NCBI GenBank assembly: GCA_964571965.1
Contig: CAZNFQ010000003.1
Span: forward strand, 1-63,422
Direction of reading: 5' to 3'
DNA from: an uncultured bacterium
GTDB lineage: Bacteria > Fermentibacterota > Fermentibacteria > Fermentibacterales > JCC-6
Length of the DNA stretch: 63,422 nt
In this document: in pieces, positions 1 to 63,422 of the stretch
Layout of the letters: the number at the start of each line of letters is the position of its first letter
How positions within the stretch are numbered: the stretch's first letter is position 1
Notes under the pieces: model-generated
Told to the model about the DNA's origin: nothing
What the model saw: the letters and a program-made list of their open reading frames with translations, nothing else
The model's database searches: none
Program-made: the position numbers and the translations under genes

Positions 1-300
1 TCTGAACATGGGTGAGTCTATGATGATCCTCACCAGTTCCTCTTCATCCATGGAGATTATTTCGGAGGATGATACCTGAACCTGAAGCTCCTGACGCAGC
101 TGATCAGCAACCTCACCCGGCGCAAGTCGGAACATGGTTACCATCATGGAAATTGCCTCCTGGTTCTCCCTTGTAAGGCTTCTGTAGACAGTTTCACCGT
201 CTGCTCTGTAAAGGGCGTCTATCAGACAGCTCATGTCATCACTGGGGGATGCAAGGGTTAAGAACGCAATCAAAAAAAGGATGGCAGAGGCAAACTTCAT
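1..300 (-). CDS. Secreted hypothetical protein, 3'-truncated by window edge; paralog of 52694..53167
   Basis: Not in ORF track. Read manually from ATG at 300: MKFASAILFLIAFLTLASPSDDMSCLIDALYRADGETVYRSLTRENQEAISMMVTMFRLAPGEVADQLRQELQVQVSSSEIISMDEEELVRIIIDSPMFR, open to position 1, signal-peptide-like N-terminus. Confidence 0.8.
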   Translation of the reverse strand, partial: MKFASAILFLIAFLTLASPSDDMSCLIDALYRADGETVYRSLTRENQEAISMMVTMFRLAPGEVADQLRQELQVQVSSSEIISMDEEELVRIIIDSPMFR

Positions 301-322
301 TTTCATTCCCTTCAAAGGTGTT

Positions 323-342
323 GCGGCGGCGAATGCCGCCGC
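323..342 (-). terminator. GC-rich hairpin after the TlpA gene (terminator or stabilising stem-loop)
   Basis: Perfect 8-bp stem GCGGCGGC-GAAT-GCCGCCGC 15 nt past the stop at 358; no clear U-tract on the minus strand. Confidence 0.45.
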
Positions 343-357
343 TCTGCCTTAATACAC

Positions 358-1554
358 TTAGTCAGCCAACAGAGTTCCCACGATCTCCCTGAGAGCATCC
401 TCGTTAGCAGGGTCGGCACCAACAGCCTGGAAGGCTATATGTCCCTCCCTGTCTATAACATAAAAGGTGGGGATACCCTCCACCAGATAATCTGCGGCAA
501 CGTCGTCACCTGCCAGAACCACCTGGTAGGTGATTCCCATATCATGGAGAAAACCCGCAGGATCATCAGCCTGTTCCCAGGTGTTCACACCAATAACGGC
601 AAGATCATCACCATAGCTTTCATGCAGTTCCTGAAGAAAAGGCATAACCTGCCTGCAGGGCATGCACCAGGTTGCCCAGAAGTCCATGACCACTACTTTA
701 CCTCTTAGATCCGAAAGGGACAGCACCCCTCCTTCAGGGGTTTCAAGGGACCAGTCGGGTGCAGGGGAGCCCACGGGGATTGAACCGAAAACCTGCTGGG
801 GCTGAATGCCTTCGGGACATTCAAGCTGGAAGATTTCAGGTTCGGGATCCAAATCAGTATTCACATTGGACAGTACTATGGTGTATTCCATTCCCGTTCC
901 GTCTTCGTTCCAGTAGGAAATCCGGTTGGCCACGGGAAGCATTGACTGGGGATCGATCCACCAGACCGACTCATAGGGAGACAGATCAACTGCAACGACC
1001 CTGCACAGAACCCCGGCCATTTCCTCCTGGTCAAGTTCCAGGTAACCCTGCGCGTTCAATTCCGCTCCATAGGGATCTTCAGGAAAGAGGAATTCCCTGA
1101 GGACCGCACCCTGGGGGAAGCCGTTACGGTGAACTATCATGGCTCCGCCGTCTTCCATCAGACCGTAGATGTAGTTCCCCTCTTCGGGATTCAGGTAGGC
1201 TGCGTAGCTCGGGTTGGAAACCGCGTATTCAACAGGTCCCGGCTCTCCTTCAGGGGACATCACGGTGAATTCCAGATATATGCCGGCTTCGTCCGTGCTT
1301 GTACCCCGCTTTAAGATCGCTTTCCCCGTTGTGGAAAACACAACTTCGCTGTCAGTTACGCTCACCCCTTCAACGGTAAAATCATAGGATACAGCACCCA
1401 CATCCAGCACAGCTTCTGTAACCTCCAGGAAAAGAGAGTGCGGGTCGGATGCAGAACCGCTTCCGGCGGCATCTCCAACCTGGTCCGCTGGCTCGTTTCC
1501 GCCACCGCATGCTATGAGCATAACAGCGATAAATACAGTTAACAGTTTTTTCAT
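358..1554 (-). CDS. Lipoprotein with LolA/DUF2092-like N-terminal region and C-terminal TlpA-family thiol:disulfide oxidoreductase
   Basis: Lipobox LIAC; C-terminal APDWSL...GKVVVMDFWATWCMPC...GIPTFYVIDREG is a TlpA/ResA thioredoxin signature. Confidence 0.85.
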   Translation of the reverse strand: MKKLLTVFIAVMLIACGGGNEPADQVGDAAGSGSASDPHSLFLEVTEAVLDVGAVSYDFTVEGVSVTDSEVVFSTTGKAILKRGTSTDEAGIYLEFTVMSPEGEPGPVEYAVSNPSYAAYLNPEEGNYIYGLMEDGGAMIVHRNGFPQGAVLREFLFPEDPYGAELNAQGYLELDQEEMAGVLCRVVAVDLSPYESVWWIDPQSMLPVANRISYWNEDGTGMEYTIVLSNVNTDLDPEPEIFQLECPEGIQPQQVFGSIPVGSPAPDWSLETPEGGVLSLSDLRGKVVVMDFWATWCMPCRQVMPFLQELHESYGDDLAVIGVNTWEQADDPAGFLHDMGITYQVVLAGDDVAADYLVEGIPTFYVIDREGHIAFQAVGADPANEDALREIVGTLLAD

Positions 1555-1564
1555 AATTTACCCT

Positions 1565-2371
1565 TCATTGAGTGAGCATCCTTATATCAGCGGCCCGTTC
1601 ATCATCGGTTCCAGGAGTTTCAGCGATTCCCAGTGAATCACCGAACAGCGGATTCTTATACAGAGCTTTCAGCACTGCAGTTCTGAGAGTACCTGTGCCG
1701 AAATGCTCATGCCTGTCACGGAGACTGCCCTTTTCCACCTTTGAACCGTTAATGTGAAAAACTTTTACGCTTTCTGCTCCGAGCTCCCGGCAGATCTCCC
1801 TTACAAAGCCGGGTTCTTCCAGATCATAACCGGCACCGTGCGCATGGGCAGTATCGATGCAGAACCCGATTTTTTCAGGAACACCGGACAACCTCTTTAT
1901 TTCGGCAAGCTCGTGGAACCGGCGGCCTATGGAAGTTCCAGCCCCTGCCGTATTCTCAAGAAGAATCAAAGGCCCGTCAGCCTGGTCTGAAACCACCGCT
2001 CTCAATGACTCTGCAACCATTTCGATTCCCGCTTCCAGCCCCGAGTCCTGATACGCACCCGGATGAAGAACAAGAAATGGTATTCCAAGGATACGGCACC
2101 TGTGAATTTCATTTTTCAGGGCAATACGTGACTTCTCTCTTACATCTATCCTTGAAGATGAGGGATTGATAAGGTAAGAAGCGTGTGAGACAAAGGTGAA
2201 TCCCCGGCTATTCTTCCGGAATTGTTCAACCGTATCCGGAGAAAGCTCCGGGGAAACCCATCTTCTCTGATTTGCGGTGAATATCTGACCAGCAGTCAGC
2301 CCCAGTTCCCGGAGTCTTCCGGGGGCTTTCTGTATTCCGCCGGCTGTTGAAACATGAATTCCCGGGATCAC
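1565..2371 (-). CDS. nfo: Endonuclease IV (AP endonuclease family 2)
   Basis: GIHVSTAGG, HASYLIN, VLHPG, LLENTAG, CIDTAH, DRHEH, ETP zinc-ligand motifs. Start reassigned to GTG 2371 (GTGA overlap with upstream stop, AGGA upstream). Confidence 0.92.
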   Translation of the reverse strand: MIPGIHVSTAGGIQKAPGRLRELGLTAGQIFTANQRRWVSPELSPDTVEQFRKNSRGFTFVSHASYLINPSSSRIDVREKSRIALKNEIHRCRILGIPFLVLHPGAYQDSGLEAGIEMVAESLRAVVSDQADGPLILLENTAGAGTSIGRRFHELAEIKRLSGVPEKIGFCIDTAHAHGAGYDLEEPGFVREICRELGAESVKVFHINGSKVEKGSLRDRHEHFGTGTLRTAVLKALYKNPLFGDSLGIAETPGTDDERAADIRMLTQ

Positions 2372-3519
2372 AGTGTGAAGGTCCTTCTGAAGTGCTCCAG
2401 TGTCTTCATTGCTCTTTTCTGAAGCTCTTTTCTTCTTTCTTCCATGTCTTTCTGAATGGAATCGTAATCCTTCCACGCTTCCTCCACGGCCAGTGCCGTG
2501 GTTTTGTCTGGTATTCCCGGAGTCCCTGAGGATACAAGCCGGGAAAGACCAGCCTGTTCCATGAAACGGGTACACTTGCTTGAATAGGATACCAGCACAG
2601 GAACCGTTCCAGAGGCAAAAGCCAGAATAGCTCCGTGTAGAGGCGTGGTGATCATTATTCTGCTGCTGGAAAGCTTTTTCAGGAATTCGTCTGTATCCGC
2701 TGGATCCGCTATCTCAACCTCACTTTTCATTTTCCCTGCAACCATTCCGCAGAATGCCATATCATCGTTGGATAGAGTTCCTGTGTGAAAGGGAAGTAGA
2801 ATTACACCGGCGTTAAATTTCGCCGCATACCAGTCCAGAAGTTTTGCCCAGGCGGAAACGGCCCTCGAAGGATCCTTCTTTTTGTAGATCCCGAGTTTTT
2901 TCCTCAGTTCCAAAGGAAGAAGATGCCTTGTTCTGTTGGAAACATCCCTTGGCGCAGCCCCGATAACCATTCCTTTCCCCGTTCCGTGAAACTCGGGCAC
3001 CAGGGCACAGTCCGCCGCAAGAACCATTTCCGGTTCGCGCAGACCCAGGGAATAAAGAGTGTTGAACGAACCTCTGTCCCTGACCGTTATTCCCGAAAGG
3101 GTCTTCAGGAAAATCTTCATCATGATTTTCGACATGAATGTGAGTTCCCTGCCCTGGCCTATCCCCACCGCCCAGGCAAACGACTTTTTCCGCAGAAAGA
3201 AAGCCAGGACAACAGGGAGGAGGTTGAAGGGACTGTATAGAATGGATGAGTCATCCTGAACAAGTTCACCTCCGCCTACAATAACCACATCGCACCATAG
3301 TACCGCTTCCAGAATCCCGCGAATCCTGCCTTTGCTCACATCGAAACATTTGGCTCCCGGATACTTTTTCGAGGTTCTTTCCGGGTCCGCGGTGAGAACT
3401 CCCACGGAAGCCCCGGTTTTCCTCAGGTCCTCGTATTGCGATCTGAAGATCACAGAATCGCCCACATTGGATCCTCCGGCCTCCAGTTCTCCCCAGCTGA
3501 AGGAAGCTATCTTCGTCAG
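2368..3519 (-). CDS. Polysaccharide pyruvyl transferase family protein (CsaB-like)
   Basis: NVGDSVI, GGGELVQD, GIGQG, ITVRD, LHGAILA, SYSSKC motifs. Start uncertain: GTG 3465 in track, or CTG 3519 with GGAGG RBS. Confidence 0.85.
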   Translation of the reverse strand: MTKIASFSWGELEAGGSNVGDSVIFRSQYEDLRKTGASVGVLTADPERTSKKYPGAKCFDVSKGRIRGILEAVLWCDVVIVGGGELVQDDSSILYSPFNLLPVVLAFFLRKKSFAWAVGIGQGRELTFMSKIMMKIFLKTLSGITVRDRGSFNTLYSLGLREPEMVLAADCALVPEFHGTGKGMVIGAAPRDVSNRTRHLLPLELRKKLGIYKKKDPSRAVSAWAKLLDWYAAKFNAGVILLPFHTGTLSNDDMAFCGMVAGKMKSEVEIADPADTDEFLKKLSSSRIMITTPLHGAILAFASGTVPVLVSYSSKCTRFMEQAGLSRLVSSGTPGIPDKTTALAVEEAWKDYDSIQKDMEERRKELQKRAMKTLEHFRRTFTL

Positions 3520-5897
3520 TTTCGACCTCCGAAATCCCTCAGGGTTTCCGCCATTTTTCTCAGCCTGGCATCGGCCATTCCCAGAATTGTATCAGCGGGA
3601 TATCCCCCGTGCGCATTCCTCTTTCCTGCTTCCACCCCTGTAAGAAGTTCGATCCCCTCGGATATGGTTTTTACGGAATAGATGTGGAACTTACCCTTTT
3701 CCACCGCTTCCACCACTTCTCTGTTCAGCTGAAGGTGAACAATGTTGGAGTCGGGGATCATTACCCCCTGTGTACCCGTAAGACCGCGTTCCCGGCATAT
3801 TTTGAAGAAGCCTTCCACTTTGTAGTTGACCCCTCCTATTGGCTGTATCCTGCCGTGCTGATTCACAGATCCCGTTACTGCCAGATCCTGTCTGAGGGGA
3901 ACCCCGGAAAGGGCACTGAGAAGTGCATAGAGTTCTGTGGAACTGGCACTGTCTCCATCTACTCCGCCGTAGCTCTGCTCGAAGACTATTCCCGCTGAAA
4001 GGCTCAGGGGATAGTCACTGGCAAACCTGTCGCGGAAGAATCCGTTAATAACATAGACGCCTTTGGTGTGAATTCTGCCGGACATCTCGGATTCTCTCTC
4101 CACGTTCACAATACCCTCGTAACCGGGGCTGACCGTGGCGGTGATCCTGCTTGGAAGACCGAAGGAATGATCAACTCCTGAATAAACGGCCAGACCGTTG
4201 AGCTGACCCACGGCAGAGCCTTCCGTATCAACCATCACCTGATTCTCGATTATCCCTTCCCTGGCATACTCCTCACCCAGGTTGAGCCGATACTCCTTCT
4301 CCTTGATTGCTGTTTCCACATCCTCTGCGGTAACTGTTTCCCGACCCTTCTGGTCTGCCCAGTAGGAAGCCTGTCTCACATAGTCCGCCACCATGTTGAA
4401 CTTCAATGATATCTTGTCACTCCGCCCGGTAAGCCTTACGGCCTGCTCGGCTATTGCCGCCATGGCACTGCTGTTCAGAGGCAGAACCGACTCCGAGTGG
4501 CAGATAAAGGCAATGACCCCTGCAAAATCCGTAATGTTCTCCCGGGTAAGCTCCATTCTGTCATCGAAATCAGCGCGTATCCTGAAAAGATATCCGAAAT
4601 CCGGATCCTGTGATGCCAGAAGGGAGTAGAGCCACCCCGGTCCTATGAGAATGACCTTCACCTTTATCTCGATGGGTTCAGGCTGAAGTTCCACGGGCAT
4701 GAAGGCCCTTGTGATGTCATTGGGTCTGGTTACCGCGGTTCTGTTCCTGATGGTTTGTATGAGGGTCTGCCAGAGACCCGGCTGTCTTACAACGTCCATG
4801 GCGTTGATGATCAGGTATCCTCCGTTTGCCCTGAGGATTGAACCTGCCCTGATCATTGTATGGTCGCTGTAGGGTTTGTTGTCGATTATCACATGGTCCA
4901 CATTGCCGAAAAGCCTTACAGTGTCTGGAAACTGCTCTACGATTACCGGTCTGTTTCCGCTCTCGGAGTTATCCACTATCAGATTGACTTCGAAGATCAC
5001 ATATGGATCGGCATCTTCGCTGTCCGCAGAGAAAGCTTCTATGTTGTCAAGTATGGTATCGGACATTCTTTCAACGTGCTCGGCGGTTTCCTTTCCTCCA
5101 AGCCCTGAAAGCCTTTGAAGTATTCCTGTTACCGTGGGCTTGAGTACCCTCACATGGAACCTGTCTATTTCGTCCTGGGCACGGATTTCGATGGTCTGTG
5201 CCTTCCTGATGGCAGAAGTCAGCAATTTGAAAAGGCGCGTATGTGTTTTCCTGTACTCCGTGAGTTTTTCCTGGGGGAGTTTCCCCTCGGCGGCCAGCTG
5301 CTGAAGCTGTTCATAAGTGTGCGGTTTCCCGTCTATTACAGGGAGGACATCGGGCCTGCTCTGCCCCGGTCCCACCGGAATGCTTACAACGGCAAAGCCT
5401 GCCTTTATGGCGGCTTTTTCCACCTTTTCCATCTGCTGCTTCTTCTCCTCGTTGAAGCTCTCCAGAAGAGCTCCTTTTTCAGCAGCGGTGCTCTCGCTCT
5501 TAAGAACCACCGGGATATTCTTCTTCAGCAGCTCCACACAGTCCTGGACACCCTCTCTGAACTTCCTGCCGTCACCGGCGGGGAACACAAGGGCTCTGGG
5601 CTTTGAGGCGTCTTCGAAATTGTACACATAGCAGATGTCCTGGAGATCACAGCAGGTGGTGTCTATCTGGTCCAGTATCCTCTTCACCGTGGTCTCTCGC
5701 CCGCTGCCGGAAACCCCAGTAACGAACATGTTGTATCCGCCGCTGGGAATCTCAAGGCCAAGTTTCACCGCCCTTACCGCCCTGTGCTGACCCACTATTT
5801 TTTTGGTGGGCTTCAGTTCGCTGCTCTTGTCGAACTGAAAGATGTCATCGGGACAGGTCCATCTCAGTTGGCCGGGCTCGAGGGTTTTGAATTCCAT
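3516..5897 (-). CDS. LonC-type (AAA_32 + Lon_C) serine protease
   Basis: GVDGDSASSTELYALLS (catalytic Ser), IGGVNYKVEGF (Lys), GQLNGLAV, AGSILRANGGYL, degenerate Walker A GVSGSGRET. Confidence 0.92.
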   Translation of the reverse strand: MEFKTLEPGQLRWTCPDDIFQFDKSSELKPTKKIVGQHRAVRAVKLGLEIPSGGYNMFVTGVSGSGRETTVKRILDQIDTTCCDLQDICYVYNFEDASKPRALVFPAGDGRKFREGVQDCVELLKKNIPVVLKSESTAAEKGALLESFNEEKKQQMEKVEKAAIKAGFAVVSIPVGPGQSRPDVLPVIDGKPHTYEQLQQLAAEGKLPQEKLTEYRKTHTRLFKLLTSAIRKAQTIEIRAQDEIDRFHVRVLKPTVTGILQRLSGLGGKETAEHVERMSDTILDNIEAFSADSEDADPYVIFEVNLIVDNSESGNRPVIVEQFPDTVRLFGNVDHVIIDNKPYSDHTMIRAGSILRANGGYLIINAMDVVRQPGLWQTLIQTIRNRTAVTRPNDITRAFMPVELQPEPIEIKVKVILIGPGWLYSLLASQDPDFGYLFRIRADFDDRMELTRENITDFAGVIAFICHSESVLPLNSSAMAAIAEQAVRLTGRSDKISLKFNMVADYVRQASYWADQKGRETVTAEDVETAIKEKEYRLNLGEEYAREGIIENQVMVDTEGSAVGQLNGLAVYSGVDHSFGLPSRITATVSPGYEGIVNVERESEMSGRIHTKGVYVINGFFRDRFASDYPLSLSAGIVFEQSYGGVDGDSASSTELYALLSALSGVPLRQDLAVTGSVNQHGRIQPIGGVNYKVEGFFKICRERGLTGTQGVMIPDSNIVHLQLNREVVEAVEKGKFHIYSVKTISEGIELLTGVEAGKRNAHGGYPADTILGMADARLRKMAETLRDFGGRN

Positions 5898-6040
5898 GGT
5901 ACCACCTTCCGGAATTGGAAACGCATTTCAACTTTCACAGTGCTGTTAAGAATAGCAGAATCCTGGTTTTTATCAAGACTCATTTTCTGAATGGAAGCAG
6001 GTTATACTTTAATGAACCTCTAACTGGAAAGGAGAATCAT

Positions 6041-6850
6041 ATGCAGGAATTCCTGAACTCACTTCCCGGAATTCTTTCGACCTACGGCCTCAAGGTGCTG
6101 ACTGCCATTCTTATAGTGCTTATAGGAAGCTGGATCGCCAAGGCTATTCGAAGGGGCATCCGGAAGGGCATGAACAGGAAAAAACTTGATGCCACCATTA
6201 CCAATTTCACATGTTCCGTTACCTACGCGCTGCTCATGGCATTCATCGTGGTGGCCGCCCTGGGTCAGCTGGGTGTACAGACATCATCCATAGTGGCAAT
6301 ACTGGGTGCTTCCGCGCTAGCCGTGGGCCTTGCCCTTCAGGGTTCACTCTCGAACCTGGCCGCAGGTGTACTTCTTATGGTAACCAGACCGTTCAAGGCA
6401 GGCGACTATGTGGAAACAGCCGGCAACGCTGGAGTTGTGGAAGCAATAAGTCTTCTGAACACGACCCTCAAATCCATAGACAACAAAAAGATAATTGTGC
6501 CGAACTCCGGAATAATCGGAAACCCGATCATCAACTACACAGCTGAACAGAAACGCCGTGTTGACCTTAAGGTGGGGGTATCCTACAAAAGCGACCTCAG
6601 GAAGGTTCGCCAGGTACTCATGGACGAGATACTGAAGAACGATAAGATCCTCAAGGATCCGGCACCCATGGTTGGAGTTGTGGAGATGGCCTCCAGTTCC
6701 GTGAACCTGGTTGTACGCCCATGGGTGAAGACCGCCGACTACTGGGATGTGTATTTTGCCCTTACGGAGAATATCAAACTTCGTCTTGACGCTGAAGGAA
6801 TCGGCATACCATTCCCCCAGACCGATGTGCATCTTTACAGGGAAGACTAG
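6041..6850 (+). CDS. mscS: Small-conductance mechanosensitive channel
   Basis: GLALQGSLSNLAAGV, RPFKAGDYV, IIVPNS, IPFPQ. Start moved to ATG 6041 behind GGAGA. Confidence 0.93.
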   Translation: MQEFLNSLPGILSTYGLKVLTAILIVLIGSWIAKAIRRGIRKGMNRKKLDATITNFTCSVTYALLMAFIVVAALGQLGVQTSSIVAILGASALAVGLALQGSLSNLAAGVLLMVTRPFKAGDYVETAGNAGVVEAISLLNTTLKSIDNKKIIVPNSGIIGNPIINYTAEQKRRVDLKVGVSYKSDLRKVRQVLMDEILKNDKILKDPAPMVGVVEMASSSVNLVVRPWVKTADYWDVYFALTENIKLRLDAEGIGIPFPQTDVHLYRED

Positions 6851-9615
6851 TTTTCAGCCATTCCCGTAACCACAGTGCGCTCCGCTGTATTCGTGCAGCG
6901 GAGGGTAACTGTGGCCCCCGGTCTTCTGAGAACCACAGAGGCTTTCCTGTACCATGGAGACGGGGCGAACACATCGGCAACACCGGTTTCATCTTCCACC
7001 ATGAGAAACCCGGCACCCTCTTTCAGAGACCTGCCGCTTAGAACCCGTCCCCATATGATGCAGGCCCCTGCAGCAGGCATTTCCCGGATGGGAACCGTGC
7101 CGGAAGGCCTTTCCCTGAACACCAGGGGGTGGGCTTCCGTTGTGACCTCTAAAAGTTCAAGTTCCTTTTCAGCCCTTACCCGGGGAATGTAGGAAGGAAG
7201 CGGCGGCGGAGGCATCCCGAATGGGAAAAGCTCGCTCGCTCCTTCTGTTACACACCAGGCAGCCTGTGGACGGTTCATCCCCAGGGAATCGAAACATCCT
7301 GCCATGGCCATATTCACCGCCAGCTTCAGGCCGACTCCGGAAGACCTCACCTGAACAGGATGGGTACAGGGTCTTGCCCTTTTTACCTTGTCGAACTCGG
7401 TTTCCCCCATTCCGGCAAGGTATCCCATTCCAACCATGAGAGTGTTACCGGATGGCGATGTGCAAAACCATTCGGCTTCATTCACATCCGGAGGCAGTAT
7501 GGAAAGACCGAGCCTTCTGGCCTCTTCGATGTACACCGGGTGCCTGTAGAAACCTCCTCCCGCAGCAAGAAAGGCCGCCATTGCATCTGCCGGCCTTTCA
7601 GCCTTGATGGCGGCATAGCTGGATGCCACAGCGGCATAGGTCATTGCGTGGGCCTTGCAGAAACCGTATCCTGCATAACCGGACAGGAGTGTCCACCCCC
7701 TTTCAGCGATATCAGCAGGATATCCGTTCCTCAGACATCTGGAGACAATCTCTTCACGGGATACATCCTTCTTCTTCAGCCTTCTTCTCATGAGATCGCC
7801 CTCGGCAGGCTCGAGACCCATCAGGACACAGGCGGCTTCTGTTACGTTTTCCTGGTAGAGCATCACACCCCTGTTCTCTCGAAGTATGTTGCGAAGGGGT
7901 TCCGGCAGGGTCCTTTCGCCCCCTGCCATGTACTTGTCGCGACCGCCTCCTGAAGCAGCACCCGGACGCACAAGGGCCAGAGCACGGGCCACGTCTTCCA
8001 CAGAGCGGATGTCCATTCTTTTAAGAAGCCCTCTCATGGCCGGGCTCTCGATGTGCGGAACACCTATGGTAAACCCGCGGTTAATAAGCTTCAGAGTTCT
8101 TTCATCGAGGAATCCGCTGTGGTTGATAAGCTTTTCAGGTTCCTTTTCACCGGCAGCCAGCGAAAGTGAGGTCAGCCCCCTCTGACCGAGAAGATCCATT
8201 TTTATCAGACCTGCATACTCCACTCCGTGCATGTCCAGCTGGGTAACCGGGAGACCGCCTGAACACATTTCCACGGGAACCGTTGAAGCGATGAGCCCGT
8301 CTCCCACCACTACTCCGCAGGGATGCGGCATAAGGTGCGAGGGAAGTCCCTTCAGAAGAGCCGCCTTCTCAAGAACCTTTCCCGGCAGAGGCTGTTTCCA
8401 CAGTGGGTTCCATGGACTCTTCGAAAGACCGGCCAGAACGTCTGTTTCGTCTCTGGAAACACCAAGTGCCGCGCAGGCGACCCTTACCGCCGATTTCGTT
8501 CTGTAAGTGACCGTGGCCGAAACCGCCGCGGTTCTCTCCCCCCACTCCTCCAGGAACCAGTTGTAAACCCTGTCTCTTCTGCTGCCGTCTATGTCCAGAT
8601 CGATATCCGGGGGATCGTCCCTGAGGCGATTGAAGAAACGGGTGAAGGAAAGCCCGTAACGGATGGGACAGATCGCCGATATTCCCAGAAGCCTCGAAAC
8701 CAGGCTTCCAGCCGCAGAACCCCGGGCAACCGCCAGGATCCGGTTCTCTCTGCAGTATGAAAGGATCCGGTGGAATACCAGGAAGTAACCGCAGAGCCCT
8801 GCCCCTGAGAGTGCCCTGAGTTCGTCGATAAGCCTTTTCTCGGCAGCCTGACTTCCCCCGTAGAGTTCCTTAAGCCTGGGAAAGAGCAGTCTCTTCAGTT
8901 CACCGTGATCATCGGGAAATATTACAGGGGGCCTGTAGGGGCTTACCGCCGGGAGGGTGCTGGAAAGTTCCAACAGCCTGAGATTGTTCCTTAGGGCAAA
9001 GGGTGCATTCCTCCACATATCCTTCCTGAATACAGGGATTTCATTTCTGCAGTGGTTAAGAGGTTCATTTCTCACATGGGATTCAGGAAGAAGTTCATCG
9101 AACCTCCGGAGCATCCGGTGAACCTGGGGAGATTCCTTTCTGCAGTACATTGAAGGAATGCAGGCCAGTGGAAGAACCCCTTCAGGACAATCAGGATCAC
9201 TTTCGCCCGGATAGACCGGAACGAAGATCGAACCCCTGAAACCATGCCTTCTGGCCAGTGTCCCCCTGCGGGGATCTGCTGCTATGAAGAAAAGGTTTTC
9301 GGAGTCTGCCAGGGCGTCTTCGGGGGAAACCCTTTCGGGAAGGTGACGTGATGTGACAAGCCTGCATAACTGCCCCCAGCCGGATGCGAGTGCTCCGAAA
9401 ACCCCCTCTTCAAGCTCAGCACCGGCAAGACCCTTTATGCCTTCAGATGAAGCAGCAAGTGCGAAACGGTGGGTTCCGTACACTCCACCGGTATCCGCAA
9501 GCAGTGCACCGCCGAAACCGCCTGAAGCAGCCCTTTCAGCTATGGTTTCCGGAAGATCGGTTCCCCAGCTGAAACTGTATGCGCTCTTCGTCCATAGAAG
9601 CAGAGGCTTTTCCAT
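6847..9615 (-). CDS. DNA polymerase III alpha family, compact DnaE2 (error-prone)-like
   Basis: ARGSAAGSLV, PPDIDLD catalytic motif, KMDLLG, GYGFCKAHA, OB-fold EDETG; PHP N-terminus WTKSAYSF lacks the HxH ligands; 922 aa. Confidence 0.88.
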   Translation of the reverse strand: MEKPLLLWTKSAYSFSWGTDLPETIAERAASGGFGGALLADTGGVYGTHRFALAASSEGIKGLAGAELEEGVFGALASGWGQLCRLVTSRHLPERVSPEDALADSENLFFIAADPRRGTLARRHGFRGSIFVPVYPGESDPDCPEGVLPLACIPSMYCRKESPQVHRMLRRFDELLPESHVRNEPLNHCRNEIPVFRKDMWRNAPFALRNNLRLLELSSTLPAVSPYRPPVIFPDDHGELKRLLFPRLKELYGGSQAAEKRLIDELRALSGAGLCGYFLVFHRILSYCRENRILAVARGSAAGSLVSRLLGISAICPIRYGLSFTRFFNRLRDDPPDIDLDIDGSRRDRVYNWFLEEWGERTAAVSATVTYRTKSAVRVACAALGVSRDETDVLAGLSKSPWNPLWKQPLPGKVLEKAALLKGLPSHLMPHPCGVVVGDGLIASTVPVEMCSGGLPVTQLDMHGVEYAGLIKMDLLGQRGLTSLSLAAGEKEPEKLINHSGFLDERTLKLINRGFTIGVPHIESPAMRGLLKRMDIRSVEDVARALALVRPGAASGGGRDKYMAGGERTLPEPLRNILRENRGVMLYQENVTEAACVLMGLEPAEGDLMRRRLKKKDVSREEIVSRCLRNGYPADIAERGWTLLSGYAGYGFCKAHAMTYAAVASSYAAIKAERPADAMAAFLAAGGGFYRHPVYIEEARRLGLSILPPDVNEAEWFCTSPSGNTLMVGMGYLAGMGETEFDKVKRARPCTHPVQVRSSGVGLKLAVNMAMAGCFDSLGMNRPQAAWCVTEGASELFPFGMPPPPLPSYIPRVRAEKELELLEVTTEAHPLVFRERPSGTVPIREMPAAGACIIWGRVLSGRSLKEGAGFLMVEDETGVADVFAPSPWYRKASVVLRRPGATVTLRCTNTAERTVVTGMAEN

Positions 9616-9639
9616 GGGTATATACTAAACATTTGTTTA
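9616..9639 (-). promoter_or_regulatory. Putative leaderless -10 box (TAGTAT) overlapped by palindrome TAAAC-N4-GTTTA (SOS-box-like)
   Basis: Minus strand reads GTAAACAAATGTTTAGTATATACCC-ATG: TAGTAT, 6 nt, ATG, no Shine-Dalgarno; palindrome 9626-9639. Confidence 0.45.
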
Positions 9640-9659
9640 CAAAAAAGGAATAGACTATG

Positions 9660-11186
9660 CTACCTGTTTCCGCCGGAAGCTCCCTGGGCGATCATCACAT
9701 CGGTCATGAATTCAACCGGCGCCCGGTTGTCCGTAAGAACCATTCCATTGTCCGGGTGGAAGGATTCGAAGGCAGGCTGAAAGAGCTGCGCCGTGTACTG
9801 CAGCCATGGGTTCCACTCCGAAAATGAATCGGGTGGCGGAGCCTGAAGCTGGTGATCAGATGCAATTATCATGTAGTTGTAGTCGTTGGCAACAGGTACC
9901 CTGTACACATAGGGGAAAACCTCTGCCACGGTGATGCCCACCGAATGAAGAAGCCTTGAACTCCCGCTTATGGCGTTCACGTTCATTGCAATGATCCCAC
10001 CGGGGTTAAGATGATCCCTGAGGGCTTGAAAGTACTCCACCGTAGTGAGATGAAAGGGAATGTATATCTGATTGCTGTAGGTATCGGTAATGATTATGTC
10101 CCAATTCTCCTCTGCGCTCTCGATGAATATCCTGCCGTCAGCTTCGTGGGTGATGAACTCCTCCGGGCTGCTGCCGAAGTACTCATACCCCAGCTCGGTA
10201 GCCCTGGGATCGATCTCCACCGCTTCTATTTCCATACCGGGGAAATGGGGTTCAACGTAAACAGCCAGCCAGTGGGGTATGGTTCCTCCGCCTGCTCCGA
10301 TCACAAGGACATCGGGTCCAGTCTGAAAACTGCCCATGTAGGGAAGCAGAAGATAGCTCTCGTAATAGGTGGAAGCCGGGTTCAGTGCGTCGTTCAGCCT
10401 TGCTATGGACTGCATGGCTCCACCCTCGTTGACTATGAGAAGAGTGGTTCCGTCGTTCCTCTGCTGAACCTGAAGGTACTGGTAGAGGCTCTCTTCCTCG
10501 TGGACCACGTTCGCCGTATTCCTTATTCCGCTTCCAGAAAAAAGCCAGCCGGAAAGGGGGAGCAGCAAAAGGGCAAATGCAGCTCTTTTCTTTCCTCTCA
10601 GGCCGAGGCTTCCCAGAACTATCAGCATTGCTGAACAGAGAAAGAGGGTTTCCCGGGTACCCAGCAGTGGAATGGTTAACAATGTTGGAGTCAGTGTACC
10701 GAAAATGCTTCCCAGTGTGGACATGGCATAGAGGGAACCTGCTGTCCTGCCGGTGTTGTCTGCCCTTGCAAGAAGCTTGACCACGAAGGGGCTGACCATG
10801 GCAAGAACGAAAACCGGGGGAACGAAAACAGCAACTATCCCCAGGAATGACAGAACGAGAACGTTCACAGGAGTACCACGGATACCTGCAGCAAGTGCCG
10901 AGAAAAGAAGCCTGCCTATGAAGGGGATCAGGGCGATGAACACTCCGGTGATCACCGGAAGCAGGTGCAGGATCTGCCATGATGGCTTTCTGTCCGCAAG
11001 TCTTCCCCCATACCAGTAGCCCAGGGCCATGGCCGCAAGGACCACCGAGATGAGAACCGACCATACGATCATTGAAGTACCGAACCATGGGGCTATGAAT
11101 CGTGATGCACTCATCTCTGTTGCCATCACGGCAGCCCCTGTGATGAAAACGAAAAGATGCGGGGGAACCCCGGAGGACCTTTCCAT
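9660..11186 (-). CDS. Membrane-fused spermidine synthase-like SAM-dependent transferase
   Basis: N-terminal multi-TM region (EMSASRFIAPWFG, AGSLYAMSTLGSIFGTL) plus VLVIGAGGG, VEIDP, IITDTY, LTDNRAP. Start moved to ATG 11186. Confidence 0.88.
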   Translation of the reverse strand: MERSSGVPPHLFVFITGAAVMATEMSASRFIAPWFGTSMIVWSVLISVVLAAMALGYWYGGRLADRKPSWQILHLLPVITGVFIALIPFIGRLLFSALAAGIRGTPVNVLVLSFLGIVAVFVPPVFVLAMVSPFVVKLLARADNTGRTAGSLYAMSTLGSIFGTLTPTLLTIPLLGTRETLFLCSAMLIVLGSLGLRGKKRAAFALLLLPLSGWLFSGSGIRNTANVVHEEESLYQYLQVQQRNDGTTLLIVNEGGAMQSIARLNDALNPASTYYESYLLLPYMGSFQTGPDVLVIGAGGGTIPHWLAVYVEPHFPGMEIEAVEIDPRATELGYEYFGSSPEEFITHEADGRIFIESAEENWDIIITDTYSNQIYIPFHLTTVEYFQALRDHLNPGGIIAMNVNAISGSSRLLHSVGITVAEVFPYVYRVPVANDYNYMIIASDHQLQAPPPDSFSEWNPWLQYTAQLFQPAFESFHPDNGMVLTDNRAPVEFMTDVMIAQGASGGNR

Positions 11187-11238
11187 AAATATTGCCCTTC
11201 TGACTTTGGGAAACACTGGGATCAGCGGGGAATATACC

Positions 11239-12222
11239 CTAAGGATTAACTGCCCGGGAACAGAGCAGCAGATCAGCCAGCACCATGGCCAAAGCGGATT
11301 CAACGATAACAGGGCAGCGGATAGCTATGCATGTGTCATGCCTGCCCGGGATCTTCAGTTCCTCACCCCTGCCCGTTGAAGTGCAGAAGGTCTTCTGAAC
11401 GGATGCAACAGACGGGGTGGGCTTGATGCATACCCTGAAAACAATATCATTCCCGTTGGTTATTCCCCCGTTGATCCCTCCTGAATTGTTGGTTTCGGTT
11501 GTTCCGTGCTCATCTATGACAGTGTCATTGTAGGCGGTTCCGGTCATTGATGCGGCGCTGAATCCTGCGCCGAATTCGATGGCAGTTACACCGGGTATGG
11601 AGAATACCAGATGGGCGATCATGGATTCAGCCGAATCGAAGAACGGCTCCCCCAGCCCTGCAGGCATGGAAGTTGCCCTGCACTGAATTATCCCTCCAAT
11701 ACTGTCCCCATTTCCAATGGCCCTTTTCACCTCGCCTCTGATATCGGCACTTCCCCCGGCCTGGATCAGTTCAGCGGTTACCGATATGGGGCTGATGATC
11801 TTTCCGGCAATGGTTCCCGCTGCCACAAGGCCCACCGTCAACCGTCCGGAAAAGTGTCCGCCCCCTCTTGGGTCATTGAAGCCATTGTATTTCTGCTTTG
11901 CCGTAAGGTCAGCATGACCCGGTCTGGGAAGGTTCATCATGCTGCTGTAATCTTCGGAACGGGCATCTTCATTCTTGAAATTTATAAGAATGGGAGAGCC
12001 TGTGGTTCTTCCCCTGTGAACTCCGCTGAGGATCTCAGGGGTGTCACTTTCCCTTCTTGAAGTGGTTCCTTCAGAGCCGCTTCGCCTTCTTCCGAGATCC
12101 CGGGAAAGATCATCCGGTGAAAGTGAAATACCCGCGGGGCAGCCGTCTATGACCACTCCAACAGAACTACCGTGTGATTCACCATAAATTGACAGCCTGA
12201 AAAGTCGGCCAAAGCTATTCAT
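11239..12222 (-). CDS. aroC: Chorismate synthase
   Basis: GESHG, RPGHAD, GGGHFSGRLT, NNSGGINGGITNG, KPTPS, GRHD motifs. Confidence 0.96.
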   Translation of the reverse strand: MNSFGRLFRLSIYGESHGSSVGVVIDGCPAGISLSPDDLSRDLGRRRSGSEGTTSRRESDTPEILSGVHRGRTTGSPILINFKNEDARSEDYSSMMNLPRPGHADLTAKQKYNGFNDPRGGGHFSGRLTVGLVAAGTIAGKIISPISVTAELIQAGGSADIRGEVKRAIGNGDSIGGIIQCRATSMPAGLGEPFFDSAESMIAHLVFSIPGVTAIEFGAGFSAASMTGTAYNDTVIDEHGTTETNNSGGINGGITNGNDIVFRVCIKPTPSVASVQKTFCTSTGRGEELKIPGRHDTCIAIRCPVIVESALAMVLADLLLCSRAVNP

Positions 12223-13471
12223 CGGTTAAACCTCCCAGAGCTGCGAGATCATCAAAGAAACCGGGGTACGATTTCTCCACGGATCCCGGGTGCTGTATGC
12301 TTATGCCGTTCCGGGATCGCAGCCCGGCAATGGCAAGGGCCATGGAAATACGGTGATCTCCCCTGGATGAAGCCGTTCCACCCTGGATCTCTCCTCCTGC
12401 TATCTCTATGGAATTCTTACCTTTCCTCACCTCAACCCCGACTTTTGACAGTTCCTCCACGATACTGGAGGTCCTGTCGGTTTCCTTGAATGAGAGCCTG
12501 TCAGTTCCGGTCAATACTGAAGTGCCGGAACAGCATGCGGCCAGAACTGCAAGGGGAGGGGCCAGATCCGGGCACTGGGAAACGCAGAACCGGAATGACC
12601 TTAGATCATTAAGCCTCGCGGTTACGCCCTCTTCACCTGTGATCACATCTGCTCCGGCGAGTTCCAGTGCTGCAAGTATGCGGCTGTCACCCTGAGAGGA
12701 GGCAGGATTCAGCCCTTCAACGGTGACAGAGCCAGTAACGGCTCCTGCCACCAGAAGGAAGGCTGCACCGCTCCAGTCTCCTTCCACAGCGTAACGTTCC
12801 AGCGAATATTTCTGCCCTCCCGGAATATGAAATGTATTGTCCTTCCTCCATTCCACTGAAACTCCTGACTCTCGGAGCAATTCCATTGTCATTGCCACAT
12901 AGGGAATGCTCACAAGGCCCCTTACGGTGACCACTGAATCACAGCATGCCCGGGGCAGAGCCAGCAGTAGACCGGTGAGGAACTGAGAGGTCAGAGGATT
13001 CTCCACCACTGCATTTCCGCCCTTCAGTACTCCCCTTATGGCTACGGGCGCTTTCCCTCCGGCCGTTCTGCACACTGCCCCGAGATCGGCCAGAGGTTTC
13101 TCCATGAACTGCATTGGTCTTTCGCACAGGGTTCCCTCTGCCTTCAGTGTAAAATCACGATCCTGCAGTGCCGCCAACGGAGTGAACATCCGCATGGCAA
13201 GCCCGGATTCCCTGCAATTCAGGATCCCCCCGGGCTCTGCCATTCCAGGTACAATTCTCAGCATGTTCCCGTCTTCACGGATACCCGCACCCAAACCCCG
13301 TGCTATTTCCAGGGAGGCCCTGGAGTCTTGATTCACAGGAAAGTCCAGTATCATCGTTTCGTCTTCGCCCAGAACGGCGGCTGCTACAGCTCTCTGGGCA
13401 TAGCTCTTCGATGGGGGAGCTTTCACCTTTCCCTGAAGTGAGGAGGGCAATACCCGTAAGGAATCGGCCAT
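12215..13471 (-). CDS. aroA: 3-phosphoshikimate 1-carboxyvinyltransferase (EPSP synthase)
   Basis: PPSKSYAQR, ESGLAMR, SQFLTGLL, KETDR, DHRISM, KSYPGF motifs. Confidence 0.95.
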   Translation of the reverse strand: MADSLRVLPSSLQGKVKAPPSKSYAQRAVAAAVLGEDETMILDFPVNQDSRASLEIARGLGAGIREDGNMLRIVPGMAEPGGILNCRESGLAMRMFTPLAALQDRDFTLKAEGTLCERPMQFMEKPLADLGAVCRTAGGKAPVAIRGVLKGGNAVVENPLTSQFLTGLLLALPRACCDSVVTVRGLVSIPYVAMTMELLRESGVSVEWRKDNTFHIPGGQKYSLERYAVEGDWSGAAFLLVAGAVTGSVTVEGLNPASSQGDSRILAALELAGADVITGEEGVTARLNDLRSFRFCVSQCPDLAPPLAVLAACCSGTSVLTGTDRLSFKETDRTSSIVEELSKVGVEVRKGKNSIEIAGGEIQGGTASSRGDHRISMALAIAGLRSRNGISIQHPGSVEKSYPGFFDDLAALGGLTDE

Positions 13472-13680
13472 GATACTCCCCCTTCAGGTGGAAGCTATGC
13501 TCAAGAGCAATATTCGTGTACGTTAGTTCACAGGAATATAATCTGCACGGTTCAGCCCCCGCTTCAGAAGCACCGGCTTTCCTGCTGACATTTCAACTCT
13601 GGCTTTCCCCGGGCCGGGAATATTGATATTATGGCATTGCATTTTCCACATTACTGCACTGTAAATGGATCGAGGTTGAG

Positions 13681-14271
13681 ATGAACCGAATTTCCAATGG
13701 TCTTCTGGTGCTTCTCCTTTCAGCCATTGTCTTCTTCATGATTTTTCATGGCTACACTTTCATGGAACCTGTGAACGACTACATCATGAACGCAGGAACG
13801 GAAAGACTTCTTATCCTTGTTTGCGTTGCAGCCATCATTCTTGTTATTCCCCAGATCATTCAGGGAGCCACGAGAAGCGCCAGAGATGCAGTTGAAGCTG
13901 TTCATTCAGTTACGGACCATGGCGTCGAGGGATGGGCTTCAGTTAAAAAGATATACAGAACACAGGAAAAGCTTGGAAACAATATTCTGTATTTCATGGA
14001 CCTGGACATTGAGGATGAATCAGGAAGGGAGTATCCCATTACGGTCCTTCACCCTGTAAGGAGGAAGGAACTTGGCTTCTTCATTCCCGGCTCAAGGGTG
14101 CCTGTTAAATCTGCCATTCGCGACAGATCCATGCTGATGTTCCCCCAACTGGATTACAGGAAAATGGGAAGCTTCCTTTTCCTGAACGAAAACAGCGAAA
14201 TCTGGGAGAAGGCGCTGAAAACGAAGGAAGAAATATCTCTGATGCCTTCCGGGGAACAAAAGGATTCCTGA
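13681..14271 (+). CDS. Hypothetical membrane protein (2 N-terminal TM, soluble C-terminus)
   Basis: 196-aa ORF, two hydrophobic segments, GAGG upstream. Confidence 0.65.
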   Translation: MNRISNGLLVLLLSAIVFFMIFHGYTFMEPVNDYIMNAGTERLLILVCVAAIILVIPQIIQGATRSARDAVEAVHSVTDHGVEGWASVKKIYRTQEKLGNNILYFMDLDIEDESGREYPITVLHPVRRKELGFFIPGSRVPVKSAIRDRSMLMFPQLDYRKMGSFLFLNENSEIWEKALKTKEEISLMPSGEQKDS

Positions 14272-14301
14272 CCTGTTAAGTATGAAAAACAGGAGGGATG
14301 A

Positions 14302-14646
14302 ATGAAAAGACTGACTCTAGGCTTCATGCTTCTGCTGGGATGCGGAAGTTCTCCCAGCAGCCCCGACACAGGCCAGACCCCCGTTCTTACAAGCCCCGCC
14401 GACGGAGATACTCTCAGCGGACCTGATGTAACCTGCCAGTGGGATGCGGTGACAGGGGCAACAAGGTATTACCATGAGATAGACTCAGATCCCTCAATGC
14501 AGAGTCCCGAGCAAACCGTGAGCACCAGTCCTGCGGTAACGGTAACTCCAGGAGGGTCAGGTAACTGGTGGTGGCGGGTACGGGCATCCGTTTCAGGACA
14601 GTCGTCTTACACTCCCTGGTCGGAAGTCTGGGTTTTCACTCTCTGA
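14302..14646 (+). CDS. Small lipoprotein with Ig/FN3-like domain
   Basis: GGAGG RBS, lipobox LLGC, PVLTSPADG...WDAVTGATRY...WWWRVRA...WSEVWVF pattern. Confidence 0.75.
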   Translation: MKRLTLGFMLLLGCGSSPSSPDTGQTPVLTSPADGDTLSGPDVTCQWDAVTGATRYYHEIDSDPSMQSPEQTVSTSPAVTVTPGGSGNWWWRVRASVSGQSSYTPWSEVWVFTL

Positions 14647-14975
14647 TCTTCGTCCATCAGTTTACCAAGCCTGCCTGCGTCAATAACACTTGCAAGCCAG
14701 CAGAAAGATAGAGGCGGGAGTACGAACAACTCAGCATTTCTCACACCGGAAAACGCGGAAGCAAACATTGCCTGCAGGTTAATGTCCTCACCATTCTCAG
14801 CCATTTCCTCAAGCCCGTTCCAGGTTCCTGCAGCCACTGTGACTATCAGCGCAATAGCGCAGCACAATGCAAATACCGCGAACAGTATTCCGCGCTTCCT
14901 GTGCTTAAGTACGAACTGCCCTGATCCGGGGAAGACCAGGGCAGACCAGAGTATTCCCCGAAGGGAGTTCTTCAC
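14607..14975 (-). CDS. Small integral membrane protein
   Basis: WSALVFPGSGQF...KRGILF motif with two further TM segments; GTGA overlap with upstream gene. Confidence 0.7.
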   Translation of the reverse strand: MKNSLRGILWSALVFPGSGQFVLKHRKRGILFAVFALCCAIALIVTVAAGTWNGLEEMAENGEDINLQAMFASAFSGVRNAELFVLPPLSFCWLASVIDAGRLGKLMDEDQRVKTQTSDQGV

Positions 14976-15712
14976 TGAAGAATACAGAAGGCAGTGGTTC
15001 CATCCCAGCTGGAGCCAAGGCTTTCATAGTCCCCTGTCATTGCGTCGGTTTTCCACAGGGAACCCTGCCAGATGCAGTAGACATAGTTGTTGTCGGCTGC
15101 CATCTCCGTTGCTCCCTCGTATCCTCCTCCAAGGCTCTCGTAGTCTCCACTCCTGGGATCTACACGGTAAAGGGTGTCTCCCTGAATAACGAAGAAGTAC
15201 CTGGAAGATCCCGCGACAGCGGTTGTCCCGGCATAACTGGAAGGAAGCTCCGTGTAGTCACCGGTAACTGGATCCGTTCTGTAGAGGGTGTTGTTCTGAA
15301 TAACCATGAGTGCGCCTCCGGCCCAGGCCAGATGCGTGGTTCCGGCATAATCCCCCGGAACTGTTTCCCAGCTCCCGTTGCGGGGATCCACGGCATAGAG
15401 AACATCGTTCTGTACCGCATAAAGCATTCCGTCCCCTGCGGTGAGGGCAACGGTTCCGCTCCATGTATCAGAGAGCTCTGTCCATGAACCATCGGTGGCC
15501 ACACTGTAGAGTACGTCATCCTGTATGGCATAAAGACTACCGTTCAAGGAAGTGAGCAGCCCGGTACCGCTCCAGGTTTCCGATATGGCTTCCCACTCTC
15601 CGGTTCCGGTGTCCGCAAGGTACAGTACATCCCCCTGAACCGCATAGATGTCACCTGCAAACGCAGCGGATGCCGAGAGGATCAGTACTGCTGAGATCAA
15701 AGTTCTTATCAT
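14972..15712 (-). CDS. Secreted six-repeat beta-propeller protein (lectin-like)
   Basis: Signal peptide MIRTLISAVLILSASAAFA then six 37-38-aa repeats of type YAVQxDxLYxxDxxxGxWExLxxx(W/Y)xGT. Start moved to ATG 15712. Confidence 0.8.
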   Translation of the reverse strand: MIRTLISAVLILSASAAFAGDIYAVQGDVLYLADTGTGEWEAISETWSGTGLLTSLNGSLYAIQDDVLYSVATDGSWTELSDTWSGTVALTAGDGMLYAVQNDVLYAVDPRNGSWETVPGDYAGTTHLAWAGGALMVIQNNTLYRTDPVTGDYTELPSSYAGTTAVAGSSRYFFVIQGDTLYRVDPRSGDYESLGGGYEGATEMAADNNYVYCIWQGSLWKTDAMTGDYESLGSSWDGTTAFCILQ

Positions 15713-15903
15713 CGTGTTCCCTTCTTTTCCTGTGTGGTTTATCAGCTTCTTCAAAGCCTTTCTGCAAATATCCCCGGCCTGTTAAGTACCTGGAGACCAC
15801 TATCGGCTATAAGTATAGCCCTGATAAACCACAGGGTAAATAAGGCATTTGATGGTGCTTCACCCGGAGGTATATTGGTTCAGCAACTTCGACGGGAGGA
15901 AAA

Positions 15904-16665
15904 ATGAAAAAGGTATTTATTCTTGTTATCACTGCTGCGCTTTTCGTGGCCTGCTCGGATTCACCGAGTTCACCCGGGGGAACCCTTCCCATTGTGCAGA
16001 ACTGCAGAATAGTAGACGATCAGTGCAAGGGAGACACGGTGGTCATTGCATGGGATGCTGTTGATGTGGAAGTCGATGGTTACAGGGTCTATTACGCATC
16101 AACGGACCCCGGTGACTGGCAGAACATTGCACAGGTTGCGGAGACCACCGTTTCGCACATTGCCACAAGCACCGGCTACTACTGCGTTGAAGCAATGGAG
16201 GGGCTCGATCTCTCAGAAGATGTTTCCAACAAAGCCAATGACCGCGCAGACCAGCATCTTCTGACAGATACCCTTACAGTAGGAGGGATCGACGGTCTGA
16301 TGTTCGCGGAAACACACACCGCCTTCGGGTCATCGGCAGACGGCTCCTTTGCCCAGGACCTTTACATCGGCAAGGAAGGTGACACGGTTCTGTTCTACAG
16401 AGGCAACTACGATCCCGAGACGCATCCCGGCGGCACCCAGTCCTACATCGCTACCAGCAGTAATTATCTTGCACCGGGTCCCGGTGACTCCGCATGGAAG
16501 AGTTCTGCTGCACCTCAGGATGGAAGCAGCTTCTTCGTAGAACTTGAAAGCGGTTACTACGCTCATTTCTATGTGGACACCGTGTTCAACGACTCTGTGG
16601 TTCTGGTTTCCAACCAGTACCAGTCGATCAGAGGGCTCAGGCTCTTCAATCCCTTTATCTATTAG
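15904..16665 (+). CDS. Lipoprotein with FN3-like N-terminal domain
   Basis: GGGAGGA RBS, lipobox FVAC, VVIAWDAV...GYRVYY...GYYCVEA; followed by terminator. Confidence 0.75.
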   Translation: MKKVFILVITAALFVACSDSPSSPGGTLPIVQNCRIVDDQCKGDTVVIAWDAVDVEVDGYRVYYASTDPGDWQNIAQVAETTVSHIATSTGYYCVEAMEGLDLSEDVSNKANDRADQHLLTDTLTVGGIDGLMFAETHTAFGSSADGSFAQDLYIGKEGDTVLFYRGNYDPETHPGGTQSYIATSSNYLAPGPGDSAWKSSAAPQDGSSFFVELESGYYAHFYVDTVFNDSVVLVSNQYQSIRGLRLFNPFIY

Positions 16666-16677
16666 AACCCGTTCACC

Positions 16678-16707
16678 AGCCCCCCTTCGCAGGGGGGCTT
16701 TTTATTT
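16678..16707 (+). terminator. Rho-independent terminator
   Basis: AGCCCCCCT-TCGC-AGGGGGGCT stem followed by TTTTATTT. Confidence 0.88.
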
Positions 16708-16716
16708 GGAGATGTC

Positions 16717-17523
16717 ATGGCAAGAGATAGAAAAGCCGAAGAGATCAACAGGAAACACTGGGACGAAGTGGCCCCGGTTCACGGGAAATCCTACGAACTG
16801 GATTCTCTCCTTGGCGGAGGTCATCACCTGGATCCGGTTCAGGTCAAAGAGCTGGGTGATCTCACCGGGAAGAAACTGCTTCACCTGCAGTGCCACATAG
16901 GAACGGACACCCTTTCTCTGGCAAGACTCGGGGCCGAGGTAACCGGAATGGACATTTCAGGGGAATCGCTGAAGGTGGCGGAAGAACTGGCGGCAAAAAC
17001 CGGACTCCCTGCCAGATTCATACAGACACCCCTCTTCGATCTGCCGGAAGTACTCAATGAAAAATTCGATATGGTCTACACTTCCATCGGTGTTCTCTGC
17101 TGGGTATCGGACATTAACCTCTGGGCGGGAACGGTGGCCCGTTATCTCAAACCCGGAGGCGTTTTCTACCTGATGGAGTCCCACCCCTTCATGCATGTAT
17201 TCGATGACGAGATCAAAGGACTTCACGTGAAGTATCCGTATTTCACCGGCGGCAAACCCACGGACTGGCCGGGAGACTGGCCGGATTACTCCGATGAGGA
17301 TTACGTTGTGAAAAACCCCACCAGAGAGTTTCAATGGACAATATCAGAAGTGCTCTGCGCCCTGCTGGATGCAGGTCTTCATATCAGTTTTCTCCACGAA
17401 CACGATTTTCTGCACTGGAAGGGCCTTGAAAGCATGGAAAGGTGTTCAGACGGCTACTGGAGACTGCCTGAACCATTGAACAGAATACCTGTTCTATTCA
17501 GTTTAAAGGCAATACTTGCATAA
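16717..17523 (+). CDS. Class I SAM-dependent methyltransferase
   Basis: KLLHLQCHIGTDTLSLARLGAEVTGMD, FDMVYTSIGVLCW, LKPGGVFY. Confidence 0.9.
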   Translation: MARDRKAEEINRKHWDEVAPVHGKSYELDSLLGGGHHLDPVQVKELGDLTGKKLLHLQCHIGTDTLSLARLGAEVTGMDISGESLKVAEELAAKTGLPARFIQTPLFDLPEVLNEKFDMVYTSIGVLCWVSDINLWAGTVARYLKPGGVFYLMESHPFMHVFDDEIKGLHVKYPYFTGGKPTDWPGDWPDYSDEDYVVKNPTREFQWTISEVLCALLDAGLHISFLHEHDFLHWKGLESMERCSDGYWRLPEPLNRIPVLFSLKAILA

Positions 17524-17576
17524 AATAAGCCTTCTTTCAATATTCAGCCCATTGAAATTCAAAGAGGGAGGGTCAG

Positions 17577-19295
17577 GTGAAATTGAAGAAGTTGATGGAT
17601 CTGAAGGAAAGGGGTCTGCTTGACCCTGTGATCGAAGAGGCACTTGAAACGGTTCATACAGGATCATCAGGCAAAGAGCTCTCACAGCTCCATGCGCTCT
17701 GTTCAGATGTGATGTTCCAGAAGGCACAGTATAACGAAGCTGTGATGTACGGCGAAATGTCCGTGGAAGCTGATCCTGAGAATGCCGAAGGATACTCCTG
17801 CCTTGGCTGGGCGGAGTACTGGCTGGGGATTAACCAGAAAGCCCTTGCGGATCTGCAGAGAGCGGTGGAACTTTCTCCTGAAACCTCGGAATATCACTAC
17901 AGAACCGGCAGCATATTGAACAATGTTTTCGGAAAGCTCCCTGAAGCCGAAGCTGAGTTCACAGCAGCTCTTGAAGCTGATCCATCCCATGCTCTTGCCT
18001 GGCAGCAGAGGGGTATCTGCAGATGGAATCAGGGGAACAGAGAAGGGGCGGAACAGGATTACAGAAGAGGCGCTGAGCTTGGGGACTCTTACTGCGGCTA
18101 TATTCTTCAATACAACGGATTTGCCCTTGAAACTCCAATGGAAAAGATAGCCTTTGCCAGAGACAGCTGGGCTCAGAACGACTCTCAGACAGCAGTTGAT
18201 CTTATAGAACAGACTCTGGAATCAGCCCCGGAGGCAAACAGGGTGGAGATCAGGCTTGAACTGGCAGACAAACTGAGTTCCATGAAGCTCAATGACAAAG
18301 CCGAATTTCATTACAATCTGGCCATAGAGGAAGCACCGGAGAATCCCGAATGCTACGGCAGACGAGGCTGGCTCTACTACTGCGTAAGCAGGGATGATGA
18401 AGCGGAGAGAGACTTCCTGAAAGCAATGGAACTGGACCCTGAAAACAGCAGGTACCCTTCGAATCTGGGCAACCTCTATGCTGTGAGTGCAAGACCGCAG
18501 GAAGGTCTTGCGGTTCTCGACCCTGCAATAGAGAAGGATCCTTTCTTCTCAGAGCTTTACTATGCAAGGGCCCTGTGCCGAATGAAGCTGGGAATGGATG
18601 AGGAAGCAAAGTCAGATTTCAACGAAGCCGATTTCATGGGGCACAGAAATGCCCAGAATGACAGAAGGCAAGCCTACGGCGATGAATTCCCCATGGATTT
18701 CTTCTCTGCTGGAATAGAGGCAGGGGAGCAGAACGATCTTCAGCTTGCCGCTGAAAACTTCGCCAGAGCTGCTGAGATGTTTGAAACCGAAACGAAGTAT
18801 CAAGGGGACAAGGCCTTTCGTTACGCCTCGAAGAGCCTTCATAACCTGGGGTACTACCAGTATCTGTCAGGTGGAATGAACGATGCTGCAATAAAGAACA
18901 TGAAGAAAGCTCTGGAGATGGTCCCCCACTACAAGGATGCCTGGATATCCCTTGGGAACGTCTACAACAGCACAGGAGAGCAGGATCAGGCTCTGAACTG
19001 CTACAACAGAGCCATAGAGCTTCAACCCAATGACGGAAGAGGTTATTACAGCAGAGGAAGAATCAATCTTGACCTGCAGGAATACGATGCAGGAGTGGAT
19101 GATTTTTCCAGGGCAGTGGACTTCTACAGAAGGAGAGACTGGCAGGGGGATGCCTACTACAACAGAGGCAGGTGTCACGAAGGTGCAGGGAGAATCCACG
19201 AGGCCATTGCAGACTATAATCAGGCTTTCGGCCTTGGCATCCAGCAGGGACTCCATGAGTCATTCAGACTTAAGGACCAGTACGGCATAGAATAG
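17577..19295 (+). CDS. Tetratricopeptide repeat protein
   Basis: Many 34-aa TPR units (e.g. AWQQRGICRWNQG, AWISLGNVYNSTG, AYYNRGRCHEGAG); GGAGG RBS. Confidence 0.9.
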   Translation: MKLKKLMDLKERGLLDPVIEEALETVHTGSSGKELSQLHALCSDVMFQKAQYNEAVMYGEMSVEADPENAEGYSCLGWAEYWLGINQKALADLQRAVELSPETSEYHYRTGSILNNVFGKLPEAEAEFTAALEADPSHALAWQQRGICRWNQGNREGAEQDYRRGAELGDSYCGYILQYNGFALETPMEKIAFARDSWAQNDSQTAVDLIEQTLESAPEANRVEIRLELADKLSSMKLNDKAEFHYNLAIEEAPENPECYGRRGWLYYCVSRDDEAERDFLKAMELDPENSRYPSNLGNLYAVSARPQEGLAVLDPAIEKDPFFSELYYARALCRMKLGMDEEAKSDFNEADFMGHRNAQNDRRQAYGDEFPMDFFSAGIEAGEQNDLQLAAENFARAAEMFETETKYQGDKAFRYASKSLHNLGYYQYLSGGMNDAAIKNMKKALEMVPHYKDAWISLGNVYNSTGEQDQALNCYNRAIELQPNDGRGYYSRGRINLDLQEYDAGVDDFSRAVDFYRRRDWQGDAYYNRGRCHEGAGRIHEAIADYNQAFGLGIQQGLHESFRLKDQYGIE

Positions 19296-19309
19296 TCGAT
19301 CCCGGGAAT

Positions 19310-19352
19310 GGTCCCGTCTGGCAAATCCGTTTCAAGGCAGCGGGACGGGACC
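19310..19352. terminator. Stem-loop between convergent genes
   Basis: 9-bp inverted repeat GGTCCCGTC (19310-19318) / GACGGGACC (19344-19352); long loop, no strong U-tract. Confidence 0.35.
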
Positions 19353-19386
19353 TGAAAAGATCATGGCCGCAAATCCAACTGCCTGC

Positions 19387-20109
19387 TTATCGCTTACCCT
19401 TCCTCCATATTCCCCAGACTATTCTCCACTTCATAAGGGGAAGCTGAAGGGGAAGGTCCTTTATATGCATGGCAAGGAACTCGGGGTCAGGTTTCTGAAA
19501 AGAGCTTTCCGCCTCTCCTCCATGAAGCTTCCGGTATCCACCTTTCTCGAAATACCGGTCCAGGTATCCACCGTGAACCGTTGAGAGCCCCTGTTCTGAA
19601 AGACCGGCTCTCACCTTTTTGGCAATCCCCAGACAAGGTTTCTCTTCAATACTCTGATAATCGTATTCAGCGACCACGGCGAAGAGATCCGTTCTGATCT
19701 TCTTCAGCCACCTCACAGGATCCTCAAGCGAGGAAAAAAAGAATGAAGAAACATACATATCCGCCTCGGGAGGATTCCCCCGGGCATCACCTTCCGTAAA
19801 ATGTTCATCATCCGGAAGAATGCCCGGGTCTATGTCCATTCCCGCGTATGACGCGTCTGTGAGGGTCAGTATCTCTTTTCCCAGAAGACCGCTTCCGCAG
19901 CCCGGTTCGAATATCCTTTCAACTGAACCAATGGGCAGAAGGGAAAGCACATGCCTTCGCAGACAGGCGAGCTCCTTATACTGTCTCCGGTATATCTCCC
20001 TGAGCAGATCGCCTCTAAATCGAGTCTCTGCAGGAGGCTCCGTTCTTCTTCTCAAGGGGGCATCCTCCTCCGCAGAGTGTGAAGTGAACACATTCCCTGC
20101 AGGTTTCAT
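19387..20109 (-). CDS. Class I SAM-dependent methyltransferase, last gene of the radical SAM operon (true start probably near 20007)
   Basis: IFEPGCGSGLLG, YAGMDID motifs; the track start overlaps the rSAM gene by 95 nt so the start is uncertain. Confidence 0.8.
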   Translation of the reverse strand: MKPAGNVFTSHSAEEDAPLRRRTEPPAETRFRGDLLREIYRRQYKELACLRRHVLSLLPIGSVERIFEPGCGSGLLGKEILTLTDASYAGMDIDPGILPDDEHFTEGDARGNPPEADMYVSSFFFSSLEDPVRWLKKIRTDLFAVVAEYDYQSIEEKPCLGIAKKVRAGLSEQGLSTVHGGYLDRYFEKGGYRKLHGGEAESSFQKPDPEFLAMHIKDLPLQLPLMKWRIVWGIWRKGKR

Positions 20110-21334
20110 CCACCCATTTCCTTTCCCTGGCGGACACGAAAAGCTCGCTTTGCCAGATGGACTCCCATGGATCCTTCAGGATATTCCCGGCGGATTCGTA
20201 CCAGCTCTGACAGGGAAGCACCTCGCCGTCCGGTTCAACGCAGAGATTGTATTCCCCTGCTGTGCAACGCTTCTCGCCCAGGTCCAGTTCCAGAGGATTG
20301 AAAGCGCAGTAACGTGTTGGAGAATACCAGATGAACCTCATACCGAGCCTTTCCAGTTCCTCATTCATGGAAAGGATCACCGTTTCAAGCTGATCAAGCG
20401 GAATGGAAATGTCTTCCTCAAGGGCCTTGCCGCTGTGAATTATGGCGTTGGCAGCCACGGCTCCAAGGCCAAGGCCGTGGGCAAACTTCACGGTTTCAGT
20501 CATGCCCCCGGCATTTTTCTTAGTGATGGTGGTGTTGGTTATGGTGTGCAGCCCTGCCTTAACGCAGTTCCTTATTCCCTGAACTGTTTTATGGAAGCTG
20601 TCTGCTCCGGTCATTGCATTGTGAACAGTGCTGTCCGCTGACTCCAGTGTGATCTGAACATGGTCAAGGCCCGCATCCACAAGTGTTTTAAGGTATTCTG
20701 CGTCTGCCAGCTTCACCCCGTTGGTGAGAAGTCCGGTGACCATTCCCAGACTCTCGGCATGGGAGATAAGCTGAACGAGGTCATCCCGGAGAGTAGCCTC
20801 TCCGCCTGTGAATATCACATGTGGGATCCCCAGATCCCATACTTTTTTCAGAACTTCCTTCCACTGTTCAGTGGGAAGCTCTGCCTTCTCCCTTGTCTGG
20901 TTGTAACAGTGGGAGCAGTTAACATTACATCTGTATGTAAGGGCCAGATCCATTCTGTATGGAACGGAAACCTCTGTCTGGAAGGGCTCTGCCACATCCA
21001 TGTTCACATAGGATACGGGTTCCCCGGCTCCTTTGCCAAGGATATCCTTCAGGGTTTCACTGAATTCCCGAAGATCGCCGGCGGCCTGTTTTTTCTTCAC
21101 ATTGTAGCGTTTTTTCAAAGCCCGGATCATTTCCTTTTCGGAGTATTCAGAAAGGATCATCAAGCACATATCCACTGCCACAGGGTTCAGGTGTATCACC
21201 CGTGAAGCGTCCACCGTTAGCATTCCTGCTCCCGATTCCCCGGTTCGGAGATGTATCCGATGGTCCCCGGTCCTGAAATGTCTGATCCCCGGTTCGCTTA
21301 TTCTCTTTCCTGCTTCTTTCAGATTCCTGAACAT
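20015..21334 (-). CDS. Radical SAM/SPASM protein with N-terminal PqqD-like RiPP recognition element
   Basis: CNVNCSHC (CxxxCxxC), GGEATLR, TNG; SPASM C-x12-G-x4-C ... C-x2-C-x5-C-x3-C-x9-C; N-terminal LNPVA...SEKEMIRALKKRYNV...AAGDLREF. Start ATG 21334 behind GGGGGAGG. Confidence 0.9.
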   Translation of the reverse strand: MFRNLKEAGKRISEPGIRHFRTGDHRIHLRTGESGAGMLTVDASRVIHLNPVAVDMCLMILSEYSEKEMIRALKKRYNVKKKQAAGDLREFSETLKDILGKGAGEPVSYVNMDVAEPFQTEVSVPYRMDLALTYRCNVNCSHCYNQTREKAELPTEQWKEVLKKVWDLGIPHVIFTGGEATLRDDLVQLISHAESLGMVTGLLTNGVKLADAEYLKTLVDAGLDHVQITLESADSTVHNAMTGADSFHKTVQGIRNCVKAGLHTITNTTITKKNAGGMTETVKFAHGLGLGAVAANAIIHSGKALEEDISIPLDQLETVILSMNEELERLGMRFIWYSPTRYCAFNPLELDLGEKRCTAGEYNLCVEPDGEVLPCQSWYESAGNILKDPWESIWQSELFVSARERKWVDETCRECVHFTLCGGGCPLEKKNGASCRDSI

Positions 21335-21335
21335 G

Positions 21336-22886
21336 CTATCTGCCTCCCCCTGCACAGGCGCAGGCACAACCTGCGCAGGCACATGCACAGGCACAGCCGC
21401 TGCCCGAGCTGCTTCTGCCTGTGGAAACGGGAACGGGATTCGTGGTTGCCGTTACCGACCGGGAAAGCGAAGTTATGTTCGCCACGGTTCTTCCGGCAGC
21501 GCTCTCCAGTGCCCCCGCAAGCTGGGAACAGGCATTGCTCAATGACATTCCCCCTGCTGCCGAACCGGCTCTTCCTGAAATGTAACCGAACATGTATGCA
21601 GGAAGAATTGCTGTTCTGTTTTCCGGAATTTTCCTTACCCGCTGTTCATACTTACCGTCGGCAAGCATCCACTGGAAGCTGTTTCCCAGGATCTCCCCGG
21701 CTTTTTCAGAGGATCCGTCCTCCATGACCATCCGCCATGCACTTTGAATAATGCTTCTGTAGTATTCCCTGGTTTCCTTCAGGGAGTAACCATCCATCTT
21801 TTTCTGAAGTTCCTTTATCATGTCCAGGAACACTTTCCTTACGGGTTCAGCGGGAATGGGTTTATGGAGACCGCCTGTGGGGATCAGGGCAAGGATCCGC
21901 TTCTCGTATGAGCGAAGCCCTTCATCTGAACCGGTTCGTTCCAGCTTGTGGCCGTCCAGCTGAACCTTACCCTTCTTCAGAAGACCGAAAATTATGAGCA
22001 TGAATACCCTGTCCAGCTTTTCCTCCAGGAGAAGGGCGGCCATGGGAGCTGTAAGTCCCCGCTTGATGCCCGTTCCCTCAAGACCCAGTCTTGGAGGCAG
22101 GTACTGTTCCCTGCGTTTCTTCGCGCTGACCACCGATTTGACGATGACAAAAATAATGAAGGCAAAGAAAAGGAATATGAAACCGAAAACCGCAATCAAC
22201 ACCAGAGCTTCAGGGGAGATCAGAGGAGCTTTGGGTCTCTCGGTCAGGGGGCCGTCCACCAGGTCTTCAGGGAATGATACACCCACCATGTAGGGAGAAT
22301 CCACCCGCCTGATTTCCTGCCATACGTAAACCACCCTGCCGTCCTTGTCCACCCTGGACTCGGTGAATGGACGGTCATGGTACCTGACAAGATCAGGTTC
22401 TGCCCCCTCAGGGAAAACAACGGTCAGGGTGAATTCACTGGATCCGGAAAGAATACCCCCATCGAACCAGGTGGGTGAGAACTCCATTGACGCGTAGTCA
22501 TCGCTTTCAGTGTCCAGGAAAACCATGTTCCCGTTAACGCCTGAAAATCTGAATCGGCCCTGCTCTCCTCCGTAAATGGAAAATTCATCCAGGTGTACCT
22601 CCACGCCGTTGTCTATGTAGGTGGAGTAATAAATCCTGTCAAGGGTATGATTGTCGATGCCGGCTTCAACATCGGAAAGGCTGAAGTCATCCGACGGAAA
22701 CCCTATGTCAACGATGTCCACAGGGCTGAATCCCGGTGTGCATTCAAAAAGGATTTCATAACTTATATCCAGTGACCGGTCCCTGTTCACTTCCACAGCA
22801 CAGTTGAACTCGGGGATAGAGAAACCGTAGTTCTGGCTGAAGGCTGCTGATGCCAACAGTAAAAGAGATGAGGTCAACTTCACCAT
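21336..22886 (-). CDS. Signal-peptide/TM protein (DUF2207-like architecture) with C-terminal CACACACAGCACACAGGGR tail
   Basis: Signal peptide, about 200-aa exported beta-rich domain, TM helix ALVLIAVFGFIFLFFAFIIFVIV, soluble C-terminal region, Ser/Gly linker and 7-Cys tail verified codon by codon. Confidence 0.85.
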   Translation of the reverse strand: MVKLTSSLLLLASAAFSQNYGFSIPEFNCAVEVNRDRSLDISYEILFECTPGFSPVDIVDIGFPSDDFSLSDVEAGIDNHTLDRIYYSTYIDNGVEVHLDEFSIYGGEQGRFRFSGVNGNMVFLDTESDDYASMEFSPTWFDGGILSGSSEFTLTVVFPEGAEPDLVRYHDRPFTESRVDKDGRVVYVWQEIRRVDSPYMVGVSFPEDLVDGPLTERPKAPLISPEALVLIAVFGFIFLFFAFIIFVIVKSVVSAKKRREQYLPPRLGLEGTGIKRGLTAPMAALLLEEKLDRVFMLIIFGLLKKGKVQLDGHKLERTGSDEGLRSYEKRILALIPTGGLHKPIPAEPVRKVFLDMIKELQKKMDGYSLKETREYYRSIIQSAWRMVMEDGSSEKAGEILGNSFQWMLADGKYEQRVRKIPENRTAILPAYMFGYISGRAGSAAGGMSLSNACSQLAGALESAAGRTVANITSLSRSVTATTNPVPVSTGRSSSGSGCACACACAGCACACAGGGR

Positions 22887-23215
22887 TTCGGCGCCTCCTC
22901 CAGCTGATACTCACTATGACAATAGGGACATGAAACAAAAACGGTTCCTGCTCTTACAGAGGCATTATCAGAAGAAAGCGTACCTCCGCACTGCCTGCAT
23001 TTCATGTTCTCAAGGGTTACGTCACCGGTGAGTTCCAGTTCCTGTTTCACTATTACGTCACGGGTTCTGGGCTTTCTGAGCCCGGTCCACAGAAGAAAAA
23101 CCCCTGTAAGGAGTATCACTGCTCCGGAAACCGGTCTGCCTCCAATGAGAAAAACCAGCCCGAAAAAGATTGTAACTGCTCCGGAAACGGCAAGAACAAT
23201 TTTAAGCGCTTTCAT
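22880..23215 (-). CDS. Small membrane protein with C-terminal zinc ribbon
   Basis: Two TM helices then CRQC...CPYC; stop overlaps the next start (ATGGTGA). Confidence 0.8.
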   Translation of the reverse strand: MKALKIVLAVSGAVTIFFGLVFLIGGRPVSGAVILLTGVFLLWTGLRKPRTRDVIVKQELELTGDVTLENMKCRQCGGTLSSDNASVRAGTVFVSCPYCHSEYQLEEAPKW

Positions 23216-23285
23216 AATTCCCTCCCATTTGCTTTGGTAAATAACACTGGAAGGGAATCAGAACAAGGATAACTGCTGGAATGAA

Positions 23286-23786
23286 TCAGATGGCTTCGGC
23301 CAGGCCTTCGGTTTCGATTTCCATTCTGTAGAAGGGAACGGAGGTTCCATCCTGAAGTACCGTGGAACCCTCTCCGCTTACTGTGAAACCCACACTTCTG
23401 TAGGACCTTACTGCCCTTTCGTTGGCCTGCCTTACTGTAAGTCTGATTCTTGAAAGACCCAGGATTTCAACGGCTCTGTCAATGGCCATCACTATTACCC
23501 TGCGTCCTATCCCTCTGCCCAAAACATCAGGACGACCGATTATTATTCCCAGAATGCCTGTATCATCTCCCGGTCTTCGTCTGTCCACCCAGACTCCTCC
23601 AATGGCCTCATCATCGAGGATAATCGCATACCAGACATAGTCGGTACCCCACCGCTGAAGGTCCTCGGTCTTTTCAAAGTTAAGGGGTGTAACCTTCTGC
23701 ATGTACTTGTAGGAGCCCACGGCATTACTCCAGGCCTCAAGCTGCGAGAGGTCGTCCTCCTCGAATCGTCTAAGAGACAGTTTCAT
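23286..23786 (-). CDS. GNAT family N-acetyltransferase (RimJ/RimL-like)
   Basis: LRRFEEDD, IIIGRPDVLGRGIGR, NERAVRSYRSVGF. Start moved to ATG 23786. Confidence 0.88.
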   Translation of the reverse strand: MKLSLRRFEEDDLSQLEAWSNAVGSYKYMQKVTPLNFEKTEDLQRWGTDYVWYAIILDDEAIGGVWVDRRRPGDDTGILGIIIGRPDVLGRGIGRRVIVMAIDRAVEILGLSRIRLTVRQANERAVRSYRSVGFTVSGEGSTVLQDGTSVPFYRMEIETEGLAEAI

Positions 23787-23884
23787 CCAAAGTCTTTCTT
23801 GTTTACTTACCGATAAGTAATATTCCGCGTTAACCGGTATCATATTCAAATCCGGGGCAATTGGTCAACACGATTTCCATCTTG

Positions 23885-23896
23885 TAGATTAACAGA
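23885..23896 (+). promoter_or_regulatory. Putative -10 box of a leaderless transcript
   Basis: TAGATT (23885-23890), 6 nt, ATG 23897; no Shine-Dalgarno. Confidence 0.4.
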
Positions 23897-24676
23897 ATGG
23901 AAAGATCATCTGAAAGGTCCCACTGGGACAGGTTCTGGGAGAGGGAGCGGGATCTCTCGGAAATCTATGACAACGATGACCGTATAAGGATCGAGATTAA
24001 AAAGAGACTTGATCTTAATGGCCTGTATACCCTCGAGGTGGGAGCGGCCACTGCCCGTGACAGCGTTTCCCTTGCCGCAGAAGGAGCCCTTCCCTTCGCA
24101 CTGGATTACTCCCACGCAGCACTTAAACTTGCAGGAGAGGCAGCCTCCGGGGAAAACCGTACTCTTCTGCTGGTTTGCGGCGATGCAAACGCCCTTCCCT
24201 TCAGAGATGAATCATTCGACCTGGTTTTTCATCAGGGAGTAATGGAGCACTTCAGGAACACCATTCCCATGACAGAGGAGTGCACCAGGGTACTTAAACC
24301 CGGCGGGAACCTCCTGGTGGACGTTCCCCAGACTTTCCATGTGTACACCGTGATCAAGAAGATCCTTATCGCTTTTAACGCCTGGTTCGCCGGCTGGGAA
24401 ACCCAGTACACCGCTGCCGGGCTGAAGAAATACCTGCAAACCGCAGGTCTTGAGCCCTGGTCGGTCTACGGCAGGTATTTCTCCCCAAGTCTTTTTTACA
24501 GGATCCTCCGTGAGATACTCATGAAAGTGGGGATCAGGCTTCCCTTGCGGCCTGTTCTGATCCCCTGTATACACGAGCTGCGAAGCAGAATAAGAAAAAG
24601 GGTGGAAAGAAGTCCCCTTGGACCGCTTACAGGTGTAGTCATAGGAGTATTTGCCAGAAAGGCAGACCGCCGGTGA
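23897..24676 (+). CDS. Class I SAM-dependent methyltransferase (Methyltransf_11-like)
   Basis: LEVGAATARD, CGDANALPFRDESFDLVFHQGVMEHF, RVLKPGG. Confidence 0.88.
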   Translation: MERSSERSHWDRFWERERDLSEIYDNDDRIRIEIKKRLDLNGLYTLEVGAATARDSVSLAAEGALPFALDYSHAALKLAGEAASGENRTLLLVCGDANALPFRDESFDLVFHQGVMEHFRNTIPMTEECTRVLKPGGNLLVDVPQTFHVYTVIKKILIAFNAWFAGWETQYTAAGLKKYLQTAGLEPWSVYGRYFSPSLFYRILREILMKVGIRLPLRPVLIPCIHELRSRIRKRVERSPLGPLTGVVIGVFARKADRR

Positions 24677-25785
24677 AAATACTTGCCCTGAACTGGAGAG
24701 ATCCCAGGAACCCTGAAGCAGGGGGAGCGGAAATCCACCTGCACGAGATACTGAAAAGGGCTGTGAGAAAAGGCCACAGGGTGATACAGGTCTCCCATTC
24801 GGTTCAGTGGCTTCCGGAAAGGGAAGAAATAGACGGAGTAGAGATACACCGGCATGGCAGGTGGTACTCTTACAATTACACCCTCAGGAAATACTGTGAG
24901 AAACTTGATCTGGATTCATTCGACCTGATAGTGGAGGACATCTGCAAGGTTCCGGTTTTTTCACCCAGGTGGAGTCCCACGCCGGTTCTTGCAATTGTAC
25001 CTCATCTGTTCGGAACCACGGCCTTCAGGGAAGTATCGGCCCCAAAGGCTCTTTACGTGAATCTCCTCGAGGCTTTTATCCCGGGGATTTACCGCAACTG
25101 CAACTTCGTGGCAATAAGCGACAGCACCAAGGAAGATCTTGTCCGCAGAGGCATAACGCCTGATCGCGTCAGGGTTATCCCCTGCGGAATCGACACTGAA
25201 TTCTATAAACAGGACCCGCTGGTACCGGTTGAAGATAACCGGCTGCTCTTTGTGGGGCGGCTGAAGAGGTATAAAGGGGTACAGCATCTCCTGGAAGCAA
25301 TGAAAATACTGCACTCCCGGAACCTTCCCGTTAAGCTCACCGTAACCGGAGACGGCGACTACGCCAGACACCTGAGGCTGCTGGTGGGCAAGCTCAATCT
25401 TCAGGACAGCGTGGAATTCCCGGGGTTCATTCCCCAGGAGGAAAAGCTCCGCCAGATTCAAGGGGCTTACGTTGCGGTTTTCCCATCTGCGAAAGAGGGC
25501 TGGGGTCTTACCGTTATCGAGGCCAACTGCTGCGGCACTCCTGTTGTGGCAAGTGATTCAGACGGTCTTAGGGACTCAGTGAAGAACGGGGAAACAGGAT
25601 TACTCGTGGAGCATGAAAATCCAGTGGCACTTGCAGATGCTCTGGAGAGCATTCTGAAATCGCCTGAAAAAAGGCAGTACCTTTCGGACAATGCTCTTCG
25701 GTGGGCCCGGAGTTTTAACTGGGACAAGACAGGTGAAAAAATGCTGGAGGTAATGGAACAGACCGCAGGAGGTGGTAATGCTTAA
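24673..25785 (+). CDS. Glycosyltransferase family 4
   Basis: GGAEIHL, FVGRLKRYKG, EGWGLTVIEANCCGTPVV; GTGA overlap. Confidence 0.93.
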   Translation: MKILALNWRDPRNPEAGGAEIHLHEILKRAVRKGHRVIQVSHSVQWLPEREEIDGVEIHRHGRWYSYNYTLRKYCEKLDLDSFDLIVEDICKVPVFSPRWSPTPVLAIVPHLFGTTAFREVSAPKALYVNLLEAFIPGIYRNCNFVAISDSTKEDLVRRGITPDRVRVIPCGIDTEFYKQDPLVPVEDNRLLFVGRLKRYKGVQHLLEAMKILHSRNLPVKLTVTGDGDYARHLRLLVGKLNLQDSVEFPGFIPQEEKLRQIQGAYVAVFPSAKEGWGLTVIEANCCGTPVVASDSDGLRDSVKNGETGLLVEHENPVALADALESILKSPEKRQYLSDNALRWARSFNWDKTGEKMLEVMEQTAGGGNA

Positions 25786-26287
25786 GGAAATAAGGAACCG
25801 CAGAAGCATAAGGAGATACCTGAACGAGCCCGTGTCCGGTGAACAGCTGGAGACCCTTCTTCGGTCCGGGATGCAGGCGCCTTCTGCCAGAAATCTTCAG
25901 CCATGGGTATTCATCGTTACCAGAAACAGAGAACTTATGGGAAGGGTACCGGAGGTACACCCGTACGCGGGTATGGTCCCCTCTGCGGGAGCACTGATCC
26001 TGGTATCGGGAAACACCGAGATCCAACCGGAGATCGGGTACATTCTGGAGGATTGTTCCGCTTCGGTTCAGAACATTCTATTGGAAGCAGTACATCAGCA
26101 GCTGGGAGCCGTGTGGCTGGGAGTATACCCCAGGGAGGAACGGGTGAACGGTATATCGAAGCTGTTCCATCTTCCGAAACACATCATTCCCGTGGCTCTT
26201 GTTTCGGTGGGAGTGCCCGGGGAGGAAAAAGACTTCGAAGACAGGTTCGACCCTGCCAAGGTCCACACAGACAGGTGGAGCAACTGA
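25778..26287 (+). CDS. Nitroreductase family protein
   Basis: RRSIRRY, APSARNLQPW, GAVWLG; ATG 25778 behind AGGAGG. Confidence 0.92.
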   Translation: MLKEIRNRRSIRRYLNEPVSGEQLETLLRSGMQAPSARNLQPWVFIVTRNRELMGRVPEVHPYAGMVPSAGALILVSGNTEIQPEIGYILEDCSASVQNILLEAVHQQLGAVWLGVYPREERVNGISKLFHLPKHIIPVALVSVGVPGEEKDFEDRFDPAKVHTDRWSN

Positions 26288-26345
26288 GCCCTTTGCTGCA
26301 TTGCGGCACTGTTGTATCTTATTTTCCCAACAGGAAGGGTGCAAA

Positions 26346-27515
26346 GTGAATAACGAAACTGATCAGAGGGAGTTGATGGAAAGGATGATGTCCACCGGAA
26401 CCATCCTCATCAATATAGGTGACGTGGACATTCTTCTGGAGCAGATACTCACAGAAGCAAGGTATTTCACGAATGCCGATGCCGGTTCGATCTATACCGT
26501 AGAGGGTTCAGACCTGGCTTTCAGGCATTCCCAGAACGATACGATATTGTCCAGGGGCGGAAGGGTTCCCTATACCCGTTTCACCATACCAAAAAACAGG
26601 GAAAGTATTTCAGGCTACGTTGCCTGCACGGGAGAGATACTCAATCTGCCCGATGTGAGACGCATTCCTGAAAACGAGCCCTATTCCTTCGATGACAGTT
26701 ACGACAAACTATCCGGCTACACCACCACGTCTTGTCTCACCCTTCCTCTGGTGAACTCCAGACACCGGGTGGTGGGTGTTCTGCAGCTTATAAATGCAAA
26801 AAACAGAAGCGGAAAGTTCGTGCCTTTCCTGCTTGAAACGGAACCCCTTGCCAGATACTTCGCCTCCATGGCCACACTTGCCCTTGAAAGGGCTATGCTC
26901 ACAAGAACACTGCTTATGAGAATGATAAACATGACTGAACTCCGCGACCCCAAGGAAACCGGTCCCCACGTGAACAGAGTGGGCAGCTATGCCGTTGCAA
27001 TATACGATTCCTGGGCTGACAAACATGGATTCGGCAGCAGAGAAAAAATGTTGACCAGGGACGTTCTTCGAATGGCTGCAATGCTTCATGACGTTGGTAA
27101 AACAGGAATATCCGACGCTATTCTGAAAAAACCTGAACCCCTGGATGACCAGGAGCGATCTGCAATGGAAGCACACTGTTCAATTGGAGCAGACATACTC
27201 CGCAACTGTGAATCGGAATTCGACGAGATGGCAATGGAAATTGCCCAGTGCCACCACGAGAACTGGGACGGATCCGGATATCCCAGGGGGCTCTCAAAGA
27301 ACGAGATTCCCTTCATGGCCAGAATTACGTCAGTTGCAGACGTATTCGATGCTCTGAGTTCCAAAAGGGTTTACAAGGAGCCCTGGCCCGATGAAAAGGT
27401 AACCATGGAAATGGAATCCATGTTCGGAACCAAGTTCGATCCCGGCCTGAAAGAGCATTTCGCCTCCCAACTTCCAGTACTCAGGGAAATAAGGGAGAGC
27501 TACCCGGAAGAATAA
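26346..27515 (+). CDS. GAF + HD-GYP domain protein (probable cyclic di-nucleotide phosphodiesterase)
   Basis: ADAGSIY/GVLQLIN GAF motifs; LHDVGK, HHENWDGSGYP, VADVFDAL. Start moved to GTG 26346. Confidence 0.92.
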   Translation: MNNETDQRELMERMMSTGTILINIGDVDILLEQILTEARYFTNADAGSIYTVEGSDLAFRHSQNDTILSRGGRVPYTRFTIPKNRESISGYVACTGEILNLPDVRRIPENEPYSFDDSYDKLSGYTTTSCLTLPLVNSRHRVVGVLQLINAKNRSGKFVPFLLETEPLARYFASMATLALERAMLTRTLLMRMINMTELRDPKETGPHVNRVGSYAVAIYDSWADKHGFGSREKMLTRDVLRMAAMLHDVGKTGISDAILKKPEPLDDQERSAMEAHCSIGADILRNCESEFDEMAMEIAQCHHENWDGSGYPRGLSKNEIPFMARITSVADVFDALSSKRVYKEPWPDEKVTMEMESMFGTKFDPGLKEHFASQLPVLREIRESYPEE

Positions 27516-27526
27516 AGGAGAGTATC

Positions 27527-29227
27527 ATGCGCAGGCTGTTCGTTACAGCTGTTGTCCTGGCGGCATTCACCGCGTCAGCCCAGTGGACTGCCGATTCCAC
27601 TGAAAACCTTCAGATCTGCGATCTGGCAGGCGAACAAGTCCTTCCCAAAATAGTCCCCACTTCCGATTGCGGCTGTTTCATCTCCTGGTTCGATCAGAGA
27701 TCCGGCGACTATTGCGTTTACCTCCAGCGGCTTGATTATCAGGGTATCCCCCAGTTCCCCGACAACGGTATCCTTGTAAGTGACCATCCTCAGATGACCT
27801 GGCTTGTGGACTACTCCATGGCGGTGGATAACGAAGATAATGCGGTAATAGCGTTTTCCGATATCCGTTCCGCAGAGGAGGATCTTGACGTCTCAGTTTA
27901 CAAGATCAGCAGTACAGGGAATTTCCTCTGGGGTCCCGACGGCATAAGCCTGTCCGACACCTCTGAAGCCGGATTCGAACCCAATCCGGTCATAGCAGTA
28001 ACAGGCGAAAACAACTGTATCTTCGCCTGGGGGAAACAGACATCTGAATATTTCCTGGTAATGCAGAAACTTTCTCCGGACGGCACCAGATTGTGGGGCG
28101 ACTGGGGAATAAACATCACCGACCCGGAAGCCGATTTGTCCATCCCCGTTCTTGTTCCATCGGGAGAGGACAGCGTTATAGCAATGTGGAGAAGATCCAC
28201 CGGCTCCTACCCCATGACGGTTACCCATCTCTATACGGACATGTTCGACGTAAACGGCAACGGGATATGGGGAGACAGCCCGGTGCTTATATATGACAGC
28301 GGAGCCATTACCCCATGGAATAACCCCGGAATGATCTCTGACGGTCTGGGTGGAGCGGTCTGCTCCTGGTACGATGCTCCATCCCTTTCCGAATTCAATG
28401 TCTGGGTGCAGCATCTGGACATTCAGGGAAACATGCTCTACCCCATGAACGGGGCCCAGGCCTCCACCAATTCATCCGACAGACTGCACATGAGCCCCTC
28501 GGCGGGGATCAATCCCGCAACTGGAGAAACATGGGTATTCTGGGTGGAAACCAATGGCAATCAGGATCAGTGGGGTCTTTACGGACAGATGTTCGACTCA
28601 TCCGGTGACAGACAGTGGACCGACAGCGGGCTTGAGCTTATCCCTCTGGGAAACGAACAGATAGGGTTCGTGCAGACCTCTGTGGACGAATATGGCATTT
28701 TCGTCAGTTACTTCATCAATTCTTCTGCCACCTCGTTCAGGGTGTTCAGGCTCAACTTCGACGGCACCGTTATATGGGGACCCGTTGAGATCTCCGCGGG
28801 AAGCCTGGGCGGCAAGGACGATCCTGTGAGCTGTACCGGTTACGGGGGCAGTCGGATCTTCTCGTGGACCGACAACAGGATCGACGCTGGTATTTACGCC
28901 CAGAATCTGAAACAGGACGGTTCTATGGGCCCGTTCATGGGAATCGACGGGGAATCCTCTGCAAACGGGTTCTCTCTTTCGGTCTCCCCAAACCCTTCTT
29001 CAGGAAATGCTTCAATATCAATAACTTCTGATGCAACCTCCCCCTATGCGGTCCTTGCGCTTTACGATATCTCAGGAAGGCTTGTGGATACACTTTACTC
29101 AGGTGAGTTGATCAGCGGAGAGAACACATTTTCATGGCAGTCTGAAGGTTCTGCTTCAGGCATTTACCTTGTGCGCCTGCAAACAGAAGGAGGGGAAACC
29201 CAATGCCGACTGGTAATGCTCCACTGA
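27527..29227 (+). CDS. Secreted repeat (propeller-like) protein with T9SS-type C-terminal sorting domain
   Basis: Signal peptide; repeated W.D.R...Y.Q.L...G...W...G units; C-terminal SPNPS...LYDISGRLV...SGIYLVRL. Confidence 0.85.
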   Translation: MRRLFVTAVVLAAFTASAQWTADSTENLQICDLAGEQVLPKIVPTSDCGCFISWFDQRSGDYCVYLQRLDYQGIPQFPDNGILVSDHPQMTWLVDYSMAVDNEDNAVIAFSDIRSAEEDLDVSVYKISSTGNFLWGPDGISLSDTSEAGFEPNPVIAVTGENNCIFAWGKQTSEYFLVMQKLSPDGTRLWGDWGINITDPEADLSIPVLVPSGEDSVIAMWRRSTGSYPMTVTHLYTDMFDVNGNGIWGDSPVLIYDSGAITPWNNPGMISDGLGGAVCSWYDAPSLSEFNVWVQHLDIQGNMLYPMNGAQASTNSSDRLHMSPSAGINPATGETWVFWVETNGNQDQWGLYGQMFDSSGDRQWTDSGLELIPLGNEQIGFVQTSVDEYGIFVSYFINSSATSFRVFRLNFDGTVIWGPVEISAGSLGGKDDPVSCTGYGGSRIFSWTDNRIDAGIYAQNLKQDGSMGPFMGIDGESSANGFSLSVSPNPSSGNASISITSDATSPYAVLALYDISGRLVDTLYSGELISGENTFSWQSEGSASGIYLVRLQTEGGETQCRLVMLH

Positions 29228-30207
29228 CACGCTCTGGAATCCTGACCCTTTGTCTGTACCTGGTCACCGGATGCGGAACCGACGATACCACAGGTCCTTC
29301 CGGAGAGAACACCGAATACCGGCAGGAAATGCGCAGCTTTGTCATGGATCTGTCTTCATGGGCTAAGGCCGAACAGGCAGGGTTCATAATAATTCCCCAG
29401 AACGGTCAGGAACTGGTTACCGACAACGGAGACCCGGAAGGAACGACCCAGACAGCCTATCTGGCTTCCATGGATGCCACCGGCAGAGAGGACATGTTCT
29501 ATGGATACACTTCCGACAATGTTCCCACACCAGCTTCTGAATCAGAATACTTGAGAGATCTTTGTCTGATATGCGAAAGTAACGGTGTCCAGGTGCTTGC
29601 AACTGATTACTGCTGGACACGGGAATACGTGGATGACTCCTACCAGACAAACGGGCAATACGGTTTCATCTCCTTCGCGGCTGATCAGAGAGATCTGAAT
29701 ACAATACCCGATTACCCTTCTGATCCATGGAACGTTAACACCGATCCCGTTACGGATATAGACCAGGCTGCCAACTTCCTGTACCTGATCAACGGCGACA
29801 ACTACGCAACGAAGCAGGAATTCATCGACGCCGTTTCAGAAACCTCCTACGATGTGGTCATAATGGACCTGTTTTTTAATGAAGAGCAATTCACCCAGGC
29901 TGATGTTCAGCAGCTCCGGGAGAAAAGCGGAGGAGGTGAAAGGCTTCTGATCTGCTACATGAGCATAGGTGAAGCCGAGGACTACAGGTATTACTGGGAT
30001 CCTGCCTGGAACACTCAGAAACCATCCTGGCTGGGAGAGGAAAATCCCAGCTGGCCTGGAAACTACAAAGTTGAATACTGGAATCCGGAATGGCAGGCCA
30101 TAATCTTCGGCAACGATGACTCTTACCTGCAGAAAATAATCGACGCAGGATTCGATGGTGTCTATCTGGACATCATCGATGCCTTCGAGTATTTCGAGAA
30201 TATTTGA
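29203..30207 (+). CDS. Lipoprotein, endo-alpha-1,4-polygalactosaminidase-like glycoside hydrolase (GH114/GH166-like)
   Basis: Lipobox VTGC; IIIPQNG, CYMSIGEAEDYRYYW, ENPSWPGNYKVEYW, GFDGVYLDIIDAF. Confidence 0.85.
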   Translation: MPTGNAPLTRSGILTLCLYLVTGCGTDDTTGPSGENTEYRQEMRSFVMDLSSWAKAEQAGFIIIPQNGQELVTDNGDPEGTTQTAYLASMDATGREDMFYGYTSDNVPTPASESEYLRDLCLICESNGVQVLATDYCWTREYVDDSYQTNGQYGFISFAADQRDLNTIPDYPSDPWNVNTDPVTDIDQAANFLYLINGDNYATKQEFIDAVSETSYDVVIMDLFFNEEQFTQADVQQLREKSGGGERLLICYMSIGEAEDYRYYWDPAWNTQKPSWLGEENPSWPGNYKVEYWNPEWQAIIFGNDDSYLQKIIDAGFDGVYLDIIDAFEYFENI

Positions 30208-30251
30208 TACAATAAGGTTGACACAGCCGGTTCGTTCTGTAAGTTGATGGA

Positions 30252-31379
30252 ATGATTAAAGATCTTGTAGAACTCAGGCACACATTGCACCGTGAGCCGG
30301 AACTCTCCGGCAAAGAACACCGTACCGCGGAAATTCTCAAAGGCTATCTTCGGCTGAAGAAACCTGACAGACTGCTGTGCGGTGTGGGCGGGAATGGAAT
30401 ACTGGCAGTTTTCGAGGGTTCTGAACCCGGAAAAGAAATTCTTCTCAGATGCGACATGGATGCCGTTCCAGTGCATGAAGAGCTGGATACATCCTACATC
30501 TCAGCAAAGCCGGGTGTTGCCCATAAATGCGGCCATGACGGCCACATGGCAATAATGGCAGGTGTTGCCTCACGGCTCAGCGAAGCGCCCCCTGAAAATG
30601 GCCGTATTCTGCTTCTATTCCAGCCCGGGGAAGAAACAGGAAACGGTGCACGAATGGTGCTGGAAAGCGAAGAGTTCAAAGGATTTCATCCGGACATTGC
30701 AGTTGCCCTTCATAACCTTCCCGGGTTTCCCCTGGGAAGTGTTATTACAGGAACCGGCCCCTTTGCAGAAGCTTCCAGAGGATTCATTGCCAGGCTCGCG
30801 GGGAAAAGCTCCCATGCAGGGGAACCCCTTCTGGGAATCAGCCCTGCCCCTGCCGTTGCCTCTCTTATAGCCGGTTTCGAAGAGATGTGCATCCACCCGA
30901 AGGGAATACTTGTAACCCTTATTCACGCTGTTATCGGAGAGCAGGCCTTCGGCACTTCACCCGGGGAAGCAGTTGTCATGGCAACCCTGAGAGCTCCAAC
31001 GGGAGAATTGATGGAAGACCTTTCCACAAAAGTTCTGGAACTGGTCATGGATACATCTCGAAAGCACCGTCTGAAAGTCAAAACCGAATGGACCGAGGAA
31101 TTTCCCGCCACAGTCAACTCCCCTGAGGCGGATTCCCTGGTACGCAGTTCAGCGGAAAGCCTTGGTCTCCAGGTTATTTCCCTGAAGAAGCCTTTCCCCT
31201 GGTCCGAAGATTTCGGTCACTTCACATCGAATTTCAGCGGGGCTCTCTTCGGCCTTGGTGCGGGAAACGACTCTCCTCCCCTTCATAACCCGATGTATGA
31301 CTTTCCGGACCAGCTGGTGGAAACCGGTGTTGCCCTGTTCATTAAAATCATAGAGAGGACACTCAGTCTTGAAGAATGA
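30252..31379 (+). CDS. M20D family amidohydrolase
   Basis: LHREPELSGKE, RCDMDAVP, HKCGHDGH, QPGEETG, SEDFG, LHNP. Confidence 0.92.
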   Translation: MIKDLVELRHTLHREPELSGKEHRTAEILKGYLRLKKPDRLLCGVGGNGILAVFEGSEPGKEILLRCDMDAVPVHEELDTSYISAKPGVAHKCGHDGHMAIMAGVASRLSEAPPENGRILLLFQPGEETGNGARMVLESEEFKGFHPDIAVALHNLPGFPLGSVITGTGPFAEASRGFIARLAGKSSHAGEPLLGISPAPAVASLIAGFEEMCIHPKGILVTLIHAVIGEQAFGTSPGEAVVMATLRAPTGELMEDLSTKVLELVMDTSRKHRLKVKTEWTEEFPATVNSPEADSLVRSSAESLGLQVISLKKPFPWSEDFGHFTSNFSGALFGLGAGNDSPPLHNPMYDFPDQLVETGVALFIKIIERTLSLEE

Positions 31380-32562
31380 CATGCTCCACTCCTCCAGAAT
31401 AGAACTCAGCCTGGATAATCTCAGGGCAAACGCTGATTTCATCAGAAGCATTATAGGGAAAAACTGCATACTATCCTTCGTTGTCAAGGGCAATGCCTAC
31501 GGCCACGGAATAGAGCAGATGGTTCCCATGGCAGAGAAGGTGGGCATAACTCACTTCTCAGTTTTCTCGTCTGACGAAGCTGCAAGGGTACTCGCGGTGA
31601 AAAAAGACGTAAGCCGAATAATGATCATGGGATACATTGCCGATGAAATGCTTCCCTGGGCAATAGATAATGGCATTTCCTACTACATCACCTCCATGGA
31701 AAGGCTTAGAAAAACGGTGGATGCCCTTGAGCAGACAAATGGAACTGCCCTTGTTCATCTTGAACTTGAAACGGGATTCCATCGCACAGGCCTTTCAAAA
31801 ACCGACTTGCAGGAGGCGGCCGAGATCCTTCATGACACCGGGGGCAGAATAAGGATCGAGGGTACCGCAACCCATTACGCCGGAGCGGAATCAATTGCCA
31901 ACTACTACAGGATTCAAAAACAGATGGAAAAGTACAGTGAACTGTGCGGGTATATGACATCCCTGGGCATCCATCCCGGCATCAGGCACACGGCCTGTTC
32001 TGCCGCAACACTTACCTACCCGGAAACACATATGGATATGGTAAGAGTGGGTATTTCCCTGTACGGTTTCTGGCCAACGAGCGAAACGAAAATGAACTAT
32101 CTTCTCAACTATTCCGCAAAAGGCGAGGAACCCAGCAAAGCGCCTTCTCCTTTGAAAAGGGTCATGAGCTGGAAAACCAGCATAATGTCACTGCATACGG
32201 TTCCCCCCGGAAAGTTCGTAGGCTACGGGAACTCATGTCTCACAACGGTGAAAAGCCGCTTTGCCGCCGTTCCAATCGGCTATTCCCACGGTTTTTCAAG
32301 GGATCTGAGCAACTGCGGTTACGTTCTCATCAGGGGGAAGCGTGCCGCTGTCTCGGGAATCGTAAACATGAACATGCTCATGGCCGATGTTACCGAGATC
32401 CCTGAAGCCGAAAGGGGGGATGAAGTGGTGATAATCGGTACCCAGAAAGAAAGGGAGATCACCGTCAGTTCCTTTTCCGCCCTTTCTCAGTATCTTAACT
32501 ATGAAGTTCTCGTCCAGATACCTCCGGATATTCCAAGAGTTCAGATTCAGTCGGGAGAGTAA
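31369..32562 (+). CDS. alr: Alanine racemase (start TTG 31369 or ATG 31381)
   Basis: VVKGNAYGHG PLP-lysine motif, ETGFHRTG, VRVGISLYG, VGYG catalytic Tyr, IGYSHG. Confidence 0.9.
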   Translation: MKNDMLHSSRIELSLDNLRANADFIRSIIGKNCILSFVVKGNAYGHGIEQMVPMAEKVGITHFSVFSSDEAARVLAVKKDVSRIMIMGYIADEMLPWAIDNGISYYITSMERLRKTVDALEQTNGTALVHLELETGFHRTGLSKTDLQEAAEILHDTGGRIRIEGTATHYAGAESIANYYRIQKQMEKYSELCGYMTSLGIHPGIRHTACSAATLTYPETHMDMVRVGISLYGFWPTSETKMNYLLNYSAKGEEPSKAPSPLKRVMSWKTSIMSLHTVPPGKFVGYGNSCLTTVKSRFAAVPIGYSHGFSRDLSNCGYVLIRGKRAAVSGIVNMNMLMADVTEIPEAERGDEVVIIGTQKEREITVSSFSALSQYLNYEVLVQIPPDIPRVQIQSGE

Positions 32563-33188
32563 TGAAAGCAGATTTTGAGTCCACCATACTGCACTACAGG
32601 AAGAAAGCGGTGTATCTTGCGGCCAGGTATGAATCAGCAGAAGTCTCAAGACTTCAGCTGGACCTCCGTGATGCAATGGCCCGTCGACGGAATGTTCTTG
32701 AACTGGGCTGCGGATCAGGCCGTGATGCGGCATTTCTTAACAGACTTGGCAGAGCAGGAGAACTCACCGCCACAGATGCCAGCCCGGAGATGCTCAGGGA
32801 GGCAAAGAGGATACATCCGGAGATCGCCGGTATTCTCCAGGAACTGGTTCTTCCACAAGGCCTCCAGCCACTGGTAAGGGCAGCGCGAAAATTCTCCGGT
32901 ATCTATTCAATTGCAACCCTTATGCACCTTTCTCCCGAAAACATCGTGGAAACATTGAATCTTCTGCAGCGTATCACCGAACCCGGCGGAATTCTATTCC
33001 TCTCTGTCTGTACTGAGAGAGAGGTAATTCTGAATGAGGAAGAGGAGTGTATCTTCACCATAAAACCTCCGAAGTGGTGGAAGAAACAGCTTGAGAATAC
33101 CGCTTTCCGTGTAATCGATCTTAAAATCACGCCAGATGGCCTGGCAAGGAAAAACACCTCCTGGCTTAACATTACAGCGGTTCGTTAG
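32562..33188 (+). CDS. Class I SAM-dependent methyltransferase
   Basis: VLELGCGSGRDA, ATDAS, IYSIATLMHL; TAATG overlap with alr. Confidence 0.88.
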   Translation: MKADFESTILHYRKKAVYLAARYESAEVSRLQLDLRDAMARRRNVLELGCGSGRDAAFLNRLGRAGELTATDASPEMLREAKRIHPEIAGILQELVLPQGLQPLVRAARKFSGIYSIATLMHLSPENIVETLNLLQRITEPGGILFLSVCTEREVILNEEEECIFTIKPPKWWKKQLENTAFRVIDLKITPDGLARKNTSWLNITAVR

Positions 33189-33394
33189 CTCTATGATGCG
33201 GAAGTTCACAAGGATCAGATAGACTTTAAGGACGGTGCCAGGCACGTTCTGCATGGAGAGGGATGATGGTGTTCATCGCCCTTTCATTCATGGGGCTTCG
33301 CAACGGGAAAACAGATGCCCCGTTAATTCCGTCCGAGCATACCCATCATGCTCAAGTAAGCTTATACTATTCTGTCACACATGGTGGGAGTAAA

Positions 33395-35536
33395 ATGGCA
33401 AACCGGGAAGAACTGGAGAAACTGCTGGAAAACGCAGCAGGTCCTGATCGCATTCATCTCCTTCTTGATTACGGGTTTTCATTCCATATGGAAGATCCGG
33501 AAAAGATGCTCACACTTACCGAAGAAGCAATTCAGCTTTCCAGATTGCACGACTCAAGGGAAGGGTTGTGCAGATCCTATCAGCAGATTGCCGTTTATTG
33601 GGGTATACAGGGGAATTACGACGAAGCTCTGAAGAACGGGATCAACGCACTTTCAATCGCAGAAGAATTCGGTCTTCTGGAAAGACAGAGCGGTCTGTAC
33701 AACAACCTGGCGATAATCTACTGCAGAATGGAAGATTCGGAGAACAGCATCAACTGCGCTGAAAAAGCCATCGAAATGGCATCAGAAACGGGAAACAGTC
33801 AGGAAATGGCCAGGGGATACAACAATCTGGCCATGAATATGGAAGACGCAGACAAGTATCCCGAAGCATACGAAAACTACGCAAAAGCTCTTGAGATATT
33901 GCGGGACGTCAATATGCCGGATCAGATGGCAATTGCCCTGCTGAATACAGCGGGAATGGCCGTTAAAACAGGCAGGTACGGAGAAGCGGAAAATTATGCT
34001 GAAACCGCTCTCAAATTCAGCATCGAAACCGGATCTGACTACATCGAGTGCAGTGCAAGGAACACCATGGGCCGTATCAAGGCCCATCTGGGTAGCTATG
34101 AAGAGGCGGAAAAATTATTAATGGAAGCGCTGGATCTTGGTGTTGAGCTGAATAACGAAGATCTTCAGCTCCGCTTTCTCGGGGACCTGATGGAGTTTTA
34201 CGAAAAAACGGGAAACCACAGGAAAGCCCTTGATTTCACAAAACGGCATTTTGCCCTGAGACAGAAAATAGTGGAAGAGAAACAGAACACTGAGAGAGCT
34301 CGTCTCAGAGCGGAATTCGAAACCAAGGAGAGGGAGAAGGAAAAGGAGATTTACCGTTTGAAGAACGTTGAGCTTCAGTTGGCGAAAGAGTCAGCCGAGG
34401 CTTCAGACAGGGCAAAGAGTTTTTTCCTTGCCATGATGAGCCATGAAATACGCACTCCGATGAATGTGATCACGGGAATGCTGGAAATCCTTCTCGAAAA
34501 CAACCCGAAGCCCGATCAGATAAGTCTGATGAAGAAAGCATATTCATCTACCAGGGATCTGCTGGGGATAATAAACGACATTCTCGATTTCTCGAAAATC
34601 GAAGCCGGTAAATTCAAGATCGAAACTGTGAGCATGGACATACGAAGGGTCATGGGTGAAGCCATTGAAATGTTCACCGGTACGGCCAGACGAAAACCAG
34701 TATCACTGGAGATGAACCTGGACAAGTCAATTCCCCCCCTTGTGAAAGGTGACCCCCTGAGGCTGGGACAGATACTTCGCAATCTCATATCAAATTCCCT
34801 GAAATTCACCGAAAAAGGTTCCGTAATCGTTTCAGCCCATGTACTCAAAGCAGATCCGGAAAAAGTTGACATTGGATTCTCAGTTGAAGACACCGGTGTG
34901 GGGATTCCAGAGGAGAAGCTCCACAGTCTTTTCAAACCTTTTCACCAACTGGATTCATCTCTCACCAGAAAGTACGGCGGAACCGGTTTGGGACTGGCGA
35001 TCTGCAAACATCTGATCGAAGAGATGAATGGGAAAATCAGCGTTTCAAGCAGACCTGGAGAGGGTACTCTTTTCGAGTTTGTCATACCCTTCGATATTCC
35101 ATCACAAAAATGGAGCATATCTCAGAAAGCACCTTCAAAAAGCAATCATCGGCTCACAGGGATGAAGATCCTCATAGCGGAAGACCAGGAAAGCATCAGA
35201 GAAATTGCTTTGCACTTCCTTTCTTCAGCAGGCGCACTGTGCACCACCGCCGCCACAGGGGTTGAAGCCCTTGAAAAGGCTTCCCGTGAGGAATTCGACA
35301 TTATCCTGATGGACATTCAGATGCCGGAGATGGATGGAATAGCAGCAACGGTAAAGCTCAGGGAAACAGGCATATCCATTCCAATTGTAGCCACATCGGG
35401 ACATGCCATGCCTGAACACTTTGAAATGTACAGTGAAGCCGGAATAAATGGTTATCTGATAAAACCCTACACCCGGGAAGATCTTCTGAACGTGGTTTCC
35501 CGATGGGTTGACGAAAAAATCGAAGCACAAACCTAA
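33395..35536 (+). CDS. Cytoplasmic hybrid sensor histidine kinase/response regulator with N-terminal TPR array
   Basis: TPRs (YNNLA repeats); H-box MSHEIRTPMN; NLISNSLKFT; DTGVGI; GGTGLGLAI; receiver MDIQMPEMDG. Start moved to ATG 33395 behind GGGAG. Confidence 0.93.
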   Translation: MANREELEKLLENAAGPDRIHLLLDYGFSFHMEDPEKMLTLTEEAIQLSRLHDSREGLCRSYQQIAVYWGIQGNYDEALKNGINALSIAEEFGLLERQSGLYNNLAIIYCRMEDSENSINCAEKAIEMASETGNSQEMARGYNNLAMNMEDADKYPEAYENYAKALEILRDVNMPDQMAIALLNTAGMAVKTGRYGEAENYAETALKFSIETGSDYIECSARNTMGRIKAHLGSYEEAEKLLMEALDLGVELNNEDLQLRFLGDLMEFYEKTGNHRKALDFTKRHFALRQKIVEEKQNTERARLRAEFETKEREKEKEIYRLKNVELQLAKESAEASDRAKSFFLAMMSHEIRTPMNVITGMLEILLENNPKPDQISLMKKAYSSTRDLLGIINDILDFSKIEAGKFKIETVSMDIRRVMGEAIEMFTGTARRKPVSLEMNLDKSIPPLVKGDPLRLGQILRNLISNSLKFTEKGSVIVSAHVLKADPEKVDIGFSVEDTGVGIPEEKLHSLFKPFHQLDSSLTRKYGGTGLGLAICKHLIEEMNGKISVSSRPGEGTLFEFVIPFDIPSQKWSISQKAPSKSNHRLTGMKILIAEDQESIREIALHFLSSAGALCTTAATGVEALEKASREEFDIILMDIQMPEMDGIAATVKLRETGISIPIVATSGHAMPEHFEMYSEAGINGYLIKPYTREDLLNVVSRWVDEKIEAQT

Positions 35537-36963
35537 AGCATGGTGCCGTTCAGGTCATAGTGTGTCTCCTGAATTCCCGATCCAACGTAGCTGAACACCG
35601 TTCTGGCATACCCCGCCGAGTTATTCATAAGACGGTAACCGGTATCCAGATACTGGATCTCTTCCAGATTCCCTTCCAGATCGTAGTAATGGGATCTGGC
35701 GTGGCAGCCCTGAACGGTATTCACCACCGGGTTTCCGTGAAGGTCGAAGTAGGAGATCATCTCAACGCTTCCGGAGGGGGTGTAGGAAAATCTGGTAGAG
35801 GCAAAACCGCCCGGGAACTCCGCCAGCTGCCCCTGAGAGTCCCATGTGGATGATTCAATAACCCTGCCGTATTGGTCATAAGTCCTTCTGGTGGCCCAGA
35901 CACCTGCGATCTCCACCGGTTCTCCATGGCTGCCGTACCAGCGCGAACAGGTTATTCCACCGTGAATTTCCCTTTCGTAAAGGGTTGCCACCCTTCCCTG
36001 ATCATCCGGAACGGGTTCCCCGCAAACTCCGATATTGGTCTCGGAAACATAAAGACCGTTACCGTCGAATTCCCTTCTCACGAAGGCAATTCGGTACCCG
36101 TTTAGCACGGTTCCATTTTCGTCGAACCCCCAGTTGCCATCCTGAGAAAGCTGATATTCCATGGGCAGAAGAGCTCCCAGGCTGTCATGGTAAGCCGTTC
36201 CGGTGGTATTGCCACTGGAATCGTACGTGTACCTTGTTGCCAGAATACCCTCGGCGGTAACCACTTCATTTCCCGCCTCGTCAACGGCAATCCTTGAAAG
36301 GGGTCGTCCTGAACTGTCCAGAACGTACTGGAAACCCATGGCAGCAACGGACTGATACTTGAAGTAAACCAGGTTCCCTTGATCATCGAGTCTTGCTGCT
36401 GTTCCCCTGTATACAGGATGAACCTTGAATAACTTTTTTCCCATTCGGGAGTTTAGGGGGAACACCGTCACAACTGTATCACTGTTCCAGTGAAACTCAA
36501 CGAAGGCAGTGCCGTCGGCACCGGCAGAAACTTCACCTGCGGGATCTCTACGTGTAAGAAGAAGGGGTCTGCCGGAAGCATCTTTCTCTATGACATACCC
36601 GAATCCTTCCAGCTGCCAGTACTCCATGGAGTCTTCGTCAAGTATGAATATCTCACTGGACAGATCGAACACCTGAAAGGGTTCTCCCCGCTCAATACCC
36701 CTCACAACCATTGAATCCGGGGTTCCGGTAACCTGAAAACACCTCATATAAGAGGCAATGTCCTCTGATATTGATCCCCTTGGCAGTACATTCATTACAG
36801 GGGTCAGGTCGAGGTATCTATAGAACTCTCCCCTGAGGGAAAAGCAAAAAAGAAACAAAACGAATGGGAACAGTCTCCCGATGATAGTTGCCTTTCTTAT
36901 TTTAAACCGCTTCATTAAACTTATTCGCTTTCTGAGATCTGTCAAGAATCCAATGATCTTCAT
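35533..36963 (-). CDS. Membrane-anchored or secreted protein with YD/RHS-like repeats
   Basis: Hydrophobic N-terminal segment; repeats such as ATRYTYDSSGN, ATRRTYDQYGR, ARSHYYDLEGN. Confidence 0.75.
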   Translation of the reverse strand: MKIIGFLTDLRKRISLMKRFKIRKATIIGRLFPFVLFLFCFSLRGEFYRYLDLTPVMNVLPRGSISEDIASYMRCFQVTGTPDSMVVRGIERGEPFQVFDLSSEIFILDEDSMEYWQLEGFGYVIEKDASGRPLLLTRRDPAGEVSAGADGTAFVEFHWNSDTVVTVFPLNSRMGKKLFKVHPVYRGTAARLDDQGNLVYFKYQSVAAMGFQYVLDSSGRPLSRIAVDEAGNEVVTAEGILATRYTYDSSGNTTGTAYHDSLGALLPMEYQLSQDGNWGFDENGTVLNGYRIAFVRREFDGNGLYVSETNIGVCGEPVPDDQGRVATLYEREIHGGITCSRWYGSHGEPVEIAGVWATRRTYDQYGRVIESSTWDSQGQLAEFPGGFASTRFSYTPSGSVEMISYFDLHGNPVVNTVQGCHARSHYYDLEGNLEEIQYLDTGYRLMNNSAGYARTVFSYVGSGIQETHYDLNGTML

Positions 36964-37080
36964 GCACGAAACCAGTCAGTAATGTTTCCAACGGACGGGT
37001 CAAGGAAAGCGGCAGGAAGCACCACCTCGCCATTTGCATCTCACAGTTTCATATTCCAGTATCACTGAATGGAGGCTGAG

Positions 37081-37419
37081 ATGCGAAAGACCCTTGCTCT
37101 TGTTTTACTTGGATTCGTTTTTTCCTGCAGCAATCCCTTCGACACTTCCATAGATGTCCGATATGAAGTGACAGGAACAGCGGAATCCGTGGACATCACC
37201 TACGAAAATCTCAACGGAGGGATCTCACAGGTGACCGGGCTGCCGCTCCCGTGGTCGATTACCATAACAGGTAACCCCGGTGACTATGTGTATCTTTCAG
37301 CACACAACAAAGGAGAATCAGGAAGCATCACCGTAACCATATATGACGATGGGGATGTTTTCAAACGGGCCACAAGCCAGGGCAGCCATGTAACCGCATC
37401 GGTGAGCGGCACTCTGTAG
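37081..37419 (+). CDS. Small lipoprotein, MmpS-like Ig fold
   Basis: GGAGG RBS; lipobox VFSC; VRYEVTG...DITY...LPWSITI pattern. Confidence 0.7.
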   Translation: MRKTLALVLLGFVFSCSNPFDTSIDVRYEVTGTAESVDITYENLNGGISQVTGLPLPWSITITGNPGDYVYLSAHNKGESGSITVTIYDDGDVFKRATSQGSHVTASVSGTL

Positions 37420-37499
37420 ACATACACTCTGTTACCGGAGTATAATTCCCTTTCTAAGTTGTTATCTACTATCTATTTCCTACCCATTCAGGAGAGAAT

Positions 37500-39914
37500 A
37501 TGAAAAAGCTGGTAATTGTCGGCGGTGTCGCCGGAGGAGCAAGCGCAGCGGCCCGGGCAAGAAGGCTGGATGAGTCCCTGGAGATAACGGTTTTCGAGAG
37601 GGGCAAATACATCTCATACGCCAATTGCGGCCTTCCATATCACCTGTCCGGAACAATCCCAAGCAGAGACAGTCTGCTTCTGATGACCCCTGAACTCTTC
37701 AACCAGCGATTCAATGTTAAAATCCATACCAGCCATCTCGTTACATCCGTCAACCCTCACAGAAAAACCGTTTCAGTAAAAAATCTCACCAGCGGAGAAG
37801 AATTCGAGGAACCCTATGAAAAGCTGATCCTCTCCCCGGGATCGTCGCCCATGGTACCTCCCATACCCGGAGTTGACGATGGCGACGTTTACGTTCTGTG
37901 GACCATTCCGGACATGGATGCCATCAAGGGACGGATGGAGCCGGGGAGAAGAGCCGTTGTGGTGGGCGGAGGATTCATCGGTGTGGAGGTGGCTGAAAAT
38001 CTGGCAGAGGCCGGGGTGGAAACCACCCTTATTGAGATGCAGAAGACAATTCTGCCTCCGCTGGATGATGAGATGACCGTTCCCCTTGAGAAAGCACTGG
38101 TACAGGGGGGGGTCAACCTGCGCACCTCAAGTGCAGTAAAAGCTTTCAGAAGGGAACCCTCAGGACTTATAGTGGAACTGGATACAGGGGAGGAAATTCC
38201 AGTGGATTTCGCTGTGATGTCCGTTGGCGTGAAGCCAAACGGTGATCTTGCCCGGGGAACCGGAATGGAAGTTACGAAAAGGGGCTCCTTCGTGGTTAAC
38301 CGGCACATGGAAACCACGGTTAAGGACATATATGCAGTTGGGGATGCCGTCCAGGTTACCGATCCCGTAACAGGCAATCTGGTGAGCATACCCCTTGCAG
38401 GCCCGGCTAACAGGCAGGGCAGAATTGCAGCGGAAAACGCCCTGGGCGGAGACTCGGTCTACAAGGGCACCTTCGGCACATCCATCGTGAAAGTGTTCCA
38501 CCTGGCCGCGGGAAGCACCGGAGCCAGTGAAAAAACCCTGAAAGCCAACGGGATAGAATACAGAAAGCTTTACATACATCCGGTAAGTCATGCCTCCTAT
38601 TTCCCCGGAGGAGCAAAGATGACCATCAAGCTTCTTTTCGCCCCCGACGGAAAAATTCTTGGTATGCAGGCTGTTGGCGAAGACGGCATAGACAAACGGA
38701 TAGACGTTGTGGCCACTGCTCTCAGAAACGGCCTTACGGTGTATGATCTTCAGGAACTGGAACTCTGTTATGCTCCCCCCTTCGGCAGCGCAAAGGATGC
38801 GGTTAATTTTGCCGGGTTCGTGGCGGTGAACATCCTTTCAGGACTAACAGAGCAGGTACATGCCGATGAAATACCAGAAGACGCTTTTCTTCTCGATGTA
38901 AGGGAAGAAGAAGAAACGGTCTTCGGCTCCATACCCGGGAGCAGGCTCATACCCCTGGGTGAACTGAGACAGCGCATTGGTGAACTCCCCGGGAACAGTA
39001 AAATCGTGATTTACTGTGCTGTGGGCATACGCGGTTACGCGGCGGAAAGAATACTCAGACAAAAAGGCTTCCAAGCTGTGAACCTTTCAGGGGGTTTCGC
39101 TACCTGGAGCCTTTTCCAGAGGATCGGGAAATACAGGAACGCAGACGAAACACCTTCTATGCGGTCAATAACACCTTCTGCTCCCTGTGAGCCCTGCAAA
39201 TGCGTGGACGCAAACGGGCTTCAATGCCCCGGACCAATCGTGAGGGTAACAAGGGCAATGAAAGAGATGCAGCCGGACGAGACCCTGAAAGTAACCGCAA
39301 CTGACAGGGGTTTTGCAAGCGATCTTCCAGCATGGTGCATCTCCACAGGGAACGAGCTTTTATCCATGGAAGAAAAGAAGGGTATCTACAATGCCCTTGT
39401 AAGGAAGGGTACAGGGAAACCGGCATCCGGGAAATCCTCCAGCGGGAAAAGTACGGCCATAGTCCTTTTCAGCAATGACATGGACAAGGCAATGGCCGCA
39501 ATGATAATGGCCACCGGTTATGCGTCCCTTGGTCACAAGGTAACAGTTTTCAGCACCTTCTGGGGCCTCAGTGCATTCAGGAACGAAAACAGCAAACCCC
39601 GCGGCAAAGATATCATTTCGAAAATGTTCGGCATGATGCTTCCAAGAAGTGCCGAAAGGCTCGCCCTCTCCAAAATGAACATGATGGGTGCCGGTACTGC
39701 AATGATGAAGCATGTTATGAAGCAGAAGAATGTTGATACCCTCCCTGAGCTTATTACCCAGGCAAGAGAAATGGGCGTGCGTTTCGTTGCATGCGAAATG
39801 TGCATGAACATAATGGGGCTGCAGAAGGAAGAGCTGATGGACGGAATAGATGTGGCCGGTGTGGCAGAGTTTGCTTCCATCAGCGAAAACGCCGACGCCA
39901 CACTCTTCATATAG
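37500..39914 (+). CDS. CoA-disulfide/persulfide reductase fused to rhodanese, TusA/SirA and DsrE-like domains
   Basis: GGVAGG, SYANCGLPY, GGGFIGVE, YAPPF; rhodanese LDVRE...YCAVGIRG; TusA GLQCPGP; DsrE2 FSTFWG...FVACEMC. Confidence 0.93.
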   Translation: MKKLVIVGGVAGGASAAARARRLDESLEITVFERGKYISYANCGLPYHLSGTIPSRDSLLLMTPELFNQRFNVKIHTSHLVTSVNPHRKTVSVKNLTSGEEFEEPYEKLILSPGSSPMVPPIPGVDDGDVYVLWTIPDMDAIKGRMEPGRRAVVVGGGFIGVEVAENLAEAGVETTLIEMQKTILPPLDDEMTVPLEKALVQGGVNLRTSSAVKAFRREPSGLIVELDTGEEIPVDFAVMSVGVKPNGDLARGTGMEVTKRGSFVVNRHMETTVKDIYAVGDAVQVTDPVTGNLVSIPLAGPANRQGRIAAENALGGDSVYKGTFGTSIVKVFHLAAGSTGASEKTLKANGIEYRKLYIHPVSHASYFPGGAKMTIKLLFAPDGKILGMQAVGEDGIDKRIDVVATALRNGLTVYDLQELELCYAPPFGSAKDAVNFAGFVAVNILSGLTEQVHADEIPEDAFLLDVREEEETVFGSIPGSRLIPLGELRQRIGELPGNSKIVIYCAVGIRGYAAERILRQKGFQAVNLSGGFATWSLFQRIGKYRNADETPSMRSITPSAPCEPCKCVDANGLQCPGPIVRVTRAMKEMQPDETLKVTATDRGFASDLPAWCISTGNELLSMEEKKGIYNALVRKGTGKPASGKSSSGKSTAIVLFSNDMDKAMAAMIMATGYASLGHKVTVFSTFWGLSAFRNENSKPRGKDIISKMFGMMLPRSAERLALSKMNMMGAGTAMMKHVMKQKNVDTLPELITQAREMGVRFVACEMCMNIMGLQKEELMDGIDVAGVAEFASISENADATLFI

Positions 39915-39959
39915 GGCATGCTGGTACGGGCATCTTGCTGATTTGCTTCCGGGGGCGTA

Positions 39960-40475
39960 TTGTTTTTTAAAGATCAACCGGTAACCCGGCACCATCGCAG
40001 TGCTGAAAACTTTTGTGCAGAAGGGACAGATCACCAAATGTGTGCTGCCGAAACCTGCCTAAGGAAATGGCAGAAAATCCTGCGGCTTCAGGATTGGGAC
40101 ATAGAGATTGTAACTGTGGTGAAGCCCTGGCGAAAATCAGGCGATGTGAAGATCGACATGGATAACCGGATGGCCGCCGTGATGATCCATGAATCTGTTC
40201 CTGAAGAGCATCTGGAAGAGGTGGTGCTTCATGAGCTTCTTCATCTGAAGCTTTACGGCATGGATCAGATGGTAGAGTATGCAATAGAACTCATCTACGG
40301 CTGTGACACCGGAACCATGGACCCGAAAAAGGAATTCGCCACAGGAGCATTCATGATGGAGCTTGAATCAACGGTTGAAGACCTTACCAAATCCCTTCTC
40401 ACGGCATACGACGGCAGAAATAAGTTCTGGAACAAACGGGTGGACAGGCAGATCAAAGAGGAGCTCGGCGGTTGA
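39960..40475 (+). CDS. Hypothetical protein with HExxH zincin motif
   Basis: VVLHELLHLKL; start uncertain (TTG 39960 or later ATG). Confidence 0.7.
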   Translation: MFFKDQPVTRHHRSAENFCAEGTDHQMCAAETCLRKWQKILRLQDWDIEIVTVVKPWRKSGDVKIDMDNRMAAVMIHESVPEEHLEEVVLHELLHLKLYGMDQMVEYAIELIYGCDTGTMDPKKEFATGAFMMELESTVEDLTKSLLTAYDGRNKFWNKRVDRQIKEELGG

Positions 40476-41623
40476 TAAAGGGCTCTGATAAAGTCAATGT
40501 TCTCTGCGTTCCATGCTGGTATCCCGATCCTTCCGGGGCAACCCCCCGGAAGGGTGTTCAAATCAGGGAACATGCAAAGGCTGCTCATCTTTACGAAAAT
40601 ATAAACCTCATCGTTCTCCGCAATCTGGTTAAAGAATATCGCAATCCGGGAATTAAGCGCTATTCCGTGGATGGTATTGGTATCATTGATATAATGCCCC
40701 CTGCCACAGGCTCGGCAGCATTCAATCTGCTGGCAAAAACGCTTCTCTGGCAAAGAGGTTTGGCTATTGCCCTGAAGACCTGGGGAAAACCTGACGTAAT
40801 TCACGCACAGGACTTTTCTTCTTTCCATGCGGTTAGGTCAGCCTGTGCCCTGGGAATCCCATCGGTTGTGAGTCAATACTGGTCCGGGTTCCATGACAGG
40901 CTGGCGGACAAATCCATCCAACGTAAAACCAGAATGGCATTCAACAGGGCCGAAGTAATTCTTTCTTCCTCTATCCAGGGCAAAACGGACTTAAGACGTT
41001 ATGGAATACGAGGAGATGTCAGATGGATCCCCATCTCCATAAACACCAGCTTATTCACCTCAGCCACAGCCGATAACAGAAACCGTGATCTCTTTCATTT
41101 CTCGAGTTTCAGTCAGAATGAAAGGGTCACGGATATAATCGAGGCCTTCAGCAGAATCCAGCATTTGTATCCCGAGTCAGTTCTTCATCTGGCGGGGGAA
41201 GGAGGCTGGAAGCACGAACTCATTGAAACCGCTTCGAGAAAACTGAAACCGGGTTCTTACTCCTTTCCCGGGTCCCTCACTGCGGAAAACAGGGCTGAAA
41301 TGCTAAGAAGCTGCTGCGGATTCGTCTATCCATCAATTAACAACTTTCATTCCGTGGATCTTATTGAAGCCTTGGCATGCAGATGCCCCAGCATAGGAAC
41401 AGAACACTCCCTGAAGCCCTTCAATGGAGATCCCGACTGGATCCTTCAGGTACGGCCGGGAAGAATCAAAGAACTGGCAATACAGATGAAAAGACTCCTG
41501 GACAGCACACATAATCTGGACACGGGGAAAATTCAGCGGAGAATACATGAACGCCACAGCAGAGAATATGTGGGAGGCCTCATCCATCAGGCTCACCTGG
41601 ATGCCATGAAGAGAAAAAACTAA
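40472..41623 (+). CDS. Glycosyltransferase family 4-like
   Basis: PCWYP, KPDVIHAQ, LHLAGEG, LIEALACRCPSI; TTGA overlap. Confidence 0.85.
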   Translation: MIKGSDKVNVLCVPCWYPDPSGATPRKGVQIREHAKAAHLYENINLIVLRNLVKEYRNPGIKRYSVDGIGIIDIMPPATGSAAFNLLAKTLLWQRGLAIALKTWGKPDVIHAQDFSSFHAVRSACALGIPSVVSQYWSGFHDRLADKSIQRKTRMAFNRAEVILSSSIQGKTDLRRYGIRGDVRWIPISINTSLFTSATADNRNRDLFHFSSFSQNERVTDIIEAFSRIQHLYPESVLHLAGEGGWKHELIETASRKLKPGSYSFPGSLTAENRAEMLRSCCGFVYPSINNFHSVDLIEALACRCPSIGTEHSLKPFNGDPDWILQVRPGRIKELAIQMKRLLDSTHNLDTGKIQRRIHERHSREYVGGLIHQAHLDAMKRKN

Positions 41624-41826
41624 GACCCCGGCAGTACCTTTATAGTGGCAAAGGTGCCGTTCTCGAATTCCGCCTGACGAATCTCTACATCAGCTCCATT
41701 GGAAAGAGCTTCTGCTGCAACAGTATGGCTATCATTTTGCAAGCGCTATTCTCCTTCTGCACTTCACCGATGCATTTATCAGGAATAAACCTTCCAGGAG
41801 GATATCACCCTGACAGTTAACCAATA

Positions 41827-42771
41827 TCAATTCTGTCGAGGGCAGTAATTAAGAAGCACTATCTTCCCAGGGTCATAGACCTCATGGGAGAATGCACTAA
41901 CCGCCAATAACACTGAACCATCCGACGACAATGACATTGCCAGAGGACTGTTCTCCAGTGGGAGTTCTGCAACTGACCGCCATAGCTCGTTCCCAAGTTT
42001 GTCGAAACGTATTATGAACACATCGGTTTCCACAGGGGGCATGAAGAAACCGTCATCCCTCTCGTATCCTGTATAGCCTGCTACAGTTATTCCTTGTGTA
42101 TCCACCTGCACGATCTCTCCTGAACCATGGAAGCGCAGTGAATCCGATTTTTGAAAAAGGAGCTCACCGCTTTGGGAAAAACCTATCAGAAACATGTTCA
42201 GATTCATTCCCAGCCGGTCGGTGACCCCGGTGAAAACCACACCGCCATCAGACATCTCAGCCAAATCATTCACGGAAATTACAGGACCGCCAAGGAGCTG
42301 GAATTCACTATCGAAAACTGTGTCCCCTGATGAATCAAGTCTGACCACACGCCAGATCCCCTGATTTACCCATGGGCTGAAAACTGCGGAGCAGCCCCCG
42401 GCTACAGAGGGTATTACCATTCCGGGGAACTCCCCATCACAGGTTGAGAAGCCGAGATCAGTTAACCAAATGGAGTCTGCATCGACCAGGCAGGCGATTC
42501 CATGGGAATAACCTTCCTCCATTTCCAGCGGCGATGCTGTGAACGAGAAGGAAGCAGGGAGGGAGTCAATGGGGAAACACTCCCTGATTCCCATGCCCTC
42601 GCCACCTGCATTGAAGATGTACTCAGTGGTCCCGGAATCGGAGAGGATCTCCAGATGATAATTTCCGCCTTCATCCATATAGCAGTCAACCGGTGAGCCA
42701 TCACTCTGAACTTCAGCGATCACATTCCATCCCGGAAGACAGACAACAGCAGCCAAAATACCGAAAATCAC
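41827..42771 (-). CDS. Hypothetical exported protein with beta-propeller-like repeats
   Basis: Hydrophobic N-terminus; repeats VVRLDSSGDTVF, FSQSGELLF, IIRFDKLGNELW; GTGA overlap with VanW gene. Confidence 0.7.
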   Translation of the reverse strand: MIFGILAAVVCLPGWNVIAEVQSDGSPVDCYMDEGGNYHLEILSDSGTTEYIFNAGGEGMGIRECFPIDSLPASFSFTASPLEMEEGYSHGIACLVDADSIWLTDLGFSTCDGEFPGMVIPSVAGGCSAVFSPWVNQGIWRVVRLDSSGDTVFDSEFQLLGGPVISVNDLAEMSDGGVVFTGVTDRLGMNLNMFLIGFSQSGELLFQKSDSLRFHGSGEIVQVDTQGITVAGYTGYERDDGFFMPPVETDVFIIRFDKLGNELWRSVAELPLENSPLAMSLSSDGSVLLAVSAFSHEVYDPGKIVLLNYCPRQN

Positions 42772-43574
42772 TTTAAATCCTCCTCGGAAACATCATAGAG
42801 AACCCTGCACCTGTTCTTCATCAGAAGTTCCTCTCCGGTAACTTCTCCTGTGCGGCGGTCTTTTCTTATCCTCCAAAGCTCATTCATACGGTAAACAGAA
42901 TCTCCATGGGCCTTGAACCTGTGATTCCGCTCTTCCACTGAAAAGACACAGGGGGGAAGCTCATTGCAGCGAATCTCTCCGCAGAGATATTCGGCACCTA
43001 CTGATACAAGGATCTGAAAGGTGTACTGTGTGTCATTCCTCAGTGCGAAATCCAGATAGTTATAGAATACCGTGGCACCTGTCCCGAAGGGAACCGTCCT
43101 TCTGTAGTCAGGAAAGGGATCAGTGGAATGGCGGTGTCTCTCCAGTACTGTAAGAGGAGTATGAAGAACCATCCAGTGAAGCAGATTGGAAAGCTGACAC
43201 AATCCACCGCCTTCCATGGAAACCAGAGAACCGAAGGATAACTGCAGCCCGGGGGGAAAGCCCCTTGAAGCAGATGGTCTTCCCACAAGTTTCCAGAAGG
43301 AGAAAGTCTCACCGGGACTTATCACAACGGAATTCAGTTTCGGACATGCCGCTTCGAGGCTCTTCACTTTGTTCCTTTGGAGGGTCATGTGAGTACCTTC
43401 GAGCTTTCTCAGGAGAAGAGACCTGTGATCAACAAGAGAATGCTCAAGGGGGTTTGCTGACTTGTGAAGGGCATATGACAAACCGCCGAACCGCCAGATG
43501 AGATGTCTTTGAATTCTGCGAAGACCAACGGACAGCCTGTAGAAAGCGGGATTAAGTGACGACAATGGTCTCAT
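42768..43574 (-). CDS. VanW family protein
   Basis: PGETFSFWKLVG, GGGLCQLSNLL, ERHRHS, GTGATVFYNYLD. Confidence 0.9.
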   Translation of the reverse strand: MRPLSSLNPAFYRLSVGLRRIQRHLIWRFGGLSYALHKSANPLEHSLVDHRSLLLRKLEGTHMTLQRNKVKSLEAACPKLNSVVISPGETFSFWKLVGRPSASRGFPPGLQLSFGSLVSMEGGGLCQLSNLLHWMVLHTPLTVLERHRHSTDPFPDYRRTVPFGTGATVFYNYLDFALRNDTQYTFQILVSVGAEYLCGEIRCNELPPCVFSVEERNHRFKAHGDSVYRMNELWRIRKDRRTGEVTGEELLMKNRCRVLYDVSEEDLK

Positions 43575-45034
43575 TTTGCCAGATCGTCCAGCTCCTCCGC
43601 CAGTTTCACCGTGTCATTGAAGAGAGGCTCTATGTCCCCGGGCAGAAGGTATCTCGAACCTGAATCAAGTATATCATAACAACCGGGAGTTATGTGAACT
43701 GAGACAGAAGACCAGTCGATCTGAAGTCTTCCCAGTCGGGGTGCCCATCTGTCAAGGAAATCCATGACAGGTTTCAGGGCTTCCATCTCTCCGTTTTCCA
43801 GTCTTGCGGCAACTTCCGGCTCGGCATATCTGAAGGGAAACAAATCGTCGAACTCACTGTTTCCAGTTGTGAACCTGTGCATATCCTCAGGAGGATTCCC
43901 CGGGGGTTCGGTCTTCAAATAGAATAGTGATTCTTCAATATCCACTTCCATGGCATACTCATCGCCGGGATTTATCTCAATTTCCCTGCCCCTGAAGGTT
44001 CCCCTTATCTCACCCGGTCCGTTTCCGTAAGTTCGGTGTTCAAAGCCGCTGGAGGCGGCAAAGGCTGCCATGGCTTGCCGGCATGCCTTGCCATGACCGG
44101 TCTTCCCCGAAAACAAAGAACGGAAGGTGAGGACAAGAGGGATCCCGAATGCCAGGGCAACCACGGCAATTGGAGCAAGAAGAATCAGAGCATCGGTGAA
44201 GCTGCCCTTCCCTGAACTGTTCACGATAACCGCGGCAATGAAATAAAGCAGAATAACAGCCAAGGCCAGAAGCACATAGGGCCGATATCCTCTTTTTACC
44301 TTTTCAGGAAGTGCTCTTCCCTTCCAGCCTGCCAGCTCTTCCTTCTCCTCCTTCCTGTCTCTGATACGCCTTTCTGCGAGAAGCTGCTTTTCCGTTTTTC
44401 CATGGAAACAGGCAAACCACTCCTGAACCTTTTTCACGGGATGAAGCCGTTTCCATATGGCATCGGGAATGTACACCTCTGAATCACAGTATCCGCAGGT
44501 CATGATCCTCTCATTCCCGGCAGAAATGGACAAAGCTCCCGAGCACTGGGGACAGCTCATTACAACCGGCTTCTGTGAATCGGCCCCTGCCAGGGACGAC
44601 CCTCCATCTGGCATTTCAGATCCCGGAGGGATTTCCCGGGATATGAACCAGCACAGTGAAGGAACTTCGGAGGTCAGCCAGTGCGGGGCGCTGCAGAGAT
44701 GATAGACGGTTCCGCATTCGCATTCGATGTCACCGGGAGAGTCAGGAATGACAAGGGGTTTTTTACATGAGGAGCATCTGGGAGTGAGTCTCCATACGCC
44801 GTATTTGTATGTTCCGCTTCCGGACATGAGGGTTCCGCCGGACCCCTCTCCTTCGGCTAATCCTTCATACTCCTCTTCAAAGTCATTCATGAAGCCTGCA
44901 AAAATATCAGCAGGAATACTGACCTTCTCGAAACAGGAGCCGCAGGTGAGTTCCCTGAAGGGACCGTTCACCGGAACAGGATGACCGCAGCTCCCGCAGG
45001 AGGTTCTTATCTGGAAACAGCCGTACCTGTTCAT
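43571..45034 (-). CDS. Multi-zinc-ribbon membrane protein
   Basis: Six Cys pairs (CGSC x2, CSSC, CEC, CPQC, CGYC) in N-terminal half, two central TM helices. Confidence 0.75.
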   Translation of the reverse strand: MNRYGCFQIRTSCGSCGHPVPVNGPFRELTCGSCFEKVSIPADIFAGFMNDFEEEYEGLAEGEGSGGTLMSGSGTYKYGVWRLTPRCSSCKKPLVIPDSPGDIECECGTVYHLCSAPHWLTSEVPSLCWFISREIPPGSEMPDGGSSLAGADSQKPVVMSCPQCSGALSISAGNERIMTCGYCDSEVYIPDAIWKRLHPVKKVQEWFACFHGKTEKQLLAERRIRDRKEEKEELAGWKGRALPEKVKRGYRPYVLLALAVILLYFIAAVIVNSSGKGSFTDALILLAPIAVVALAFGIPLVLTFRSLFSGKTGHGKACRQAMAAFAASSGFEHRTYGNGPGEIRGTFRGREIEINPGDEYAMEVDIEESLFYLKTEPPGNPPEDMHRFTTGNSEFDDLFPFRYAEPEVAARLENGEMEALKPVMDFLDRWAPRLGRLQIDWSSVSVHITPGCYDILDSGSRYLLPGDIEPLFNDTVKLAEELDDLAK

Positions 45035-45046
45035 CAGTTCTCCAGT

Positions 45047-46723
45047 CTAGAAAAGTCCCGTAACCCGTCCGGATGAATCAACGTCCATATTCATTGCCGC
45101 AGGGTGCTTCGGCAGACCCGGCATGCGCATGATCTCTCCGGTAATAGGCACCAGGAAACCGGCTCCAGCAGAAATTTCTATCTCTCGCACGGTAACCACG
45201 AAATCCTTTGGTCTACCCAGAAGGAGCGGATTATCAGAGAGGGATTTCTGTGTTTTTGCGATGCACACCGGCAATTTGTCATAACCGAGCCTTTCAATTA
45301 CCTTAAGGTCCGATTTTGCCAGCGAAGTGTAGTCTATGTGTTCCGCCCCGTAAATCTGCTTTGCCACAGTTTCTATTTTTTTCTTCACATCCCAGTTCCA
45401 GTCATAAAGGGGACGGAAACACCCTGAGCAGTCACGGGCATTGGTGCGAACCAGATTTGCCAGTTCTTCCATACCCGCACCTCCGTTTTCGAAGCCGTCT
45501 CCCAATGCTGCGGGAATCCCAAGCTCCCTGCATCTTGAAAGAACCACCGAAAGCTCTTCATCGGTGTCTGATGCGAACCGGTTAAGGCAAACCACAGCGG
45601 GAAGACCGAACTTTGAAATATTTTCCAGGTGCTTCTCCATGTTTGGAAGACCTGCGGCAACAGCCTGGGGATCGGCTTTGCTCCTCTCTTTTCTTTTAAG
45701 GCCTCCGTGCATCTTCAGCGCCCTGCAGGTAACCACAAGTACAACCAGGGACGGGCAGAGATCGCCGTACTGACACTTTATATCGAAGAATTTCTCCGCG
45801 CCCAGATCAAAACCGAATCCCGCTTCGGTTACTGCCCAGTCGGAGAAGGCCACAGCCATTTTCGTTGCCAGTATTGAATTGCATCCGTGGGCGATGTTTG
45901 CAAAGGGGCCACAGTGCACGAAAGCGGGATTGCCCTCCAGAGTCTGCACAAGATTGGGTCTTATGGCATCCTTGAGAAGCATCGCCATGGCTCCGGTAAC
46001 CCCGATATCAGAAGCGGTAACCGGTTCTCTGTCGTAGGTGAGTCCTATGAATATCCGGTTCATCCTTGCCTTAAGGTCATCCATATCCCTGGAAAGAGCA
46101 AGGATCGCCATTATCTCTGAAGCTGCGGTAATGTCGAAACCGCTCTCCCTGGGTACCCCCTGGGTTCTCCCGCCAAGTCCTATGATGGTGTCTCGCAGGG
46201 ATCTGTCATTCATATCCATAACACGCCGGAATGACACTGTTCTGGGATCTATTCTGGAAGGGTTGCCCTGGTGCAGATGATTGTCCAGTGCCGCTGCAAG
46301 CAGGTTGTTCGCTGCTGTAATTGCATGCATGTCTCCGGTGAAGTGCAGGTTTATGTCCTCCATGGGAATGATCTGCGAGTAACCGCCTCCTGCTGCTCCG
46401 CCCTTCACTCCGAAAATAGGTCCCAGAGATGGTTCTCGTACAGCGCAGCAGGCGTTCTCGCCTATTCTGGCAAGTCCCTGGGTCAGTCCAATGGTTGCTG
46501 TGGTCTTGCCTGCCCCTGCGGAAGTGGGGGTAATGGCTGAAACCAGAACGAGCTTCCCCTGACCCCTTGCGCGATTCTCCAGTGTATCCAGATGCACCTT
46601 CGCCTTATCAGCTCCGTAGAGGTCTATATCAGATGATTCAAGCCCCAGTTGTGAGGCAATCTCCAGAATTGGTCTGGGTTTCGCTCGGTTCGCTATCTCA
46701 ATGTCTGTTGGAAAATCCGCCAT
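45047..46723 (-). CDS. fhs: Formate--tetrahydrofolate ligase
   Basis: AITPTSAGAGKTT, GGAAGGGYSQ, HFTGD, GPFANIAHG, EAGFG, MRMPGL. Confidence 0.97.
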   Translation of the reverse strand: MADFPTDIEIANRAKPRPILEIASQLGLESSDIDLYGADKAKVHLDTLENRARGQGKLVLVSAITPTSAGAGKTTATIGLTQGLARIGENACCAVREPSLGPIFGVKGGAAGGGYSQIIPMEDINLHFTGDMHAITAANNLLAAALDNHLHQGNPSRIDPRTVSFRRVMDMNDRSLRDTIIGLGGRTQGVPRESGFDITAASEIMAILALSRDMDDLKARMNRIFIGLTYDREPVTASDIGVTGAMAMLLKDAIRPNLVQTLEGNPAFVHCGPFANIAHGCNSILATKMAVAFSDWAVTEAGFGFDLGAEKFFDIKCQYGDLCPSLVVLVVTCRALKMHGGLKRKERSKADPQAVAAGLPNMEKHLENISKFGLPAVVCLNRFASDTDEELSVVLSRCRELGIPAALGDGFENGGAGMEELANLVRTNARDCSGCFRPLYDWNWDVKKKIETVAKQIYGAEHIDYTSLAKSDLKVIERLGYDKLPVCIAKTQKSLSDNPLLLGRPKDFVVTVREIEISAGAGFLVPITGEIMRMPGLPKHPAAMNMDVDSSGRVTGLF

Positions 46724-46839
46724 GGTATTCCCTCCGGAAATGGGACAATTCTACAATTTACAGAAGCAACATGAAGCAGCACCGGGGAATCCGCAAGGGA
46801 GTATTGTCTGCCAGGCCGGAGATGCAGGAAGGATACAGG

Positions 46840-48261
46840 CTACACCGGATTTCCGCTTGCCTCCACCAGGCTTTCCACGGAGCCGATTTCCACGAAGGAC
46901 ACTCCTTTGCTCCTTCCGAAGTTCCCGGCCACCACCACCACTCTGTCCTCATTATGCAGTTTCCCTCTTTCAACAAGCTGCTTAAGAGCTTTGCCCACGA
47001 ACTCATGGGTAATATTGCCGGGCTCCATGTATCGGGCTCGAACTCCGTAGGACATTGCCAGATGACGGACGGTTTCCCTGCTGTAGCACTGTGCGTAAAT
47101 GGTCCGGTTACCCCGGTATGCGGAAAGGCTTCGGATCGTTCGGCCGGAGGTTGTGTCCGCTATCACCGCTTTTACATCAAGCTCCACTGAAGCTTCCACG
47201 GCAGCCTTGATAAGAAATGCCGATATCTCGTTGTTGATAACCGCCACTGGAATGTCGTTAAAAGGCGACTTGCTCTTCTCCACCTCTTCGGCGATGGCTG
47301 CCATTGCCTTCACTGACTCAACGGGGTATTCACCCACTGCAGTTTCGCCGCTGAGCATCACCGCATCTGTCTGATCATATATGGCACCTGCAACATCGTT
47401 AACCTCAGCGCGGGTAGGTCTGGGGTCTTCGATCATGCTGTGCAGCATCTGGGTTGCGATTATCACCGGTTTTCTCCGCTGAATGCACTTTTTGATCAGC
47501 GATTTCTGAATACCCGGAACCCTTTCGAAGGGTATTTCTATGGCAAGGTCCCCCCTGGCAACCATAACCCCGTATGCCACATCAAGGATCTCATCTATGT
47601 TATCCACACCGCTCTGATTCTCGATCTTGGCAATCACCTTTATTGAGCTGTCATAACCGTCGAGAATATCCTGTACCGCCTTCACATCAGCTCTGTTACG
47701 CACAAATGAATGGGCGATGAAGTCCAGTCGGTTCTCCACGGAAAAGGCAATGTATTCACGATCCTTCGCACTTACAGATGGCAGCCCGATGTGAACATTG
47801 GGAATATTTACGCTCTTCTTTCCCCGTATCGTTCCTTCATTCAATACCCGGCATAGAAGGCAGCTGCCGCAGGCATCCACTGCTGTAAGGGCAATATCCC
47901 CGTCGTCAATCAGTATCCTGCTCCCCATGGGAACATCCGTAGAGAATCCCCTGTGTGTAACCGGAATGCACACGTCCGAACAATCGGAATCACCGCCGCA
48001 CAATTTGATCATATCCCCGGTTTTAACCTGAACAGGCGAAGGGAGCAGACCCGTTCTTATCTCAGGTCCCTTGGTATCCATCATGATAGCTATTCTTTCA
48101 GAAACGGCGCGAACTGAATCAACTATCCTGAGCGAGCCTTCAAGAGACTGATGCGCAGAGTTCAATCTCACCACGTTCATCCCATTCTCATAAAGCTCTC
48201 TGATAAAATCTTCAGAACAGTTCAGATCTGAAATGGTGGCGACTATTTTCGTTTTTTTCAT
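46840..48261 (-). CDS. pyk: Pyruvate kinase
   Basis: KTKIVATI, RLNSAH, DTKGPEIRT, AKIEN, MVARGDL, ATQMLHSM, VMLSGETA. Start moved to ATG 48261. Confidence 0.97.
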   Translation of the reverse strand: MKKTKIVATISDLNCSEDFIRELYENGMNVVRLNSAHQSLEGSLRIVDSVRAVSERIAIMMDTKGPEIRTGLLPSPVQVKTGDMIKLCGGDSDCSDVCIPVTHRGFSTDVPMGSRILIDDGDIALTAVDACGSCLLCRVLNEGTIRGKKSVNIPNVHIGLPSVSAKDREYIAFSVENRLDFIAHSFVRNRADVKAVQDILDGYDSSIKVIAKIENQSGVDNIDEILDVAYGVMVARGDLAIEIPFERVPGIQKSLIKKCIQRRKPVIIATQMLHSMIEDPRPTRAEVNDVAGAIYDQTDAVMLSGETAVGEYPVESVKAMAAIAEEVEKSKSPFNDIPVAVINNEISAFLIKAAVEASVELDVKAVIADTTSGRTIRSLSAYRGNRTIYAQCYSRETVRHLAMSYGVRARYMEPGNITHEFVGKALKQLVERGKLHNEDRVVVVAGNFGRSKGVSFVEIGSVESLVEASGNPV

Positions 48262-48333
48262 AACGCACTCCCGGATATTGCCTGCCTGGTTACAGAACAT
48301 TCCCTGTATAGTATAACCAACCATGGGCAATGC

Positions 48334-48630
48334 ATGCGATTCATGGAAAAATGGTCAAGGGATGGTTTACAGCAGGTGATGAAAAAACTCAGGGACGATT
48401 TCAAAACTTACAAGGCGGTAATGGCCGACCCCAGGTGTCCAGGATCGGCAAAGCTTCTTCTGGGAGCCGCTGCCGCCTATGCATTATCTCCCGTAGACCT
48501 GATACCGGACTTCATACCCGTTCTGGGCCAGCTGGACGATCTGATCATAGTTCCCCTGCTTATCCGGCTTGCCCTGAAGAGAATTCCCCGGGAGCTTGTG
48601 GACGAGCACCGTCGTTCAACTGTTGATTGA
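48334..48630 (+). CDS. YkvA/DUF1232 family membrane protein
   Basis: YALSPVDLIPDFIPVLGQLDD signature. Confidence 0.9.
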   Translation: MRFMEKWSRDGLQQVMKKLRDDFKTYKAVMADPRCPGSAKLLLGAAAAYALSPVDLIPDFIPVLGQLDDLIIVPLLIRLALKRIPRELVDEHRRSTVD

Positions 48631-49374
48631 ACCTTCCCATGCAGGCATGGACTGCATGTAAAGGTCAGCTCTTCTTCTTGCTTCATCAATGTCGATTCCT
48701 GTCTGCCACTGCATGAACCAGTGAGTCATTATCTCAAGGATCTGATTTCTGGGAAGCAGCTTTCCGTTCTCGTCGGAACACCATTTGCAAAGCTCTTCCG
48801 ATTTTCCCCGATTCTGCCGGTCTTCAAGTGATGTCATGCACGATCTGCAGAATTCTCCTGCTAAAAGTTGTTCGTGTCCTGCTTTTTGAGGACTGCTTTT
48901 GTGCGAACGAAGGTATCTTTCCAATGCTTTTTCCAGGTTTTTCCCCTGTGTTCCATTGCTTCTCATCGACAGAAGAAGGCCCCTCGCGAGTAGGTCAACA
49001 GGTGTAGCGGTTTCTTCATCTGAAATAGCGTGATTGTTGTCAGTCAGGCTCTGAACGATTTTCTGAATAGCGTTGTTCCTCTCGATACCGACGGAATCCA
49101 GAAGCTCCCAGGGATCTTTGTTCAAAGCCAAGGCAATTCTGGTTATCGTTCTTGTCCAGGCATACCTGCGTCTTTTGCTTGTGCCCGGCGCCATGAGATC
49201 AGGTAATTCCTCACCGTTGATGATGTTCTGTATGGTGTGAGTTGAGACATGCAGCTGTTCTGCGAGGACACGCCTTGATGAAACTTTTCCATCGGCTTCA
49301 ATCAACAGCTCCCTAAGGTATTCGTAAGATGGTACTTCAGCGGAAAGATCTTTTGCGCTCACATTCTCCTCCAT
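48616..49374 (-). CDS. XRE-like HTH protein with C-terminal zinc ribbon (Zn_ribbon_2-like)
   Basis: SRRVLAEQLHVSTHTIQNIING helix-turn-helix; FCRSC...LCKWC...MPAW C-terminal domain. Start moved to ATG 49374. Confidence 0.75.
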   Translation of the reverse strand: MEENVSAKDLSAEVPSYEYLRELLIEADGKVSSRRVLAEQLHVSTHTIQNIINGEELPDLMAPGTSKRRRYAWTRTITRIALALNKDPWELLDSVGIERNNAIQKIVQSLTDNNHAISDEETATPVDLLARGLLLSMRSNGTQGKNLEKALERYLRSHKSSPQKAGHEQLLAGEFCRSCMTSLEDRQNRGKSEELCKWCSDENGKLLPRNQILEIMTHWFMQWQTGIDIDEARRRADLYMQSMPAWEGSINS

Positions 49375-49445
49375 TGCTGGCAATAGAATAATCAGCTCCA
49401 GTGAAGAGCGCAACCGTTCTAATACAATAGCATAAGGGTATTCCC

Positions 49446-49493
49446 ATCGTTGTTGACAACGGGAAAAACTACATCAATATTGCTAACAACGAT
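49446..49493. promoter_or_regulatory. Candidate operator: imperfect 14-bp inverted repeat containing TTGACA
   Basis: ATCGTTGTTGACAA (49446-49459), 20 bp, TTGCTAACAACGAT (49480-49493); 12/14 complementary; in divergent intergenic region. Confidence 0.5.
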
Positions 49494-49523
49494 TAACCGT
49501 TTCTAAAAACAAAGGAGGATACC

Positions 49524-50144
49524 ATGAAATCAATTGCGTTGATCGCCTGCTTAACTCTTTCGTCCATTTCCGCAGGAATCACAGTAGAGTTGACCCCGGT
49601 TCAGGATGTATACATCTGCGACTGCCAGCCGGAAGTAACTAATCCCAACGGTAATTCCAACTACTTATATCACGGTCAGTTCGGAGATTGTTTCGATAGG
49701 ACCCTCATTCAGTGGGACCTGTCCGTTCTGCCTGACAACATTACCATACTGTCAGCTGAAATGATGCTTTACTGCGAAGCATTCTGGGGAACCCAGTCCG
49801 GCTGCCCCGTCTACTACATGATCAGCACAGAGTGGGATGAGAATACGGTAACCTTCAACACCCAGCCTGATTATGATCCGAGTCCTTCAATCACGGGATA
49901 CTGGCCTGATCCAGAAGACTGGTATTCAGTGGATGTTTTGACATTTGTCGAAGACTGGGTAAGCGGATCCCACAGCAACTTCGGCATATACTGCTTTCGG
50001 GAAGGAACAACAGGAACATGCGTTCCAGGTTTCTGGTCCAGCAACTACTCTGATGAGGCTCTTCGCCCCAGACTGGTGATAGAATACCAGGACCTTAGCT
50101 TAGTGAGCAGCACCTGGGGTTATCTGAAAACCCTTCTCCGGTAA
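49524..50144 (+). CDS. Secreted DNRLRE/CBM96-like domain protein with C-terminal TWGxLK motif
   Basis: Signal peptide; VQDVYI, DRTLIQWDLS, RPRLVIEY pattern; ends SLVSSTWGYLKTLLR; AAGGAGG RBS. Confidence 0.78.
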   Translation: MKSIALIACLTLSSISAGITVELTPVQDVYICDCQPEVTNPNGNSNYLYHGQFGDCFDRTLIQWDLSVLPDNITILSAEMMLYCEAFWGTQSGCPVYYMISTEWDENTVTFNTQPDYDPSPSITGYWPDPEDWYSVDVLTFVEDWVSGSHSNFGIYCFREGTTGTCVPGFWSSNYSDEALRPRLVIEYQDLSLVSSTWGYLKTLLR

Positions 50145-50273
50145 AGGATCCATATCTGTATGTTTCAGGGCGGAACAGGTCATACTGAAGTGGCGGCGGC
50201 GATGCTGGCCATTCTGGAAACGAGAAGGTGAACGGACCATTCTTAAGGGTCCCACGGCCGTCGGTATCAGCCC

Positions 50274-51215
50274 CTAGCTAAAGCTGGTCTTTATTCCTCC
50301 CCAGGTGCTTCGCTGGAGGCTGGTTCCGCACATCCACTGCATGAGAAGCTCACATATGGACTGCACCTCGGAAGCATAGCATGCCTCGAAATCGAAGGTG
50401 GAGAATACGGTACCGTAAAATTCGCTGTATGAGGCAAAGGAATAGCTTGAATTGCCTATGCAGCCGCAGCCGCTTAGATTGTCAGCCCACCACTGCCCCT
50501 CTGAATAGCCTCCTGCTCCTGTACTGAAATTCTCCATGAGAGCGGTTCCGGACCAGCCCATAAGGAAGGAAGTCATCGTCCCGGATGCAGGGAAGGGACT
50601 TGTTCCGGAGTGAACGTCCTGGCTGATCTCTCCTGTGGCGAACCATTCATCCAGCCAGGCTTCAGGTACTCCGCTGTATCTGGCATCCTGACTGATGAAC
50701 ACCACATGTCCGCCCATTTCAATGTAATCCTCCAGGGTGCATCTGCCTGCATAATTCAAAGTAACAGAACGGTAGGCGTCGAAGGAAAGAACGAAGACCC
50801 ACTGATAATCACTCAGGGTTGCCGCATCGGGAATCACCTGACCGCACCTGCCGGTATAGCCCGGAAACCACTCCCATGAATACCCCAGGGCATTCATGGC
50901 ACTGCCCAGCCCTCCGTTCCAGTGGTAAGGCCCGCCGGAAGGCTCAGCCCACGAACTGCAGATGTCGTTAAGCTCCCAACCTGTTCCACTCTGTTCGAAA
51001 AGAGGATTCCAGTAGCTGTCACCGCAGGCATAGGCGGTATCAGGAACGTAGTCATCAAAAGCCAGGAAGATAAACAGAACATCAGCACCTTCTCCGGGTG
51101 AACCGGACCATCTGCCGGGGTCGCAGGGGAAAACGTCTCCCACTGCAGATACCCTTTCTACAGAAGCCAAAACCGCTGAAAAGATGAAAAGCATAAGAAT
51201 GCAGCCTGTTTTCAT
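50274..51215 (-). CDS. Secreted hypothetical protein with C-terminal TWGxIK motif
   Basis: Signal peptide; LSDYQWVFV...LEDYIEMGGHVVF (GATase/ThuA-like subdomain pattern); ends SLQRSTWGGIKTSFS. Confidence 0.75.
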   Translation of the reverse strand: MKTGCILMLFIFSAVLASVERVSAVGDVFPCDPGRWSGSPGEGADVLFIFLAFDDYVPDTAYACGDSYWNPLFEQSGTGWELNDICSSWAEPSGGPYHWNGGLGSAMNALGYSWEWFPGYTGRCGQVIPDAATLSDYQWVFVLSFDAYRSVTLNYAGRCTLEDYIEMGGHVVFISQDARYSGVPEAWLDEWFATGEISQDVHSGTSPFPASGTMTSFLMGWSGTALMENFSTGAGGYSEGQWWADNLSGCGCIGNSSYSFASYSEFYGTVFSTFDFEACYASEVQSICELLMQWMCGTSLQRSTWGGIKTSFS

Positions 51216-51398
51216 GAAGCCCCTCCATACAATTCTGGAAACATGAGTTTCCTTCGAATACCAGAGGATACCGACGAAGTGAGAATAGACAGTAAGCTCA
51301 TGCCCGTCAAGGAACTGAAGGATTCAGCAAAATAGATACATGGCATCAGGATTATCGTATCATTAAATTAACAGCATGGTATAAAAGAGGGGAATACG

Positions 51399-51908
51399 TT
51401 GGAGATAAGGAAAATGCACCCGGAAGAAGTCCATCTTCTCAGCGAGCTGGATCGTTCAGAACATGTTACCCAGTACTATAAAATGAATCAGGGCAGCATG
51501 GAATGCATCGATGTGAACTGGGATATTCCACAATGGGTAATTGAAGAAAAGCTTGAAGAGTGGGCCCCTGTGGCTGAGGGCTTCAACAACATGTGGGGGG
51601 CTTTCCAGCACGGAAGACTGGCTGGATTCGTAATTTACCGCCGCCACCTCACTGAAGAAACGGCCCAGCTGGCTCTGCTTCATGTGAGCAGGGACTTCAG
51701 GGGTGAAGGTATCGGCACAATGCTTATTAACAGAGCCTTGGAGAAGGCAGTAGAAGACGGTAAAAAAAGCATCTATGTGAGCTCCTGTCCCACGCGGAAC
51801 ACCGTTGACTTCTACATGGGGAAGGGTTTTAGAATTGCCGCTGAACCGAACATGGAGCTGTTCGAAATGGAGCCTGAAGACATACACATGGTTATGGAAG
51901 TGAAATGA
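51399..51908 (+). CDS. GNAT family N-acetyltransferase
   Basis: LHVSRDFRGEGIGTML, NTVDFYMGKGF. Confidence 0.9.
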   Translation: MEIRKMHPEEVHLLSELDRSEHVTQYYKMNQGSMECIDVNWDIPQWVIEEKLEEWAPVAEGFNNMWGAFQHGRLAGFVIYRRHLTEETAQLALLHVSRDFRGEGIGTMLINRALEKAVEDGKKSIYVSSCPTRNTVDFYMGKGFRIAAEPNMELFEMEPEDIHMVMEVK

Positions 51909-52153
51909 ACTCAGTGAAAAATGCTTATGCAGTCCTCATCTCCATGGCAGCCGGAATGCCTATGTTCATGTGGCTGGTGCTGGGAGAAAGCGGGGTAATG
52001 GGAGAGTTTGCCGAGTCCGGGAGCTACAGCATCATAAAATGGACCCTGATCGTACTGACCTGTATCTTCTACTTCATCGTTTCACCGTTCATTATCTGGC
52101 CACGAATTTTCAATGGTGATGACAATGGTGAAAAAAATACAGATGAGATCTAA
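51905..52153 (+). CDS. Small two-TM membrane protein
   Basis: 82 aa, two hydrophobic helices, ATGA overlap with GNAT gene. Confidence 0.65.
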   Translation: MNSVKNAYAVLISMAAGMPMFMWLVLGESGVMGEFAESGSYSIIKWTLIVLTCIFYFIVSPFIIWPRIFNGDDNGEKNTDEI

Positions 52154-52575
52154 TCTCCCCGGTCACCTACTATCTGTATTCTAACCTTCCTCAGTCTTGG
52201 CCGGTTATCGTGATCGATAACCACCACCTGCTGCCACGTTCCTGCGATGAGTCTTCCGTTTTCAATGGGCAGCGCCGTACCGGGACCCATTAAGGATGCC
52301 CGCATATGGCTGAAGCCGTTGTCGTCCCCCCATGTTTCAGAGTGACGTGATCTTACCGTTTCAGGGACCAGCCGGTTCAGGAATTCCTTCATGTCCTCTA
52401 CCAGGGCCGGTTCATACTCGATCGTAGTGACGGATGCCGTGGAACCTATGGCAGTTATTGAGGCAATCCCCCTGGCAATGCCGGAGTTTGTGACAACTCT
52501 GTTAACATCTTCGGTGATATTCACAATATCCGAAAAACCCCTGGTCTGAATGGTAATGGATTCACCGTGTGTCAT
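52150..52575 (-). CDS. YjbQ/UPF0047 family protein
   Basis: IVNITEDV, TTIEYEPAL, DNGFSHMRASLMG, GTWQQVV. Start moved to ATG 52575 behind AAGGAG. Confidence 0.92.
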   Translation of the reverse strand: MTHGESITIQTRGFSDIVNITEDVNRVVTNSGIARGIASITAIGSTASVTTIEYEPALVEDMKEFLNRLVPETVRSRHSETWGDDNGFSHMRASLMGPGTALPIENGRLIAGTWQQVVVIDHDNRPRLRKVRIQIVGDRGD

Positions 52576-52693
52576 TTTGCTCCTTTCGCTGTATTGAGTA
52601 TAAACTATTGGAGCTTTCCGAAGCAGCCGCTCTTCCCTGGAACTTCCCCGGCTGTCTGTGATAAACAATGACATACAACTGAGAGGAGAACGT

Positions 52694-53167
52694 GTGAACA
52701 GAATCATTTTTGCAGTTATTCTGATGGCAGGAGTCTGCTATGCAAACACACCTGAAAACGCCTTTGAAGAACTGCTTGACGCCCTTTACTCAGGTAATGC
52801 TGAAGGCCTGTACAGCAGTCTCTCCACAGAGTCCGTTGCCATGCTGAACATGATGCTGCTCATGGTAAAGGCCCAGCCGGAACAAGCTGCAGCAGAGATA
52901 TCCAGCGAGCTGGGCATAGAAATAACAGGAGAAGAGCTTGCAGGTTGGACTGCAATGGATCTTGTTTCAACGGTTCTTTCAGCACCGGGTTTTACCGCTC
53001 AGTTTCCTCCGAGAGATGACATCGCTGTTTTGAACTGCTCTGTATCAGGTGACAGCAGCACCGTTTTCTTCACTGTGGCAGACATACCGGAAACCTTCGA
53101 GCTGCTCCTGGTGAAACAGGGGGACAGCTGGAAACTGGACCAGAGCGTGATTCAGGCTGAGCTTTAG
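52694..53167 (+). CDS. Secreted hypothetical protein; paralog of 1..300
   Basis: GAGGAG RBS, GTG start, signal peptide, ends LLVKQGDSWKLD (NTF2/DUF4878-like ending). Confidence 0.75.
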   Translation: MNRIIFAVILMAGVCYANTPENAFEELLDALYSGNAEGLYSSLSTESVAMLNMMLLMVKAQPEQAAAEISSELGIEITGEELAGWTAMDLVSTVLSAPGFTAQFPPRDDIAVLNCSVSGDSSTVFFTVADIPETFELLLVKQGDSWKLDQSVIQAEL

Positions 53168-53313
53168 TCTTTTCAGAACTGAATTCCGTAAATGGGAACC
53201 GGGATCAATGAGCATCACATCAGACCTCTTGTCTGAGCAGGTAATTGTGCCATCATGGCTTTTTCAGTATCATTGTTTTCTAAGTGATTATCTGTCTTCT
53301 GAAAGGGTGATGA

Positions 53314-56300
53314 TTGAGCTACGACTGGCAGACCATGCTGATGAGCGATATTCAAAGTTTATCCGTAAACGGTTCCGGGTCGGCAGGCACACCACGCATT
53401 GCCGAGGGTGAAAGAAGACATGTTGCCGCGCTTTTCCTCGATCTGAAGGACTTCACTTCCCTCTCTGAATCCATGGACCACGAAGCTGTGCACAGCCTTG
53501 TGGGCGGAGTAATGAAAGTGCTTGCCGGTGTTGTTAACATGCACGGCGGTTATGTCGACAAAATTGAAGGCGACAGGATAATGGCCCTCTTCGGAGCCAG
53601 AAAGGCCGCTGAGAACGACAGCATACGTGCGGTATCCTGTGCATTGGCAATGCTGAGGTTGATAGCCGGAGCCGGGGAATACCTTATTACCAGGGGCATC
53701 GAGATCTCAGCCAGAACCGGAATAGCATGCGGCACCGTTACGGTAGCCCCCGATGCCCTTGGCCACCTTACCGCCATGGGTGACACCATCAACCTTGCAA
53801 GCAGGCTTGAAACCCTGGCGGAAGAGGGTACCATACTTGTTACCGGCCGGGTGCAGAGGGAATGCGGTGATTTTTTCACATGGCAGGAAAAAGGCGAGCA
53901 AAGCATCAGGGGAAGAATCAGCACGGTGCAAACCTGGAGGCCCACAGGCCCCGGACCTGTTCAAATGGGAAGATGGAACAGCTCGAAAAACGTTACTACG
54001 GCTCCCCTTACTGGAAGAAGCCGCGAGCTGGAGATCATTGAGGAGCTGTTTCAGAAGCAGAGATCCTGTTCCACGGGAAAGAACAGACTTGGGGGTTCGC
54101 GGCATATCCTTCTTTCTCTTCAGGGCGCCGCAGGCATCGGAAAGAGCCGTCTGGTGGATGAGCTGCTGCTCTGGAAGGGGAAAAACAGTGATCCGGTTCT
54201 CAGGGGGCATGCGGTTTCTTTCGCACAGCCCCCATTCGACGCCTGGATCTCTCTGCTTAGGAATTTTGCAGAAATTCTACCGGGAGATCCGGAAGCATCG
54301 GATACCCTGGCGGAGAAAATCAGTGAAACGGCCGCTTCTTTGCCCGAAGGAGAAATCCGGGAATCTCTCCTGGAATCCAGTGAACTTCTTACGGCACTTG
54401 TTTCCCTTGAAGAGGGGCAGGAACCTGATTCAGCGGACCAGATAAAAGACCTTCATCTTAAGATGATGCTTTCGGTGAGAAATTTCATCAGAGCTCTTGC
54501 CCGGGAAAAACAGGCAGTAATAGTTCTGGACAACATGCATAATTGTGATACCGCATCGCTGGAAGCTCTTTCCTTCCTGCTTAGTAACTGCCATCAGAGA
54601 GTGCCGCTGCTTGTCATATTCATTCAAAGACCCGGCGAAGAAAACCTTCTCCCGCCTGTAAAGGCTGACTATTGTGAGGTTCACGAACTTACCCTGGGAC
54701 CGTTAAGCGACTTTGACTGCAAAGGCATTATGCGCAGGATGACAGGCTCCGATCTGCCTGATAAAGCCGTTTCCTGGATTTCTGACAGATCCGGGGGAAA
54801 CCCCTTCTATCTAATCGAACTGCTGCGTTACCTGCTTGACTCCGGGAGGCTGGAGAAGGACAAGAGCGGCTGGAGGCTCTCGGAGTCAATAGAGGAAACG
54901 GTTCCGGATTCCCTTGCGGGGCTGGTGCGTTCCAGGATCGATTGCATGAACCCCCTTCTCCGCAGGGTTCTTCAATACTGTTCAGTTCTGGGGCAGGAAT
55001 TCACACTGAACCACTATAGGGTCTACAGAAGAATGGCCGGACTTTCAGACAGAATGGTTGAGAACCTTGACGATCTTGAAAAGAGCGGTTTTCTGGAAAA
55101 GAAACATGGGAATCAGGATGTTCTTTACTCCTTCAGGAACCCGCTGTTCTGTATTTCCGCCTATGATACCCTCCTTCATTTCAACAGAAAAACCCTTCAC
55201 AAGATCGCCGCCGAATCCAAAATAGAAGCACTTGGGGACAGCAGTTTCGGAGCTTCACCCGAGATCGCCTGTCACTTCCAGTCCGCAGGCCTTGTTCGCA
55301 TGGCGGTAAAATGGGGCATCAAGGCCATGGATCTCCATATGAAAGCCTACAGGAATCATGAGCTGATCAAGTGGGCAAAGACCATCGAGGAATGGATATC
55401 ACGCCTGGAGGAGCATGAGAGAAAGGAGCCCTTGTTTCAGGTGCTTCGCAGATATGAAGTTACACTTTCCATGATTGGAAGCACCAAAAGACGAAAAGAA
55501 GTTCTGGACAGGCTGAAATCTCTCACCTCGGAAAACTGCTGCAGTCAACATCTCCCCTGGTTACTTAAAGAGTTCGGGGGATACAGCTACATAACGGGCA
55601 ATCCCGTACAGGCAGTCTCATTCTACGAAAAAGCTCTGAAGGGAGCAGAGGATACCGAAGACCGTGAGCTGAAGGCGGACATCCTGAGCAGACTGGGGGA
55701 AATTGCGTCTGCAAAGGGCGAGGTCTCACTGGCCGAACAATATTTCTCAAGAGCTCTGAAAATGGCAAAAAGCATCGGTTCCCCTTCCAGGGAGGCCTCT
55801 GTCCTTACCTGCATGGGTACCCTCAGTCTTAACCGGGGCCATGCGGGAAAAGCGCTGGAATTGTACCGCAAAGCAGAAAGCATTGCCGCAAGCGAAAACC
55901 AGAGGAACATGAGGATGAAGGCTCTGGCAAACACGGGAATGACACTGAGCATACAGGAGAAGGGCGAAGAGGCACTCATGTGTTTCGAAACGGCTCTTGC
56001 GGAATCGAGGGAAATGGGTGACAGAATGGCTGAAGGTGCCATTCTGGGGAACATGGGCATACTTCATCAGAACCATGGCCGGATGGAAATTGCTCTGGAG
56101 TGTTTTGAATCTGCCCTGCAGATAGCCAGGGAAACGGAAAACCGAAAGGGCGAGGGCATCGTTCTGGGAAACATGGGTATTCTTCATAACCACCAGGGAA
56201 GGCTGATCAAAGCACGGGAATGCTACAGCAGATCACTGGAACTTCGCCGGGAAGCTGGAAATCGCCGCGGGCAGGCAGTGGCTCTTCTGAACATGGGCTC

Positions 56301-56841
56301 TCTAGACCTGGAGCTGGGCAGCATCCGTTCAGCCAGAGACTGTTTCAGAAACGCCCTTGAAATAGCGAGAGAAATTGAAAATCCCTCGGACGAAGCAGTT
56401 GCGCTGGGGAACCTGGGGCTTGTCCATCTGCATGAGAAAAGGCTTGATGAAGCCGAGAAACAAGTGAGAGAATCTATCACAATAAGTGAAAAGACAGGGG
56501 CGAAGAAAAATCTGGTTTCAAGTCTTCACACAATGGGACTGATTCTGTTTGAGAAAAAGGACAATGCCGGAGCGGAGAAGGTACTGAACAGAGCGCTTCA
56601 GATATCAGTGGATATAGGAAACAGACAAAAGGAATGCCTGATGCTGAGTGCCCTGGGCTGCATCGATCTTGAAGAAAACCGAAGGGACTCCGCAGCTGCA
56701 AGATACAATACTGCCAGGACGATTATTAATGAGCTGGACCTGGGCCGGAAAGACATGGAGATGTTCCTGCGTCTTTATCAGGGGCTCATCCCTGCTGGAA
56801 CCGGCAAAACAGCAATAGACATACCGGACAACTGGAAATGA
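53314..56841 (+). CDS. Class III adenylate cyclase - STAND AAA ATPase - TPR fusion
   Basis: FLDLKDFT, DKIEGD, TAMGDTINLASRL; Walker A GAAGIGKS; VLDNMH Walker B; GGNPFY; C-terminal TPR array (LGNMGIL repeats). Confidence 0.92.
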   Translation: MSYDWQTMLMSDIQSLSVNGSGSAGTPRIAEGERRHVAALFLDLKDFTSLSESMDHEAVHSLVGGVMKVLAGVVNMHGGYVDKIEGDRIMALFGARKAAENDSIRAVSCALAMLRLIAGAGEYLITRGIEISARTGIACGTVTVAPDALGHLTAMGDTINLASRLETLAEEGTILVTGRVQRECGDFFTWQEKGEQSIRGRISTVQTWRPTGPGPVQMGRWNSSKNVTTAPLTGRSRELEIIEELFQKQRSCSTGKNRLGGSRHILLSLQGAAGIGKSRLVDELLLWKGKNSDPVLRGHAVSFAQPPFDAWISLLRNFAEILPGDPEASDTLAEKISETAASLPEGEIRESLLESSELLTALVSLEEGQEPDSADQIKDLHLKMMLSVRNFIRALAREKQAVIVLDNMHNCDTASLEALSFLLSNCHQRVPLLVIFIQRPGEENLLPPVKADYCEVHELTLGPLSDFDCKGIMRRMTGSDLPDKAVSWISDRSGGNPFYLIELLRYLLDSGRLEKDKSGWRLSESIEETVPDSLAGLVRSRIDCMNPLLRRVLQYCSVLGQEFTLNHYRVYRRMAGLSDRMVENLDDLEKSGFLEKKHGNQDVLYSFRNPLFCISAYDTLLHFNRKTLHKIAAESKIEALGDSSFGASPEIACHFQSAGLVRMAVKWGIKAMDLHMKAYRNHELIKWAKTIEEWISRLEEHERKEPLFQVLRRYEVTLSMIGSTKRRKEVLDRLKSLTSENCCSQHLPWLLKEFGGYSYITGNPVQAVSFYEKALKGAEDTEDRELKADILSRLGEIASAKGEVSLAEQYFSRALKMAKSIGSPSREASVLTCMGTLSLNRGHAGKALELYRKAESIAASENQRNMRMKALANTGMTLSIQEKGEEALMCFETALAESREMGDRMAEGAILGNMGILHQNHGRMEIALECFESALQIARETENRKGEGIVLGNMGILHNHQGRLIKARECYSRSLELRREAGNRRGQAVALLNMGSLDLELGSIRSARDCFRNALEIAREIENPSDEAVALGNLGLVHLHEKRLDEAEKQVRESITISEKTGAKKNLVSSLHTMGLILFEKKDNAGAEKVLNRALQISVDIGNRQKECLMLSALGCIDLEENRRDSAAARYNTARTIINELDLGRKDMEMFLRLYQGLIPAGTGKTAIDIPDNWK

Positions 56842-56965
56842 ACTGATTTTATCAGAAAGACGAACAGCTGAAAAAATCCCTTCAGGGAGGGCCGGAACGG
56901 CCAGGTTCACGGAAAAACTTCCACGATGTATATTCGCACATACGAAAACGATTGGAGCGAATGGA

Positions 56966-57865
56966 ATGAAATGTCTGGTAACAGGTGGAACCGGTTTCAT
57001 AGGTTCCAACCTTGCCCTTCACCTTCAGGAACTTGGCCACGAAGTAATCATCACCGGCAACGAATCAGAGCAGCCGCTGCCTGAATTCAAAGGCAAAAGG
57101 CTCTATCCGGGGCTCATCGGAATAGACTGGGGTCAGGTGAAGAACATAGACGTCCTCTTCCATCAGGCCGCCATCAACAACACAAGAATGATGGATCGCC
57201 GGGAGATGCTCCACGGTAACCTCGACGCGTCGGTAAAACTGTTCAGACACGTTGCAGAGGGTGGCTGCAGGAGAATAGTCTTCGCTTCCACAACGGCCGT
57301 TTATGGAAGGAACCCAGCTCCATACAGGGAGGAAGGTCCTTTCGATCTCAACACTCCCTATGCAGAATCGAAAATGCTCCTGGAAGAAGCCGCCGCCAAT
57401 GTCCAAAGAGACTTCCCCGGTCTGGTGACCGTTGGCCTCAGGTACTGCAACGTTTACGGCCCCAGGGAAAATCACAAGGGGTCCCGCTCCACAATGATAC
57501 ATCAGTTCGCCGGTCAGATGAAAAATGGAAATCCCCGGCTTTTCAAATTCGGGGAGCAGAAGCGTGACTATATCTACGTTAAGGATGTTGTTAAGGCAAA
57601 TCTCTGTGCTTCTGAAGCAGCAGCCAGCTGCGTGGTGAACTGCGGATCAGGTAAAGCCACCACTTTCAACAGGATAGTTGAAATCCTGGGCGAGGTCACT
57701 GGTAATGCCAGAGTGCCTGAATACATTGACAATCCCTTTCAGGGCAACTACCAGAACGATACCACCTGCGACATGTCCCTTGCTGAAAGGGCAATAGACT
57801 TCATTCCCTCCTTCACCATCGAGGAAGGAATAGAGGACTACTTCAGATCAGGCTGGCTGGTTTAG
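56966..57865 (+). CDS. NAD-dependent epimerase/dehydratase (ADP-heptose epimerase-like extended SDR)
   Basis: TGGTGFIGS, ASTTAVYG, YAESK, LRYCNVYGP, RDYIYVKD. Confidence 0.9.
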   Translation: MKCLVTGGTGFIGSNLALHLQELGHEVIITGNESEQPLPEFKGKRLYPGLIGIDWGQVKNIDVLFHQAAINNTRMMDRREMLHGNLDASVKLFRHVAEGGCRRIVFASTTAVYGRNPAPYREEGPFDLNTPYAESKMLLEEAAANVQRDFPGLVTVGLRYCNVYGPRENHKGSRSTMIHQFAGQMKNGNPRLFKFGEQKRDYIYVKDVVKANLCASEAAASCVVNCGSGKATTFNRIVEILGEVTGNARVPEYIDNPFQGNYQNDTTCDMSLAERAIDFIPSFTIEEGIEDYFRSGWLV

Positions 57866-57915
57866 CTCATACTTTTCCCTGAACCGGCCTGTCCATAGCT
57901 GCCCTGCACCAGTTT

Positions 57916-59352
57916 TCAGAGTCCGCTAGCAAACTGGGAAGGTACGGGCGGCAGCTGTGATCCATGGCCGGGATGATACCATCCGGTGAGTTCATAAAAG
58001 GATCGTATTTCAGAGACCTCAAGTGGCTCTCCCCTTCTGGCCTGTCCGAGACAACCAAGCAGATCAAGGAATTTCACCTCCTTTCCGGGCATTCCGGCGT
58101 ACATGTCCATATCGTCCACATCCCAGGCATATCTGTTAGCAAACAATGGCAGGAATTCGAGATACCCAGCCTGTTCAGCAAGATCAAGGTTCAGCTCCAT
58201 GGACGAACGCGCGCGCTCCACCACACCAAGGGCTGTAATCTGTTCATCTGAAAGCTCTATCTCTCTGTCAAGTTCCGGGATTTCGAACTGCTCAACAGGC
58301 AGGCCGTTGGGTGGCCTTTGCCCGTTCATGATAAATGGAACAGCCTCCAGAATACGCAGCATCAGAATGGAGTCAAAACGGGAATTCCAGATAAGATAGT
58401 TGCTCAAACAATTGAATGTGCTGTAAAGAAGCTCCTCTTCATTCCAGGCAACAGCATCGTACAGATCCCCGGTGACAATCCTGTTTTCCCAGAAGTTTAC
58501 CCGCTGCTCGGTATTCACAGTGAATCTGAGATTCTCTTCAGGGTTCAGGTCGGTGTAATGCCAGGTGACTTCTCTACCCTCGATAACAGGACAGCCGGTC
58601 CAATCCCAGTAAACTGCCAGGGTATCGCTCAGGCAGGGTTCAGGAAGATCCTCAGGCAAAGTAAGGGTTATAACCGCATCTCCTATGGGGCCGTGCCATG
58701 TATCGCCGGTGGTAAGGATGTAATTGACCGTAAATGCTCCCCATGGGCCGCCGCCGTAGTAGTCCCAGGAAGTGTTGTAGGTGTTTTCGAGAACAACGGT
58801 TTCACCGGGTTCGAACCTCATCTTCCACACAGCAACTATCGGTTGCCATATCAGCTGCTCTTCCAGGGAACGGGCACATGTTCTGTAGTAAACCGGCACT
58901 TCAGTTCCGTTCACGAAGGTTCTGAAGTCAAGGTCGTCAGGAATACGCTCTGAAGCATCTATCCCGGTGCCTGTGTTCCCCTGCCACCAGGGGAGTCCGT
59001 CTTCTTCCGCCCATGCCGAATCCAGCACTGTCACGAGCATGGAATCGGGAAACACAGTGTATGAATCTCCGAATTTCGCATCAAGTGGAAATCCAACAGA
59101 GATATACTGCTCTTCGCTGGAGACGTTTACAAGCTGGAAGACACATCTCACCTGCATCATAGGAAGCCACCCGGAATGATCAAAGTACTGAAACATCCCT
59201 TCGGAGGGCACAATGGAAACGCTTTCCGCAACCATGGATACATCTCCGCTGGATGTCATTGCAGCGGTTCTTCCGTCAGGGAACTCGAACATCACCGCGG
59301 AATCGGCAAAACAAACGGCACCTGCTGAAAGAAGAACCATATACCTGAACAT
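57916..59352 (-). CDS. Secreted DUF4424-like protein
   Basis: Signal peptide; VSMVAESVSI, FQLVN, VGFP, YILTTGDTWHGPIG. Start moved to ATG 59352 behind GGGAGG. Confidence 0.72.
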   Translation of the reverse strand: MFRYMVLLSAGAVCFADSAVMFEFPDGRTAAMTSSGDVSMVAESVSIVPSEGMFQYFDHSGWLPMMQVRCVFQLVNVSSEEQYISVGFPLDAKFGDSYTVFPDSMLVTVLDSAWAEEDGLPWWQGNTGTGIDASERIPDDLDFRTFVNGTEVPVYYRTCARSLEEQLIWQPIVAVWKMRFEPGETVVLENTYNTSWDYYGGGPWGAFTVNYILTTGDTWHGPIGDAVITLTLPEDLPEPCLSDTLAVYWDWTGCPVIEGREVTWHYTDLNPEENLRFTVNTEQRVNFWENRIVTGDLYDAVAWNEEELLYSTFNCLSNYLIWNSRFDSILMLRILEAVPFIMNGQRPPNGLPVEQFEIPELDREIELSDEQITALGVVERARSSMELNLDLAEQAGYLEFLPLFANRYAWDVDDMDMYAGMPGKEVKFLDLLGCLGQARRGEPLEVSEIRSFYELTGWYHPGHGSQLPPVPSQFASGL

Positions 59353-59445
59353 GCAACAAACCTCCCGGTGCAACATACTGCAAGCAGGGTCCCGCAAAAA
59401 GTATCCCGCCGGTCATTTACGATGTACCTCAAGAACATTCTTATG

Positions 59446-59457
59446 TATAATCAACGC
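59446..59457 (+). promoter_or_regulatory. Consensus -10 box of a probable leaderless tspO transcript
   Basis: TATAAT (59446-59451), 6 nt, ATG 59458; no Shine-Dalgarno. Confidence 0.55.
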
Positions 59458-59910
59458 ATGAAAATTTGGATTGCCCTTGCGCTGTGGATACTGGTTTCCA
59501 TGTCAGCCGGCTTCATCGGTTCCAGATTCCCCCCCGGTGAATGGTATGAAGGTATTAACAAGCCCTCCTGGAACCCTCCCGGATGGATTTTCGGCCCTGT
59601 GTGGACACTGCTTTATATCCTCATGGGTATAGCAGCCTGGATGGTGTGGAAAGAGCGGGGTTTCTCGATACCAGTCTACATATTCCTGGGACAGCTGGTT
59701 TTGAATACTCTCTGGTCGTACCTGTTCTTCGGGCTGAACAGGCCTGATCTGGCCTTCTTTGAAATAGCGGTACTATGGATCCTCATTCTATGCACGATGA
59801 TCCTTTTCTGGAAGGTCAGAACCACCGCCGGGGTTCTCTTCATCCCTTATCTTCTCTGGGTCAGTTTTGCTTCCGTTCTCAACTACACGCTCTGGAGACT
59901 CAATTCCTGA
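59458..59910 (+). CDS. tspO: TspO/MBR family tryptophan-rich sensory protein
   Basis: WYEGINKPSWNPPGWIFGPVWTLLY, LNTLWSYLFF, PYLLWVSFASVLN. Confidence 0.95.
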   Translation: MKIWIALALWILVSMSAGFIGSRFPPGEWYEGINKPSWNPPGWIFGPVWTLLYILMGIAAWMVWKERGFSIPVYIFLGQLVLNTLWSYLFFGLNRPDLAFFEIAVLWILILCTMILFWKVRTTAGVLFIPYLLWVSFASVLNYTLWRLNS

Positions 59911-59947
59911 GCGTCAGGCGGGTTTTACTCAGAGCTGCCTGAAACGG

Positions 59948-61081
59948 TCAGATCTCAATTTTATCGCCCCACCCGTTTTCTATTGCGAAGTCCATGCATT
60001 TCCGGAAGATTCTTCCATTGAATTCGGGACAATCTATCCCCGCCGGCCTGAGGACTTCCGCTGACCTGGAATCATCAAAAACCCTTGTGTCGCAGAAATA
60101 CGGGTAGTAAACATCCATGTAACGGTTTACAAGGGCCTGAAGAGCACCGTCTGAGGGAATTCCGTTGGAGATACCAATACCGCTTATCAAATAATGCTCC
60201 ATAAGATATCCGGTAATTCCCTCAACCGTACAGGAACGAGGGTTAACCAGATGAAAAATACCAGTTGCGCCGCTTTCCATGATGATGATTACAGAATCCA
60301 CCAGATAATCAACAGGAATGAGATTCAGCCATCCCTCACCGGGAAGGGATACCGGAAGCCTCAGTTTGCCATCGGACCCTAGAGAAGCACCAAGAACAGA
60401 TGCTCTTTTCCCGCCGCGTTCCAGTATGTCACGCCTCAGGGAGTCTCTCAGAAAAAGGAATGTCCTCACAGGATAATACAAGGCATTGAATCTGAGACTT
60501 GCACCGGTTACGCTGTGCCCGTAGGTAATTGACGGTCTGAAAATGGTAAGGTCGGTTCCCCTGCTGCTGCAGAGTTCCGTTATCACCTTTTCTGCATGAT
60601 TCTTCGATTGCTCATAGGGGTTGTTGAACTCCGACGGGAACTGAAGCTCCTCAGTAATTCTGCCCTGCTGAATTCCCGAAGCATAAGCCGTACTCATATG
60701 GAAAAAACGGTCACAACCGGGAAGGGCACGGAAAACGTTCTCGAGTCCTTCGATATTCGTTGCGTGCACCACCTTGCCAAGTCTCTGGGCAAATGAGGTA
60801 TCCGCGGCGCAGTGAACCACAACGGGGATATCCTCTATGAGTTTCCTCTGCGCTGAGGACAGCCCAAGATCAGGTTTCAGTATGTCCACTGGAAGCACCA
60901 GGGGTTCCACACGGGGAGATAGTTCCATGAAGCGGAACAGATTGTCCACACGGCTCTTCGGGGAAACATTCCCCCGGGGACGAACGCCCAGAACGGTTTT
61001 CACTCCTCTGCGAACCAGTTCCGCTGTTAGGAAACCTCCCAGGAATCCCGCTGCTCCGGTTATGAATACCGGTTCATCCAT
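59948..61081 (-). CDS. Extended SDR oxidoreductase (NAD_binding_4/thioester-reductase-like)
   Basis: ITGAAGFLG, VVHCAA, HMSTAY, YEQSK, FRPSI. Start moved to ATG 61081 (TGATG overlap). Confidence 0.88.
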   Translation of the reverse strand: MDEPVFITGAAGFLGGFLTAELVRRGVKTVLGVRPRGNVSPKSRVDNLFRFMELSPRVEPLVLPVDILKPDLGLSSAQRKLIEDIPVVVHCAADTSFAQRLGKVVHATNIEGLENVFRALPGCDRFFHMSTAYASGIQQGRITEELQFPSEFNNPYEQSKNHAEKVITELCSSRGTDLTIFRPSITYGHSVTGASLRFNALYYPVRTFLFLRDSLRRDILERGGKRASVLGASLGSDGKLRLPVSLPGEGWLNLIPVDYLVDSVIIIMESGATGIFHLVNPRSCTVEGITGYLMEHYLISGIGISNGIPSDGALQALVNRYMDVYYPYFCDTRVFDDSRSAEVLRPAGIDCPEFNGRIFRKCMDFAIENGWGDKIEI

Positions 61082-62928
61082 CAGCTGAGCCTTGCGCCGT
61101 GGTAAAGAAATGATTCCTTTCTGGAAAAACCCTGATTGAAAAGGTACCTTATCCACAACACCCTTGGATCTTTCCGGGAAAATTCCTCGATCATCTCTCC
61201 TGCCATTACCATGGCCCTTTGCATTGCCGCCTTTTCCTCAGGGTCCGTATGATCCAGGTACATGTCCCATTCGAGAACCGCCATGGCTCCCCTGTCCAGA
61301 GGAGTGAGGAAACCGAAGTCCCCCCTCACTCCGCAAACTTCTGTCACATTGGTAAAACCCTGATTTATCCGTTCTATCTGCGGCAGATCATCGAGGGGCA
61401 CATAAAGTATGAATGCAACCACATGACCTTCTCTACCCATTCTTGAACTGACGCTGCGGAAGGTATTCAAGAAAAGCATGTCAGTGAGGTCGTGTCTGGT
61501 GTACATGCTCGTGTAGAAATCCTTCAGATCTCCGTCAACGGCGGATACAAGGTTCTTCACCGAGGGATCCAAAACTGCCTGAACAAGAACTTCCATACCG
61601 GGTTCAGAGAGTATCTCATAGGGCCTTTTTCTGCCTTCGAGCCCTCGCAGTATCTCATGGGTCTCTCCCTCTGCAAGGGCGGTCATACCGAGGATAAAGG
61701 CAGTCATGAGTTCCTGGTCGAAAACGCAGGGTGCAAGCTCTTTCGCCGCTTCCAGGTGATGACCGTTACCCAGAACCACCACCAGGTATTCTATTCCCAT
61801 ATCATCCCTGAACACTCCACGCATGGAACAGGCCAGTTCAGCCGTTGGTGCGGTAAATGTGCTGAGGTATTCACCTCCAAGGACTCCGATACCCATGCCT
61901 ATTCCTCTTCTGTTGAGCATGGCGGCATATGACACCGCAGAACCCATGTCCGGGAACGGCACGGCAATGGCGGATTCATCTTCTTCCACCGGGTAAAGCC
62001 TGACAACGGCCTCTGTGCAGATCCCCGGTCTTTGGAGCTCTTCCCTGGTAAAGGCAAAGAGATTGGGGGAATCTCTTCGGGACAGGGTGAAAACTTTCCC
62101 TTCGGGATCAACGAACCTGGCGTCTATGATGTTATCTGCACCGGTTCCCATGGAACTGGAAAAAAGCGAGAAAATACCGGAGCACATGATGTTCGCGCAG
62201 TACAGAGCGGATGGTTCTGCCGCATTCACCCTGTATCCCCGGGATACGGATTCCTTCTGCAGCTCGAAGGCACTGATCCCTGCCCCAACGGTGACTGCCC
62301 TGTTTTTCAGATCAAAATCCATTCTGCGCATTCTTACGGTGTCGATCACCACCCCTGGACTGAAGACGAAACCCATAACTGAGGAGCCGTTTCCCCGAAC
62401 CGAGTAATCAAGATCGTTCTCTCTGCAAATTCCGACAATTTCCGAGACCTGGGCCGTGTCCTCTGGAAGAACCGCATACCTCGGAACGGTTTCCATGGAA
62501 ACAGGGCATGGGTCATCGGCATAAGCATAAAGCAGAGAGGGATCATTCGTTGCATATCTCTCCCCGGTAACTTCCCTGAACTTTCTCAAAACATCGTCTT
62601 CGGCAATTTCACTCACTTCCAATGCATTACCGAGATAATCCTTCAACTCCCTGAACACTGAAAGGGGCCTGAGACCTGTTACGAAGTGGCACTGTCCCTC
62701 ACAGAGACCGCAGAGGGAACACTCCGCAACCGCATGGATCAAGCCGGGAGTGACGCTGATCTTCCCGGAGAAAAGGGCCGAAGCCATATCCATAAGACCC
62801 TGGGGCCAGTAGGATACGAAGTGGTTACGCCGGCCTGAAGGACAAAGACCGTTACCTGTAAAATCGATCTTGCACATGGCGTAATGCCTGCACTGCGAGG
62901 CGGTTTCAGCTGCTTCTCTCAATGTCAT
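61081..62928 (-). CDS. FAD-binding (VAO/PCMH-type) oxidoreductase with N-terminal Fe-S domain
   Basis: CRHYAMC...CPSG and CSLCGLCEGQC Cys motifs; LYAYADD, PRYAVLPED, VRGNGSS, VTVGAGI FAD_binding_4 pattern. Confidence 0.82.
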   Translation of the reverse strand: MTLREAAETASQCRHYAMCKIDFTGNGLCPSGRRNHFVSYWPQGLMDMASALFSGKISVTPGLIHAVAECSLCGLCEGQCHFVTGLRPLSVFRELKDYLGNALEVSEIAEDDVLRKFREVTGERYATNDPSLLYAYADDPCPVSMETVPRYAVLPEDTAQVSEIVGICRENDLDYSVRGNGSSVMGFVFSPGVVIDTVRMRRMDFDLKNRAVTVGAGISAFELQKESVSRGYRVNAAEPSALYCANIMCSGIFSLFSSSMGTGADNIIDARFVDPEGKVFTLSRRDSPNLFAFTREELQRPGICTEAVVRLYPVEEDESAIAVPFPDMGSAVSYAAMLNRRGIGMGIGVLGGEYLSTFTAPTAELACSMRGVFRDDMGIEYLVVVLGNGHHLEAAKELAPCVFDQELMTAFILGMTALAEGETHEILRGLEGRKRPYEILSEPGMEVLVQAVLDPSVKNLVSAVDGDLKDFYTSMYTRHDLTDMLFLNTFRSVSSRMGREGHVVAFILYVPLDDLPQIERINQGFTNVTEVCGVRGDFGFLTPLDRGAMAVLEWDMYLDHTDPEEKAAMQRAMVMAGEMIEEFSRKDPRVLWIRYLFNQGFSRKESFLYHGARLS

Positions 62929-63422
62929 CTCCCCCAGTAATCTTTGGTTCTGTAACGGTCGAAGGTTCTGCGAAGCGCAGCGGGATAGGGCACGAAGTAA
63001 CTCTGGCTATCCAGATATTCCACACCGAAGCGGAGTATCCATGACTGGATCAGATTCAGAAGGGTTACCAGGGGTGTTCTGTCCTCTCTATACATCTCGA
63101 GGTTGTCCAGGAAGAAAACCCTTTCTTCAGGGGTGAGTTTCCCCGAGACATATCCGAAGGCGTGCTCCAGAACATTTACGTGTGATCTGTATGAAGGACC
63201 CTTTTCTAAGGCTTTCAGAAGGTGTTCCCGGTAAAGCGCCAGCGCCTTATCGATACCCGTCTCGCTCTGATGGGCAACGATCCTGCCCATCTCCCTCATC
63301 TCCTTCTGGTTATAAGCCATTAGAAGAAGCTTGTGTTTACTCTGGAAGGCAACAAGTTCCCGTGAACGGTGAATCTCCCTGAACTCCGCAAGCAGGAAAA
63401 GCTTGGTTAAAAAATGATCCCT
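62925..63422 (-). CDS. YbgA/DUF1722 domain protein (RudS-like), 5'-truncated by window edge
   Basis: Frame is open to 63422 (RDHFLTKLFLLAEFREIHRSRELVAFQSKHKLLLMAYN...); HVNVLEHAFGY, YLDSQSYFVPYP DUF1722 motifs. Confidence 0.88.
   Translation of the reverse strand, partial: RDHFLTKLFLLAEFREIHRSRELVAFQSKHKLLLMAYNQKEMREMGRIVAHQSETGIDKALALYREHLLKALEKGPSYRSHVNVLEHAFGYVSGKLTPEERVFFLDNLEMYREDRTPLVTLLNLIQSWILRFGVEYLDSQSYFVPYPAALRRTFDRYRTKDYWGR

Follow-up and report, generated by a model that had tools for sequence, protein, structure and literature searches.

The described systems that come closest to the locus reported here are built around radical SAM enzymes. SCIFF/CteB, Tte1186 and PapB/freyrasin resemble it in having a Cys-rich conserved core, in being widespread in anaerobes and in the presence of an adjacent RRE-radical SAM-SPASM enzyme, and the repeat that serves as PapB substrate is worked through one unit at a time (PMC8326336, PMC10177961). 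In PapB and Tte1186, two SPASM enzymes that form thioethers, a SeCys substitute for the substrate Cys showed direct binding of this residue to an auxiliary cluster (PMC10177961). QhpD/QhpC and anSME/sulfatase, in which radical SAM/SPASM enzymes modify a Cys of a functional protein that is retained (PMC8326336), set the best precedent for keeping a modification on its protein. The repertoire of the superfamily further includes Cys heterocyclisation and repeat processing, since SbtM turns Cys into a thiooxazole with loss of four hydrogens and TvgB iteratively processes TVGG repeats (PMC11002830), both acting on substrates that differ from the one described below. PqqE/PqqD/PqqA and MftC/MftB/MftA, like the locus, combine an RRE of the PqqD type with a core that is small, invariant and close to the C-terminus.

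In the window (the whole 63,422-nucleotide stretch of DNA that was analyzed), the corresponding element is the C-terminal tail of a membrane protein, CACACACAGCACACAGGGR, which contains seven Cys and directly follows the residues PVPVSTGRSSSGSG (Table 1). The codons listed for it in an earlier, sequence-only reading of this DNA match the minus strand of 21336-21395 exactly, with Cys written as tgt and tgc, Ala as gcc and gca, Gly as ggt, ggg, gga and ggc, and a closing aga tag. The same reading had taken this mixture of synonymous codons as the mark of a protein-level motif, a view that comparison bore out: across 80 loci from at least eight phyla, the 17-residue core CACACAGCACACAGGGR occurred in 78 distinct DNA versions without a single amino-acid change, every Ala, Gly and Cys codon, all six Arg codons and all three stop codons being in use. 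On account of such fully degenerate codon usage, a DNA microsatellite or an RNA-level explanation was rejected. When homologs were aligned, the last 17 residues were invariant in 118 of 120, and the core stayed unchanged even where identity over the body of the protein falls to 34-35%. Its seven Cys fall within 14 residues, those in between being invariant in the main clade, and the chance of encountering CACACACA at a given site, computed from the composition of the window, is ~5e-12. Lack of conservation in orthologs, which had been named as able to overturn the sequence-only reading, is thus decisively contradicted: the tail is not low complexity, and it ends, almost without variation, a membrane protein that is widespread among uncultured and anaerobic bacteria and carries no annotation. 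Variation within the family concerns the number of repeats, which ranges over (CA)2-6, may include additional C[A/V] blocks and goes down to a minimal CACAGGGR, and, in divergent members, the replacement of Ala by Val and the turn-like positions (G, S or VS). Two plus-strand ORFs that overlap the tail gene (21251-21727 and 21333-21545) are shadow ORFs.

Table 1. Coordinates of the cassette and of the parts of the tail-bearing protein within the window.
Feature	Position	Strand	Basis or remark
Small partner, 111 aa: two TM helices and a predicted cytoplasmic C4 zinc ribbon ending EEPKW	22880..23215	(-)	sequence
Tail-bearing protein, 516 aa: signal peptide, beta-sandwich ectodomain, one TM helix, predicted cytoplasmic domain	21336-22886	(-)	ORF
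Signal peptide (aa 1-18) and extracytoplasmic beta-sandwich ectodomain (aa ~19-210)	22257..22886	(-)	AF2 pLDDT >90
Single transmembrane helix, aa 226-250	22137..22211	(-)	Kyte-Doolittle peak 3.25; KKRR on C-terminal side
Predicted cytoplasmic helical domain, aa 251-482	21441..22136	(-)	alignment; AF2 pLDDT 75-90
Conserved NPxP motif, N483-P484-V485-P486, within (V/I)TxxTNPxP	21429..21440	(-)	alignment
Ser/Gly/Arg linker VSTGRSSSGSG, aa 487-497	21396..21428	(-)	length and sequence vary among loci
Core tail CACACACAGCACACAGGGR, aa 498-516 of 516	21339..21395	(-)	stop codon TAG at 21336-21338
RRE(PqqD)-radical SAM-SPASM enzyme, 439 aa	20015..21334	(-)	Pfam; ATG at 21334
Class I SAM-dependent methyltransferase-like protein, 240 aa	19387..20109	(-)	Methyltransf_12 E=8.5e-5, below cutoff

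The tail-bearing protein has 537 homologs at E<=1e-3, and its family comprises ~410 clusters at 50% identity (E<=1e-30) and more than 333 GTDB species, numbers of homologs and clusters that identify the ORF as a real gene; cultured carriers include Bellilinea caldifistulae, Ornatilinea apprima and Leptolinea sp. HRD-7. When metagenomes were scanned with a degenerate DNA pattern, the tail had 110 assessable carriers, every one a member of this single family of ~500-aa membrane proteins and none a free-standing peptide; a portable module and a free-standing precursor were rejected on this basis. The system thereby differs from SCIFF and PapA, which are free peptides of ~45 aa with Thr, Asp and Asn acceptors, whereas the core is here fused to a membrane protein of some 500 residues. 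The tail-bearing protein gave no Pfam or NCBIfam match even at E<=10, including none to Pfam metallothionein, no member of the cassette reached any family-specific Pfam or any NCBIfam cutoff, and a literature search returned nothing describing the system and no mention of the motif.

As to its architecture, the sequence-only reading had expected an exported N-terminus, a single TM segment and a cytoplasmic tail, and this topology is backed, still as a prediction, by Kyte-Doolittle analysis and by the AF2 model, in which a helix at 225-259 covers the TM segment. The signal-like N-terminus, the lone TM helix and the KKRR directly after it together argue for an N-out/C-in orientation, which would place the tail in the cytoplasm. 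Foldseek matched the ectodomain to ribophorin I/OST1 (8b6l_O, 3.6e-10; 6ezn_A, 1.8e-8) and to the N-domain of M1 aminopeptidases, and returned no structural match in the PDB for the cytoplasmic domain alone (best E=2.2), a domain with the invariant motifs YLPP...G.GI(K/R)RGLTAP.AA.LLE and KGFS..ET..YY..I...AW. Upstream of the NPxP motif and core, 29 carrier residues are invariant in the alignment. The motif itself was found in all 80 loci with a main-type core, P484 and P486 being invariant and N483 at least 90% conserved (A1 alignment), and it lies 14-25 residues before the first Cys; we regard it as a candidate recognition sequence for the RRE, a role that we infer. Between the two, the flexible Ser/Gly linker anticipated from the sequence varies in length and sequence among loci. 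With an AF2 pLDDT of ~30, the tail is predicted to be disordered and would hence be accessible.

The order of signal peptide, beta-sandwich ectodomain, TM helix, cytoplasmic region and Gly-rich C-terminal tail is the same as in DUF2207, whose proteins, we assume, end in such a Gly-rich tail. DUF2207_C matched three of 36 members of the carrier family below threshold (best E=0.021) and the DUF2207 N-domain one of the 36 (E=0.11, likewise below threshold), and the window protein matched neither PF09972 nor PF20990 at E<=10. A remote relationship between carrier and DUF2207 is possible; to our knowledge, no DUF2207 protein carries a Cys-Ala core or has a radical SAM (rSAM) partner.

Immediately downstream, the start codon of the rSAM gene lies 1 nt past the stop codon of the tail gene, and its GGAGG Shine-Dalgarno sequence (21343-21347) sits inside the codons for the GGG of the tail. 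Its product matched PqqD (PF05402, aa 39-97; 30.4 bits, cutoff 23.4), Radical_SAM (PF04055; 97 bits) and SPASM (PF13186; 40.7 bits, cutoff 21.5), a domain set typical of peptide maturases. The Cx3Cx2C motif (CNVNCSHC, aa 136-143) is invariant in 61 of 61 orthologs, all of which also cover the PqqD/RRE region, and 3 + 7 Cys are invariant across 62 aligned orthologs, those of the SPASM region being C343, C357, C375, C412, C415, C421 and C425. Its best NCBIfam matches were PqqE, NirJ2 and AhbD, all far under cutoff: PqqE (TIGR02109) ranked first with 154.8 bits against a cutoff of 381, and MftC (TIGR03962) reached 109.7 against 265, SkfB (TIGR04403) 96.6 against 300, AlbA (NF012164) 68.3 against 850 and StsB (NF045574) 108.5 against 625. 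The enzyme thus remained under every cutoff of a curated thioether-maturase model among the matches listed (StsB, SkfB, AlbA), and likewise under the curated equivalog cutoffs of ScmE/F, GeoRSP and WgkB; the Bellilinea ortholog gave the same below-cutoff picture, and scored 62.9 bits against TIGR04082 (cutoff 350), so that similarity to the SbtM and TvgB type of enzyme is weak. SCIFF-, CteB- and PapB-specific models and those of rSAM_ACGX were absent among the 25 NCBIfam matches listed. Among solved structures, the best sequence match was PqqE (6c8v, 4e-24), and CteB (5v1q) was a detectable, distant relative (E=1.8e-9). Since no characterised thioether synthase is close, the chemistry of the enzyme cannot be read from homology.

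Particular systems were compared with the locus in turn. Neither the Glu/Tyr of PqqA nor the Val-Tyr of MftA occurs in the tail core, and the remaining pqq and mft operon genes are missing. QhpC differs from the carrier in being a small soluble subunit with Cys-to-Asp/Glu links, and membership of the rSAM in a QhpD or anSME type was not found by sequence. Substrates of anSME need a C/S-x-P/A-x-R motif, and no Cys of CACACACAGCACACAGGGR is followed by x-P/A-x-R. The rSAM_ACGX system (TIGR04340 and TIGR04341), which we take to pair a small peptide of tandem A-C-G-X repeats with a dedicated rSAM beside it, was rejected, as the tail protein has no NCBIfam match and the period of the tail is 2 (C-A) rather than 4; ACGX was not mentioned in the literature searched.

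Of 79 informative loci, 73 have an rSAM-type gene next to the one for the tail, in Fermentibacteria, Acidobacteriota, Zixibacteria, Cloacimonadota, Aminicenantes, Chloroflexota and others, and the divergent tail subfamilies L086 and L087 have such a neighbor too. In the other six (L019, L026, L037, L053, L074, L077) the 1.4-5 kb that follow the tail gene contained no rSAM, and an rSAM could lie elsewhere in these genomes. In about four loci (L039, L045, L070, L082) a Cys-less pseudo-rSAM stands alone next to the tail gene. The Anaerolineae cassettes contain an extra rSAM paralog with a PqqD/RRE and a radical SAM barrel, in which Cx3Cx2C and nearly all Cys have been lost in 30 of 30 cases and the SPASM domain is absent; this pseudo-rSAM resembles catalytically dead rSAM partners such as the TIGR04347 family, and its assignment to that family was rejected at 40 bits against a cutoff of 525. 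In L087, tandem paralogs of the tail gene lie beside one rSAM, and several metagenome contigs hold two tail matches ~2 kb apart, arrangements that resemble the multiple precursors of RiPP clusters.

On the other side, the small partner lies immediately upstream of the tail gene in ~76 of 83 loci, its 3' end overlapping the start of that gene by 7 nt in the window; its consensus reads ...C..CGg.L...aGa..V.CPyC...YQ..EePKW, and all its matches to zinc-ribbon Pfam families were sub-threshold. The methyltransferase is a recurrent, non-universal accessory of the cassette, with orthologs that follow the rSAM in the Fermentibacteria and Acidobacteriota loci L004-L011 and that lie beside the tail gene in L074; other methyltransferases adjoin the cassette in L087 and L088, and in L003 one is found ~560 nt past the rSAM, beyond an intervening gene. 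In the neighborhoods of the compared loci, no protease and no exporter or transporter was conserved in the cassette, and no metal-transport or resistance gene was conserved near the tail gene. A promoter/terminator scan of 19000-24200 remained at chance level (6 vs 4.0±2.3 and 7 vs 5.7±2.2); a weak promoter-like site upstream of a GNAT gene was seen in the same scan.

Taken together, the tail is probably, though by no means surely, a protein-tethered, RiPP-like core on which the neighboring rSAM acts in the cytoplasm. Several observations favor its being a substrate: the 1-nt spacing of the two genes and the location of the ribosome-binding site of the rSAM within tail codons, the pairing with an rSAM across phyla and also in the divergent L086 and L087, the lack of nonsynonymous change against saturated synonymous change over 80 loci, and the predicted cytoplasmic location of both tail and enzyme. 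A conserved motif followed by a variable linker and then by an unchanging core is the arrangement expected from the leader/core logic of RiPPs. Against the model stand the six informative loci with no rSAM downstream and the roughly four in which the pseudo-rSAM stands alone. The RiPP-like core suggested by the sequence-only reading is strongly backed on genetic grounds by the adjacent RRE-rSAM-SPASM gene and by the conservation of this pairing across phyla; as a classical RiPP it did not hold, there being no short peptide, protease or exporter.

We propose a cassette of three, comprising a zinc-ribbon membrane protein, the tail-bearing membrane protein and the RRE-radical SAM-SPASM enzyme, in which the tail would be the substrate end. 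The carrier would expose a ribophorin-I-like beta-sandwich outside, cross the membrane once and continue into a helical domain in the cytoplasm, whose end is organised in RiPP style: an NPxP stretch for recognition, then a flexible Ser/Gly linker, then the invariant core (Cys-Ala)n-Gly-(Cys-Ala)3-Gly-Gly-Gly-Arg. The PqqD-like RRE of the rSAM would bind the recognition stretch, the disordered core would then enter the radical SAM active site, and the 5'-deoxyadenosyl radical, together with the auxiliary SPASM clusters, would modify the Cys-Ala units in turn. A varying number of repeats fits such unit-by-unit processing, which is how the repeat substrates of PapB and TvgB are handled (PMC8326336; PMC11002830), and argues against one fixed cross-link topology. 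A fixed, sactipeptide-like hairpin was accordingly down-weighted, given that single-block (CA)5-6GGGR and minimal CACAGGGR tails exist; the single-block form adjoins the same type of rSAM (L087).

As for the reaction, the likeliest would be a thioether from the Cys thiol sulfur to a neighboring Ala or Gly carbon, with conversion of Cys to thiooxazole and Calpha epimerisation as the main alternatives. The core consists of Cys, Ala and Gly only, with Arg at its end, and the Asp, Asn, Glu and Thr acceptors of known ranthipeptide synthases are absent, which speaks against the model; thioether formation is our leading guess. The modified tail would stay on the membrane protein, as in QhpC/QhpD or sulfatase/anSME, and the product would be a rigid, sulfur-rich element at the cytoplasmic face, possibly metal-binding or redox-active. 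The sequence, the predicted topology, the conservation of the tail, its coupling to the rSAM gene, the domains of the enzyme and the confinement of the tail to this carrier are what the data show; that the rSAM acts on the tail, how NPxP takes part, which reaction occurs and that the tail stays attached are what we infer.

The most serious alternative, which we nonetheless consider unlikely, is that the tail remains unmodified and binds metal or Fe-S in the manner of a metallothionein, chelating Cu(I), Zn or Cd or holding an Fe-S cluster; the extended alternating pattern would then put all thiols on one face, and the rSAM would use the tail for docking or cluster exchange or have another substrate. 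Seven Cys in CxC spacing in a reducing cytoplasm speak for such a tail, as do the number of repeats, which varies like a capacity parameter, and the substitutions in divergent members, where Val for Ala favors beta-strands and the turn-like positions vary, in keeping with a beta-hairpin or meander that is amphipathic and presents its thiols on one face. Metal-thiolate tails, however, normally tolerate change at X positions, and here Ala and Gly are as invariant as Cys in 80 loci from at least eight phyla, as is the GGGR end. Nor does metal binding need a phylum-spanning link to an RRE-bearing, maturase-type rSAM, and metal-transport and resistance genes are not conserved nearby.

A different role for the enzyme, as a Calpha epimerase acting on every second residue to give an alternating D/L peptide that forms a beta-helix-like or protease-resistant rod, would account for the strict period-2 pattern and for the invariance of Ala alongside that of Cys. 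Radical SAM peptide epimerases do abstract Calpha-H, and successive epimerisations in polytheonamide are two residues apart; against this role, the PoyD-type and EpeE/YydG epimerases are described as mutually unrelated and leader-peptide independent (PMC8326336). Epimerisation offers no specific reason for the Cys requirement, and no epimerase family was matched among the top NCBIfam matches of the rSAM, which makes this role quite improbable. We likewise hold it very improbable that the tail, once modified, is cut off to give a small molecule or peptide, making it a cofactor-like RiPP akin to PQQ or mycofactocin for which the membrane protein is a mere scaffold: the core does not vary and stands at the very C-terminus, as it does in cofactor precursors of the MftA and PqqA type, PqqE is the best profile match and 6c8v the best solved-structure sequence match, yet the cassette has no conserved protease, transporter or additional tailoring enzyme, the conservation of ectodomain, TM helix and cytoplasmic domain across phyla would be wasteful for a disposable scaffold, and the core never occurred on a short peptide among the 110 assessable carriers. 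A functionless, low-complexity or microsatellite-derived extension with a coincidental rSAM neighbor, suggested by the (TGYGCN)n-like DNA repeat, by the varying number of CA units among lineages and by two metagenome contigs, identical to the window, that end just past the tail, is effectively refuted by a core unchanged in 80 loci against saturated synonymous change and by a pairing kept across phyla.

Returning to the modified, protein-tethered core, the gene pairing points, on sequence grounds, to an undescribed modification system that acts on a full-size protein and not on a small peptide. Radical SAM/SPASM maturases are a main source of new peptide chemistry, and genome mining seeks short precursor peptides; such mining would miss this cassette because its core makes up just the final 19 residues of a membrane protein 516 aa long that lacks Pfam and NCBIfam annotation. 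If the tail is modified, it would represent a new class of substrate (a membrane-tethered core) and probably a new product structure made from Cys, Ala and Gly alone, and the pseudo-rSAM partner would gain a defined role. It is quite possible, if not quite probable, that the rSAM, directed by its RRE, turns the cytoplasmic C-terminus of this single-pass carrier into a sulfur-rich rod of poly-thioether, poly-thiooxazole or alternating-D/L type, an undescribed class of modification that would extend, with an unvarying sequence, over hundreds of species in at least eight bacterial phyla, most of them uncultured or anaerobic.

For the bacteria themselves, many of which belong to groups that dominate anaerobic digesters and sediments, the conservation of the core and its wide spread in anaerobes, both of which apply to SCIFF as well, argue for a physiological rather than an antibiotic role. 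The strictness of the core, comparable to that of PqqA and MftA, implies that it serves a specific and important purpose in Fermentibacteria, Anaerolineae, Cloacimonadota, Acidobacteriota and others, in which the modified carrier may be a protein-borne RiPP or a protein-derived cofactor that links a ribophorin-like binding domain outside the cell with intracellular metal or redox chemistry.

Reverse-complementing 21336-21395 gave tgt gcc tgt gca tgt gcc tgc gca ggt tgt gcc tgc gcc tgt gca ggg gga ggc aga tag, reproducing on the minus strand both the codons and the Cys-rich frame quoted in the sequence-only reading; the translation is CACACACAGCACACAGGGR followed by a stop, with ...TNPVPVSTGRSSSGSG just before it. 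From the window's own amino-acid composition, the per-site chance of CACACACA is ~5e-12. The ORF bearing this tail (the carrier) is a real gene: searching a 90%-clustered protein database at E<=1e-3 brought up 537 homologs, and its profile, run against 1.84 billion cluster representatives, matched 1144 clusters at E<=1e-3, 817 at 1e-10 and 410 at 1e-30. Two plus-strand ORFs overlapping the gene were rejected as shadow ORFs.

Features of the window in and around the cassette of small zinc-ribbon, tail and radical SAM (rSAM) genes
Feature	Positions	Strand	Remarks
Repeat-rich secreted protein	14972-15754	-	YA(V/I)Q.D.LY repeats
rSAM gene	20015-21334	-	439 aa; ATG at 21334, 1 nt past the tail gene's TAG
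GGAGG Shine-Dalgarno of rSAM	21343-21347	-	within the codons of tail residues Gly513-Gly515; spacing to the ATG 8 nt
Tail-bearing ORF (carrier)	21336-22886	-	516 aa; tail is its 3' end
Small zinc-ribbon gene	22880-23215	-	111 aa; 3' end overlaps tail gene start by 7 nt (22880-22886)
GNAT acetyltransferase	23286-23849	-	
Promoter-like site	23868-23839		precedes GNAT gene
Second methyltransferase	23897-24676	+	
GT4 glycosyltransferase	24673-25785	+	
Nitroreductase	25772-26287	+	
GAF/HD-type signalling protein	26199-27515	+	
Large repeat-rich secreted beta-propeller-like protein	27527-29227	+	C-terminal sorting-domain-like end

The tail is under extreme protein-level constraint. Among the best 120 of the 537 homologs, 118 end in ...CACACAGCACACAGGGR, with body identity as low as 34-35%, which answers in the affirmative the earlier question of whether orthologs keep the tail; the two exceptions are a 333-aa fragment that stops before it (P0082) and a protein with the same tail in an 8-Cys version (P0083). 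Aligning 36 diverse members left the final 17 columns without any variation and the preceding two at least 90% conserved, against a mean column identity of 45%. The exact 17-residue core occurred in 80 loci (79 fetched loci and the window) as 78 different nucleotide versions with no nonsynonymous change, both Cys, all four Ala and Gly and all six Arg codons and all three stops being in use. Its origin can thus be neither a microsatellite or RNA element nor an artefact of composition, and the sequence-only reading's claim of a protein-level motif is borne out. A (V/I)TxxTNPxP motif lies 5' of the core (in the 36-member alignment P484 and P486 are invariant and N483 is at least 90% conserved), and between the two is the flexible linker noticed earlier, composed of Ser, Gly, Arg and Tyr and variable in sequence and length, with 14-25 residues from NP to the first Cys across loci.

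Tails compared across 147 representatives (50% identity) had the general form (CA)2-5-G-(CA)3-4-GGGR, in which Ser or Val-Ser can replace the central Gly; tails without the spacer, (CA)5-6GGGR, were also found, as were a minimal CACAGGGR and, in divergent branches, longer arrays such as CVCACVSCACVCACVSCACACAGGGAG. The architecture is modular, with repeat number differing between clades and residues strictly invariant inside the main clade, and so what the forms share is an array in which every second residue is Cys and those between are small and hydrophobic (Ala, at times Val), closing with CACA(CA)GGG, usually with Arg-COOH. A divergent subfamily of ~600-640 aa (L033, L037, L058, L071 and L088:2298-4166) ends in (CA)2-3-G-(CA)4-GGGR and has DLSGVDRVTGDV where others have the TNPxP motif; at L033, L058 and L071 the order is rearranged to small gene, rSAM, a degenerate rSAM-like gene with only PqqD-like and SPASM parts left, and tail gene. 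Four homologs of 766-774 aa (P0121, P0127, P0134 and P0143) carry a ~240-aa N-terminal extension, a second stretch matching the profile, that may be a duplicated ectodomain.

Scanning metagenome contigs with a degenerate DNA pattern for CACACAGGGR plus a stop codon yielded at least 120 contigs; of the 127 carriers listed in them, all 110 that were assessable matched a family HMM built without the tail. The remaining 17 are frameshifted or cut off at a contig end; motifs typical of the family's C-terminus (TNPxP, or DLSG...VTGDV for the variant subfamily) are recognisable in most of the longer sequences, and the shortest allow no assignment. Among the matches listed from these contigs, there were no free-standing short precursors or other carrier proteins. 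One 63-codon stop-to-stop ORF (L172, minus strand, 152-343), with a PIN-like 'LDTNVFV' start and then ...TNPPPVRASSGHSGGGGGYSCACACAGGGR, may be chimeric, frameshifted or a product of misassembly. The metagenome contigs L084 and L085, whose copy of the gene is 100% identical to that in the window, both end 25-80 nt past the tail stop, possibly because assembly broke off in or close to the (TGYGCN)n stretch.

The carrier begins with a signal-like stretch and contains a single strong TM segment (aa 226-250) with KKRR right behind it, and thus hydropathy predicts an external ectodomain and a cytoplasmic C-terminal half including the tail, in agreement with the location proposed by the sequence-only reading. 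An AlphaFold2 model built with an alignment (mean pLDDT 82) folded aa 20-206 confidently as a beta-sandwich, followed by the TM helix and, on the cytoplasmic side, a helical domain (aa 280-482), and left the tail disordered (pLDDT ~30). The sandwich resembles ribophorin I/OST1 and the M1 aminopeptidase N-domain (Foldseek E 1e-8 to 4e-10), and the cytoplasmic domain, modelled alone (pLDDT 75), found no PDB counterpart (best E=2.2). Searches of the carrier against Pfam and NCBIfam returned no match, even at E<=10; faint Pfam signals among the 36 members, to DUF2207_C in three (best E=0.021) and DUF2207 in one (E=0.11), are compatible with a possible remote kinship to DUF2207. The tail may bear some resemblance to DUF2207 tails and to ACGX-repeat peptides.

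The adjoining enzyme combines a PqqD domain (30.4 bits, cutoff 23.4), which is a RiPP recognition element (RRE), with a Radical_SAM domain (97 bits) containing CNVNCSHC and a SPASM domain (40.7 bits). It scored under every NCBIfam equivalog cutoff, the best being PqqE (154.8 vs 381), followed by NirJ2, AhbD, a pseudo-SAM family, WgkB, MftC and StsB; by sequence, the nearest solved structures were PqqE (4e-24), SkfB (1e-20) and, distantly, CteB (2e-9). Three radical SAM Cys, seven SPASM-region Cys and an H-L-R motif in the RRE were invariant in 62 aligned orthologs, and all 61 full-length ones retained Cx3Cx2C and the RRE region. The rSAM Shine-Dalgarno inside tail codons and the overlap between the tail gene and the small zinc-ribbon gene suggest that the three genes form a translationally coupled operon. 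The small protein has two TM helices, a cytoplasmic C4 zinc ribbon and the C-terminus EEPKW. Downstream of rSAM in the window lies a methyltransferase-like gene (weak Methyltransf_12 match); across several phyla a class I methyltransferase recurs within the cassette or next to it, and is not universal. Only close Fermentibacteria relatives (L004, L006-L008) share the GNAT gene upstream of the cassette, and the second methyltransferase, GT4, nitroreductase and GAF/HD genes showed no conservation with it. The two repeat-rich secreted proteins appear unrelated to the tail.

With one genome scanned per GTDB species, carrier relatives were encoded in at least 333 species. The best 80 loci belong to Fermentibacteria, Acidobacteriota, Aminicenantes, Zixibacteria, Cloacimonadota, Edwardsbacteria, Armatimonadota, Dehalococcoidales and many Anaerolineae; among them the window's closest relatives are Fermentibacteria (Sabulitectum), and cultured carriers include Bellilinea caldifistulae, Ornatilinea apprima and Leptolinea sp. 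HRD-7. Neighbourhoods were compared at 83 loci, 79 of them with flanks long enough for assessment. In 73 of these 79 the tail gene adjoins an rSAM-type gene, and the small zinc-ribbon gene is directly upstream in ~76 of the 83. The rSAM also follows divergent tail types (L086, L087). No rSAM was found within 1.4-5 kb downstream of the tail gene in six loci (three Edwardsbacteria, one Armatimonadota, two others), and at ~4 loci an inactive paralog alone sits beside it. Directly after the active rSAM, many Anaerolineae cassettes encode a Cys-poor paralog (pseudo-rSAM) in which the PqqD domain and some of the radical SAM barrel survive and Cx3Cx2C and SPASM are gone, with 0-3 Cys in 30 of 30 cases (L050:7951-9216, L064:8032-9219, L079:8054-9232 and 27 others, mostly Anaerolineae/Chloroflexota) versus a median of 14 in the active enzyme. 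This RRE-bearing protein, absent from the window, may be a non-catalytic chaperone for the same tail. Tandem tail genes, each with its own core, lie beside one rSAM at L087 (273-3571); L088 (492-4166) holds another pair with no recognisable rSAM in its 6.5-kb contig, and several metagenome contigs (L094, L100, L103, L124, L155) have paired tail matches ~2 kb apart. The cores of tandem paralogs differ in length, e.g., (CA)6GGGR with (CA)5GGGR, or CACAGGGR with (CA)2G(CA)4GGGR.

From sequence, predicted structure and gene neighbourhood, on which all our functional readings of the cassette draw, we infer that the tail is rather probably the substrate of the adjacent rSAM. Six lines of evidence jointly point this way: an RRE-bearing maturase-type enzyme, translational coupling of the genes, co-conservation of the pair across phyla, the motif-linker-core layout, a disordered tail sharing the enzyme's compartment, and tandem carriers beside one enzyme.

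As for the chemistry, thioether formation is the commonest SPASM-enzyme reaction on Cys-rich cores. For this reason, and because the substrate Cys (probed as SeCys) binds the auxiliary cluster directly in PapB and Tte1186 (PMC10177961), it is our leading guess, although the core offers only Ala and Gly carbons as acceptors. Cys-to-thiooxazole conversion, as performed by SbtM (PMC11002830), would be a real alternative, and period-2 Calpha epimerisation, known for radical SAM enzymes (PMC8326336), another. Variation in repeat number favours a mechanism working through the array one unit at a time, as happens with the substrates of PapB and TvgB, rather than a single fixed hairpin topology. An unmodified, purely metal-binding tail is possible, but explains poorly the invariant Ala, Gly and terminal GGGR and the coupling of an RRE-bearing rSAM to the tail.

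None of the cassette components reached the cutoff of a curated family, the named database entries of the carrier are all 'hypothetical protein', and a literature search that included the exact motif found no description of a Cys-Ala tail system. A RiPP precursor is defined as a short, cleaved peptide. The cassette would work like a RiPP-type rSAM/SPASM system but has no such peptide, and we file it as a putative RiPP-like variant, a protein-tethered rSAM substrate with a Cys-Ala repeat core. The RiPP-like core proposed by the sequence-only reading thus stands as regards the RRE-rSAM pairing and the motif-linker-core layout, and falls short in that none of the assessable carriers listed bears the core on a short peptide. 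This confinement, together with the conservation of the carrier's other domains and the lack of any protease or exporter conserved with the cassette in the examined neighbourhoods, suggests that the modified tail would be retained on the protein, for which QhpD/QhpC and anSME/sulfatase offer precedents (PMC8326336).
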